Under the pieces are notes generated by a model that was given only the letters and a program-made list of their open reading frames with translations, made no database searches and was not told the DNA's origin. Below are positions 1 to 64,000 of a stretch of DNA of 64,000 nucleotides, in pieces (within the stretch, counting starts at the first letter, position 1; the number at the start of each line of letters is the position of its first letter). The position numbers and the translations under genes were made by a program. The stretch is from contig CAZUTO010000002.1 in assembly GCA_964623085.1 (NCBI GenBank), positions 51,498 to 115,497 of the forward strand. The letters are read 5' to 3'. Origin of the DNA: an uncultured Porticoccaceae bacterium. GTDB taxonomy: Bacteria > Pseudomonadota > Gammaproteobacteria > Pseudomonadales > GM7GCV1.

Positions 1-2
1 CT

Positions 3-959
3 CTGCTGGCTGGAGGAGAGCTTTGCTCAGGAACCGATATTGGCAATCAGTTGGGCGTGTCGCGTGTCACTGTCAAAAAGCGTATTTCTTCATTGATAAA
101 GCAGGGGTTGCCCGTGACTGCGTTACCCGGGAAGGGCTATTGTTTGAAACCTGGTGCAGACTTGTTATCAGATAGTCTCATCCTCAGTATGATCCCGGCA
201 CCGCTGCGGGAGCAGATCGAAGAAGTAGAGGTTCACCAGTCGCTTGCATCGACGAATCAATATTTGGGAGCGATGACTCTGACAAAAGTGGATAGGTTGC
301 ATGCTGTTTTGGCTGAGTCTCAATCCAAAGGGAAAGGCCGCAGAGGTCAAGGCTGGCTAACAACACCCTACCGAAACTTGATGCTATCTGCCGGTTGGCG
401 TTACGGCCAATGGCCAACTAACCCAGCAGCATTGAGCCTCGCATTTTCGGTTGCTGTGCATAAAGCAATTGTTGATGCAGGCGCAACCGGTGCGTTAATC
501 AAATGGCCCAACGATATTTTTCTGGACGGCGCGAAGCTAGCAGGTCTTCTCGTAGATGCAGTTGGAGAGGCCAGCGGTGAATGCGATTTGGTGTTTGGTG
601 TCGGCGTAAACCTCTATTTGGACGCAAAGGTTGGAAAACTGATTGATCAAGATTGGGCGCACCTTCAGTCGGTGGAGTCCGCAGACATGTCTCGCAATCA
701 AATGGCGGCTAACATTTTGGCGAACTTGATTGAGATGCTTAGCCTATACAAGGATCAAGGATTCGCACCTTTTGTGAGATATTGGAATGAACACGCCGCT
801 TATATGGGTCAAGCAGTCCGGCTGTTTAACGATGAAGTGGAATACCAAGGTATTTTAAAAGGCGTCGACGAAACCGGTGAGCTGATACTCGAAGGTATCG
901 ATGCCAAGAATTATCGTTTTGCTCGTGCTGATATTAGCCTTCGGCCTTTGGAACAATAA
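3..959 (+). CDS. birA: bifunctional biotin--[acetyl-CoA-carboxylase] ligase / bio operon repressor BirA (5' end cut by window edge)
   Basis: Frame 3 is open from base 3. An N-terminal HTH segment (LGVSRVTVKKRISSLIKQGLPV) is followed by the biotin-ligase motif GKGRRGQGW and KWPNDI. Stop at 957-959. Confidence 0.9.
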   Translation: MLAGGELCSGTDIGNQLGVSRVTVKKRISSLIKQGLPVTALPGKGYCLKPGADLLSDSLILSMIPAPLREQIEEVEVHQSLASTNQYLGAMTLTKVDRLHAVLAESQSKGKGRRGQGWLTTPYRNLMLSAGWRYGQWPTNPAALSLAFSVAVHKAIVDAGATGALIKWPNDIFLDGAKLAGLLVDAVGEASGECDLVFGVGVNLYLDAKVGKLIDQDWAHLQSVESADMSRNQMAANILANLIEMLSLYKDQGFAPFVRYWNEHAAYMGQAVRLFNDEVEYQGILKGVDETGELILEGIDAKNYRFARADISLRPLEQ

Positions 960-960
960 C

Positions 961-1614
961 GTGACTCCAAAACGTTATCAGAAAATTTTGTCTGTGCTTT
1001 ATAAACGCCAAGCAGATTTAACCGTTGTCGTAGATAGACTGCATATTGGTCGCAATCTCGCTGCTATTCGTCGAACCTGTGATGCAATGGGTGTTGGAAC
1101 CTTGCATGCGGTTGTGCCGGAAGGGTTTCAACAAAAGCGCTTTGCAGGAACGACGATGGGTAGCCATAAATGGGTGGAGCTTTGCCGGCACCGAACAACA
1201 CTGGAGGCCTTTTCAGTCATAAGGGAGGAGGGTATGCAGATTTTGGCCGCCGATGTGAGCGCAAGCGCTTTGGATTACCGCAGCGTAGACTTTACTCGAC
1301 CGACCGCCATTATAATGGGCGCTGAAGTTGATGGTGTTAGTCAGGAAGCTCAGGCGATGGCAGACGGTTTCTTGTCCCTACCCATGCTTGGCATGGTCGA
1401 GTCTTTTAATGTTTCTGTTGCTTGCGCGCTAGTGCTTTCAGAAGCCATGCGGCAGCGGCGAGAGAAGGGAATGCTAGATGAACCTTCATTGCCGAAAGAA
1501 GAAATAGATCGGTTGGCTTTTGAATGGGGCTATCCAAAACTAAAGCGATACTATCAGGGAAAAAAGTTACCTTACCCTGCGCTTGATCACGAAGGCCAGT
1601 TAATCGAAGGGTAG
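961..1614 (+). CDS. SpoU/TrmH-family RNA 2'-O-methyltransferase
   Basis: SpoU-type motifs are present (GRNLAAIRRTCDAMGV, IIMGAEVDGVS, LPMLGMVESFNVSVA). The ORF track starts at ATG 901 inside birA. The in-frame GTG at 961, directly after the birA stop, is the more plausible start. Confidence 0.8.
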   Translation: MTPKRYQKILSVLYKRQADLTVVVDRLHIGRNLAAIRRTCDAMGVGTLHAVVPEGFQQKRFAGTTMGSHKWVELCRHRTTLEAFSVIREEGMQILAADVSASALDYRSVDFTRPTAIIMGAEVDGVSQEAQAMADGFLSLPMLGMVESFNVSVACALVLSEAMRQRREKGMLDEPSLPKEEIDRLAFEWGYPKLKRYYQGKKLPYPALDHEGQLIEG

Positions 1615-1656
1615 CGAAGTAGAGCAGGCAGCGAAGTCAGATCGTCGAGCCGAAAT

Positions 1657-2313
1657 TTAGTCCCAAAATACCATCATCTGATTCAATTCTTGCTGCCCGT
1701 AGGCAATGTCAGCAAGCATGGGCTCTGAAACCCGCTGCTGGATACTTTTGATGTTGTCGTCAATCGCATCAGCCTGTGGTTCGCAGCGGTTAGCGATCCA
1801 GCCTGCTATTGGAATACCTGTTTGGCGCACTGAATTAATCGTCAGGAGTGCATGATTAATGCAGCCAAGGCGAATTCCAACTACCACAATGACTGGCAGG
1901 GCAAGGCGACTGGCCAGATCCGCCACACTAACGTTATCGCCTAATGGCACATTCCACCCACCGACACCTTCGACGAAAACAAAATCCGCGAGTTCCGATG
2001 CGGTAAGTAAATCTTGATAAACACTATCCAATGATAACCGCGTGCCGTCTTGTTCAGCGGCGATATGCGGTGCAATAGCTAATCGGAATCGATACCGGTT
2101 AACTGTTGAGTCAAGTAAATCGACATTAGCGCTGCTTGATATCGCCAGCGCATCAGAATTTTGTAACCCAGTATCGGTTTGTTCGCAGCCACTAGCGATG
2201 GGTTTAAGACCGGCGACTTTGTATCCCTCTGATACTAGGCGTTGCATGAGTAAACAAGTGACGAATGTTTTACCGATTTCAGTATCCGTACCTGTTATGA
2301 AGAAACCTTTCAT
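1657..2313 (-). CDS. bioD: dethiobiotin synthase
   Basis: N-terminal P-loop FITGTDTEIGKT typical of BioD. It is the last gene of a bioBFHCD array. Confidence 0.9.
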   Translation of the reverse strand: MKGFFITGTDTEIGKTFVTCLLMQRLVSEGYKVAGLKPIASGCEQTDTGLQNSDALAISSSANVDLLDSTVNRYRFRLAIAPHIAAEQDGTRLSLDSVYQDLLTASELADFVFVEGVGGWNVPLGDNVSVADLASRLALPVIVVVGIRLGCINHALLTINSVRQTGIPIAGWIANRCEPQADAIDDNIKSIQQRVSEPMLADIAYGQQELNQMMVFWD

Positions 2314-2319
2314 TGTTTT

Positions 2320-3096
2320 TTAGTCTTGCTTTTGGCCGATTAAAAACAGCACTTCATAGCTGAGTTGAGGTCGAGAACTGCTATTATCAAAGGCCTGCAG
2401 AAAACGGTTAAAACGTGCTTTTCCCATTAAACCGCGTTGGCGATTCGTATTCGCATTAGTGGCACCGAGATCTTTTACGCTTTGTAGCACCTCAGCAATA
2501 GTGTTGAAGTTGAGAACACACATTTGCGCTTTCGTTTTTAGTAGGTCAATACCCTGAATTTCAAATATTTGTTCAATATCTTCTAGACGAGGGTAATTGA
2601 GAGTGTGTTCTTTTGTGTCTGCAACTGTCCAAGCCGTTTTCCATTCTTTGTGGGTTTTCGGTCCAAATGTTGCTATAGCGATATGCCCTCTAGGTTGCAG
2701 AACACGTGCAGCTTCCGAAATAGCCGCGCGCGGATCACACCACTGCAGACTGGATGAAGACAAAACCAGATCGAATTGCTCGTTCGGCAGAGGCAAACTT
2801 TCCATATCTGCTTTAATGAATTCGGCACTTGAGCAGGACGTTTTAGCTTGCTCTAGCATCGCTTGTGAGATATCCACACCGACCAGCTTTGCGTCCGGAT
2901 ACTGTTTTTTTGCCTCGAATAAGCCGAACCCTGTGCCGCAACCAAGATCTGCTATGGATGCAGGCGACAGTATATGGGGACTTAGGTGATTGCCTAAGTC
3001 CAGAAAAATGTCGCGTTGTAGCTGTGCCGCTTGGTCATATGAGCTAGCTGCGCGTTGGAATTGCCGTTCAACTTGGGCTTTATCAAGTGCAGACAT
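2320..3096 (-). CDS. bioC: malonyl-[ACP] O-methyltransferase
   Basis: Class I SAM-methyltransferase motif (IADLGCGTGFG). It sits between bioH and bioD. Confidence 0.85.
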   Translation of the reverse strand: MSALDKAQVERQFQRAASSYDQAAQLQRDIFLDLGNHLSPHILSPASIADLGCGTGFGLFEAKKQYPDAKLVGVDISQAMLEQAKTSCSSAEFIKADMESLPLPNEQFDLVLSSSSLQWCDPRAAISEAARVLQPRGHIAIATFGPKTHKEWKTAWTVADTKEHTLNYPRLEDIEQIFEIQGIDLLKTKAQMCVLNFNTIAEVLQSVKDLGATNANTNRQRGLMGKARFNRFLQAFDNSSSRPQLSYEVLFLIGQKQD

Positions 3097-3098
3097 TA

Positions 3099-3845
3099 TT
3101 ACGCCACGTGTTCATGTACATCATTAATAAGCACTGAAAGCAGTGCATCAGGATGAGAGAGGTGCGGCGCATGACCCGTATTCAATTCTGAATAGCGTGC
3201 GCCTGTGATTTTTTCCGATAGATATCGCGTCGCTTCAGGCGCAACGACTCGGTCACGACGCCCACCGATTACATGGCAGGGTAGTGTTATGTCGGCAAGT
3301 TCAGCTCTTAAATCTGCTGATTTAAGGATGTCCAGCCCAGACATTAATGTGTTGGGAGAGGGCGCAGGGTATTTATTCAACGCTTTGGCAGCCTGTTTGA
3401 CGGTTGATTTAGCATCGCTAGAGGTACCAGCTTGTAGCAGTAAGAAGCGCTGAATCCCGCGCTGATAGTCTTTTGTAAGGTCCTCTGCGAATTGTACAAA
3501 GGTCTCTATGTCTGTCCCGTACGGCCAGCTCTTGTCAGTCACAAATTTGGGCGTGCTGCACAGTAAATAAAGTGATTGAATGCGTTTTGGTGCTATCTGT
3601 GCAGCGCGAATTGCGGCCATACCCCCTAGAGACCATCCGCACCAAATAGCTGAATCAGGTGCTTGCTGGAGCAGCGCATTTGCCAGTGTATCCAGTGTAT
3701 CGGCTGGTGGTTGGCCGTGCAGCTTTCCATAGCCTGGCATTGATAGTAAATGTAGGTCGTAATGTTCTTTAAGAACATTACTAAGATTGCACCAGATTGC
3801 TTCGTTGAGCCCCCAGCCATGGATAAGAACCAGATTTTTCCGCAC
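3099..3845 (-). CDS. bioH: pimeloyl-[ACP] methyl ester carboxylesterase
   Basis: Alpha/beta hydrolase features (LVLIHGWG, nucleophile elbow GWSLGG, C-terminal GHAPHLSHP). The GTG start overlaps the bioF stop (TAGTG). Confidence 0.85.
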   Translation of the reverse strand: MRKNLVLIHGWGLNEAIWCNLSNVLKEHYDLHLLSMPGYGKLHGQPPADTLDTLANALLQQAPDSAIWCGWSLGGMAAIRAAQIAPKRIQSLYLLCSTPKFVTDKSWPYGTDIETFVQFAEDLTKDYQRGIQRFLLLQAGTSSDAKSTVKQAAKALNKYPAPSPNTLMSGLDILKSADLRAELADITLPCHVIGGRRDRVVAPEATRYLSEKITGARYSELNTGHAPHLSHPDALLSVLINDVHEHVA

Positions 3846-5017
3846 TAATCTATTTCTCGAGGTTTAAATAAATCCAATGCTTTAACTAGCTTATCTACAT
3901 GCCTAAATGTGTGTGAAGAAGACAGCGAAATACGTAAGCGTGATGTGCCCGCTTCCACACTAGGTGGACGAATAGCGGGTGCCCAAATATTTTGAGTTTC
4001 TAGCTCTGCGCTAAGTTTAAGTGCCGCCGTTTCTGATCCGAGAATAATCGGTTGAATAGGAGTGGTCGAACCAGTTACTGGGATGCCTGTGCCCGCAACC
4101 GCTTGGTTAAAATAATGGATTAGTTCATGAAGATGCGGCCTTCGCCATTTCTCATTTTTTAAGAATTTCAGTGCTTCAATTGTGGTAGCGATGACTGTTG
4201 CGGGAAGCGCCGTTGTGTAAATGTATGGCCTTGCATGTTGTTTTAGTTCTTCGATAAAAATTTTGTCGCCTGCAACAAACGCACCAAAACCGCCGAGCGC
4301 TTTGCCCAGCGTGCCCATCATTAATATATGGCCCGTTGGTTTCATACCGAAGTGCTCTAACGCGCCACCACCATTTTCTCCTAGCACACCGAGACCATGG
4401 GCTTCATCCACGACCAACAAAGCATTGTGTTTCGCCGTGAGCTCTGACAGTGCAGGCAGATCAGCGATATCTCCATCCATACTAAATACGGAATCCACGC
4501 TGAGCATCTTCATGTTGTATTTGGGTTCAGCTAGTGCGGCCTCTGCAGTTTGCAAATCGCCATGGGGATAGCGGCCAAATTTCGCGCGACAAAGTATCCC
4601 GGAATCCACTAGGGAAGCGTGATTAAGTTTGTCCTGTAACAGCAAATCTCCCTTCTTAAGAAAAGTCGTAGGCAATGCAAGGTTTGCCATATAACCAGTG
4701 GAGAAAAGCAACGCATCTTCAGCTCCGACAAATGCTGCAAGCTCATTTTCTAACTGCTGGTGAATGGTTTGATGTCCGCTGACAAGATGAGACGCACCCG
4801 TTCCTACGCCCCATGTTTTTCCAGCAGTGCTACTCGCTTCTAGAAGTTTAGGTTCGCATGCTAATCCTAGATAATCATTACTGCTGAAATTGAGAAAGAT
4901 CTTGCCGCCACGATTAATTTGGACAGTTTGTGGTGACCGAACTTCGTGACGTTCCCGCCAAAGATTTGAATCGCGACGCTCTTGTTGTTTGTCCAGTATG
5001 TGCTGCTTCCAAACCAT
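3845..5017 (-). CDS. bioF: 8-amino-7-oxononanoate synthase
   Basis: PLP-dependent alpha-oxoamine synthase pattern (NDYLGL, VDEAHG, GTLGKALG with the PLP lysine). Lies in the bio operon. Confidence 0.9.
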   Translation of the reverse strand: MVWKQHILDKQQERRDSNLWRERHEVRSPQTVQINRGGKIFLNFSSNDYLGLACEPKLLEASSTAGKTWGVGTGASHLVSGHQTIHQQLENELAAFVGAEDALLFSTGYMANLALPTTFLKKGDLLLQDKLNHASLVDSGILCRAKFGRYPHGDLQTAEAALAEPKYNMKMLSVDSVFSMDGDIADLPALSELTAKHNALLVVDEAHGLGVLGENGGGALEHFGMKPTGHILMMGTLGKALGGFGAFVAGDKIFIEELKQHARPYIYTTALPATVIATTIEALKFLKNEKWRRPHLHELIHYFNQAVAGTGIPVTGSTTPIQPIILGSETAALKLSAELETQNIWAPAIRPPSVEAGTSRLRISLSSSHTFRHVDKLVKALDLFKPREID

Positions 5018-5065
5018 ATCAGATTACTCGATGTGTCCTGTAAATAGTGTCAGCGATTACCTAGC

Positions 5066-6040
5066 TCAGTGGTGAATACCTAACCGGTCAAACAAATGCT
5101 TATCGCGCTCGATAGATGCATTGTTAGCTGTCAGTAGCTCGTTACCATAGAAAACAGAGTTTGCTCCAGCCATGTAACAGAGGGCCTGCATTTCGTCAGT
5201 CATTTCTTCGCGACCGGCGGACAGTCGTACATAAGAACGAGGCATGGTAATTCGCGCGACCGCGACCGTTTTGATGAACTCAAGATTATCGAGTCGTTCT
5301 GTGTTTTCTAAAGGGGTGCCTTCAATAGCAATGAGCATATTAATGGGCACGCTTTCTGGTGGCTCTGGAAGGTTAGCCAACGCACCAATTAGACCAACGC
5401 GGTCTTTCTGTTCTTCGCCCATACCTAAGATACCGCCTGCACAGACATTCATGCCGGCTGCGCGAACGTGCTGAAGAGTATCGAGACGATCTTGAAAAGT
5501 GCGCGTAGTGATTATTTGATCGTAGTAATCCTCGGAAGTATCGAGATTGTGATTGTAATAATCCAAGCCTGCGTTATTGAGTCTTTGAGCCTGCTCACTG
5601 GTGAGCATGCCTAAGGTGGCACAGGTTTCCATCCCGAGGCTTTTCACTGCCTGGATAGTGGCTTCAATTTGCGGAATATCCTTATCAGAGGGAGAGCGCC
5701 AAGCAGCCCCCATACAGAATCGGCTCGCGCCTTGTTCTTTTGCCACTTTAGCGGCTTCTACTATCTCCGCAATGGGCATTAATTTTTCTTTCTCAAGCCC
5801 AGTGTTGTAGTGGCCACTCTGCGGACAATAAGCGCAATCTTCTGGACATGCGCCGGTCTTAATGCTCAATAGACTGGATAGTTGAACTTTGTTTTCAGCG
5901 TGGTACTCGCGATGCACATGCTGTGCGCGGAGCATCAAATCCATAAAGGGGAGTTCAAACAATTCCTGAATTTGCGCGCGCGTCCAACGCACGCCATCTT
6001 TTAGGGGTTCAACCTGACGAACAACTGATTCTGCTTGCAT
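5066..6040 (-). CDS. bioB: biotin synthase (radical SAM)
   Basis: Radical-SAM cluster motif [10 protein letters not shown] plus the conserved YNHNLDTS block. It is the first gene of the bio array. Confidence 0.95.
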
Positions 6041-6056
6041 TGATACGATTCACCAC

Positions 6057-6086
6057 CGTTAACCAAAACTGCATGCAAGGTTAACA
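6057..6086. promoter_or_regulatory. predicted BirA operator (bioO): CGTTAACC-N14-GGTTAACA inverted repeat
   Basis: Half-sites at 6057-6064 and 6079-6086 are reverse complements at 7 of 8 positions with a 14-nt spacer. The site lies 17 bp upstream of the bioB start codon. It resembles the TGT(A/T)AACC-N14/15-GGTT(A/T)ACA type of proteobacterial BirA site, as I recall it. Confidence 0.6.
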
Positions 6087-6164
6087 GATGTGATGTGGGA
6101 AATCCTTAATGGAAGAGTATGAATTTCCGTTCTCGACCACGATTAGAAAGCCTGTCGTCTGAAC

Positions 6165-6383
6165 CTATTTCCAACCCTGCTGCCAAGCACTGCTATCTCT
6201 GAGTTTACGCCATTCGATGGCTTCTGTTCTTTTTGTTATTACGGCTTCAATCACACAGCTCAATACTTCTTGACCTTCTTCATCGAAGATGACCTCAGTG
6301 ATCATGAAATGCTTTTCTTTATTCTTAGGTTTTGCTGCTGTCCATTTGCTGTGGAGCAATTTTTTTGGGTTGATTTGTGTCAC
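6165..6383 (-). CDS. small Trp-rich conserved hypothetical protein (TIGR02450-like)
   Basis: 72 aa with the recognisable pattern INPKKLLHSKWTA...KEKHF...W..GW. GTG start 6 nt after the cmoA stop. Family assignment is from memory of the pattern only. Confidence 0.6.
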   Translation of the reverse strand: MTQINPKKLLHSKWTAAKPKNKEKHFMITEVIFDEEGQEVLSCVIEAVITKRTEAIEWRKLRDSSAWQQGWK

Positions 6384-6389
6384 GGTTCT

Positions 6390-7118
6390 TTATTTAAGCG
6401 CGATAAAAGAACAAAAATTCAGGCACTGAAACCAAATGGCACTGGTTTTAAATCCTGACTCTATAAATCGTTCTTGATGCGCTTTTATCGTTTCTGGAAC
6501 CAGTACATTTTCAATAGCTTGCCGTTTTTGCGCGATTTCTAATGCTGAGTAGCCTTGTTTCATTTTAAATTCGTGGTGTGCTTCGATAAAAGCGGCATTC
6601 ATTTCAGTATCTTCAACTTCAATTTTTTCCGAAATAAGTAGCGCACCACCGGATTGCAGATTGTTTGCAATGTTTTTGAGAAGGGTAGAGCGATCTTCGA
6701 GGGGGACAAACTGCAGCGTGAAATTCATCGCCACAAAGCTGGCATTAGAGAGTGTGATATTGCGTACATCGTCCTCAACAAGTTGGATATGCGCTTCTTC
6801 CGGTTGGTCTTTTAGCAGTGATGCGAACTCCGCAATCATCGCGCTAGAGTTATCCACGGCGACGATGTTGCAACCAGTAGGCACGCGCGAAGCCATGCTG
6901 AGTGTTGATGCACCGAGAGAGCAACCTAGGTCGTATACATTGCTATTAGGTTTCGCGTAGCGCGCGGCTAGTAAACCGGTCATGGCGATGATGCTCTGGT
7001 AGCCCGGCACTGATCGCTGGATCATATCCGGAAAAGCCGCAACGACGCGCTCATCGAATGTAAAGCCTGAGACTTCTCCCAATGGCTGGGAGAAGAGGTC
7101 GTCGGTCTTATTGCTCAA
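6390..7118 (-). CDS. cmoA: carboxy-S-adenosyl-L-methionine synthase
   Basis: The N-terminus DDLFSQP...FTFDERVVAAFPDMIQRSVPGY and the SAM-binding motif YDLGCSLG match CmoA. Confidence 0.85.
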   Translation of the reverse strand: MSNKTDDLFSQPLGEVSGFTFDERVVAAFPDMIQRSVPGYQSIIAMTGLLAARYAKPNSNVYDLGCSLGASTLSMASRVPTGCNIVAVDNSSAMIAEFASLLKDQPEEAHIQLVEDDVRNITLSNASFVAMNFTLQFVPLEDRSTLLKNIANNLQSGGALLISEKIEVEDTEMNAAFIEAHHEFKMKQGYSALEIAQKRQAIENVLVPETIKAHQERFIESGFKTSAIWFQCLNFCSFIALK

Positions 7119-7127
7119 ATAATCGGC

Positions 7128-10040
7128 CTACAGCACTTCTAGATTAAGGCTGAGCTCCGTTGCCATGGCTTGTTCTTGAGGGCCTGTGAGAACGGCAGTA
7201 TTGCGATTTTTCTCGGTGAGATAGGTGGCAGCTACTCGTTTTAGATCCGGCAGCGTGACGGCCAGCACCCGATCGCGGAATGTTGTTTTTATCTCTGCGG
7301 TGCGGCCAAATATTTCGCCCATAAAAGCCTGACGTGCTTCGCCGGCTGGAGAGCCAGGTTTATCTAGGGTCGCCACTACACCGAGAATTGCTTCCTCTAA
7401 AAGCCGGTTGTCATGCTCGTTTTCAAGTAACCAAGCAATCGCATTTTCAAAGTCGGTGAGCGTATCAGTAAGACGTGGATCTCTGTAGGAATAGAAACGG
7501 AATGCACCGCCATAGTTATCTTGCGTCGCACCACCACCGTAAGCACCACCTTGCTCGCGAATTGCTCGGTGCAGAAAGTTGTTTCTAAGGAAACCACCTA
7601 GAACCGTTAACGGCGCCGCATCTGGGTGCCCGGTTGGAACAGTCGTATAGGCATGCGCACAGAAGTTTACCTGCGAGTTCGCCACCCAGAATTCGTTACT
7701 TCTTGCGTTTTGATCAATACTAACCTGTACGCGCGAAAGATCGGTTGAACGGGTTTCATAACTGTTGAGAAGCACGTTTTGATAAGTGCCCAGCTGAGCA
7801 TCTTCGCCAACCAGTAACAGCTGCATGGGTGTGGCCAATAATCGTTTATGGAGCGAGCTTAGATCATGCAATAGTTGCTCAACTGAGTTTGGGTTTTCCA
7901 AACTATCATCGAGCGCTTTTAAGCGTCGGATACCTTCTAGCCCATTGGTTTGATAGGCAAGGGCGGAAGCGGGAGAGCAATAGCGAGAAGCGGCAGACAT
8001 GGCGAGTCCGTGGCCATTGCCCGTAATGCTGGATTCGCTGCGCATGCGGGCCTGACTAATAAGTTCCCGAACACGCTCGCTTTCATCGAATCGAACTTCG
8101 TTTAGGCTTTGGTACATGAGCTCCGTGAGCTCGGCTTGATTACGCGCCAATGCCTTGCCAGATAACGAAAAGATGCCGCGGGTAGCGAGCACGTCGTCTG
8201 GCATGGCTTGAATGCGATAGCTGGTTGATATGCCACCTGAGATAGCCGATTGCCAGTTCTGGACCTCTGTATAGCTTTTTTTGTCGACACCTAGTTCCGT
8301 CCAAATATGCGTGAGCAAGGGCATAAGGGCGAGCTCTGCTGTATCGAGTTCAGGCAGTTCACCAATAAGTTGTTGATACACTAGGCCATTGGTACCGGTC
8401 GCATAGGCCGTGAGTTGAGCAGGCGCATCGAGAACGATGGCAGGTTCAGGATATTGAATACTATTGGGCGCGTCAGACAGCTCAACTTTGGGCAGAACAC
8501 TAGGATCGTCTTCTCGATTCTGGCGTGCCTGCAAAGCAATTGAAAGCTCAATGATCTTGTTGGCATCTTGCTCACTTAATGCGGCTTGGATCTTGTCGAG
8601 ACGAGCGCGCTCTTCGTTTTGATCTTGCTCAGCTAGTGCTTGATCTGGCAATAGCGTATAAGTGACCCGATGGTTGTTTTCTAGCAACAACTTTTTACAG
8701 AGTTGCTTAATAAAATCTGGATCTTGAATTTGTTCTCGCACTGCAGCGATTGCGGGCTCCAGATCAAGTAGCGCGACAGGGTCACCTCGGTGTGTGGCAC
8801 TGTTGAGCGCCGACAAAATTAACTGCAAGCCATAAGGATAGGAATCTCCTGTAATTTCTCGCTGGTGAAGCTCCAACTGATGCAGGCAGGCTTCGACTTG
8901 CTCTTGCGGTACCCCGTGCTCTGAGACACTTTTAAGTGTGTCGATGATTAGTGCCTCTACTGCTTCGGTGGCACCTTCGTCGCAACCTTCAAGACCAGCA
9001 ACAAAACAAAGCTCGCGTTGAGAATCGTCTAGTCCACAAAGCGGTGAGGGTGCTTTACCAATATCAGACGTCTCTAATGCTTTTAGTAGTGGCGATGCGC
9101 TGTTCTCTAACAGTACTGAGCCAAGCAACTGGGCTTCCATTGCGGATTTCAGATCAATAGTTTCGCCAAGCAACCAGCTCACCACGACATGAGTTTTTGC
9201 AGCAGTGCCTTCTTCTGACGGAACGGCATAGTGTGCGCTGCGACGTTGTGGTTCAGAGTAACGAGTTTCCAACGGTACGCTGATAGTCTTGGTAAGCGGT
9301 TCAAATCGTTGCAGCGCGCGTTCTTCAAAAATACGCTGGTTTTCAGACGCAGGAATATCCCCAAATGTCATAAAAATTGCGTTGCTTGGGTGATAATGCG
9401 TCTGGTGAAACTGAACCAGTTCGTCGTAACTCAAATCCGGGATTTTTTTCGGATCCCCGCCACTGTTGTGGTGATAGGTAGTAGTGGGATATAGGTGCTC
9501 ACATAGTCCGTGCCATAGGGTTGATACCGGTGAACTCATGGCACCTTTCATCTCATTGAATACCACGCCTTTGAACTCAAGCGGGCTTTTGGCGTTTTCC
9601 ATTTCCTGGAATTCCAAACGATGGCCTTCCTGAGCGAAATCGAGTGGGTCAAGACGCGGAAAGAAGACTGCATCCAGATAGACATCCAATAGATTATCGT
9701 AATCTTTGCGGCTTTGACTAGCGAAGGGGTAGGCCGTCCAATCACTGCTGGTAAACGCGTTCATAAAGGTGTTTAGTGACCGACGAATCATCATAAAGAA
9801 GGGATCGCGAACGGGGTAGCGCTCACTGCCGCAAAGTGCTGTGTGCTCTAAGATATGCGCGACGCCTTTGGAATCTTCAGGCACTGTGCGCAAGGCAACC
9901 AAAAATACGTTCTCAGAATTGTCAGAGCCAATATGCACATGCTGTGCGCCGGTCGCTTTGTGGCGATACTCTTCAATCACGAGGTTAAGTGAGTCGATTG
10001 GTTGGCTGCGCAGAAATTCGAACGACTGAAAACTGTTCAC
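7128..10040 (-). CDS. M16-family (insulinase/PreP-like, M16C) zinc metallopeptidase, 970 aa
   Basis: Inverted zinc motif HxxEH (HILEH) near the N-terminus. Length and domain order resemble presequence-protease-type M16C enzymes. Confidence 0.8.
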   Translation of the reverse strand: MNSFQSFEFLRSQPIDSLNLVIEEYRHKATGAQHVHIGSDNSENVFLVALRTVPEDSKGVAHILEHTALCGSERYPVRDPFFMMIRRSLNTFMNAFTSSDWTAYPFASQSRKDYDNLLDVYLDAVFFPRLDPLDFAQEGHRLEFQEMENAKSPLEFKGVVFNEMKGAMSSPVSTLWHGLCEHLYPTTTYHHNSGGDPKKIPDLSYDELVQFHQTHYHPSNAIFMTFGDIPASENQRIFEERALQRFEPLTKTISVPLETRYSEPQRRSAHYAVPSEEGTAAKTHVVVSWLLGETIDLKSAMEAQLLGSVLLENSASPLLKALETSDIGKAPSPLCGLDDSQRELCFVAGLEGCDEGATEAVEALIIDTLKSVSEHGVPQEQVEACLHQLELHQREITGDSYPYGLQLILSALNSATHRGDPVALLDLEPAIAAVREQIQDPDFIKQLCKKLLLENNHRVTYTLLPDQALAEQDQNEERARLDKIQAALSEQDANKIIELSIALQARQNREDDPSVLPKVELSDAPNSIQYPEPAIVLDAPAQLTAYATGTNGLVYQQLIGELPELDTAELALMPLLTHIWTELGVDKKSYTEVQNWQSAISGGISTSYRIQAMPDDVLATRGIFSLSGKALARNQAELTELMYQSLNEVRFDESERVRELISQARMRSESSITGNGHGLAMSAASRYCSPASALAYQTNGLEGIRRLKALDDSLENPNSVEQLLHDLSSLHKRLLATPMQLLLVGEDAQLGTYQNVLLNSYETRSTDLSRVQVSIDQNARSNEFWVANSQVNFCAHAYTTVPTGHPDAAPLTVLGGFLRNNFLHRAIREQGGAYGGGATQDNYGGAFRFYSYRDPRLTDTLTDFENAIAWLLENEHDNRLLEEAILGVVATLDKPGSPAGEARQAFMGEIFGRTAEIKTTFRDRVLAVTLPDLKRVAATYLTEKNRNTAVLTGPQEQAMATELSLNLEVL

Positions 10041-10144
10041 GCTTTATGAATCCTTAGGGTTGCGAAAGATCACTATTCTACCCTTTGTAGGCGATGTCTG
10101 ACACGGGCAACCCGCCGGTTCGCCCGTTAAATCTTTGTTTGGAT

Positions 10145-11620
10145 TTAAGCTATGGGGCTTGGTTGCAAAGAGAGCGCTTCGATAATCTCCGTGGCCGCAC
10201 GCCGGCCCTCTAAAATTGCTCCTGGTACCGTTGACCAAGCATCGCTACTCGTCGCCTCGCCTGCAAAAAAGAGGCGATGGTCGATAGGCTCACGCAACTG
10301 CGCACGCATGCTTGATTCTGTGTCGACATGGGTCTGTTTCTGAGCGTAGGAATAGCTGCCCTGTATATAGGGGTCGGCAATGAAATCTCGCACAACGCCA
10401 TCAATAAATCTCGAGCTTGCGTTGCCCTGATAGAGCCGATCTAAATCTGCGAGCATGGTGCGCAATATATGTTCTTCTGGAGTAGTAGTGCCTATAGAAC
10501 GGCTCTGCGTAGATAGCGATTCGGCTTGGTCTCCCATGGGGTAACACATCAGAATGTGATCGAGACTGTCGATCTTGTAGTTAGTCGGCGCCCAGAACGA
10601 GCCACAAATGCCATCGGCGACCATAAAGCCGAGGTTGTTTTGCCAAAATGGTTCACTAAAGCGCATCGCGACTTTCATGCCCTTGCCCATACCAATACCC
10701 TGGTAGGCTTGGACAGTCTTTTCAGGCAAGGCCGGTTGGAACTCAATGATTTCCGACTGCAGAACACCGATCGATGCGGTGACTAAAAGATTGCGCGCAA
10801 AATATCGCGCGCCAGTATGGTCTTCTACTTCGATGGAGTCTCCAGAATAATCGACGTGAACCACTGATCGATTGAGCTGCACCAGATCGAGTACCTCATG
10901 CCACCATATTTGATCAAGCGCATCCAGATAGCCTAGATTTGCGGGCGCGAGACTTAATATGCGTTCGGAAAGCGACCAGTCTGCACTGTCCAATGCGAGG
11001 CTGGCAACACCGATATTATCCATTGAGGTTCCATAGACAGAGCCAGCAAGCCCGTTCTCGTAAAGATGGTATAGGTCGTCTTCCGGCCTCACGCCATAGC
11101 GTTGACGGATGTCATCGGCCATGCTCAGGCTAAAATCAGTTTGCTGGCGTCGGCGCCAATAGATATCCCAATAGCTTTGATAGTCTTGAAAGCCCTTGTT
11201 GTCAGCGCAACTGCTTTCAATCTCTTCACAAAAAGTACCATTGCCCATAGCGGCGAGGGACTTTCCCGAATAGGGCATGACGTAAATGCTGTCGCCAAAT
11301 GCCTCAGTAATTGCAGGATGAACGGGATTGTTGCGTGCAAGATAGTGCTCTTCCGCACCAAGTTCCACACGTGTTGAACCTAATGTATGGCTGCGAACGC
11401 GGCCGCCATGCTGGTGAGACGCTTCTAATACCAACACACTCAACCCTTTGGCAGTTAAAGATCGCGCCGCACTCAGCCCAGCCATGCCGGCACCCACAAC
11501 GAGCACGTCGACCTCCTTTCTGTTAGCGTTGATGATGCTGCTAGAAGAGCAGGCGGGCAGTATTGATCCTAGACCTAATCCTAATCCTGTGCGTAATATA
11601 CTTCTGCGCGAACTCGTCAT
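10145..11620 (-). CDS. Tat-signal lipoprotein, flavin-containing amine oxidase family
   Basis: Start moved to ATG 11620, giving MTSSRRSILRTGLGLGLGSILPAC (twin-arginine motif plus lipobox-like LPAC). FAD dinucleotide fold VLVVGAGMAGLSAARSL...LEASHQHGGR. The longer tracked ORF (to 11953) would overlap the divergent gene. Confidence 0.8.
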   Translation of the reverse strand: MTSSRRSILRTGLGLGLGSILPACSSSSIINANRKEVDVLVVGAGMAGLSAARSLTAKGLSVLVLEASHQHGGRVRSHTLGSTRVELGAEEHYLARNNPVHPAITEAFGDSIYVMPYSGKSLAAMGNGTFCEEIESSCADNKGFQDYQSYWDIYWRRRQQTDFSLSMADDIRQRYGVRPEDDLYHLYENGLAGSVYGTSMDNIGVASLALDSADWSLSERILSLAPANLGYLDALDQIWWHEVLDLVQLNRSVVHVDYSGDSIEVEDHTGARYFARNLLVTASIGVLQSEIIEFQPALPEKTVQAYQGIGMGKGMKVAMRFSEPFWQNNLGFMVADGICGSFWAPTNYKIDSLDHILMCYPMGDQAESLSTQSRSIGTTTPEEHILRTMLADLDRLYQGNASSRFIDGVVRDFIADPYIQGSYSYAQKQTHVDTESSMRAQLREPIDHRLFFAGEATSSDAWSTVPGAILEGRRAATEIIEALSLQPSPIA

Positions 11621-11795
11621 GTTTTTAGAAATCTCATAGTGGTCGTATACAAAACTCCTGACACTATCGGCACTATGGTTGATTAGTTCAACAAAAAACC
11701 AATGTGTGCCTTTCGTTAAAGATTCGTGAGTTGGCTCCTTCGTCAAATCAAGGCTGCCTATAATCGAGTAATTGTTTGAGAGGAAGAGTAAATCT

Positions 11796-12713
11796 ATGAG
11801 TGTAAATCGACGAGAATTCTTAGGGTATTCAGCTGGCGCAATGGGCCTTGGATCATTGGGATCTACCTCGGTTTTTAGCCAAGAAAATAGATTGCTAACT
11901 AAACCTATTCCTTCCACCGGTGAGCAAATGCCACTTATTGGCGTAGGTACCAACCGTTACGGTTCTGGAACCTCTGAGAAAAACCGCGAGCCACTACTAG
12001 AGACACTTAGAACGTTTACAGGCCTTGGTGGTAAGTTGATTGATACAGCGCCTTCATATCGAAATTCGGAAAAAGTGTTGGGGAGTATTATTGGCGAGGC
12101 AGGGCTGCGAGATGATGTTTTGATGGCGACCAAATGTGATCAGCGAGGTGGCGCTCGGACCGCGCGTCAAATTGAGCAATCAATGGCCGAGCTTGGCTAT
12201 GACCAAATCGACTTTATGATGGTGCACAACATGCGAGATTGGGAAGACCAGCTGCCGGTAATCAGAGAGTTTCAGCAGGAAGGTAAGATTCGATACTCTG
12301 GGATTACCACGTCTCGCAATTCTTCTCACAAAGCCCTCGCCGATGTGATGCGGAAAGAGCCATTAGACGCAGTGCAGATCAATTATTCACTTGCTGAAAG
12401 GAATGCTGAAGAGGAGTTGTTGCCGCTTGCATTGGAGAAGGGTATCGCCGTTATCGTCAATGTGCCTTTTGATGGCGGTAGTCTTTTCAACAAGGTAAAA
12501 CGTCACGCGTTACCAGATTGGACAGCGGAATTTGACTGCACGAGTTGGGCACAGTTTTTTCTAAAATATATTGTCTCACACCCCGTAGTCAATGCAGCTA
12601 TACCGGGCACTACAAAAGTGGAGTACGCCGTCGACAATATGGGTGCATCAATGGGGCGGTTGCCAGATGCCTCGTTGCGAAAACGGCAAGAGGAGTTTAT
12701 CGATTCAATTTAG
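11796..12713 (+). CDS. aldo/keto reductase with twin-arginine signal peptide
   Basis: ATG 11796 is preceded by GAGAGGAAGAG. The N-terminus MSVNRREFLGYSAGAMGLGS carries a consensus Tat motif (RREFL). AKR body motifs include LIDTAPSY, FMMVHN and GITTS. Confidence 0.8.
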   Translation: MSVNRREFLGYSAGAMGLGSLGSTSVFSQENRLLTKPIPSTGEQMPLIGVGTNRYGSGTSEKNREPLLETLRTFTGLGGKLIDTAPSYRNSEKVLGSIIGEAGLRDDVLMATKCDQRGGARTARQIEQSMAELGYDQIDFMMVHNMRDWEDQLPVIREFQQEGKIRYSGITTSRNSSHKALADVMRKEPLDAVQINYSLAERNAEEELLPLALEKGIAVIVNVPFDGGSLFNKVKRHALPDWTAEFDCTSWAQFFLKYIVSHPVVNAAIPGTTKVEYAVDNMGASMGRLPDASLRKRQEEFIDSI

Positions 12714-12783
12714 CGAGAAAGCCCATTATCCGCTAGACTTAAATCATGAGAGAGTAGTGCGGTTATAGCGCTTGGATTAACCC

Positions 12784-13233
12784 TTGGTAGAAGATGAACG
12801 TTTTATGCGGCGATGCTTGGCGCTCGCCGAGCAAGCCTCAGCTATGGGCGAAGTGCCTGTCGGTGCGGTTGTGGTGTTCGAAAACGAGATTGTTGGCGAA
12901 GGCTATAATCAGCCGATATCTACCTCTGATCCTAGCGCGCATGCAGAGATAGTTGCGCTCAGAAGTGCTGCTAGTCACATCGAGAACTATCGGCTCCCGA
13001 ACGCGACGCTTTATGTCACCGTGGAACCCTGCACCATGTGCGCAGGTGCCCTGATTCAAGCTCGCATTTCGCGTTTAGTCTTCGGTACACCGGAGCCTCG
13101 TTCAGGTGCGGTCTGCTCGCATAAACACGTATTGGATGGAGAGCATCTTAATCATCGAGTGGAGTACAAGCAGGGGTGCATGCAAGAAGACTGTGCGCTG
13201 CTAATGCAGAGCTTTTTCCAAAAACGTCGATGA
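12784..13233 (+). CDS. tadA: tRNA adenosine(34) deaminase
   Basis: CDA zinc motifs HAEIVALR and PCTMCAGA. The start is ambiguous between TTG 12784 and ATG 12805. Confidence 0.9.
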   Translation: MVEDERFMRRCLALAEQASAMGEVPVGAVVVFENEIVGEGYNQPISTSDPSAHAEIVALRSAASHIENYRLPNATLYVTVEPCTMCAGALIQARISRLVFGTPEPRSGAVCSHKHVLDGEHLNHRVEYKQGCMQEDCALLMQSFFQKRR

Positions 13234-13478
13234 TGGTTTTGAGCAGCGTTGGCAGGCTTGCAAAGGCCGAACAACAAAAACGCTATAATCGTGTGCCTGC
13301 CAAGGGTTGATAGGCGCCGCGTTCACTTTGGGTGTGTTAGCTGCCCACTTTGTTTAGAAATCTTTATCGAATTTCACATTTCTTTGGGAGTGACGCTGGT
13401 ATCCTTTTGGTCAGTTTGAAATGTATATTTATGGCTTGCTCGGTTTAATAATGAGCTTTCCTCGATATCGTCATCGTC

Positions 13479-13512
13479 GCAGTTTGATTGCCAATACTAT
13501 TAGTCAAACTGC
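13479..13512. promoter_or_regulatory. perfect 9-bp inverted repeat GCAGTTTGA-N16-TCAAACTGC upstream of the beta-trefoil gene
   Basis: Arms at 13479-13487 and 13504-13512 are exact reverse complements. The repeat ends 31 bp before ATG 13543. It could be an operator or a 5'-UTR hairpin. Confidence 0.35.
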
Positions 13513-13542
13513 AGTGTTAAAAATTCACCAAGGGGGTGTGTT

Positions 13543-14103
13543 ATGAAAATAGGTCTATTAACGTTAGTGACAGCAGGTCTTATGTCGTTCGCGGGTCTTG
13601 CATCTGCAGAAACTGTAGAAGTAGCGCTCAAAGATAAGCTGGATACAACCACCAACGAATATTGTTTCGACATTATGGGTGGTGGTCAAAATGTTGATCC
13701 TTCTCGTGGTCTACAAGCACATACTTGTTATAGCTACCAGGGAAGACTCGGTGCGGACCAAGCGGTGACGGTTGCAGACCTTTCTAATGGTCAGTTCAAC
13801 ATTGTTGGTTTTGATGTTTGCGTCACTTTGGAAAGTTTGGAAGAAGGTGCGGCTGTCCAACTAACTGAGTGCGGCGACAATGAACTACAGCAGTTTGATT
13901 TTGACTTTGCAGATGCTGGTGAAATCAGCCCGTTAGCTGCGCCTGATATGTGTGTCACTATTGGTGATGAAACATCATACGGCATGGCGGTTAGACACCA
14001 GATTAGAACGCTGTCTTTAGAGAAGTGCACGGATGATTTGGCAGCGCGTCAGCAGTGGTTTACGCGTGACCAAGAGACGTATAACGCATCTATAGAAAAA
14101 TAG
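13543..14103 (+). CDS. secreted hypothetical protein, ricin-B/beta-trefoil-like (paralogue of 45604..46179)
   Basis: Signal peptide MKIGLLTLVTAGLMSFAGLASA. Three Cys-containing sub-repeats end in YQG, QQF and QQW (QxW-like). Strong RBS AAGGGGG. It aligns by eye with the 45604 protein. Confidence 0.6.
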   Translation: MKIGLLTLVTAGLMSFAGLASAETVEVALKDKLDTTTNEYCFDIMGGGQNVDPSRGLQAHTCYSYQGRLGADQAVTVADLSNGQFNIVGFDVCVTLESLEEGAAVQLTECGDNELQQFDFDFADAGEISPLAAPDMCVTIGDETSYGMAVRHQIRTLSLEKCTDDLAARQQWFTRDQETYNASIEK

Positions 14104-14134
14104 GTTCTATACTGAACGTTTTTCTAAAGATAGG

Positions 14135-14163
14135 AAAAAGGCGGCTAAATAGCCGCTTTTTTT
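14135..14163 (+). terminator. rho-independent terminator
   Basis: GCGGCT (14141-14146), loop AAAT, AGCCGC (14151-14156), then T7 (14157-14163). Confidence 0.8.
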
Positions 14164-14451
14164 ATGTCTGAAATACTATCCTAGGTCGATGAATCCAATC
14201 CTTGGGCTAAGGCAATGACTGCCATTGAAAAAATAGAATTGTTTTTTTATACCTATCCTGGCCATACCGGTTCTACTGTTGGGTCACCAACTGCCTAGCC
14301 AAATAGTTTTCGGTAAGCTGGTAGTTAGGCTATCTGATTTGCTTAGAATTAACCGTCGGCGTTCTGGGTATGGTTGCTTACGATTCGATCTGCGGATTTA
14401 ACTAGCATTGCCCGTTTAGATTCTTGCAGTAAGAAGGTTTCTCAGTAAGGC

Positions 14452-16134
14452 TTATACTTCCATAATTTCTATCTCTACTTCTTCTGCTTCTTCTGCTTTA
14501 TCTTCTATCTCTACTTCTTCTAGCTTTTTCTCTGTTTCTTCTTGTTCTAGCTTTGGTGCCTCTACTCCTTCCTCTAAAAATACTGCTTTTACTTCCTGTA
14601 GTGCCTCCGCTATACCCTCTAAGCCTTCTATGTTTTTCATATTTTCGTTAGCCGTTGCAATTTTTGCGATTAAAGTGTTTTGTTCCATCTCCTTTTGCCA
14701 TGCATACCACTCCAAAATATTGGCATAACGGTAGATGGTGTTGACGTAGTAGACAGGCTCAGTGCCCCGAGCAAACCCATGCCGAACGGTTGAGTAGTAT
14801 TGTTTTTGTCGCAATAGCGGTAAGAATTGGGAAACATCTGCCCATGTGTCAGCATCGCCACCACCGCGTTCAGTCAAGATTCTTGCATCCTCCAAGTGTC
14901 CAAATCCCACGTTGTAGGCTGCAAGTGCAAGTTTTGTTTTGTCTGGTTCTTCAATGCGATCGGGAAGGCGGTCTCGGAGGCTGATCAGATATCGTATCCC
15001 CCCTTCAAGGCTTTGTATCGGATCAAGCCGATTAACTCCTAGCTGTTTGGCGGTGGGAAGTGTCAGCATCATTAGTCCACGCACACCTGTAGGGGATATT
15101 GCCTTAGCGTTCCAATGTGATTCTTGATATGCCTGAGCGGCAATTAATACCCAGTTGTAGTCGTATTCTTCGGCGGTTGAGCGGAACAATGCTTCATATT
15201 CTGGTAGTCGTTCTGCGACACGTTGGTTGAATAAAAGTGAACCTGCAAAATCGATACTTGGTTCCGGGTCCAGATAGACGGATAACAAATCATCCAGCGT
15301 GCCCGATTCTTCATACTTATCGAGGAATGTATCCATTGCATCAACAAGTGAATTATCTTCATTGAGCGCGAACGCAAAGGCAATGGGGTCGTCTTGTTCT
15401 AGCGTCAGCGCAACTTCCACATTAGGAAATAGTGAGCCTTCTAGATCAAAGATACTGGAATCAATAATGGCTAGATCAAGCTCCTCATTTTGCATTCGCT
15501 CCATAAATTGGAACATGATGGAATCGGGTTCTTCTTGCCAAGATAGCGCGGGCACTGATGTCTGGATATTACGCAGCAGCTCTGTGTGCGAGCTGCCGCT
15601 GATGGCAACAATTGACCGTTCGAGATCAACCACTTCCTCTATGCTTTTAGGACGATCATTCTTGTTGTGCTGAATGAGTATTGTGTCGACACCCATATAA
15701 GGTCGACTAAATTGATAATGCTTCAATCGCTCCGGAGTAACGGATAGCGTGGCTGCCGCCAAGTCGATCGGAACCTCGCGATTGAGTGCTTCAAGTTGAT
15801 CAGTAAGCTCGTCAAACATTTCAACCTCGAGGTCCACGCCGAGATACTGTGCAAACGCTTCCAGAATATTGTAATCAAGCCCGCTAGGCGTATCGTTCTT
15901 TTGATAATAGGTTAGCGGTCCGAGGCGTCCGCCAACACGCAATACGCCCTCTTGAATAACCTTCTCTAATTGACTAGGTGGTGAGGACGAGGAGGTTGAA
16001 CCGAGTGCGAGAAAAAGCGCTATTAAAGTTAAGCAGCTTATTCTTATTTTGGATCGATACTTTTTGGTCAAATTTAAATTCGTATTTTTCGGGATTGGTA
16101 TTATGACGTTAGTAACGCTTTCAGCCAAGAACAA
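14452..16134 (-). CDS. mltF: membrane-bound lytic murein transglycosylase F
   Basis: An N-terminal periplasmic-binding-protein-like domain is followed by an SLT domain (AQAYQESHWNAKAISPTGVRGLMMLT). It is divergent from purL, as in E. coli. It carries an unusual acidic C-terminal tail. Confidence 0.85.
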   Translation of the reverse strand: MFLAESVTNVIIPIPKNTNLNLTKKYRSKIRISCLTLIALFLALGSTSSSSPPSQLEKVIQEGVLRVGGRLGPLTYYQKNDTPSGLDYNILEAFAQYLGVDLEVEMFDELTDQLEALNREVPIDLAAATLSVTPERLKHYQFSRPYMGVDTILIQHNKNDRPKSIEEVVDLERSIVAISGSSHTELLRNIQTSVPALSWQEEPDSIMFQFMERMQNEELDLAIIDSSIFDLEGSLFPNVEVALTLEQDDPIAFAFALNEDNSLVDAMDTFLDKYEESGTLDDLLSVYLDPEPSIDFAGSLLFNQRVAERLPEYEALFRSTAEEYDYNWVLIAAQAYQESHWNAKAISPTGVRGLMMLTLPTAKQLGVNRLDPIQSLEGGIRYLISLRDRLPDRIEEPDKTKLALAAYNVGFGHLEDARILTERGGGDADTWADVSQFLPLLRQKQYYSTVRHGFARGTEPVYYVNTIYRYANILEWYAWQKEMEQNTLIAKIATANENMKNIEGLEGIAEALQEVKAVFLEEGVEAPKLEQEETEKKLEEVEIEDKAEEAEEVEIEIMEV

Positions 16135-16222
16135 TTCGAGAGGGCAACAATGCGGTTTAAGTCCCTCAAATAACCAGTAGAATACCCCCTCTTTTTACCC
16201 CTAAAGGCTCTGAGGCCGCTTA

Positions 16223-19200
16223 ATGATTCAGTTGTTTGGTTCGCCAGCACTTTCCGAGTTTCGTATTCAGAAACTTCTTTCGCGATTACAATTATGCAAT
16301 CCAGATGTAAAGAATATTTCTTCAAAGTACGTCCATTTTGTTGATTTAGAAGGAATTTTAAGTGACGGAAATAAATTCAAGTTAGAATCATTGCTGACTT
16401 ATGGACCCTCGCTAAAATCCACCGAATCCGAAGGCCAGCTCTACCTCGTTTGCCCGCGTCCGGGAACGGTTTCTCCTTGGTCCAGTAAGGCAACGGATAT
16501 TGCAAAAAATACGGGTCTACATCAGATAGCACGTATAGAAAGAGGCATTGCCTTCTATGTGCAGGGTATTGAGAGAGACGAGGAGATAGCAGCGATTTTA
16601 CATGATCGTATGGTCGAAACGGTCTTATATGACATTGCGGACGCTTCGGTGTTATTTGAAACACATGAGCCTAAGCCGCTATGCAGTATTGATGTTCTTG
16701 CTAGAGGTCGTGGTGCGTTGATTAGCGCCAATACTGACCTAGGTTTGGCTTTAGCGGACGATGAAATCGATTATTTGCTGAAAAACTTCCTTGAACTTGG
16801 GCGCAACCCTACAGATGTCGAGCTAATGATGTTTGCGCAGGCAAACTCGGAGCATTGTCGACACAAAATTTTCAACGCCAGCTGGGTGGTCGACAACGTT
16901 GACCAAGAAAAGTCGCTTTTCGCCATGATTAAGAATACCTATGAACGGGGCGGCGGAGATGTACTTTCAGCCTACGCTGACAACGCGTCGGTTATTTCGG
17001 GTTCTCGCGCTGGTAGGTTTATGGTTGCGGCAGAATCTGGCAAGTATGAATATACGCCAGAAGATATTCATATATTGATGAAGGTTGAGACTCATAACCA
17101 TCCCACAGCGATAGCACCATTCGCCGGCGCTGGAACAGGGAATGGCGGCGAAATTCGCGATGAAGGTGCGGTAGGGCGTGGCTCTAAACCGAAAGTAGGG
17201 CTCTGTGGCTTTTCCGTGTCTAACCTCCATATTCCAGATTTTGAGCAACCCTGGGAGCATGCCTACGGCAAGCCGGACCGTATTGTGACGCCCTTGGATA
17301 TCATGATTGAGGGACCTATAGGCGCTGCGGCATTTAATAATGAGTTCGGTCGGCCCAATCTGTGCGGTTATTTTCGAACCTTTGAAATGGATTTTGACGG
17401 ACAGAGGCGCGGGTATCACAAGCCGATCATGATTGCTGGGGGATATGGAAATATTCGCGATCAGCATATCGATCAGCATGAATTTGAACCGGGCTGTAAG
17501 CTGATTGTGCTTGGCGGTCCGGCAATGCTGATTGGTTTGGGGGGTGGAGCCGCGTCGTCTATGGCCTCCGGTACATCCGAAGCAGATCTCGATTTTGCCT
17601 CGGTACAGCGACAGAACCCTGAGCTTGAGCGCCGCTGTCAGGAAGTCATTGATAGTTGCTGCGCCCTAGGCAAGGAGAATCCTATCGCTTTCATTCACGA
17701 TGTAGGAGCGGGTGGGCTCTCCAATGCTCTGCCTGAGTTAGTTAAAGATGGCGGTGTCGGCGGAACGATTGAGCTTCGAAAAATACCCAATGATGAGCCA
17801 AGTATGTCTCCGGTCGAAATTTGGTGTAACGAAGCGCAAGAACGCTATGTTCTGGCAGTCCGACCCAAGGATTTGATGAAATTTGAATCCATCTGTAAGC
17901 GGGAGCGTGCCATCTACGCGGTGGTGGGTGAGTCGACAGCGGATGCACTTTTAAAAGTCAACGATGATTTATTCGCCGAACAGCCAGTGGATCTGCCCAT
18001 GTCTGTGCTTTTTGGTAAGGCACCTAAGATGCATCGGATCGCCGACAAGTTGGTTACACAGACAACCGAATTTGATGTCTCCGAAATCGATCTGGCAGAA
18101 GCCATACAGCGTGTGTTGAAACATCCTGCTGTGGCGAACAAAAGTTTTCTTATCACTATTGGTGATCGCTCTATTACTGGACAAGTCGTGCGTGACCAAA
18201 TGGTCGGGCCCTGGCAAGTTCCAGTGGCAGACTGTGCGGTGACGACTGCTGGGTTTGATACCACAGCTGGCGAAGCTATGGCGATGGGCGAACGAACCCC
18301 TTATGCACTCCTTAATGCGCCCGCCTCCGGTCGTATGGCAATTGGCGAAGCCATTACTAATATCGCGTCTAGTCGCATCGAACAATTGTCCGACATCAAG
18401 CTATCTGCAAACTGGATGGCGGCAGCGGGCCACAGTGGTGAAGATGAAAAACTGTTTCGCACGGTAGAGACGGTCGGAATGGAAACATGCCCCGCGCTGG
18501 GAATTACCATTCCCGTTGGCAAAGATTCAATGTCAATGCGCACTGCTTGGAAAGATGAAGACGGCGAAAAGGCAGTGACATCGCCGCTGTCCCTTATTAT
18601 TTCGGCATTTGCGCCAGTAAAGGATGTGCGTAAAACGCTCACACCCTGTTTGGATACCAGTAGCAGTGAGACGTCACTTTTACTGATTGATCTCGGTATG
18701 AGTAAGGACCGGTTGGGCGGTTCAATATTGGCGCAAACCTATAGTGAGCTTGGTGATCAAGTACCCGATCTAGACAATCCAGAGTTGTTGAGAGGATTCT
18801 TTAGCGCTATTCAAGAGTTGATGGAAAACGGGCATATTCTCGCTTATCACGATCGCAGCGATGGCGGAGTGTTTTGTACGCTAGCAGAAATGGCCTTTGC
18901 TGGACGGTGCGGGCTCGATATTTACGTAGACGAGCGCGCGAAGCGAATTAAAGCGCTGTTTTCTGAAGAACTCGGTGCGGTTATTCAGATTGATCAGCGT
19001 CTTTTGGAAGAAGTTAAATCAGCCTTCGGGCGCTATGGCCTTTCGGGCTGTGTGACAGCCGTTGCCAGCATCAACCAGCATGATCAAATCCGCCTCATTG
19101 AAGGCGATAATGTGGTTTATCAAGAAACTAGAGCGAGCCTGCAAGAGACCTGGTCTGAAGTTAGTTTCAGAATTCAATCGATGCGCGACAACCCCGATTG

Positions 19201-20074
19201 TGCCAAGCAGGAATTTGAGCAAATATCTGCCGATGATCCAGGGCTCAGTGCATCGCTGAGCTTTGACGCAAGTGATGTAAGCGCCAGTTCGTTTGAGATT
19301 GCGAAAACGCGGCCAAAAATCGCAGTCTTGCGTGAGCAAGGCGTCAATGGTCAATTAGAAATGGCCGCGGCGTTTGATCGAGCGGGATTTGATGCGATTG
19401 ACGTACACATGTCTGATCTGATCAATGGGCGACATGTTCTCTCCAATTTTTCTGGAATGGTTGCCTGTGGTGGGTTTTCATATGGCGATGTTCTCGGCGC
19501 AGGCGAGGGTTGGGCAAAAACGATTCTTTTTAATGCTGCGCTGCGCGATCAGTTCAGTACATTTTTCGATCTCCCAGACAGTTTTAGTTTAGGTATCTGT
19601 AATGGTTGTCAGATGATGTCGAACCTGCGCCAACTAATTCCTGGTGCAGAAGCTTGGCCACGATTTGTTCGCAATGAATCAGAACAGTTTGAGGCGAGAG
19701 TTGCGCTGGTGCGAGTAGAAGAATCCCCATCTATACTCTTAGAAGGTATGGCTGGCTCGGTTATCCCTGTGCCAGTTGCACACGGTGAGGGCCGAGCAGA
19801 ATTCAGTGGTACGCAATCGATTTCCAAACTGTCGACGGTATCAGCACGTTATGTAGACAATCATCATAAAGTCACGCAACGATATCCATGTAACCCAAAT
19901 GGCTCGCCGGACGGCATTGCGGCTCTGACCTCAGATGATGGTCGCGCCACGATCATGATGCCTCACCCAGAACGTGCGTTTAGAACAGTGACCAACTCAT
20001 GGCACCCGGACGATTGGGGTGATGAGGGGCCATGGATGAAGATCTTCAGGAATGCTCAGTCGGCGTTAAATTAA
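16223..20074 (+). CDS. purL: phosphoribosylformylglycinamidine synthase (single-chain, large form)
   Basis: 1283 aa. FGAM synthase blocks are present ([20 protein letters not shown]), with a C-terminal glutamine amidotransferase domain ([13 protein letters not shown]). Confidence 0.95.
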
Positions 20075-20190
20075 GTGCAGGACTGAGCTAGCTCGAGACG
20101 AAGATAGTATTCATTTCTTCGCTTCCTTGCTTTCTTTGCAAAGATAAGATTGAATGCCTGCCCCGATAATGGGCCGTAGATTTCTACCAC

Positions 20191-21030
20191 TTGCTAATGG
20201 CTGACTTTGCTAGTCTTCTAATATTCTCTTTACTTATTTTCCTTTTCGTTTTGGGCGCGGGTTTGGTGCCGTTTGCTAATCCGATTGCTACCAAACCAAA
20301 AGTGCTTTTTCGGATGACGTGCGTGGCGGCAGGGTTCCTTATTTCGGCAGCCATGCTAATTGCTATTCCGGAAGGATTTGTGCTTTTAAGTCACCATGGA
20401 GATCACAGCGACGAGCACGGCTCTGCACTTTTTGGCGGTACCGCACTATTGCTGGGTTTCGTTTTTATGCTGGCGTTGGAAGGCTTCGGATTTGGACACG
20501 ATGTCCACGAAGAACATCATGATCACATGGAAGAGCATAGTCATGATCATGTTAACCATCCGGCAGAGCACTCTTCAAGTTTAATGATAGGGCTTACTCT
20601 GCATGCGGTGACAGATGGTGTGGTATTGGCCGCAGCATTCTCAATCGGGGAGTTGGTATTGAGCATTCAGCTCGCGGTGGTTGTATTGATGCACAAGTTC
20701 CCGGCCGCATTTAGTCTTTCTGCTTATAGTCTGCATGAGCGCAACGACCGAACACGATCGATGCTCGACTTGCTGTTTTTCGCTTGTGCTACACCGCTGG
20801 CAATGATTCTATCTTGGTTTTTCTTTGACGCGGGTGAAGGTCCTTGGCAGGGCTTAGCTGTTTTATTTGCAGCGGGAAGTTTTATCTATGTTTCGACTGT
20901 GGATGTGTTACCTACGATCCATATCCGCGAGAATTCCAAGCAATCCTTGGGGTTCGTCTTGCTCGGTATTGCACTGATGCTGATCATTTCTTTCGGTGTG
21001 GTGACCTTCTTTCCAGACGTGGGTATCTGA
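20191..21030 (+). CDS. ZIP-family divalent metal (zinc) transporter
   Basis: Polytopic membrane protein with a His-rich loop (HDVHEEHHDHMEEHSHDHVNHPAEH). ZIP-type TM motifs LHAVTDG and HKFPAA. Confidence 0.8.
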   Translation: MLMADFASLLIFSLLIFLFVLGAGLVPFANPIATKPKVLFRMTCVAAGFLISAAMLIAIPEGFVLLSHHGDHSDEHGSALFGGTALLLGFVFMLALEGFGFGHDVHEEHHDHMEEHSHDHVNHPAEHSSSLMIGLTLHAVTDGVVLAAAFSIGELVLSIQLAVVVLMHKFPAAFSLSAYSLHERNDRTRSMLDLLFFACATPLAMILSWFFFDAGEGPWQGLAVLFAAGSFIYVSTVDVLPTIHIRENSKQSLGFVLLGIALMLIISFGVVTFFPDVGI

Positions 21031-21053
21031 TGAGTGTTATTAGAGTAGGGTGT

Positions 21054-21584
21054 CTATAGCCTGATTTCACTGTGATGGTAGGGTAACTGTATGTTGTCTT
21101 TATCATCCACGTATTGCTTAAGTGCGAGATCCACGACTTTGAAGGCTAGTTGATCCCAGGGAATGTCTTTCTTTTCGCAAAGCCGAATTTCAATAGATTC
21201 AAACGTTGTTTCATAGTCAGGTGCGAGTAAATTAGCGAGATAGAAGAAGTAGATCTGGCTAATTTGTGGAATGTTGTATACACCGTGCAGTTTAACAATT
21301 TCGGCTCTCGCTCTCGTTTCTTCCCATGTCTCTCGTAATGCACCTTGCTCGGTGGTTTCATCCATTTCCATAAACCCTCCAGGAAGTGTCCAATAGCCTT
21401 TTCGTGGTTCAATGCCGCGCTTACACATGAGAATTTTATCTTCCCATATGGGTATGCATCCAACGATGACCTTGGGGTTTACATAGTGAATATGATTGCA
21501 ACTCGGGCAGCAGTAGCGTTCCCGGTCATCATGTTCCGGTACTTTGAATTCGACGGGCGCTGCACAGTTTGAACAATACTTCAT
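21054..21584 (-). CDS. NUDIX hydrolase with N-terminal zinc ribbon
   Basis: CSNC...CPSC zinc ribbon followed by the Nudix box GGFMEMDETTEQGALRETWEET. Confidence 0.8.
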   Translation of the reverse strand: MKYCSNCAAPVEFKVPEHDDRERYCCPSCNHIHYVNPKVIVGCIPIWEDKILMCKRGIEPRKGYWTLPGGFMEMDETTEQGALRETWEETRARAEIVKLHGVYNIPQISQIYFFYLANLLAPDYETTFESIEIRLCEKKDIPWDQLAFKVVDLALKQYVDDKDNIQLPYHHSEIRL

Positions 21585-21655
21585 GGTAAGTTAGTTTAAC
21601 CTATTGATTCTTCGTATGGTTAAGCAGTATGGACGGTAAGTGTTGCTAAAGCAGG

Positions 21656-22219
21656 TTGTTGATGAACTTAACTCGTTTTAGACAGCGACTTTCTCCTGTT
21701 CAGGTCGATCTGTCGTGCTTAGATTTGAACAGGTCGGCGAGCGTACTTATCGCCATTACTGATTCTAAGGCTGATCCTAAAATCGTGCTGACGCAGCGTG
21801 CTGTAAATATGAATACGCACGGTGGCCAAGTAGCGTTTCCCGGTGGGAGATGGGAGGAGGGTGATCAGTCATTGATGCACACTGCGTTACGGGAGTCACA
21901 TGAAGAAATTTCGCTAAGATCTGAATGCGCAACCATTCATGGCCGCTTAACCGAGCGACGATCTCTCCACGGATTGACGGTATATCCTTTTGTTGCCGAG
22001 GTGTCGGACGAATTGAATCTCATTAAAAATCCAGACGAAATTGATTCCATCTTTTATCTTCCGTTGGCTTTTTTAATCGAAACTGCCCCCGAAAGAATTG
22101 ATAAAGTAGAGCGTGACGGGAATTACTATGAAATGCCCTGTTGGTACTTTGATAAGTATGAGATTTGGGGGCTAACGGCCATTTTTCTGCAAGAACTACT
22201 CGATAAGTTGGATACGTAA
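21656..22219 (+). CDS. nudL: CoA pyrophosphatase-type NUDIX hydrolase
   Basis: LTQRAVNMNTHGGQVAFPGG precedes the Nudix box GRWEEGDQSLMHTALRESHEE, which is characteristic of the CoA pyrophosphatase subgroup. Confidence 0.7.
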   Translation: MLMNLTRFRQRLSPVQVDLSCLDLNRSASVLIAITDSKADPKIVLTQRAVNMNTHGGQVAFPGGRWEEGDQSLMHTALRESHEEISLRSECATIHGRLTERRSLHGLTVYPFVAEVSDELNLIKNPDEIDSIFYLPLAFLIETAPERIDKVERDGNYYEMPCWYFDKYEIWGLTAIFLQELLDKLDT

Positions 22220-22249
22220 GAGCAAACAAAATAAGGTGAGTATGGGTTT

Positions 22250-22444
22250 ATGGATCAGTCAGATTTGGATGCAGAAGTTGTTGGCTCGCCCTGTGTAAGT
22301 ATTTGTAAGCTCAGTGAAGATGGTTACTGTTTGGGTTGCCACAGGCACACATCAGAGATCAACTATTGGCTAACAATGTCTGATGAGGAAAAAAGAGAGG
22401 TGATTGAGGCATGCAAGGAAAGGGCAGCCGAAGCAAATAAGTGA
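22250..22444 (+). CDS. DUF1289-family small Cys-rich protein
   Basis: SPCVSICKL...GYCLGCHRHTSEINYW pattern. Confidence 0.7.
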   Translation: MDQSDLDAEVVGSPCVSICKLSEDGYCLGCHRHTSEINYWLTMSDEEKREVIEACKERAAEANK

Positions 22445-22461
22445 TCAACTAGGCCTTTAGA

Positions 22462-23751
22462 TTATTCTGGTAGCTCTTCTTGAACGGTCCTCTGATATTG
22501 CCATAGGCGCAGCTTGTCGATCACCTTGTCACCCATTTTTACCGCTTCCGCTCGATAATCCCCGAGAGAGAAACTTACGGCGCCTTCTGGCAATGCTTCC
22601 AATTGCTCTAGTGCCAATCCATTTAATGTTTTAGACCCACTAATGGGTAAGCTCCAGCCCGTTTCCTTGTTTATATCCCGCACTAAAGCACTGCCATCAA
22701 TCAGATACTGGTTTTCTCCCAGACCTTCAATCAACGACTCTTCATCCGCGTCTGAAGTCGTGTACTCCCCGACGATCTCTTCGAGTAAATCATCGAGTGT
22801 GGCGAGGCCTTCGATATCGCCATATTCATCCACTACGAAACCCAGGCGTCTTTTTGCTTTTTGAAAATTGAGTAGCTGAGTCGAAAGCTTAGTGTTTTCC
22901 GGTATGAAGTAAGGCTCGTTTGAAAAACGCTTGATGGACTCTATGCTCAGTCCCTGTTGACCATCTTTGAGAATGCGGTTCACAGAGCGGGTGTGGAGAA
23001 TGCCGACTACCTTATTGATGTCACCCTGAAACACGGGTAAGCGAGTGAATTCACTGTCGAGAATGATACTCTTCAGCACTTCGATTTCTGAGTTTAAGTC
23101 CAAGCCGATGATCTCGTTTCTCGGGATCATGATGTCGTTCACCGTGATCTTCTCTAGATCAAGAATACCCAGCAACATGTCTTGGTGTTGATTTGGAATT
23201 AATTTTCCGGCTTCACCAACAACCGTGCGCAGCTCGTCTGAACTCAAATTTGTGTCGTCTAGTTTGGTTGGGTCTATTCCAAATAGCTTGACTAAACTAT
23301 TGGTGATCCAGTTGATGAGCTTAACGAGAGGCAGCAGAAGTTTAAGAAGCAGCTTCAGTATACGGCTTGCTGGGAAAGCAATGCGTTCTGGATGAACCGC
23401 TGCGATCGTTTTAGGGGTCACCTCTGCAAATACCAACATGATAATAGTGAGCAAACCGGTGGTCAGCCAAATCCCCGCAGAGGCACCAAACCAACGAGTA
23501 AACAATATGCCGGCGACCAACGTAGCCAAGATATTCATGGCGTTATTACCGATCAGGATAAGGCCGATTAATCTATCTGGTCGGTCGAGGAGGGACGCTG
23601 CTCTGCGCGCTGCCGGGTGACGTTTCCGCAGATGCTTCAAGCGGAAACGATTAAGAGACATCATTGCTGTCTCAGAGCTGGAGAAAAAAGCGGATACGCA
23701 GATGAGGAATACGAGTAATCCGATTAAGAAGCCCGTTGGAGCGTCATTCAA
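22462..23751 (-). CDS. CNNM/HlyC/CorC-family transporter (DUF21-CBS pair-CorC_HlyC)
   Basis: N-terminal four-TM DUF21 region with SSSETAM, a central CBS pair, and a C-terminal CorC/HlyC domain. Equivalent to E. coli yfjD, which lies near ffh. Confidence 0.8.
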   Translation of the reverse strand: MNDAPTGFLIGLLVFLICVSAFFSSSETAMMSLNRFRLKHLRKRHPAARRAASLLDRPDRLIGLILIGNNAMNILATLVAGILFTRWFGASAGIWLTTGLLTIIMLVFAEVTPKTIAAVHPERIAFPASRILKLLLKLLLPLVKLINWITNSLVKLFGIDPTKLDDTNLSSDELRTVVGEAGKLIPNQHQDMLLGILDLEKITVNDIMIPRNEIIGLDLNSEIEVLKSIILDSEFTRLPVFQGDINKVVGILHTRSVNRILKDGQQGLSIESIKRFSNEPYFIPENTKLSTQLLNFQKAKRRLGFVVDEYGDIEGLATLDDLLEEIVGEYTTSDADEESLIEGLGENQYLIDGSALVRDINKETGWSLPISGSKTLNGLALEQLEALPEGAVSFSLGDYRAEAVKMGDKVIDKLRLWQYQRTVQEELPE

Positions 23752-23819
23752 CGCGAACTTTTCCTGTATGAATAATACACGGTGAATATGTTGTCTCAGA
23801 TTTGTTCGTATGGCAACTT

Positions 23820-25598
23820 TTAATCAACGAGTTGTTGGTTAAGCAGCTGTATGATGACTTTTCGCAAGGTTTCTGGTTCTACAGGTTTATAAAGAAAGAC
23901 ACCAGCTAGTAATTTGGCCTGTTTTATATCTCCTATTACGGTATCGCCAGTCAGAATAATGCTGGGAATTTTGAATCCCACTTGCGCCTCAACCAGCTCA
24001 ATGATTTTGTCACCGGGGACGGAATTTCTTAGAGTGTAGTCGGTGAGAATAAGGTCTGGCGTGACTGTCTCTAACAGTAGTTGTACTTCTTTATCGGTAG
24101 TAGCTGTCAGAGGATGGCAGCCCCATTTTTTTAGAATTTGCTCGGTTGCAAGAAGGATATTTTTGTCGTCTTCTACGACTAAAATTTGAACACCGGTTAA
24201 ATCAGAATCTGGCAGTGATGCTTGCGTCCTAGGTTCGGTAGCCGGCACGGCTAAGTCTGGTGATAGCTCAAGAAGCGGCATTTCTAGGAAGAAAACACTT
24301 CCGCGGCCGGGAGTTGACCGAAGTGAAATGGTGAAGCCTAGAAGCTGACATAGGCGATCTACAATAGATAATCCAAGCCCTATACCATTTTGCGTTTCTA
24401 GCTCAGGTGTTTCGATCTGATGGAATTCTTTGAATATGCTTTTGAATTCATTGGGTGGAATGCCATGCCCTGTGTCCCATACTTCTATACGTAGACAATG
24501 GTTTCTCTTTCTGGCCGCAATTAAAATTCCACCGGTAGAAGTGCACTTAATAGCATTCCAAATAAGATTTCTTAAGATCCGCTCAAGTAGGACAGCATCG
24601 GTGTTTAGATAGAAAGACTCTGGGCATCGGCAAGTCCATTTCAGACCTTTGGCATGGCACTGCGCAGATGCTTCAGTAGCAATGCTGCGAAGTAAACTGG
24701 AAACATTGATATCGTGCTTGTTGGGGATGATGGCTTCAGCATCTAATTTGGATAAATCTAGCAGAGAATCAAGCAAGTCAGATAGTGCCACTATAGACGT
24801 TTTCAGTTTTGCCATAATCGATAGATTTTGTTTGTCATCTATGCGTTGCGATAGGGTTTCGGAAAAGAGTCTCATCGCGTGGATAGGCTGTCGCAGATCG
24901 TGACTTGCAACAGCTAAAAAACGCGATTTGGCTTTGTTAGCGTCCTCTGCGTTTTGTTTTTGAATCTTTAGTTCTTCAAGTAGCTCGATATTCTCGTATT
25001 TCACTCGGAGTGAATATTCAATGGCACGAAACTGGGAAATCGAAAACGAAATGACGATAGCAACAAAAACCGTGCCCATGACAGCGATCCCGATATAAAG
25101 AGGCTCAGCTTGAAATAAGAAGTAAAGCCCCGTCGGAATCCATGCGGATAAGATAAACGTGAGGAAAATTTTGCGATGACTTATTAGAGCAGGAGCAGAA
25201 CCGGAAATTACCCCAATTAATCCTGCGATCACCGTCAGAGATTGAGCCGTATTAGTCGTATCCATAAAAAGAATACCACTTGCTGACCAAAAGCAACCAC
25301 TGAAAGCGGAGAGTATGATTAGATCGCTTTCCCATCCGGTTATAGAACGTTTTATATTTTCAAAATCCTGCAATTTTTGGTGATGCAAAAAACGAACTAG
25401 ACAGATTGTGTAACCTACGAGCAGCCAAGTGACGATGATTGCGGGGCTGGACCTTCCGATTAGATAGAGTAGGGTCGCGAGAACAGTAGGTGCACCTAGA
25501 TTTGAGGCAAAAAACGTTACCTTATTTTGTTTGATTAAGAGTTCAATCTTGGCAGCCGCAATTTTCTGATCAGATATTGTGGCGGAGGTGGTTTTCAT
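23820..25598 (-). CDS. hybrid sensor histidine kinase/response regulator with polytopic N-terminal sensor domain
   Basis: H-box VASHDLRQPIHAM, N/G boxes (NLIWNAIKCT, DTGHGI, GIGLGLS), and a C-terminal receiver domain (ILVVEDD...LILTDY). Confidence 0.85.
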   Translation of the reverse strand: MKTTSATISDQKIAAAKIELLIKQNKVTFFASNLGAPTVLATLLYLIGRSSPAIIVTWLLVGYTICLVRFLHHQKLQDFENIKRSITGWESDLIILSAFSGCFWSASGILFMDTTNTAQSLTVIAGLIGVISGSAPALISHRKIFLTFILSAWIPTGLYFLFQAEPLYIGIAVMGTVFVAIVISFSISQFRAIEYSLRVKYENIELLEELKIQKQNAEDANKAKSRFLAVASHDLRQPIHAMRLFSETLSQRIDDKQNLSIMAKLKTSIVALSDLLDSLLDLSKLDAEAIIPNKHDINVSSLLRSIATEASAQCHAKGLKWTCRCPESFYLNTDAVLLERILRNLIWNAIKCTSTGGILIAARKRNHCLRIEVWDTGHGIPPNEFKSIFKEFHQIETPELETQNGIGLGLSIVDRLCQLLGFTISLRSTPGRGSVFFLEMPLLELSPDLAVPATEPRTQASLPDSDLTGVQILVVEDDKNILLATEQILKKWGCHPLTATTDKEVQLLLETVTPDLILTDYTLRNSVPGDKIIELVEAQVGFKIPSIILTGDTVIGDIKQAKLLAGVFLYKPVEPETLRKVIIQLLNQQLVD

Positions 25599-25607
25599 GT
25601 TTTCGAT

Positions 25608-26258
25608 CTATAGTTTGATGTCGTCAATAAGCTCTAGACGTATCGCTTCCCGCACGCACCAGGTGCGGTTATTTACACCCAATACTGCAAACAATGAGCG
25701 AATATGGAATTTCACCGTTGTTTCTGAAATGCAGAGTATGGCCGCGATTTGCTTGTTTGATTTACCCTGAGCGAGTAAATGCAGCACTTCCATTTTCCTT
25801 TTGCCTAATCCACTTATTCCTTTGCTTGCGGCAGACTCGACCTGAGTCTCGTTTTTGCTAAGCGATTGCCAGAATGTTTCTGGGAACACTTCCTCACCTT
25901 TCATCAAATTTTGTATTTTGGAAATAAGGTCAAAAGACGAGTCCGACTTAAAGATATATCCTGCAGCGCCGAGTTCGTAGGCTTTCTTCATATCAGTGAG
26001 TGATTCTGATGCTGAGATCACAGCTACAGGCGTTGTTAACTTGCGCGAAGTAAAGGATTGGACGAGTTCGTGTCCGCCAAACCCAGGCATTTTTAAGTCG
26101 GTGAGAATGAGGTCAAAATTGGTCCCGCTATCGATCAGACCAAGTGCACGTTGAGCAGTGTATGCCTCAACAATTTCAGTTTCATCAGAAAGTTGCTGCA
26201 AAACTAGTCTGAGCCCATTCACAAAAAGTCGATGGTCATCGACAACTAAGATGTTCAT
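25608..26258 (-). CDS. NarL/FixJ (LuxR)-family response regulator
   Basis: Receiver domain (MNILVVDDH...LILTDLKMPG) plus a LuxR HTH (SNKQIAAILCISETTVKFHIRSLF). Lies 9 nt upstream of the kinase gene on the same strand. Confidence 0.85.
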   Translation of the reverse strand: MNILVVDDHRLFVNGLRLVLQQLSDETEIVEAYTAQRALGLIDSGTNFDLILTDLKMPGFGGHELVQSFTSRKLTTPVAVISASESLTDMKKAYELGAAGYIFKSDSSFDLISKIQNLMKGEEVFPETFWQSLSKNETQVESAASKGISGLGKRKMEVLHLLAQGKSNKQIAAILCISETTVKFHIRSLFAVLGVNNRTWCVREAIRLELIDDIKL

Positions 26259-26318
26259 GGGCCGTGGTGTGAAGCTCTAATACAATCCATGTATGAACAC
26301 ATATGTTAATCGTCCTTT

Positions 26319-27113
26319 TTATACTGATCCTAAAATCCACTCGATCACAAATTTGCTGCCAACATAGGCAATAAGTAATGCTATGAATCCTGCGAGTGTC
26401 CATTTTATGGCTTTTGCACCTCGCCATCCGAACTTGTAATGGCCGACTATCAGAGTGCCAAAGATGGTCCAAGATACGAGAGAGAAGAAGGTTTTATGAG
26501 CCAAGCGTTGGCCTAAAAAATCTTCGACAAAAACCAATCCGGATATTATCGACAAGCTGAGTAAGACTTGTCCAGCTAAAATCATCTCAAAAAGTAGCTT
26601 GTCGATGGTTTCCATAGGCGGCAAAAAATCTATTCTGCGTCCCAATTGTTTGTGCTTTAGAAGATAGTTGCAATAGTACATCGCCAATGCACAACAGGCG
26701 GCGATGGTAATAATTCCATAAGCCAATACAGATAACACCACATGCATCGCCGTGCCGCCAGGAAGACTTGTGATTTTTGATGGCGTGCCAAACCAAGTGG
26801 TGACAATAAAAATTACCGCAATTGGAACAATGACTAGCAGTAACGAATGAATAGGATGGCGAATACCACCTAAGGCAATGAGTATGACGGTAACTGAAAA
26901 AATCAATGAGCCACTCAGCGTCAAGCTAAAGTTTGTTTGGCCATCAGAGAATATAGCTAATAGCGTGCCAATTAAATGACAGACACCACCAAGAATGCTG
27001 AATACGAGAACGCGGTTGAGGCAGGGCCGATGGCCTTGCCATAGACCTCTGCACAAAGGCCAAAGCGTAAGGACATAGCAAGTTATCGTAAGAGCCGAAA
27101 ATAAAGGTGACAT
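26319..27113 (-). CDS. cytochrome c assembly-family inner membrane protein (YpjD-like)
   Basis: Polytopic membrane protein in the conserved position divergent from ffh. Confidence 0.7.
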   Translation of the reverse strand: MSPLFSALTITCYVLTLWPLCRGLWQGHRPCLNRVLVFSILGGVCHLIGTLLAIFSDGQTNFSLTLSGSLIFSVTVILIALGGIRHPIHSLLLVIVPIAVIFIVTTWFGTPSKITSLPGGTAMHVVLSVLAYGIITIAACCALAMYYCNYLLKHKQLGRRIDFLPPMETIDKLLFEMILAGQVLLSLSIISGLVFVEDFLGQRLAHKTFFSLVSWTIFGTLIVGHYKFGWRGAKAIKWTLAGFIALLIAYVGSKFVIEWILGSV

Positions 27114-27218
27114 TAGATTTGATCGTTACCTCCTAGTGCAGCAGTTTGGCACATCAAAGCGCGATCATCAAAGCGCCTTATGGTATCCTGCTGCCCCCGT
27201 TTTAAGGTGATGTCCGCC

Positions 27219-28703
27219 ATGTTTGAAAACCTTCAAGATCGACTTAGTCAAACGCTTAGAAAAATAAGCGGTAATAGCAAACTAACCGAAGAAAATATCA
27301 AAGAAACGCTGCGCGAAGTCAGGGTTGCATTGCTCGAGGCCGATGTTGCATTGCCTGCCGTAAAGACATTTATTGATAGTGTTAGCGAGACGGCAGTTGG
27401 TCAGGAAGTCAGTAGCAGCCTAAATCCCGGTCAGCAGTTTATAAAAATTGTTGAATCAGAACTGATCGCCTTCATGGGCAAGGCTAATGAATCTCTTAAT
27501 TTGGCAACACAACCGCCAGCCGTCATCTTGTTGGCAGGCTTGCAAGGCGCGGGTAAAACAACTTCCGCCGCTAAACTAGCCAGGCACCTAAAAGATCGGG
27601 AAAAGAAATCAGTGTTAATGGTCAGTGCCGATGTGTATCGGCCAGCGGCTATTGCGCAGTTGCAGCGTCTGGGTGAAGAAATCGAGGTAGAAGTCTTTCC
27701 AAGCGAGTCGGATCAGCGCCCGCTTGAAATTGTGCAGAACGCGGTAGCCCATGCAAAAAGGCAATTTGCTGATGTGCTCATTGTGGATACTGCCGGCCGA
27801 CTCGCTGTTGACGAAGATATGATGAGCGAGATCAGCGAATTACAGTCGTCGCTAAAACCTGCTGAAACACTCTTCGTTATTGATGCAATGACTGGCCAAG
27901 ATGCGGTTAATACGGCCAAGGCATTTGATGAGGTGCTGGATCTCACAGGGTGCATACTGACTAAAGTAGATGGTGATGCGCGTGGCGGGGCGGCGCTATC
28001 GGTTCGTCATATTACGGGTAAGCCCATTAAGTTTTTGGGCGTTGGCGAAAAAGTGGAGGCACTGGAGCCTTTTCACCCTGACCGGATTGCCTCGCGCATT
28101 CTTGGTATGGGCGACATTCTCTCTCTAATTGAAGATGTAGAGCGCAAAGTCGACCAGAAAAAAGCGCATAAGCTCGCACGCAAAATCAGCCGTAGTAAAG
28201 GTAAAGGGTTTGATTTAGAAGATTTACGTGATCAGTTTCAGCAGATGAAAAACCTTGGCGGTATGGGCGCATTGATGGACAAAATGCCGGGTATGGGAAA
28301 CATGTCCAAAATGTTGGAACAGACAGATGCCCAGAAACAATTTGCGGTCATGGAATCCATCATAGATTCGATGACACCCTTTGAAAGACAAAATCCAGAA
28401 GTGCTTAACGGTTCGCGTAAACGTCGCATTACTCAAGGGTCAGGCACGAGCTTGCAGGATCTCATGCGTTTGCTTAAGCAGCACAAGCAAATGCAGAAAA
28501 TGATGAAGAAGATGGGTAGTGGAAAAGGAATGGGGAAAATGCTCAACGCACTTGGTGGAGCAGGCGGGGCAGCTGCCGCGGGAGGTGGTATGCCGGGAGC
28601 ACTTCCACCGGGAATGGACGTACCTAATGGTTTACCAGGCTTACCTGGTGGCGCAGACATTCCGCCAGAGCTACTTCAGCAGCTAAAGAAGCAGAAAAAA
28701 TAG
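27219..28703 (+). CDS. ffh: signal recognition particle protein Ffh
   Basis: The canonical start MFENLQDRLS is at ATG 27219; the tracked start 27180 adds 13 non-conserved residues. GTPase motifs GLQGAGKTT, DTAGR and TKVDGD. Met-rich M domain. Extra Gly/Ala/Pro/Met-rich C-terminal tail. Confidence 0.95.
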   Translation: MFENLQDRLSQTLRKISGNSKLTEENIKETLREVRVALLEADVALPAVKTFIDSVSETAVGQEVSSSLNPGQQFIKIVESELIAFMGKANESLNLATQPPAVILLAGLQGAGKTTSAAKLARHLKDREKKSVLMVSADVYRPAAIAQLQRLGEEIEVEVFPSESDQRPLEIVQNAVAHAKRQFADVLIVDTAGRLAVDEDMMSEISELQSSLKPAETLFVIDAMTGQDAVNTAKAFDEVLDLTGCILTKVDGDARGGAALSVRHITGKPIKFLGVGEKVEALEPFHPDRIASRILGMGDILSLIEDVERKVDQKKAHKLARKISRSKGKGFDLEDLRDQFQQMKNLGGMGALMDKMPGMGNMSKMLEQTDAQKQFAVMESIIDSMTPFERQNPEVLNGSRKRRITQGSGTSLQDLMRLLKQHKQMQKMMKKMGSGKGMGKMLNALGGAGGAAAAGGGMPGALPPGMDVPNGLPGLPGGADIPPELLQQLKKQKK

Positions 28704-28742
28704 CCGTCTATCCACGCCGAAAAATAATGGTTTCATATAGAG

Positions 28743-28770
28743 GGCGTTTTCCGTAAAATACGCGCCTTTT
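28743..28770 (+). terminator. possible ffh terminator/attenuating hairpin
   Basis: GGCGTTTT (28743-28750), loop CCGT, AAAA..CGCC (28755-28766, with a 4-nt bulge), then TTTT. Imperfect stem and short T-run. Confidence 0.3.
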
Positions 28771-28886
28771 CGGGCTTGGGAGCTGTAGGTTATCAGCATT
28801 TAGGCGTCTGAATTTATTGATAATTTCGGCAGTATTTAGTCGTTAATAGACTAGATGCTCAAACTAATTAAGCAGGTATTTTGTTC

Positions 28887-29141
28887 ATGGTAACGATTCG
28901 ACTCTCACGCGGTGGTGCTAAAAAGCGCCCTTTTTACCACTTCACCGTTACAAATAGTCGCAACGCGCGAGATGGCAGATACATCGAACGCCTCGGTTTC
29001 TTTAATCCTATCGCGCGTGGGAGTCAGGAACGTTTGCGCGTTGATTTGGAGCGTGTTGAATACTGGGTTGGCCAAGGCGCGCAGCTTTCTGAACGTGTGG
29101 CTAGCCTTTTGACGGAAGCTCGTGAGGCTGCGTCGCCTTAA
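28887..29141 (+). CDS. rpsP: 30S ribosomal protein S16
   Basis: [17 protein letters not shown] from ATG 28887. Confidence 0.95.
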
Positions 29142-29174
29142 CATATTTGTTGCTCTCAAAAATGAGGATACTTG

Positions 29175-29735
29175 ATGTCAGTGAAAACAGACGTTGAGTT
29201 GCAGCAGGGCCAATTAAGGCTGGGTGAGATTTCTGGTCTACATGGCGTAAAAGGCTGGGTGAAAGTGTTTTCGGATACCCAGCCGCGAGAAAATATTTTT
29301 AGTTATCAACCTTGGCAGTTACATGGGCCGGCAGGTCAGTTTAGTGTCGAGGTAAGTCACTGGCGAAAGCAGGGCAAAACATTAGTAGCTCATATTTCTG
29401 GGCTAAGCGATAGGGAGCAAGCTAGAGAGCTTATTGGTGCTGTTATCTCTGTGCCACAAAGTGTTTTACCTGAATTGGATCAAGGTGAGTTTTATTGGAG
29501 CCAATTGATTGGGCTTAGAGTTAAAACTACTGATGCCAAACGAGATGAAGTATTGGATTTAGGCGTTGTTGCCGAGCTGATTGAAACAGGGGCTAATGAC
29601 GTGCTGGTTGTTCGAGGTGATGATGAAAGCATTGATCAAGCTGAAAGATTAATCCCTTGGCTATGCGAACAAGTAATAAAAGACGTTGATTTGGCTACGG
29701 GCGATATTAACGTTGATTGGGATCCAGAATTTTAG
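29175..29735 (+). CDS. rimM: ribosome maturation factor RimM
   Basis: Position within rpsP-rimM-trmD-rplS, the [11 protein letters not shown] motif, and RBS GAGGA upstream of ATG 29175. Confidence 0.9.
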
Positions 29736-29746
29736 GAAACAGAGAG

Positions 29747-30433
29747 ATGCGAATTGCCGTAATCAGTTTGTTTCCGGAAATGATGAAGGCACTAACCGAA
29801 TTTGGTGTCACATCGAAGAGCCTAAAAGCTGGGTTGTCAGAGCTTCGTTGTTTTAATCCACGTGATTATGCGGCGGATAAACATCGAACGGTTGACGGCA
29901 GGCCTTTTGGTGGCGGTCCTGGCATGGTCATGATGATTCAGCCTCTTCGTGACGCGATAGGTGAAGCACGAAAGTGGTTGGGGTCAGATGCTCGGACATT
30001 GTACCTGTCGCCACAGGGGCAAAGGTTAAATCAGGATCGTGTTGAAAGCATTTATTCTGAGGGTAAGGACCTAATATTAATTGCAGGGCGTTACGAAGGC
30101 ATTGATGAGCGCTTGATTGAACTCGAAGTAGATGAAGAGATTTCAATCGGTGATTACGTCGTTAGTGGCGGTGAATTGCCAGCGATGGTGTTAGTGGATG
30201 CGTTAGTGAGGCAAATACCTGGCGCATTGGGCCATGAAGAATCAGCAAAGCAGGATTCTTTTGCTGAAGATGGGTTGCTAGACTGCCCGCATTATACGAG
30301 ACCCGAAGTCTATGAAGGCTTAAGTGTTCCCGATGTGCTGATGAGCGGTAACCATAAACAGATTGAAGAATGGCGACGATCGAAAGCGTTAGATAGAACG
30401 CAGAAACGGCGGCCAGACCTTTTAAAAGGTTGA
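29747..30433 (+). CDS. trmD: tRNA (guanine37-N1)-methyltransferase
   Basis: [12 protein letters not shown] from ATG 29747, [13 protein letters not shown]-type motif ([14 protein letters not shown]), GRYEGIDER. Confidence 0.95.
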
Positions 30434-30544
30434 ATAGAGATATTGGTAATTTGAGATAAAGAGTATTCAAATTGCCTATAGGTAAAGTAAGACAATTAAG
30501 CTAAACATATAGATTTATAGAATACCGGATGATTGGAGATCCCC

Positions 30545-30901
30545 ATGAGCGGACGTAACAACATTATTGCCGAGCTAGAAAGTGAACAGATGAATAAAGA
30601 GCTCCCGGACTTTGGTCCTGGAGACACCGTTGTTGTGCAAGTGCGAGTAAAAGAAGGCACGCGCGAGCGTTTACAGGCATTCGAAGGTGTCGTGCTCGGT
30701 GTAAAAAGCCGTCAATTGGGCTCATCGTTTACAGTGCGAAAGATCTCCCATGGCATTGGTGTAGAGCGTACCTTCCAAACCTATAGCCGGCTTGTCGATA
30801 GTGTGGAAGTGAAGCGTCGTGGTGATGTGGCTCAGTCGAAGATTTACTACTTGCGCGAACTGTCTGGTAAAGCTGCTCGTATTAAGGAGCGATTAGACTA
30901 G
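30545..30901 (+). CDS. rplS: 50S ribosomal protein L19
   Basis: ATG 30545 is preceded by GGAG. Includes [16 protein letters not shown]...RLQAFEGVV. Confidence 0.95.
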
Positions 30902-30922
30902 CGTCGCAAGTTTGTTAAGTTT

Positions 30923-30951
30923 AAAAAAAAGCGCCTATGGGCGCTTTTTTT
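30923..30951 (+). terminator. rho-independent (bidirectional-type) terminator after rplS
   Basis: An A8 run, then GCGCC-TATG-GGCGC, then T7 (30945-30951). Confidence 0.8.
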
Positions 30952-31005
30952 ATGTGATATTGGACTCTATGTCAGTGCAATGTAAATGCGGTTTAGGCAT
31001 AAGCG

Positions 31006-31899
31006 ATGAAAAAAGACCAATCTTTAATAGAAAGGTATCTCGATAGCCTTTGGACCGAGAAGGGGCTAAGCAATAACACGCTGCAGTCCTATCGTCGTGA
31101 TCTAGACTTTTTTTCTTCGTGGCTGGATAACTCAGAATATGAGCTAAAAACCATTGCTCAAGTGGGCTTACAGAGGTATCTGGCATATCGGTTTGAAGCA
31201 AATTATTCGGCGCGATCAACTGCACGCGCAGTTTCATGCTTGAGAGGGCTGTTTCGATGGATGCAGCGTGAAGAGATGATCCAGGAAGATCCTACTCTTC
31301 TGCTTGAGAGCCCAAAAGTAGGTCGGTCTTTACCGAAGGTGCTTTCGGAAGAGGATGTAGAGCGAATATTGGCAGAGCCAAATACGGATATTGCGATAGA
31401 GTTGCGCGATAAGGCGATGTTGGAAGTGCTATATGGATGTGGCCTGCGAGTATCGGAGCTCGTTAATCTGGATGTCAGTCAGGTGAATCTGCGCCAATTC
31501 GTTATACGTACTTTCGGTAAAGGCAATAAAGAGCGACTCGTACCCTTGGGTGAAGAGGCTGTTCATTGGATTAATCAGTATGTCCAAAAAGCGCGGCCTG
31601 AGTTGCTCGATGGAACAGTCACTGACGCACTGTTCGTCTCGACACGCAAACGTCACATAACGCGGCAAACGTTCTGGCATCGAATCAAATACTATGCTGC
31701 AAGATCAGGCATAGAGAAGTCGATCTCTCCACATGTTTTAAGACACGCGTTCGCGACCCACTTATTGAATCACGGTGCAGATCTTAGGGTTGTGCAGCTA
31801 TTGCTTGGGCATAGTGACTTGTCTACTACGCAGATATATACGCACGTTGCTCAGCAGCGCTTGCAAGATATGCATAAGCAACATCACCCTCGGGGCTGA
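31006..31899 (+). CDS. xerD: site-specific tyrosine recombinase XerD
   Basis: N-terminus LIERYLDSLWTEKGLSNNTLQSYRRDL and C-terminal catalytic residues (HVLRHAFATHLL...LLGHSDLSTTQIYTHV). Conserved xerD-dsbC neighbourhood. Confidence 0.9.
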   Translation: MKKDQSLIERYLDSLWTEKGLSNNTLQSYRRDLDFFSSWLDNSEYELKTIAQVGLQRYLAYRFEANYSARSTARAVSCLRGLFRWMQREEMIQEDPTLLLESPKVGRSLPKVLSEEDVERILAEPNTDIAIELRDKAMLEVLYGCGLRVSELVNLDVSQVNLRQFVIRTFGKGNKERLVPLGEEAVHWINQYVQKARPELLDGTVTDALFVSTRKRHITRQTFWHRIKYYAARSGIEKSISPHVLRHAFATHLLNHGADLRVVQLLLGHSDLSTTQIYTHVAQQRLQDMHKQHHPRG

Positions 31900-32055
31900 C
31901 GTCTGCAGTGGTAGTATTTTTTTTGTATAATCAAAAACGTTAACGAGTGCTCATTAATTACCCTATGTCCTTTTGTTAACGCATTACAGTTGGGCTAGCA
32001 GTGTAGAATGGTCAAATACCTAAAAGAAATTACGTTATAAAGGTCTGGTAAATAT

Positions 32056-32832
32056 ATGAAAATATTCAGGTTTGTTGCTATAGCATGTTTGACTCTTTGT
32101 AGCTTAAATATAGCCGCGCAATCTCAAGATGATGCAGTGATTCAGAGAATTAATGAGCTAGTGATTGAGCCGTTGCAAGCTGATAGATCTGATTTGCAAT
32201 TTACAGAGCTAAAAAAATCACCTCTTGAGGGTTATTACGAATTTTCTATCGAAAACCGTCAAACTATCTATGTTTCAGAAGATGCCGAGCATTTCTTTGC
32301 TGGAGAGCTCTACTTTTCAGAGCCAGATCGCTTTGTTAATGCAACAGAGATTGCTCGTTCTGAAGATCGCAAACAGCAGTTAGCGTCGATACCGGAATCA
32401 GAAATAATTATCTATGCCCCTGAAGGGGAAACAAAAGCGGTAATGAACGTATTTACAGACGTGACCTGTGGTTATTGTCGCAAACTCCATGAGCAGATGG
32501 CTGAAATGAATGCTCTCGGAATTGAGGTGCGATACTTTGCTTATCCGCGCACAGGTATTCGCGGCGACAATGGTAACTTTACAATGTCTTATGAAGAAAC
32601 CGTAAAAGCTTGGTGTGCTGATGATCAAAATCAGGCAATGGATGACTTGAAAGATGGCAAGAAAGTATCCGCTGAACCTTGTGATGACAATCCACTTGAG
32701 AAGCACTACGCGATTGGTCAAAAGTTTGGTATCAGTGGCACGCCAGCTATTGTTCTACCTGATGGTTCGTTGCATCCGGGTTACAGATCACCAGAAAATT
32801 ATGCTGAGCTTTTAGGTATTACTGCCGAATGA
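32056..32832 (+). CDS. dsbC: thiol:disulfide interchange protein DsbC
   Basis: Signal peptide, dimerisation domain, and a thioredoxin fold with active site CGYC. Confidence 0.85.
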   Translation: MKIFRFVAIACLTLCSLNIAAQSQDDAVIQRINELVIEPLQADRSDLQFTELKKSPLEGYYEFSIENRQTIYVSEDAEHFFAGELYFSEPDRFVNATEIARSEDRKQQLASIPESEIIIYAPEGETKAVMNVFTDVTCGYCRKLHEQMAEMNALGIEVRYFAYPRTGIRGDNGNFTMSYEETVKAWCADDQNQAMDDLKDGKKVSAEPCDDNPLEKHYAIGQKFGISGTPAIVLPDGSLHPGYRSPENYAELLGITAE

Positions 32833-32866
32833 TTTAGCAGCTGTGCTGCTGGAAAAAACACAGAAA

Positions 32867-32897
32867 GGCCGTGCTACAATGCGCGGCCTTTTTTTTT
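32867..32897 (+). terminator. rho-independent terminator after dsbC
   Basis: GGCCGTGC (32867-32874), loop TACAAT, GCGCGGCC (32881-32888, one G-U pair), then T9. Confidence 0.8.
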
Positions 32898-32932
32898 GAA
32901 GAATACTTTTAAACCAGTAGCTGGAGATGTGA

Positions 32933-34240
32933 GTGAAGCAGGTAAATATTGGTATATGCGGCTTGGGTACGGTAGGCAGCGGAGCACTTGGTGTTTTGGT
33001 GGAAAACGCAGACGTCATAGAGGCGCGAGCTTGCACATCTGTTGTTGTCTCCCATATTGGGGCTCGACGTGACAATCCAAACGCAGATACATCTGCTCTG
33101 AAAGTTAGTCGCGATATATTCGATGTCGTTCGTGATCCTGATGTGAATATTGTTGTCGAGCTGATTGGCGGAACAACGACTGCAAAAGATCTCGTTCTTG
33201 AAGCGATCTCTAACGGCAAGCACATTGTGACAGCCAATAAGGCATTGATTGCAGAATGTGGCAACGAGATTTTCGAGGCAGCTGCCGCGAACGGAGTGGC
33301 GGTCGCGTATGAAGCAGCTGTCGCAGGTGGTATCCCAATTATTAGAGCGCTGAGAGAAGGACTCTCTGCTAATCAGATCGAGTCGGTCGCTGGCATTATC
33401 AACGGCACAGGTAATTTTATTCTTACGGAAATGCGCGACAAAGGTCGCGATTTCTCCGACGTGTTGAAAGAAGCGCAAGAACTCGGGTATGCGGAGGCGG
33501 ACCCAACCTTCGACGTAGAAGGTATTGACGCGGCGCATAAATTAGCCATTCTTGCATCAATAGCATTTGGCATTCCGTTGCAGTTTGACAAAGTATTTAC
33601 TGAAGGCATTAGTAAGTTAGAACCTATTGACGTTTCTAATGCAGCCGAGCTGGACTTCAGTATCAAACATCTCGGTATTGCGCGACAGACGGAAGCGGGC
33701 ATTGAAATGCGTGTTCATCCGACCTTGGTGCCCAAATCACAATTGATTGCACATGTAGATGGTGTATTGAATGCCGTGATGGTTGAAGGCGATGCGGTTG
33801 GCCCAACGTTATATTCAGGGGCGGGCGCTGGCGCCGGCCCAACTGCGTCATCAGTGGTGGCGGATGTTGTCGAGATTGCGCGCCAGATTGATGTAACGGC
33901 AGAGTGCCGGACACCTTATCTCGGTTTTCATCATCAAAAATTGAATGATTACCCTGTGTTGTCGATAGAGGAATGTGAAACAGCGCTTTATTTGCGTTTT
34001 AACGCGATCGATAAGCCAGGTGTACTTTCACAGATTACCGAGATTTTTTCCGAAGCCAGCATTAGTGTCGAAGCGATGGTGCAAAAAGATCGTCCCGCCC
34101 AACATGCTGAGGTACCGATTGTCGTATTGACGAGCGTTGCCAAGCAATCTGATTTTGATAGCCTAGTCTCTAAGCTAGAGCAGCTCGATGTTGTAGTCGG
34201 TTCTGTGACACATATTCGCGTCGATCGACTCGAAAGTTAA
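32933..34240 (+). CDS. hom: homoserine dehydrogenase
   Basis: NAD-binding motif GICGLGTVG, a catalytic domain, and a C-terminal ACT domain. GTG start. Followed by thrC. Confidence 0.9.
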   Translation: MKQVNIGICGLGTVGSGALGVLVENADVIEARACTSVVVSHIGARRDNPNADTSALKVSRDIFDVVRDPDVNIVVELIGGTTTAKDLVLEAISNGKHIVTANKALIAECGNEIFEAAAANGVAVAYEAAVAGGIPIIRALREGLSANQIESVAGIINGTGNFILTEMRDKGRDFSDVLKEAQELGYAEADPTFDVEGIDAAHKLAILASIAFGIPLQFDKVFTEGISKLEPIDVSNAAELDFSIKHLGIARQTEAGIEMRVHPTLVPKSQLIAHVDGVLNAVMVEGDAVGPTLYSGAGAGAGPTASSVVADVVEIARQIDVTAECRTPYLGFHHQKLNDYPVLSIEECETALYLRFNAIDKPGVLSQITEIFSEASISVEAMVQKDRPAQHAEVPIVVLTSVAKQSDFDSLVSKLEQLDVVVGSVTHIRVDRLES

Positions 34241-34257
34241 ATCCTGAGACGTCAGTA

Positions 34258-35664
34258 ATGAAATACATAAGTACGCGCGGAGAAGCGCCAGTTTTAGGCT
34301 TCGAAGAAGCTATGCTCACCGGTCTTGCGACAGATGGTGGGCTTTATGTGCCAGAGACTTTACCGTCCTTTAGCCAGCAACAAATCGCTGATATGGCAGG
34401 GATGAGCTATGAAGATCTAGCTTTTACCGTGATGCAGCCCTTTGTTGCGGATGCCATTCCAGACGCCGATTTACGTCGGCTGATTGACGAAACCTATGCT
34501 GAATTTCGTCATAGTGCGATCGCACCACTGACCCAGCTAGAAGGTAACCTCTGGGTACTTGAACTTTTTCACGGTCCGACGTTGGCGTTTAAAGATTTCG
34601 CACTGCAGTTTCTTGGGCGAGTGTTGGACTACCTGTTGAAAAAGCGAGATAAGCGCGTCGTTATCATGGGAGCGACATCCGGAGATACGGGCTCAGCCGC
34701 TATCGAAGGCTGTCGACATAGCGATAATGTCGATATCTTTATTTTACATCCACACAACCGTGTCTCCGAAGTTCAGCGGCGACAAATGACCACGGTTCTT
34801 TCGGATAATGTTTTCAATATTGCTCTCGATGGAAATTTTGACGATTGTCAAAATATGGTTAAAGCCAGTTTCTCTGACCAAAGCTTTCTGCCGGAAGGGC
34901 GTCAGCTCGTGGCTGTGAATTCGATAAACTGGGCGAGAATTATGGCCCAGATTGTGTATTACTTTTATGCAGCAGCGGCACTGGGCGCACCGCATCGAAA
35001 GGTGTCTTTCTCTGTGCCAACGGGGAATTTCGGCGACATATTTGCAGGCTATCTGGCTAAGCGGATGGGCTTGCCGATAGAGCAGTTAGTCATTGCCACA
35101 AACGCCAATGATATTTTGCACCGCTGTATTAGTGGTAACGATTACAGTCTGAAACCGCTCATACAAAGTCTTTCGCCTAGCATGGATATTATGATTTCTT
35201 CGAACTTCGAACGAATGATGTTCGACTTACATGGCCGAGATGGCGATTTGATCAAACAGCGTATGGATGATCTCAAAGAATCGGGAGAGTTGAAGTTGTC
35301 TGACTCAGCGTTAGAGAAAGCGCATGAACTCTTCAGCAGCTATCGATTAGACGATGACGAAATGCTCGATACGATTAAGCGCGAATTCGAAAGCACCGGA
35401 TACCTACTTGACCCTCATTCTGCTATCGGTGTGCAGGCTGCTAGAAAAACCCGCCGCACCAGCGATCATCCAATGATTTGTTTGGCTACTGCACATCCGG
35501 CGAAATTTCCAGAAGCTGTTCGGAAAAGCGGTTATCCAACGGATCCATCATTGCCACATCACTTACGTGATTTGTTTGATCGAGAAGAAGCTTATACTCG
35601 TTTAGACAATGATGAAAATGCTGTCCACGCGTATATCGCGGAAAACATACGGTCGGATAAATAA
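34258..35664 (+). CDS. thrC: threonine synthase
   Basis: MKYISTRG N-terminus and the PLP-lysine block GPTLAFKDFALQ. Confidence 0.9.
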   Translation: MKYISTRGEAPVLGFEEAMLTGLATDGGLYVPETLPSFSQQQIADMAGMSYEDLAFTVMQPFVADAIPDADLRRLIDETYAEFRHSAIAPLTQLEGNLWVLELFHGPTLAFKDFALQFLGRVLDYLLKKRDKRVVIMGATSGDTGSAAIEGCRHSDNVDIFILHPHNRVSEVQRRQMTTVLSDNVFNIALDGNFDDCQNMVKASFSDQSFLPEGRQLVAVNSINWARIMAQIVYYFYAAAALGAPHRKVSFSVPTGNFGDIFAGYLAKRMGLPIEQLVIATNANDILHRCISGNDYSLKPLIQSLSPSMDIMISSNFERMMFDLHGRDGDLIKQRMDDLKESGELKLSDSALEKAHELFSSYRLDDDEMLDTIKREFESTGYLLDPHSAIGVQAARKTRRTSDHPMICLATAHPAKFPEAVRKSGYPTDPSLPHHLRDLFDREEAYTRLDNDENAVHAYIAENIRSDK

Positions 35665-35682
35665 ATTCGATAAAATCTATCG

Positions 35683-36351
35683 CTAGGCTACCGAGCTTTT
35701 TTCCCTCAGCGTTTTTATTGCCTTGTCTTCGAGGCTGATTTGGGCCTTGTATATATCTAGGGCACATAGCCTACTGAGATAGCTGCCCAAGCGCGGCCAT
35801 CGAGAAAGATCGAGTGCGATACCACTGATTCGCAGAGAAAGAAGCTGGCTGCTAATCGCGAGATCCGCCATGCTGAGAATACCCGCCACAAAGTAGTTTT
35901 TATCGGCGAGTTCGAGCTCGAGAAAATCCAGAGCAATAGGCAGTTCTTCTGCCATCGCCTTTTGTAGTTGATCGCTATCAGGCTGTTGATTGAGGACAGT
36001 TGGTTTTAAAAATTTGTTGCGAAATATCTTAAAAGTACAGATTTCCGCGAGTGTGGTATCTGCATATTCTTCATACCATCTGGTCCTAGCACGCTGAGCA
36101 GCCCCAAAAGGAAATAGCTCGGGGGTGGGGTATTTTTCTTCTAGATACTCGCATATGACTGTAGAGTCGCAAAGCGTGATTCGGTCATCCTTATAGGCGG
36201 GGATCTTTCCCAATGGGCTGATGCGGAAAAAGTCTTCCGTTCTGTTTGCAGGGGATACAATAACTTGGTCGTATTCAACGCCTTTGTGTGCGAGTGCAAG
36301 CATGGTTTTTCTTACAAAAGGTGAAAGAGGGGCTCCGTATAGCACTGTCAT
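35683..36351 (-). CDS. glutathione S-transferase family protein
   Basis: GST N-terminal thioredoxin-like pattern (LYGAPLSPFVRK...GKIPAY) plus a helical C-terminal domain. Confidence 0.75.
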   Translation of the reverse strand: MTVLYGAPLSPFVRKTMLALAHKGVEYDQVIVSPANRTEDFFRISPLGKIPAYKDDRITLCDSTVICEYLEEKYPTPELFPFGAAQRARTRWYEEYADTTLAEICTFKIFRNKFLKPTVLNQQPDSDQLQKAMAEELPIALDFLELELADKNYFVAGILSMADLAISSQLLSLRISGIALDLSRWPRLGSYLSRLCALDIYKAQISLEDKAIKTLREKSSVA

Positions 36352-36405
36352 GCGTATTTATCTCCCGTTATGTACCCAAATATTTAAGTCAATTTTTCAT
36401 TGTCT

Positions 36406-38148
36406 ATGAAAAGATTAAAAGTCCATATGGCCGATTTGTCAAAAGCAAGTTTTGATGAATCAACGCAAGAAATACATCAAAGACTTATGGTGGCGCGTGG
36501 AATCACCACGAAAGCCTGTTTGGATCACCGGCTTTCTAGTATGCCGGAGCCAAATAAAATGAAGGGCATGGAAACCGCTGTCGAACTGCTAAAGGAGGCC
36601 CTAGCATCGGATCAACGCATTCTTATCCTTGGTGACTATGATGCTGACGGAGCAACAGCATCTGCACTAGCTGTGCGCGCGTTAAAGGCGATGGGGTCAA
36701 GTAACGTTGATTTTCTGGTGCCGAATCGCTTTGACTATGGCTATGGGCTATCGCCTGAGATTGCAGAGGTAGCGCTTAAATTTACGCCAGACTTGGTGAT
36801 CACGGTCGATAATGGCATATCTAGTGTAGAAGGAGTGCAAGCCTTACGAGAGCAAGATGTTCGGGTAATTGTCACTGATCACCACCTGCCTGGAGACAGG
36901 TTGCCAGATGCCAACGCGATTTTGAATCCTAATCAGAATGGTTGTGATTTTCCCAGTAAAAACCTCGCCGGTGTCGGCGTCCTTTTCTACTTGATGATCG
37001 CGTTAAGAAGGCGATTGCGCGAGCTGGATTGGTTTGAGCAGAATTCGATTACCGAGCCACGATTAGAAAGTTTTCTTGATTTGGTTGCGCTAGGTACAGT
37101 GGCGGATTTGGTTCCGATGGACCGTATCAATCGTCTATTGGTCACCAATGGCCTTAAACGAATAAGATCGGAGAATGGAAATCCAGGGATAAAATCTTTG
37201 TTTGAGATCGCTGGTCGCAACAGTGCTAAGGCAGTGTCATCTGACCTTGGGTTTGTCGTCGGGCCGCGTATTAATGCGGCAGGCCGTCTAGATGACATTA
37301 GTGAAGGTATTCGCTGTTTGCTTGCAGATGAGGCTTCGATTGCGCGCGAGTTAGCGCTGAACTTACATCATACCAATATTGAACGTCGACAGATTCAAGC
37401 GGAAATGACGGGCGATGCGATCAATCTCATTGATGACATGCTCAAAGTCGAATCGAATCAATTGGCATGGGGGCTTTGTGTATATCAGCCCAATTGGCAT
37501 CAGGGTGTAGTGGGGCTGGTAGCATCGAAACTGAAAGAAAACATGCATCGTCCTGCTATTGCGTTTGCTAAAGCGAACACAGATCAGGCCGATTCGGCGG
37601 AATTAAAAGGTTCAGCAAGATCAATTGCGGGACTACATATGCGCGATTTATTGGATCGAATAGCAACTAAACATCCTGGCTTGATAGTGAAGTTTGGTGG
37701 TCATGCGATGGCAGCGGGCCTGAGTCTGTCGGAAACAAACTACGATACTTTTGCAGAGGTATTTGATCAGGAAGTTCACGCAGCCTTGAGTGAGGATGAT
37801 TTTGAGGCCGTGATATGGAGCGATGGCGAACTTGGCGCAGAGCACCTTAGTTTGGAGTTTGCTCGCAGTTTGAGTCAACTGCTCCCATGGGGGCAGGCGC
37901 TTTCCGAGCCTATATTTCACGGACGATTTCGTATCCAGTCGATGCGTTGGCTAAAAGAAACGCATCTCAAACTAGTATTGATTCTTGAGGAAGAAGAGCG
38001 GGTATTGAATGCTATTTGGTTTAGCGCGATACCATCGAGTGAATGTGTCGAAAATGCCACTGTGCAGTTAGCTTACCGGCTTAGTGTCAATGAGTATCGT
38101 GGACAAGAATCATTGCAGCTAATGATTGTTGACGAGGTCAGCGTTTAG
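36406..38148 (+). CDS. recJ: single-stranded-DNA-specific exonuclease RecJ
   Basis: DHH motifs (GDYDADG, VTVDNG, VTDHH) and the DHHA1 block GGHAMAAG. The tracked ORF starts at TTG 36400; ATG 36406 is preferred. Confidence 0.9.
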   Translation: MKRLKVHMADLSKASFDESTQEIHQRLMVARGITTKACLDHRLSSMPEPNKMKGMETAVELLKEALASDQRILILGDYDADGATASALAVRALKAMGSSNVDFLVPNRFDYGYGLSPEIAEVALKFTPDLVITVDNGISSVEGVQALREQDVRVIVTDHHLPGDRLPDANAILNPNQNGCDFPSKNLAGVGVLFYLMIALRRRLRELDWFEQNSITEPRLESFLDLVALGTVADLVPMDRINRLLVTNGLKRIRSENGNPGIKSLFEIAGRNSAKAVSSDLGFVVGPRINAAGRLDDISEGIRCLLADEASIARELALNLHHTNIERRQIQAEMTGDAINLIDDMLKVESNQLAWGLCVYQPNWHQGVVGLVASKLKENMHRPAIAFAKANTDQADSAELKGSARSIAGLHMRDLLDRIATKHPGLIVKFGGHAMAAGLSLSETNYDTFAEVFDQEVHAALSEDDFEAVIWSDGELGAEHLSLEFARSLSQLLPWGQALSEPIFHGRFRIQSMRWLKETHLKLVLILEEEERVLNAIWFSAIPSSECVENATVQLAYRLSVNEYRGQESLQLMIVDEVSV

Positions 38149-38171
38149 CGGTGAGATAGGTTTTAACTCTG

Positions 38172-38816
38172 CTAAGGGTTTGTCAGCGTATCTACCAAGA
38201 ACGATTGGACGGCGTCCCGAATCGATGGCTGCGCAGCCTCGGTAGGGTGGATACCATCCTCTTGGAGTAACGCGTCATTTTCATAGAATGCTGGCTGAAA
38301 CAGATCCAAATAGGGTGCAGATCTGTTTGTCGCCACTTCCGGAAATAGGCTCGTGAATGCGTCTGTATAACGGGCACCATAGTTGGGTGGAATACGGATA
38401 CCAAAATACATAGGTTTGGCACCTGCTGCTTCCACTAACTCTCCCATACGGGTGAGATTGTCACGGATGAGCTGGATGGGAAAACCACGCAACCCATCAT
38501 TACCACCAAGCTCGATGATGACCCAATCCGGTTTTTGCGCATCTAAAAGAGCGGGCAGCCTTGCTAGCCCTCCACCGGTGGTTTCACCTGACACGCTTGC
38601 GTTGATGATCTCATGCTCGGGAGCGAGATCCTCTGAGAGAAGCGCCACCCATCCAGATTCGATGGGAATGTTATAGGCAGCACTAAGACTATCACCCATA
38701 ACGAGAATGCGTTCAGCCCAAGTATTTCCGGATAGGAATGAGCCGGAAGCCGCTAAACATAACGTAACGAATCTGATCTGGTTGCGACCAAGGCAACTGC
38801 TAAGATATCTGAACAT
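38172..38816 (-). CDS. tesA: SGNH/GDSL arylesterase-thioesterase (TesA-like)
   Basis: GDSLS block after a signal peptide, plus GGNDG and DGIHP blocks. Divergent from ybbA-ybbP, as in E. coli. ATG 38816 is preferred over GTG 38834. Confidence 0.85.
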   Translation of the reverse strand: MFRYLSSCLGRNQIRFVTLCLAASGSFLSGNTWAERILVMGDSLSAAYNIPIESGWVALLSEDLAPEHEIINASVSGETTGGGLARLPALLDAQKPDWVIIELGGNDGLRGFPIQLIRDNLTRMGELVEAAGAKPMYFGIRIPPNYGARYTDAFTSLFPEVATNRSAPYLDLFQPAFYENDALLQEDGIHPTEAAQPSIRDAVQSFLVDTLTNP

Positions 38817-38839
38817 GTATTCTATTTTGCACACAAAAA

Positions 38840-39505
38840 ATGATAAAAACAGAAGAGCTTTGTAAAGCCGTAAATACGGTGGACGGCGAGCTACATCTTC
38901 TGTCAGATATTAGTTTTTCGGTCGATCCGGGAGAGAGTATCGCCATCGTAGGGCCCTCCGGCGCTGGTAAGTCGACGCTTCTTGGATTGCTTGCGGGCTT
39001 GGATGTTCCCACTTCTGGAAAGATATATCTGGGTGAGCATTGCATCACTGCGATGGACGAAGAACAGCGGGCCAAAGTTAGGTCCGAATTAGTCGGTTTT
39101 GTGTTTCAAACATTCCAGCTTCTTCCTAGCCTCACGGCAGAGGAAAACGTTGCGTTACCGCTTGAATTACGCGGTGACAAAAATGCGATTAATTTGGCCC
39201 ACACTTTTCTGGAAAGAGTGGGTCTAGCCGCGCGTCATCATCATTATCCGTTGCAGCTTTCTGGCGGTGAACAGCAACGCGTCGCTTTGGCTCGTGCATT
39301 TGCATGCCAGCCAAAGATTTTGTTTGCAGATGAGCCAACGGGTAATTTGGATAGTAAGACTGGAGCAAAAGTCAGCGATCTACTTTTTCAGTTGAACCAA
39401 GAAGAAGGCACTATTCTCGTATTGGTAACGCATGAGCAGAGACTTGCGGATCGCTGTGATCGCAAGCTGGTTCTCGAGTCTGGATCCCTAGTTTCAAAAT
39501 GTTAG
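38840..39505 (+). CDS. ybbA: ABC transporter ATP-binding protein (YbbA/LolD-like)
   Basis: Walker [10 protein letters not shown], signature LSGGEQQRV, Walker B ILFADEPT. Confidence 0.85.
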
Positions 39506-39512
39506 TGTCGCA

Positions 39513-48668: not shown

Positions 48669-48792
48669 TCGTTGGGTAACCCATTTTGCCTTGTAAAGCG
48701 CGAGATGGGCAGTGGGTCCGTCGTTGTTTAAAAGCCAGTTGTCGGAAATACTGATCAAATACGTTAAAACATCAGTGTTAGTGGACAGAAAC

Positions 48793-49311
48793 TTAGTCTG
48801 CTACTGGTTGATAGCGAATGCTGGTGACCCAAGCGGTGGTGTTACCTTCCGGTGTGCTGTATTGGATTTCGTCGTCAATAGTTTTACCGATTAACGATTT
48901 TGACAGTGGTGAGTCCACACTGATCCAATTCTGTTTTGCGTCGATCTCATCGTATCCAACGATACGAACGCAAATTTCCTCTTCGTTGTCTTTGTTGTCT
49001 TTTTCCAATGTAACCCAAGCGCCAAAGTAAACTTTGGATTCGTCCTCCGGAATGCGATCGATAACATTCAATTCGTCTAAACGCTTACTCAGGTATCGTA
49101 CGCGCCGATCAATTTCTCGAAGTCGCTGCTTGCCGTATATATAATCGCCATTTTCAGAACGATCACCATTTGCCGCCGCTGCTTTAACAACTGCGGTAAC
49201 CTCCGGCCGTTCTACCTTCCAGAGGTGTTTTAGCTCCGCGCTCAGTTTTTCCGCTCCATCTACCGTAATATATGGCGAGCTTTTGGGTGGAGCGGGGCGC
49301 CACCGACCCAC
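48793..49311 (-). CDS. greB: transcription elongation factor GreB
   Basis: GDRSENGDYIYGKQRLREIDRRVRYLSKRL matches the GreB-type coiled-coil. GTG start overlaps the upstream stop (TAGTG). Confidence 0.85.
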   Translation of the reverse strand: MGRWRPAPPKSSPYITVDGAEKLSAELKHLWKVERPEVTAVVKAAAANGDRSENGDYIYGKQRLREIDRRVRYLSKRLDELNVIDRIPEDESKVYFGAWVTLEKDNKDNEEEICVRIVGYDEIDAKQNWISVDSPLSKSLIGKTIDDEIQYSTPEGNTTAWVTSIRYQPVAD

Positions 49312-51350
49312 TAATCTGACTCCAAATTATGGATTTCGAGATCATGAACAGTAGAGTCAGTATTGAAACCAAAAACGTTGCCATAAAAAGCGAGCTCGGC
49401 ATTAAATGCATGAAAGACATTTTTCGAATTCCGAAATCCGTGACCTTCATCGGTATAGGTAATTAAAGCGACCGGAATCTGCTTTTTCTTGAGCGCATCT
49501 GCCATGGACTCTGCCTGATTCGGCGGGACGACCTTGTCTTTTAAACCTTGGAAAAATATGGTGGGGCAGTCAAAGCCATCTATATGGCGAATGGGTGATC
49601 GCGCTTCATAGATATCGGAACGGCCCACTGGGGCGATCAGTGAATCCATATATCGCGATTCAAATTTATGGGTGTCATTCGCCAACGCACTTAGATCACC
49701 GATTCCGTAGAGGCTGCAGCCAGCGGTAAATACGTCTCTAAAACAAAGAGCGCTTAGTACAGTGTATCCACCAGCACTGCCGCCTCGAATGATAAGGCGA
49801 TCTGGATCTACCATAGCTTGTTCGACGAGGTGTGCTACTGCTGCACAGGCATCGTCGACGTCATAAATGCCCCATTTGCCATTGAGTTTTTCGCGATATG
49901 CTCGCCCGTAGCCGGTTGATCCACGATAGTTAATGTCTGCTACTGCAAAGCCGCGGCTGGTCCAAAACTGTACTTTTAGGTTAAACGTCGCCGTTGTAGA
50001 AGCTGTCGGCCCACCATGGCACAAAACAATTAGCGGCGGTTTTTCCTCTGTTGGTGCTTCGTAAGATCGGTTAGTAGGCGGGTAGAAATATCCGTAGGCT
50101 TCGTCATTCTCGGTGGTATGGAATTTAATCTCTGTTGGTGTCGCAATATCGTTATAGGACAAACCAAGGCTTGCAGATTCAGCAACGATTTCAATCTCCT
50201 TGTTAGAGATTGTGCAAAGTGCGGGTTGCACGCTCGCTCCAGCCGCAATCACCGCGGCGGTTTTTTTTAGAGGGTCTGTTGCTAGGCCGGAAAAATGGTT
50301 GTATGCGCTCAACGCTTGGTGATCGCACAGTCGTTCTGTTTTTTTAGTAGAGAGGCTCTCCCTGTTCATAGAAAGACTCACCGTCTCGATTTGCCAGTTC
50401 GCACCCTGGCAGCTGGTGACGATGATTTGCTCGTCGCTCAGAAAACCCCAAGTGGTCATACCGAACTGCCATAGTGGCAAGCCACACTCCCTCTCACTCG
50501 TGTGGACAGCACTGACAGTCGTATGGTCGTATTGGTAGATGTTCCATATTTGATCGCGGTCACTTACAAAGAATACTTTATTGTTGGGAGACCATTCAGG
50601 TTGAAAGATACTTTCGTTCGGTTGACCTAGACGATCTTTATGAGCGATATCGCCGAGCGCGTCGAATTCCGCAATACAGAGTTTTGTCTGATCCCATGGC
50701 ATATCGGGATGATTCCATTCCAACCAGAGGATGTTTTGCCCATCCGGAGATATACGCGGATGTGCATAAAAATCAGCACCGGAAGTTAGAATTTGAATTT
50801 CCCCGCTATCAGGATTCAATGAAACCAATTGAGATGTGGGTTCAGTGTGGGCGCTTTCATCGTTTTTAGGGTCATGAATTTCTGCTACTGCAACAATACG
50901 GTTTCTATCACAATCAAAGATGAGGTCAGCGAATCGATATGCTTGCTGGTTTGGTGTTTTTTCTTGCGATGGGCTTAGCGCCACTATGTTTGATGGCTCT
51001 AGCAGTGCTTGCCGATAGATGCGCTGATCTTTAGCGTTTACAAAAAAAAGATTTCCGTCGCCGACGGTGTAGCAAAGACCCCCGTACTCATGGGCGCCAG
51101 TTTGCACACTGTAGCTGTCTGGCGTTAGGGTCTGGATACTTCCGTCGTCGAGTCTTCTTGCAACCACCGTTCGGGCTGATTCTGCCGGGCGAAATTCCGT
51201 CCAAAAGAGGTTGTTTTCAAAAAAGCGAGGATAAGAAAAATCAGCACTTTTTTTCGCCATGAGCTCAGTGGAAATAGGCGATTGCCAGCTGCCATATGCC
51301 GATACTATTTTAGCGCCTCGGTCGTTAGTCGCCTTATTCACGTTAGTCAC
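49311..51350 (-). CDS. S9-family serine peptidase (prolyl oligopeptidase/acylaminoacyl-peptidase type)
   Basis: N-terminal beta-propeller region and a C-terminal alpha/beta hydrolase domain with GGSAGGY and the late DEGHGF block. Confidence 0.8.
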   Translation of the reverse strand: MTNVNKATNDRGAKIVSAYGSWQSPISTELMAKKSADFSYPRFFENNLFWTEFRPAESARTVVARRLDDGSIQTLTPDSYSVQTGAHEYGGLCYTVGDGNLFFVNAKDQRIYRQALLEPSNIVALSPSQEKTPNQQAYRFADLIFDCDRNRIVAVAEIHDPKNDESAHTEPTSQLVSLNPDSGEIQILTSGADFYAHPRISPDGQNILWLEWNHPDMPWDQTKLCIAEFDALGDIAHKDRLGQPNESIFQPEWSPNNKVFFVSDRDQIWNIYQYDHTTVSAVHTSERECGLPLWQFGMTTWGFLSDEQIIVTSCQGANWQIETVSLSMNRESLSTKKTERLCDHQALSAYNHFSGLATDPLKKTAAVIAAGASVQPALCTISNKEIEIVAESASLGLSYNDIATPTEIKFHTTENDEAYGYFYPPTNRSYEAPTEEKPPLIVLCHGGPTASTTATFNLKVQFWTSRGFAVADINYRGSTGYGRAYREKLNGKWGIYDVDDACAAVAHLVEQAMVDPDRLIIRGGSAGGYTVLSALCFRDVFTAGCSLYGIGDLSALANDTHKFESRYMDSLIAPVGRSDIYEARSPIRHIDGFDCPTIFFQGLKDKVVPPNQAESMADALKKKQIPVALITYTDEGHGFRNSKNVFHAFNAELAFYGNVFGFNTDSTVHDLEIHNLESD

Positions 51351-51357
51351 GATGTGA

Positions 51358-51678
51358 TTATCCGCCGCTCAACTTAACACTGAAGCCTTCTTTTTCAATG
51401 AGAGCCTTTAGACGGTCACGATGATCGCCTTGAATTTCGATACAGCCATTCTTTATCGCGCCGCCAGTGGCACATTTACTTTTCAGAAGCTTGTTGATGC
51501 GTTTGGTTTCGCTTAGTGGTATTCCACTAATGACACAGACTGCTTTGCCACCCCGTCCTTTGGTCTCGCGGCGTATCCGCACGAATGGATCATCGGCATT
51601 CTGGACGGGTTCCAAAGTTTCTTTAGGTTTAATTCTGCCAACGTCGGTTGAGTAAACTAAGCGGGAGTTTTTATTCAT
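51358..51678 (-). CDS. yciH: SUI1/YciH-family translation initiation factor-like protein
   Basis: 106 aa with RRETKGRGGKAVCVISG...CATGGAIKNGCIEIQGDHRD, the SUI1 pattern. Confidence 0.85.
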   Translation of the reverse strand: MNKNSRLVYSTDVGRIKPKETLEPVQNADDPFVRIRRETKGRGGKAVCVISGIPLSETKRINKLLKSKCATGGAIKNGCIEIQGDHRDRLKALIEKEGFSVKLSGG

Positions 51679-51801
51679 CTTTGTTGAAAAATAATAGATA
51701 GTCCTTCACATTATACTTAGAGCGAGCGGCTCTTAGGTTCGCAATAAGAATCGATGTAAATATAACAAGAAAATTTAATGTAGATCAGTGGAGGAAGGCT
51801 T

Positions 51802-52740
51802 GTGGAATTAGGAATTGTTTGGATTGGTTTAGCAGTCGGCTTAATTATCATGCTGTCCAAGATTGTCCGCATAGTACCGCAAAATGAGGCATATGTGGTG
51901 GAACGCTTGGGTAAATACAACAAGACGCTCGAAGCGGGTTTTCATATGCTGAGGCCCTTTTTTGACAAAGTAGCGTATAAGCATTCACTAAAAGAGCTCG
52001 CGATGGACGTTGCTTCACAGCAAGCGATTACGCGGGATAACGTGGCCTTAAGTATTGATGGCGTGCTTTATATTCGGATTGTAGATCCGAAGGCCGCATC
52101 CTATGGCGTGGAGAACCTGTATTTTGCGATTACTCAATTGGCACAAACCAGTATGCGCGCAGAGATTGGCAAGTTGTCTTTGGATGACACTTTTGAATCC
52201 CGAGAAAATGTTAACGCCAGAGTGACCGAGGCCATTGATGAGGCGTCCGGCGTATGGGGAGCAAAAGTACTGCGTTACGAGGTAAAAGATATTACACCCC
52301 CATCCAGTATTCTCGAAGAGATGGAAAAGCAGATGGGTGCAGAACGAGAACGCCGCGTGGCAGTCACTACCTCTGAAGGGTATCGACAAGCTGAAATCAA
52401 TCAGGCCGAAGGTGATAAACAGTCTGTGATTTTGCGGGCCGAAGGTAACGCCCAAGCTGTGTTGCTAGAAGCAAACGCAAGGGCCGACTCAATACGTGCG
52501 GTAGCGCAAGCGGTAAATCAGGACGGCGGTACAACGGCGATTGCACAGCAACTTGCTGAGCAGTATGTAGCAGCGTTTGAAAAACTTGCCCGCGAAGGCA
52601 CTGTGGCATTGCTGCCGGTTGACGGTGGGGATGTCGCTTCGGTCGTTGGTAAAGCATTTACCGCTTTCAATAGCTTGAAAGGCCAAGTTGAGGGCGTGGA
52701 AGGTACAGAGGGTATGAAAGGTGTAGAGGGCTTGCGATGA
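51802..52740 (+). CDS. SPFH/band-7 (stomatin-like, QmcA-type) protein
   Basis: N-terminal membrane anchor, an SPFH domain (VPQNEAYVVERLGKY...), and a coiled-coil region rich in A/E/Q. GTG start preceded by GGAGGAAGG. Confidence 0.85.
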   Translation: MELGIVWIGLAVGLIIMLSKIVRIVPQNEAYVVERLGKYNKTLEAGFHMLRPFFDKVAYKHSLKELAMDVASQQAITRDNVALSIDGVLYIRIVDPKAASYGVENLYFAITQLAQTSMRAEIGKLSLDDTFESRENVNARVTEAIDEASGVWGAKVLRYEVKDITPPSSILEEMEKQMGAERERRVAVTTSEGYRQAEINQAEGDKQSVILRAEGNAQAVLLEANARADSIRAVAQAVNQDGGTTAIAQQLAEQYVAAFEKLAREGTVALLPVDGGDVASVVGKAFTAFNSLKGQVEGVEGTEGMKGVEGLR

Positions 52741-53186
52741 GTTTGCTATCTGAACCGGTCTACTTTTTCCTGATACTGGGTGTGGCGATGATCCTCATCG
52801 AAATAGCTGTGCTCCAGCTGTCGACATTTTGGCTACTTTTTATCGGTATCGGGGCTTTGGCGGCCTCGCTACTACTTTATCTGGCACCAGGGGTCGGTTG
52901 GGTAGGGGGCATGGGGATTTTCGTTGTTACGACGGTAATCACTACCCTGTTACTTTATCGGCCATTGCGCGCTTGGCAAAATGCGCCATCGCCAATACAG
53001 GGAAATGATGCTATCGGTCAATCTGTTGAGGTTGTCGAGCGAATCACAGCGGATAGCCCTGGGAAAGTAACTTGGTCAGGTACTGAATGGCCGGCCGAGC
53101 TGAAGCAAGGTGAAGAGAAAGTGCTAGAAATTGGAGATCGGGCCGAAATTGTTGAACTGACAGGTATTACGTTGATTGTGAGTTAG
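52737..53186 (+). CDS. NfeD-family membrane protein
   Basis: Three or four TM helices followed by a C-terminal soluble OB-like domain (G.V....W.G.EW.A). ATGA start/stop overlap with the SPFH gene. This is the classic SPFH-NfeD pair. Confidence 0.8.
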   Translation: MSLLSEPVYFFLILGVAMILIEIAVLQLSTFWLLFIGIGALAASLLLYLAPGVGWVGGMGIFVVTTVITTLLLYRPLRAWQNAPSPIQGNDAIGQSVEVVERITADSPGKVTWSGTEWPAELKQGEEKVLEIGDRAEIVELTGITLIVS

Positions 53187-53249
53187 CCTGATTTTTAAGA
53201 TTGGTCATAAAGCTGATCAAAAATTTGTGGAAATTAGGGTTTGGAAAGA

Positions 53250-53418
53250 GAACCAGTTCAAATTCCGGGGCGTTAGGTATGAACTAGGTCACACTTAGAG
53301 TCTTGATAGCTGGCCTAGCTTTGAAACGTCTGTAGTATTGATCTCAGTCACGAATACATAGTTTCTCCTCCTCCTTCTATGTAATTTTATTTGCCCCGCT
53401 AGTCGGGGCATTTTTTTG
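53250..53418 (+). ncRNA. candidate sRNA, copy 1 (169-bp repeat unit; minimal core about 53354-53418)
   Basis: Stem TACATAG/CTATGTA (53355-53361 / 53377-53383) carries a 15-nt loop TTTCTCCTCCTCCTT (anti-SD). It is followed by AATTTTATTT and then the terminator GCCCCG-CTAGT-CGGGGC-A-T7 (53393-53417). The 5' end and promoter are not resolved. Confidence 0.5.
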
Positions 53419-53426
53419 CCTGATCA

Positions 53427-53466
53427 TTAATAGTTAACTCGATGTGTTAATAGTTAACCCGATGCG
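53427..53466. repeat. 2 x 20-bp tandem direct repeat, each containing a TTAA-TAG-TTAA palindrome
   Basis: TTAATAGTTAACTCGATGTG (53427-53446) and TTAATAGTTAACCCGATGCG (53447-53466) match at 18 of 20 positions. The second extends to GTTAA-TAG-TTAAC. The repeat is found only in the spacer upstream of sRNA copy 2. Confidence 0.6.
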
Positions 53467-53506
53467 TTGACGTCTCGAAAATGGATAAAAACAGCACTTA
53501 GAATTT

Positions 53507-53675
53507 GAACCAGTTCAAATTCCGGGGCGTTAGGTATGAACTAGGTCACACTTAGAGTCTTGATAGCTGGCCTAGCTTTGAAACGTCTGTAGTATTGATC
53601 TCAGTCACGAATACATAGTTTCTCCTCCTCCTTCTATGTAATTTTATTTGCCCCGCTAGTCGGGGCATTTTTTTG
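53507..53675 (+). ncRNA. candidate sRNA, copy 2 (identical to 53250..53418)
   Basis: 169 of 169 bases are identical to copy 1 at an offset of 257 bp. Anti-SD loop at 53619-53633. Terminator at 53650-53674. Confidence 0.5.
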
Positions 53676-53869
53676 TCTAATCATTTCTGATAGCTAAATA
53701 TATCTTTGCGATCTTGGTCCGCGACAATTCTCTATTTGAGCGCTTTATTGACTGGGTTTGTGCTCCTGCCCATTCAACATAAAAAAGAGTTATGATGTGT
53801 TCAGATTTTCTTAATCTAGAAGCCCATCAGTTCGTGCTACAAAGTTATAGGTGCTTCTTTCCTTGATCA

Positions 53870-55000
53870 GTGATGTTTATGAGCCTTTTCCGAAACCTTT
53901 GGAATTCAAAAAACTATCGAATTTCTCTCCTGCTGGCGCTGGTCATGCTGCTTTGGCTGGCAAGTGGAGTTTTAGTTGGAGAAACAGAAACTGAGAGTGA
54001 TCAGGAAACTGATCAAGCCCGGGAAGCCGAGGCCTCGGTGAAGGCCAAGGTAATTAATGCATCCGAGCTTCCATTAGTAGTGTCAATCCGTGCCCGTACT
54101 GAACCTAATCGAACAGTAGAGCTTCAAGCAAAAGTAGAGGGAACGGTACAGGCATTGCCGGTCAATAAAGGTGACTTTGTTGAAGCCGGTGAGGTTGTGT
54201 GTGAGCTTGAGGTAGAAGATCGAAAAGAAATACTTAATCAGGCTCAAGCGGGGTTGGAGAAGGCTGAGATCGATTACGACGGCGCGCAGCGTTTGGAGTC
54301 AGGTGGATTTCAGTCGCAGTCAGAGATTGCGCAAGCATTGGCAAGTTTGGAAGTCGCACGCGCTGCCTATCGACGCGCACAGCTTGATCTGGAATATCTT
54401 GAAATCAAAGCACCGTTCGATGGCTTTATTGATGAGCGCCCAGTTGAGTTGGGTGACTTTATGCAGCGAGGCGAAATGTGCGCGCGCATTCTGGATTTGG
54501 ATCCACTATTAGTAACAGGCCAAGTATCGGAAAAGGATATCGCTCAAATCGCTTCTGGCGATCCAGTAAATGCAACACTTATTACGGGCGAGGCGGTGAG
54601 TGGTGCTATTCGTTTTGTAGAGCGCAGTGCAGATGAAGTCACACGCACATTTCGCTTGGAGGCAGAGATTCCCAATTCGGAGTATTCATTGCTTAGTGGC
54701 GTCAGCGCGGCGCTTGAAGTACCCACCGGTACTGCGATGGCGCAATTAATCAATTCTTCACTGCTAATTCTGACCGATTCTGGGGAACTGGGTGTCAAGG
54801 TGCTTGATAACGACAATCGCGTGCGTTTGATGCTCGTGGAGCTTATTTCCGATTCCAGCTCGGGTGTCTGGGTCTCTGGTCTACCGCAATCGACGACGAT
54901 CATTACGCTTGGTCAACAGTATGTGTCTGACGGCGAGGCTCCTGTCGTGACTCTTGAAGACAGTTCAGCAAGCACTAGCGCTAGAACTGGGTCTCCATGA
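53870..55000 (+). CDS. RND efflux periplasmic adaptor (membrane fusion protein)
   Basis: N-terminal anchor, coiled-coil hairpin, lipoyl/beta-barrel blocks (IKAPFDGFI), and an ATGA overlap with the downstream RND pump. Confidence 0.85.
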   Translation: MMFMSLFRNLWNSKNYRISLLLALVMLLWLASGVLVGETETESDQETDQAREAEASVKAKVINASELPLVVSIRARTEPNRTVELQAKVEGTVQALPVNKGDFVEAGEVVCELEVEDRKEILNQAQAGLEKAEIDYDGAQRLESGGFQSQSEIAQALASLEVARAAYRRAQLDLEYLEIKAPFDGFIDERPVELGDFMQRGEMCARILDLDPLLVTGQVSEKDIAQIASGDPVNATLITGEAVSGAIRFVERSADEVTRTFRLEAEIPNSEYSLLSGVSAALEVPTGTAMAQLINSSLLILTDSGELGVKVLDNDNRVRLMLVELISDSSSGVWVSGLPQSTTIITLGQQYVSDGEAPVVTLEDSSASTSARTGSP

Positions 55001-58000
55001 CAATACTCTCGGCAGCTGTCGATCGTTACCGCAGCACGTTCTGTATTGCGTTTTTAGTTGTTTTTATCGGATTGTTTGCGCGAACGGAAACGTCAATTGA
55101 ATCGTTCCCAGACATCGCTGCTGGTAGAGCAACGGTTTCCGTATTTTTGGATGGTATTTCGCCGGAAGATAATGCTCGTCTGCTTATTCGTCCCTTGGAG
55201 CGCGAAATTCGCGGCATAGAAGGTGTCGAAGAAATAGATGCATCTGCGCGAGAATCTCTTGCCTATCTCCTTGTTGATTTTGAAGCAGGTATTGATATCG
55301 ACGATGCTTTGGTTGATCTGCGTGAGGCGGTTGACAGAGCGAAGGCAGAGTTGCCTCAGTCCGCAGAAGAACCCGTCGTACAAGAAATTTCAGCTGCGCT
55401 TTTCCCTACTATCGTTGTGGCGTTTTCCGGCGATGACGCATCAGAACGCTCACTTTTTCAAGCAGCAAGAGATATGGAACAGCGTATTGAATCGCTGCCA
55501 GATGTCCTATCGGCAGATCTTGGGGGGAACCGAGAGGAAGTATTAGAAGTCGTCATTGAACCCGCTCGTTTGGAGTACTACAACATTACGAGCGATGAAC
55601 TATTTACTGCAGTATTTAACAACAATCTTCTTGTTCCAGCAGGACAGTTGGACGATGGGAGCGGTAAGTTTGCGGTGAAGGTTCCGGGGCTAATCGAGAC
55701 AGCGACAGATGTATATGAATTGCCGCTTAAAGCCACCAACGATGGACTGATCACCTTAGGTGATGTCGGCGAAATAAGGCGAACCTTTAAAGATGCCGTG
55801 ACAGAGACCACTATTTCTGGGAAGAAGTCGATTATTTTGTCGGTTAGTAGGCGGACGGGAACAAATCTAATCGAAGTCGCTGAAGCGGTGAGGGAGGTCG
55901 TTAATGCTTCGAAAAGCGAGTTGCCGGGAGGCGTAGAGGTCTCGTTTTTACTAGATCAATCTCCATTTACACAGGACCTTGTAAGCGAAATGGAGGGGAA
56001 CATTGTTACGGCAATGGGTCTAGTGATGGTGATTGTTGTCGCCGTGCTTGGTTTTCGATCCGGCGTGCTTGTAGGGCTCGGTATTCCGTTTTCGTTGCTA
56101 TTCGGTCTCACGGTCAATTATTTAATCGGCTTTTCATTCAACTTCATGGTGATGTTCGGCATGCTGCTGGCATTGGGTATGTTGATTGATGGTGCGATTG
56201 TTGTAACGGAATACGCTGATCGAAGAATGGCAGAAGGCATGCGGAGTAGCGACGCTTATCAGACTGCTGTGAAGCGCATGTTTTGGCCGGTCACTTCATC
56301 CACAGCGACCACATTAGCAGCATTTTTACCACTGATGTTGTGGCCCGGAGTAGTGGGACAATTTATGCGCTTTCTTCCGGTAACGGTATTTGGTGTGCTG
56401 GTGGGCTCCCTACTTTACGCGCTGCTATTCGCTCCCGTGCTTGGCGCGGTGATCGGTGGGGGCGCAATGAGTGAACAGACACGTAAGCGCTTGTCTGAAC
56501 TTGAGCGGGAATCACCTTATAAACTGGAAGGATTTACTGGTCGATACGCGAGCGTTTTGATCACGCTTTTACGGCATCCTATAAAAACCTTTGGCGCTTC
56601 TATAGCCAGTTTGACGGGGATATTTTTTCTGTTTGTTTTTCTGTCAGCGGGCGTTGTGTTTTATACCGATTCCGAAGAGCCTTATGCCACTGTCTCTGTG
56701 AGAGCCCAGGCAAACTTCTCCGCCGCTGAAACAGCGGAAATTGTAAGGGAGGTTGAGCAGCGAATTGTTGAATTTCCTGAAGTCTTCGCAACCTATGCAA
56801 CTAGTGGCTCAGCTGATGATGGCAATACGTTTTCAGCGCCGGACAAGGATACGATTGGTAATATCTTTGTGGAACTCTATCCACCTGATACCTTTGAAAA
56901 AAAGGTTCGAGAAGTATTTGCGGAGATAGATGAAGCTACCGCAGATATGCCCGGTATTTATGTAAATGCATTTATTCAGGAGGCTGGTCCGCCTGTCGGT
57001 AAACCGATACAAATCGAGTTGCAGTCTAACGACATTGACAAGCTAATTAGAAACACGAGATTGATATCGAATCATCTTCTTAACGAGGTAGGCGGCCTGC
57101 GCGATGTGGTTGATACGACACCCTTGCCTGGTATTGAGTGGCAGATGATTGTTGACCGCGGTCTTGCCGCTCAGATGGGTGCCAATATTACGGAAGTTGG
57201 GCGGGCGGTGCAGTTGGTGACTAACGGTGTGTTAGTCGGCGCATACCGACCTGATAATGCCGAAGACGAGGTTGATATTCGAGTACGTTTTCCTGAACAA
57301 CATCGTGGTGTACAGCAGCTGGATTTACTGCGTGTGAATACACAGAGCGGATCTGTGCCTGTTTCAAGTTTTGTCTCTCGAGAAGCGCGCCCGAAAGTTG
57401 ATTCGATAAAACGGATCGATGGTGTACAGGTCATGACGGTGCGTGCCGATGTGGAACCAGGCGTGCTAGCTGACGATAAGGTAAAAGAAATCCGTGCTTG
57501 GCTAGAAACGGCTGATGTCGATTCAGACGTGCGTATTCTTTTTCGCGGAGCCAATGAAGAACAGGCGGAGTCGTTCGCATTTCTAGGCGTAGCCTTTACC
57601 TTGGCACTATTTTTGATGTTTATTCTTTTGGTGACACAATTTAACAGCTTCTACCAAGGGTTTTTGATCCTGTCATCTGTGATTCTTTCAACCGCCGGTG
57701 TTTTGCTCGGGCTAGTCGTCACTCAAGCCACCTTTAGCGTCATATTAACGGGCGTTGGTATTGTTGCGCTGGCGGGTATCGTCGTGAACAACAACATTGT
57801 ATTGATAGATACCTATAACCATGTGAGACAGCATGAGCCTCAGTTGGACAGAGTAGAAGCGGCAGCGAAGGCCGCAGCGCAAAGATTACGCCCCGTATTT
57901 TTGACCACAATCACCACCGTTCTAGGGCTTTTGCCGATTGCGACGAATTTGAGTATTGATCTCATTGGTCGTGACATTACGCATGGTGGGTCTGTTGCAT

Positions 58001-64000: not shown

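Follow-up and report, generated by a model that had tools for sequence, protein, structure and literature searches.

A conserved predicted small RNA gene family with an anti-Shine–Dalgarno-type loop, found as a homogenised tandem pair between nfeD and an RND efflux operon

The 64-kb stretch of DNA analysed here (hereafter the window) carries, in the intergenic region that follows nfeD and precedes an RND efflux operon, two members of a conserved, previously unannotated family of predicted sRNA genes, which in this genome form a recently homogenised tandem pair. We consider it probable that each repeat unit functions as a gene of its own, for a trans-acting sRNA of ~72 nt, and that the two copies are siblings; the most likely function of the pair, as far as it can be read from sequence, is that of Hfq-type predicted sRNAs that block ribosome-binding sites. 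Two homologous predicted sRNA genes related by duplication are what the term sibling sRNA describes, and we infer that both are expressed as RNA. The features of the two copies are collected in Table 1.

A repeat comparison across the window showed that the two units are identical throughout their 169 bp and lie 88 bp apart, both of which had been reported in the initial annotation of this region, although the perfect identity is a property of this assembly, as the near-identical sister strain L001, assembled independently, has nine differences in its copy-2 unit. A repeat finder placed the limits of the pair further out, at 53241-53428 and 53498-53685 (188 nt, 97% identical), with a period of 257. 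Each unit is made up of ~96 bp of predicted promoter and ~72 nt of predicted RNA. The spacer had also been described as not repeating, and this part of the description has to be amended since it has an internal tandem direct repeat of 20 bp (53427-53446 and 53447-53466, 90% identical); its final ~35 bp are similar to the ancestral upstream region.

Table 1. Positions of the predicted elements of the two repeat units (window coordinates).
Feature	Position	Strand	Basis or remark
Repeat unit copy 1, complete predicted sRNA gene (promoter, RNA, terminator)	53250..53418	+	Identity to copy 2; alignment with 7 lineages
Repeat unit copy 2, complete predicted sRNA gene	53507..53675	+	Identity to copy 1; sister strain L001 differs at 9 positions, all in 53523-53566
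Inter-copy spacer, 88 bp	53419..53506	+	Harbours 20-bp tandem direct repeat, 53427-53466
Site 1 copy 1, AGAACCAGTTCA, TGA-N6-TCA type, centre ~-91.5	53249..53260	+	Motif search; conserved in relatives
Site 1 copy 2, inside perfect 10+2+10 palindrome GAATTTGAAC-CA-GTTCAAATTC	53501..53522	+	Repeat and motif search
Site 2 copy 1, TATGAACTAGGTCACA, centre -60.5 from A of TCAG	53278..53293	+	Motif search
Site 2 copy 2	53535..53550	+	Motif search
Predicted core promoter; in copy 1 CTGG 53310-53313, 19-nt spacer, -10 TAGTAT 53333-53338	53310..53338; copy 2 53567-53595	+	Alignment, pattern match
Predicted sRNA 1, ~72 nt	53346..53417	+	MFE and centroid folds give hairpin plus terminator, z = -3.9; nhmmer E = 2.5e-18
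Predicted sRNA 2, ~72 nt, same sequence as sRNA 1	53603..53674	+	Repeat identity; nhmmer
Seed hairpin, 7-bp stem; loop 53362-53376 = UUUCUCCUCCUCCUU	53355..53383; copy 2 53612-53640	+	Exact-match search; folding
A/U-rich linker AUUUUAUU	53384..53391; copy 2 53641-53648	+	Sequence; alignment of relatives
Intrinsic terminator hairpin and T7, TGCCCCG-CTAGT-CGGGGCA	53392..53417; copy 2 53649-53674	+	Terminator scan

The predicted RNA opens with a short 5′ tail, after which come a hairpin of 7 bp, a linker rich in A and U and, with its U7-8 tail, an intrinsic terminator (Table 1). The 64 kb contain the 29-nt combination of TACATAG, the 15-nt loop TTTCTCCTCCTCCTT and CTATGTA exactly two times, where no occurrence would be expected, and the terminator scan recovered the stem-loop and T7 tract of both copies, so that the two structural elements originally ascribed to each unit are confirmed. 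When the 72-74-nt RNAs of four lineages were folded, all gave the same seed hairpin and terminator as the minimum free energy structure, with z scores of -3.9 to -5.2 relative to dinucleotide shuffles, and the centroid fold returned the same two elements in three of the four; in L003 and L012 flanking pairs lengthen the seed stem. The whole 169-nt unit folded no better than its shuffles (z = -0.9), which fits with an RNA that is confined to the 3′ 72 nt of the unit. Across five lineages 35/35 cells of the seed stem were paired. Compensatory changes, for which a search had been recommended, were seen in neither stem of the relatives' alignment: six of the seven pairs of the seed stem are invariant and the seventh changes from A-U to G-U only. 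The RNA structure therefore rests on conservation and thermodynamics. A run of U follows the terminator on the plus strand only, in all lineages, and from the sequence the assignment of the element to this strand is firm. An A/U stretch followed by a G+C hairpin and a long U tail is the textbook Hfq-binding 3′ module, and the sequence features of an Hfq-dependent trans-acting sRNA, namely a single-stranded A/U stretch, a Rho-independent terminator and a long U tail, are all present in the predicted RNA.

The window is chromosomal, having purL, mltF, ffh and thrC aboard, and the gene order around the element is SUI1 (minus strand), SPFH/Band_7, NfeD, the two units, an RND membrane-fusion protein, an AcrB-type pump and LysR (minus strand). 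The Ffh protein encoded in the window is 100% identical only to metagenome entries and is no more than 72-74% identical to that of named organisms, the nearest of which are all of the Cellvibrionales type (Porticoccaceae MAGs, Maricurvus, Aestuariicella and Pseudomaricurvus). The host is accordingly an uncultured gammaproteobacterium, from a group of marine type. Homologues of NfeD were traced to their contigs (99, 77, 75, 70, 67, 64 and 60% identity), and the nfeD-to-RND intergenic region was syntenic in every contig that showed the downstream genes. We found the element in all of the syntenic loci, on the same strand and ~160-170 nt past nfeD, which places it at the nfeD-RND site in seven related uncultured lineages. 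A single copy is present in L003, L007, L010 and L012, the lineages for which the full intergenic region is available; the short contigs L144 and L145 carry part of one copy (in L144 the promoter only), and the sister strain L001, with an NfeD 99% identical to that of the window, has a tandem pair. Comparison of these loci showed the duplication of the predicted gene to be limited to the window's species. Where NfeD identity was 55% or lower synteny was gone and the search with the sRNA profile came back empty, and nhmmer with this profile likewise gave no match in non-syntenic NfeD loci, Agarilytica, Paraferrimonas and others (L014, L141-L143).

Alignment of the syntenic loci fell into two regimes. 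From TCAG onward the RNA part has a mean column identity of ~90%, at loci where NfeD itself is 60-77% identical, and upstream of TCAG short invariant blocks stand amid freely varying sequence; this is the signature of an RNA gene behind a promoter. The hairpin, loop, linker and terminator that had first suggested an sRNA are thus upheld by conservation, which was seen in seven closely related lineages, all of them metagenome-derived. The terminator is kept in the relatives, where it has a U8 tail. The hairpin loop reads UUUCUCCUCC(U)CCUU across lineages and its start, UUUCUCCUCC, is invariant; conservation of the loop in relatives, on which the original proposal had been made to depend, is therefore borne out.

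No convincing promoter inside the unit had been recognised in the initial annotation, and here the alignment leads to a different view. The pattern CTGG-N19-TA[AG][TC]AT-N5-TCAG fits 9/9 copies, and two sites of the TGA-N6-TCA type are present upstream. We took the A of TCAG, 8 nt past the -10 hexamer, as +1, a predicted start that should be correct to within ~2 nt. The -35 region is poor, CTGG alone being conserved there, and for this reason a simple sigma-70 scan did not call the promoter of the unit. Site 2, (A/G)(T/G)GAACT-N3-TCACA, has its centre at -60.5 and an invariant right half, TCACA, in every one of the nine copies; the window's version agrees with the CRP core TGTGA-N6-TCACA at nine of ten positions. 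Site 1 has the consensus TTGA-N6-TCA(T/A) in relatives, and its centre is found at -91.5 in the species of the window, compared with -101.5 in L003, L007, L010, L012 and L144 (the position in L145 was left out because the automated search mislocated the site there). The 10-bp indel between sites 1 and 2 that separates the two arrangements amounts to one helical turn, so the helix face is kept.

Busby and Ebright are said to have placed class I activators at -61.5, -71.5, -82.5 and -92.5, with which the centres of -60.5 and -91.5/-101.5 seen here may be compared, given that they are counted from a predicted start that is uncertain by ~1-2 nt. This geometry suggests that the predicted promoter is activated by a dimer of the CRP/FNR family. 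The two halves of site 1 and the left half of site 2 are (T/G)GAAC and not the CRP-type GTGA; the likeness of the putative regulator to CRP/FNR is a resemblance of consensus only, and it is from this that we infer the identity of the protein. When the window was searched for more sites of the TGAAC-N2-GTTCA or CRP-core kind, only intragenic or chance-level matches came up. Promoters of two other types were considered and rejected. For sigma-54, neither the GG/GC spacing nor the -12 element was conserved when the alignment was read by eye; for sigma-E, the alignment does have a GGAACT block, but it is situated ~46 nt before the -10 and no conserved TCTGA/TCAAA follows it 16-17 nt downstream.

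Copy 2 lies behind the terminator of copy 1 and would therefore need a promoter of its own. Over the aligned 108-nt promoter region copy 2 of L001 differs from copy 1 at 14 positions, and 14/14 of these fall outside the 34 positions that are invariant among the seven lineages (P = 0.003), a pattern that argues for selection on the predicted copy-2 promoter. These observations bear on an alternative that we regard as unlikely, in which the RNA is mainly a 3′-UTR product of the SPFH-nfeD operon: transcription would read through to the terminator of the element, an RNase would free the 3′ module, and the upstream blocks would not be a promoter. The constant distance and orientation of the element relative to nfeD in every lineage would suit such an origin, as would the result of the terminator scan, which in agreement with what had been noted before found no terminator-like site from the nfeD stop (53186) to copy 1, and 3′-UTR-derived sRNAs are a known class. 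However, copy 2 has retained all of the conserved upstream blocks behind the strong terminator of copy 1, its substitutions spare those blocks while the sequence between them varies freely, and the fixed CTGG-N19-(-10)-N5-TCAG spacing and the phase-keeping 10-bp indel are traits of a promoter and not of an RNA. Given the conserved promoter predicted in the unit, the processing of copy 1 from the nfeD transcript that had been suggested earlier is unneeded, and it cannot account for copy 2. The nfeD-transcript route and the own-promoter route could nevertheless coexist.

The comparison with L001 also bears on how the two copies came to be identical. The window and L001 differ at 16 positions in 8450 bp, nine of them in 53523-53566, that is, in the copy-2 promoter, and two in the spacer, and copy 1 of L001 is the same as both copies in the window. 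Since L001 has the tandem pair but with a diverged copy-2 promoter, the duplication predates both strains. Very recent duplication or gene conversion had been offered as explanations of the identity; a fresh duplication does not fit the diverged promoter in L001, and it would appear that gene conversion has replaced copy 2 by copy 1 in the strain of the window, or possibly that the copies were merged by the assembler.

If each unit is an independent sRNA gene, transcription would start ~8 nt past the conserved -10 hexamer and, the -35 being weak, would probably depend on an activator bound at the two TGA-N6-TCA sites near -61 and -92 (-102 in relatives), both facing the same way on the helix, which is the arrangement of class I promoters of the CRP/FNR family. 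The hairpin would display the UUUCUCCUCC loop, and the linker and terminator would serve as the Hfq-binding 3′ module. The C/U-rich loop, like the anti-SD of 16S rRNA, would pair with purine-rich ribosome-binding sites of target mRNAs, and this pairing would block binding of the 30S subunit and often bring about decay of the mRNA. The start of the loop, UUUCUCCUCC, is complementary to ribosome-binding sites of the GGAGGAGAAA type, in keeping with the anti-Shine–Dalgarno character that had been proposed for it.

Targets were sought among the start regions in the window and in the relative L146. In the window the best duplex, at -16.6 kcal/mol, was that with a cupin gene at 46211, with nine base pairs in a row to UUUCUCCUC; a leuD-like gene (-15.6) and Band_7 (-13.4) came next among the start regions. 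The cupin gene was not found in L146, and there was no homologous gene pair that scored well in both the window and L146. The neighbouring genes that were examined have mostly weak ribosome-binding sites. A more far-reaching proposal, to which we attach little probability, is that the RNA is a dosage-tuned, CRP-family-controlled anti-SD mimic that would silence strong-SD genes, or would pair with GGA-rich CsrA/RsmA sites and so engage in cross-talk with the Gac/Rsm system, with the tandem copies and gene conversion acting as a copy-number rheostat. Should weak ribosome-binding sites be the rule in the whole genome, such silencing would act selectively on the few genes with a strong SD.

Pairing of the loop with the adjacent RND genes is poor (-2.1 kcal/mol), and the neighbouring SPFH genes were also rated poor; the poor RND pairing argues against a cis or neighbour-directed role. 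It tells equally against a very unlikely reading in which the element would act in cis on the downstream RND operon, as its leader or attenuator, the terminator being a regulated stop and the C/U loop sequestering the ribosome-binding site of the operon. The element does lie on the same strand as the RND genes and next to them in all lineages, but ~200-310 nt of poorly conserved sequence, with a separate conserved promoter-like block (TTATGAT...), extends from the terminator to the start of the membrane-fusion gene, and that start has no purine-rich site. Moreover, no alternative anti-terminator fold was apparent on folding, and tandem duplication of a leader would make no sense.

It had been stated that no ORF of more than two codons runs through the unit. 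This proved not to be the case: each copy contains a minus-strand ATG ORF of 38 codons (53295-53411 and 53552-53668), and on the plus strand two more, 23 and 28 codons long, lie over the 5′ part of copy 1. When L003, L010 and L012 were compared, the minus-strand ORF was missing from L003, and in L010 and L012 it has different starts, a frame that is altered past a 1-nt indel in the loop, and unrelated C-termini. As no ORF is conserved, the unit still counts as non-coding. We find it highly improbable that the minus strand is the functional one, whether through the encoded 38-aa arginine-rich peptide, the ORF being unconserved in start, frame and presence, or through its hairpin loop AAGGAGGAGGAGAAA, which is GGA-rich as for CsrA/RsmA and has three overlapping GGA motifs, whereas known CsrA sponges have many GGA hairpins and here there is one. 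In addition, the conserved T7-8 run follows the terminator on the plus strand only, what follows the stem on the minus strand is AAAUAAAAUU (in L012 ACACUAAAUU), and every conserved promoter block lies upstream on the plus strand.

Profile and exact searches found no further copies in the 64-kb window nor among ~145 loci. A scan for ATAGTTTCTCCTCC-N0-5-CTTCTAT in 185,579 species genomes, a set that does not include the host's own sequence, gave five matches (Bacillota, Pedobacter, Kordia and Atribacterota), which we judge to be chance since they are without hairpin or terminator context. In a metagenome scan with a looser pattern one abundant human-gut sequence was dominant and there was no true homologue among the matches listed; plasmid and phage collections gave no match to the element, and viral contigs gave one unrelated match, in a region without hairpin or terminator. 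The dispersed REP/MITE-like copies that had been named as the finding that would count against an sRNA gene were thus absent from the window, the ~145 loci and the genomes. That the unit is a repetitive or mobile element of this kind, or the perfect repeat purely an assembly artefact, is scarcely credible: a stretch of 169 bp without a single difference is unusual, the assembly is apparently a metagenomic one and the copies in L001 are not identical, but the tandem layout is seen again in the independent assembly of L001, relatives have a single syntenic copy, the searches above returned chance matches only, and an artefact could affect the degree of identity only and not the existence of the element.

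The analysis provides, for a lineage known from metagenomes only, an unannotated predicted sRNA family with a readable promoter, seed and terminator. This lineage is Cellvibrionales-like, with an Ffh no more than 74% identical to that of named organisms, and none of its regulatory RNAs matches a family in Rfam. The locus may also serve as a natural example of the origin of sibling sRNAs, with one copy in relatives, a pair in one species, and strains with diverged and with homogenised promoters, and the phase-keeping 10-bp indel between the upstream sites represents a testable promoter architecture. The current understanding of sRNA biology is unchanged by these findings and nothing in them speaks against current models.

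A search of the whole window against Rfam 15, which had been recommended at the outset, returned no family at gathering score, CyaR, RyhB, MicA and GcvB included. The best sub-threshold results were asX2 (to the terminator only), RyhB (20.5 against 55) and GcvB (22.9 against 42), and the best alignment on the plus strand was to the Betaproteobacteria toxic small RNA (RF02278), over the loop and terminator (22.5 bits, where the gathering score is 50; E = 0.046 with 801 nt searched); RF02278 gave no match at E<=1 in L003, L010 or L012. The RNAs of this family, which are 57-92 nt in Burkholderia cenocepacia (PMC4603805), are alike in being short, with a CUCCUCC-type anti-SD hairpin and then an intrinsic terminator (PMC4603805). 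The predicted RNA likewise has an anti-SD C/U hairpin and a terminator within ~60-90 nt, a resemblance of architecture only. Unlike the dispersed multi-copy RF02278 genes, those described here are syntenic, single-copy or tandem, and are found in Gammaproteobacteria (Cellvibrionales-like).

The initial annotation had compared the pair to the CcsR/cuckoo family. CcsR1-4 of Alphaproteobacteria are Hfq-associated and have two to four adjacent hairpins whose loops all carry CCUCCUCCC, and they are transcribed from an RpoHI/HII promoter together with a small upstream gene and end at one shared terminator (PMC4615179). The C/U-rich anti-SD-like loop and the several adjacent copies are points in common. 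However, here there is one C/U hairpin per RNA, with UUUCUCCUCCUCCUU or UUUCUCCUCCCCUU as its loop, the exact 9-mer CCUCCUCCC is absent, and a separate terminator and separate conserved promoter blocks are present in each copy, so that membership of this family is not supported.

The tandem arrangement is shared with OmrA/OmrB, PrrF1/PrrF2 and AbcR1/AbcR2, which are head-to-tail duplicates, each gene having its own promoter and terminator and some relatives having a single copy (PMC4211561); AbcR1 is likewise reported to use anti-SD-type motifs (PMC4152367). Those pairs have diverged (OmrA and OmrB share their ends only), which allows for distinct targets or regulation, whereas the two RNAs predicted here are 100% identical, so that only dosage or promoter differences can separate the two copies. 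The unit has no sequence homology to any of the three pairs.

A CCUCCU-type anti-SD stretch is used by CyaR to repress ompX, nadE, luxS and other genes. CyaR (RyeE) of Enterobacteriaceae is Hfq-dependent, and its transcription is activated by Crp-cAMP (PMC9002310). It is the nearest functional analogue; in the promoter predicted here, a site with nine of ten positions of the CRP core lies at ~-61. It differs in that CyaR is single-copy, that no Rfam CyaR match at E<=10 was obtained here, and that control by a CRP-family protein is in the present case predicted from motif and geometry. We conclude that the tandem units belong to a new predicted sRNA family, but one that represents an ordinary and well-known kind of regulator.

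Upstream of the RND operon we found a conserved block, AAAAAAGAGTTATGATGTGTTCAGATTTTCTTAATCTAGAAG, which contains a -10-like TTATGAT and the inverted repeat AGATT-N5-AATCT, and which is probably where the efflux operon has a promoter and an operator of its own. It is kept in L003 and L007, and not in L010 or L012 (all related lineages with one syntenic sRNA copy).

The spacer carries a 20-bp direct repeat with a GTTAAC palindrome in each of its two repeats. The pair is also present in L001, the sister strain that has both sRNA copies, and is missing from the single-copy relatives. It may be a scar of the duplication or serve as an additional operator for sRNA copy 2. The 2069-bp short-read Logan contig L002, from the same species as the window, ends at window position 53339, 30 nt past the last position that differs between the two copies of L001. 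A k=31 unitig would break at this point if the sample has diverged copies of the L001 type, not identical ones.

Coordinates of features around the sRNA locus
Feature	Window	L003	L007	L010	Location
Conserved block AAAAAAGAGTTATGATGTGTTCAGATTTTCTTAATCTAGAAG	53775-53830	4795-4850	4795-4850		upstream of RND operon
20-bp tandem direct repeat, TTAATAGTTAACTCGATGTG / TTAATAGTTAACCCGATGCG	53427-53466				within spacer separating both sRNA genes
Ion_trans gene	absent (equivalent interval 51679-51801)	absent	2238-3059	1344-2063	between SUI1 and Band_7
LysR-family regulator	58274-59176 (-)				divergent from aconitase-family genes
Aconitase-family large and small subunit genes	59903-61995 (+)				

In the start regions of window 44700-61400 and of the relative L146, the purine-rich Shine-Dalgarno sequence was weak or missing in most genes near the locus, and duplex energies with the sRNA loop were mostly weaker than -9 kcal/mol. 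If weak Shine-Dalgarno sequences hold genome-wide, an anti-Shine-Dalgarno sRNA would affect just a small subset of genes.

The metagenome scan returned, among the matches listed, a sequence, GTTAACACATAGTTTCTCCTCCCTTCTAATAGAAATTATGTCATGTGATAGAATG, that is near-identical across dozens of human-gut metagenome contigs (L021-L140, many loci). Reverse-complemented, it resembles a strong ribosome-binding site from a common gut bacterium, and it is unrelated to the sRNA finding.

Gene order upstream of the locus varies by an Ion_trans gene, encoding a voltage-gated-type channel. On the downstream side, the aconitase-family genes are leuC/leuD-like by Pfam, and their layout with the divergent LysR-family gene is similar to that of leuO-leuABCD.
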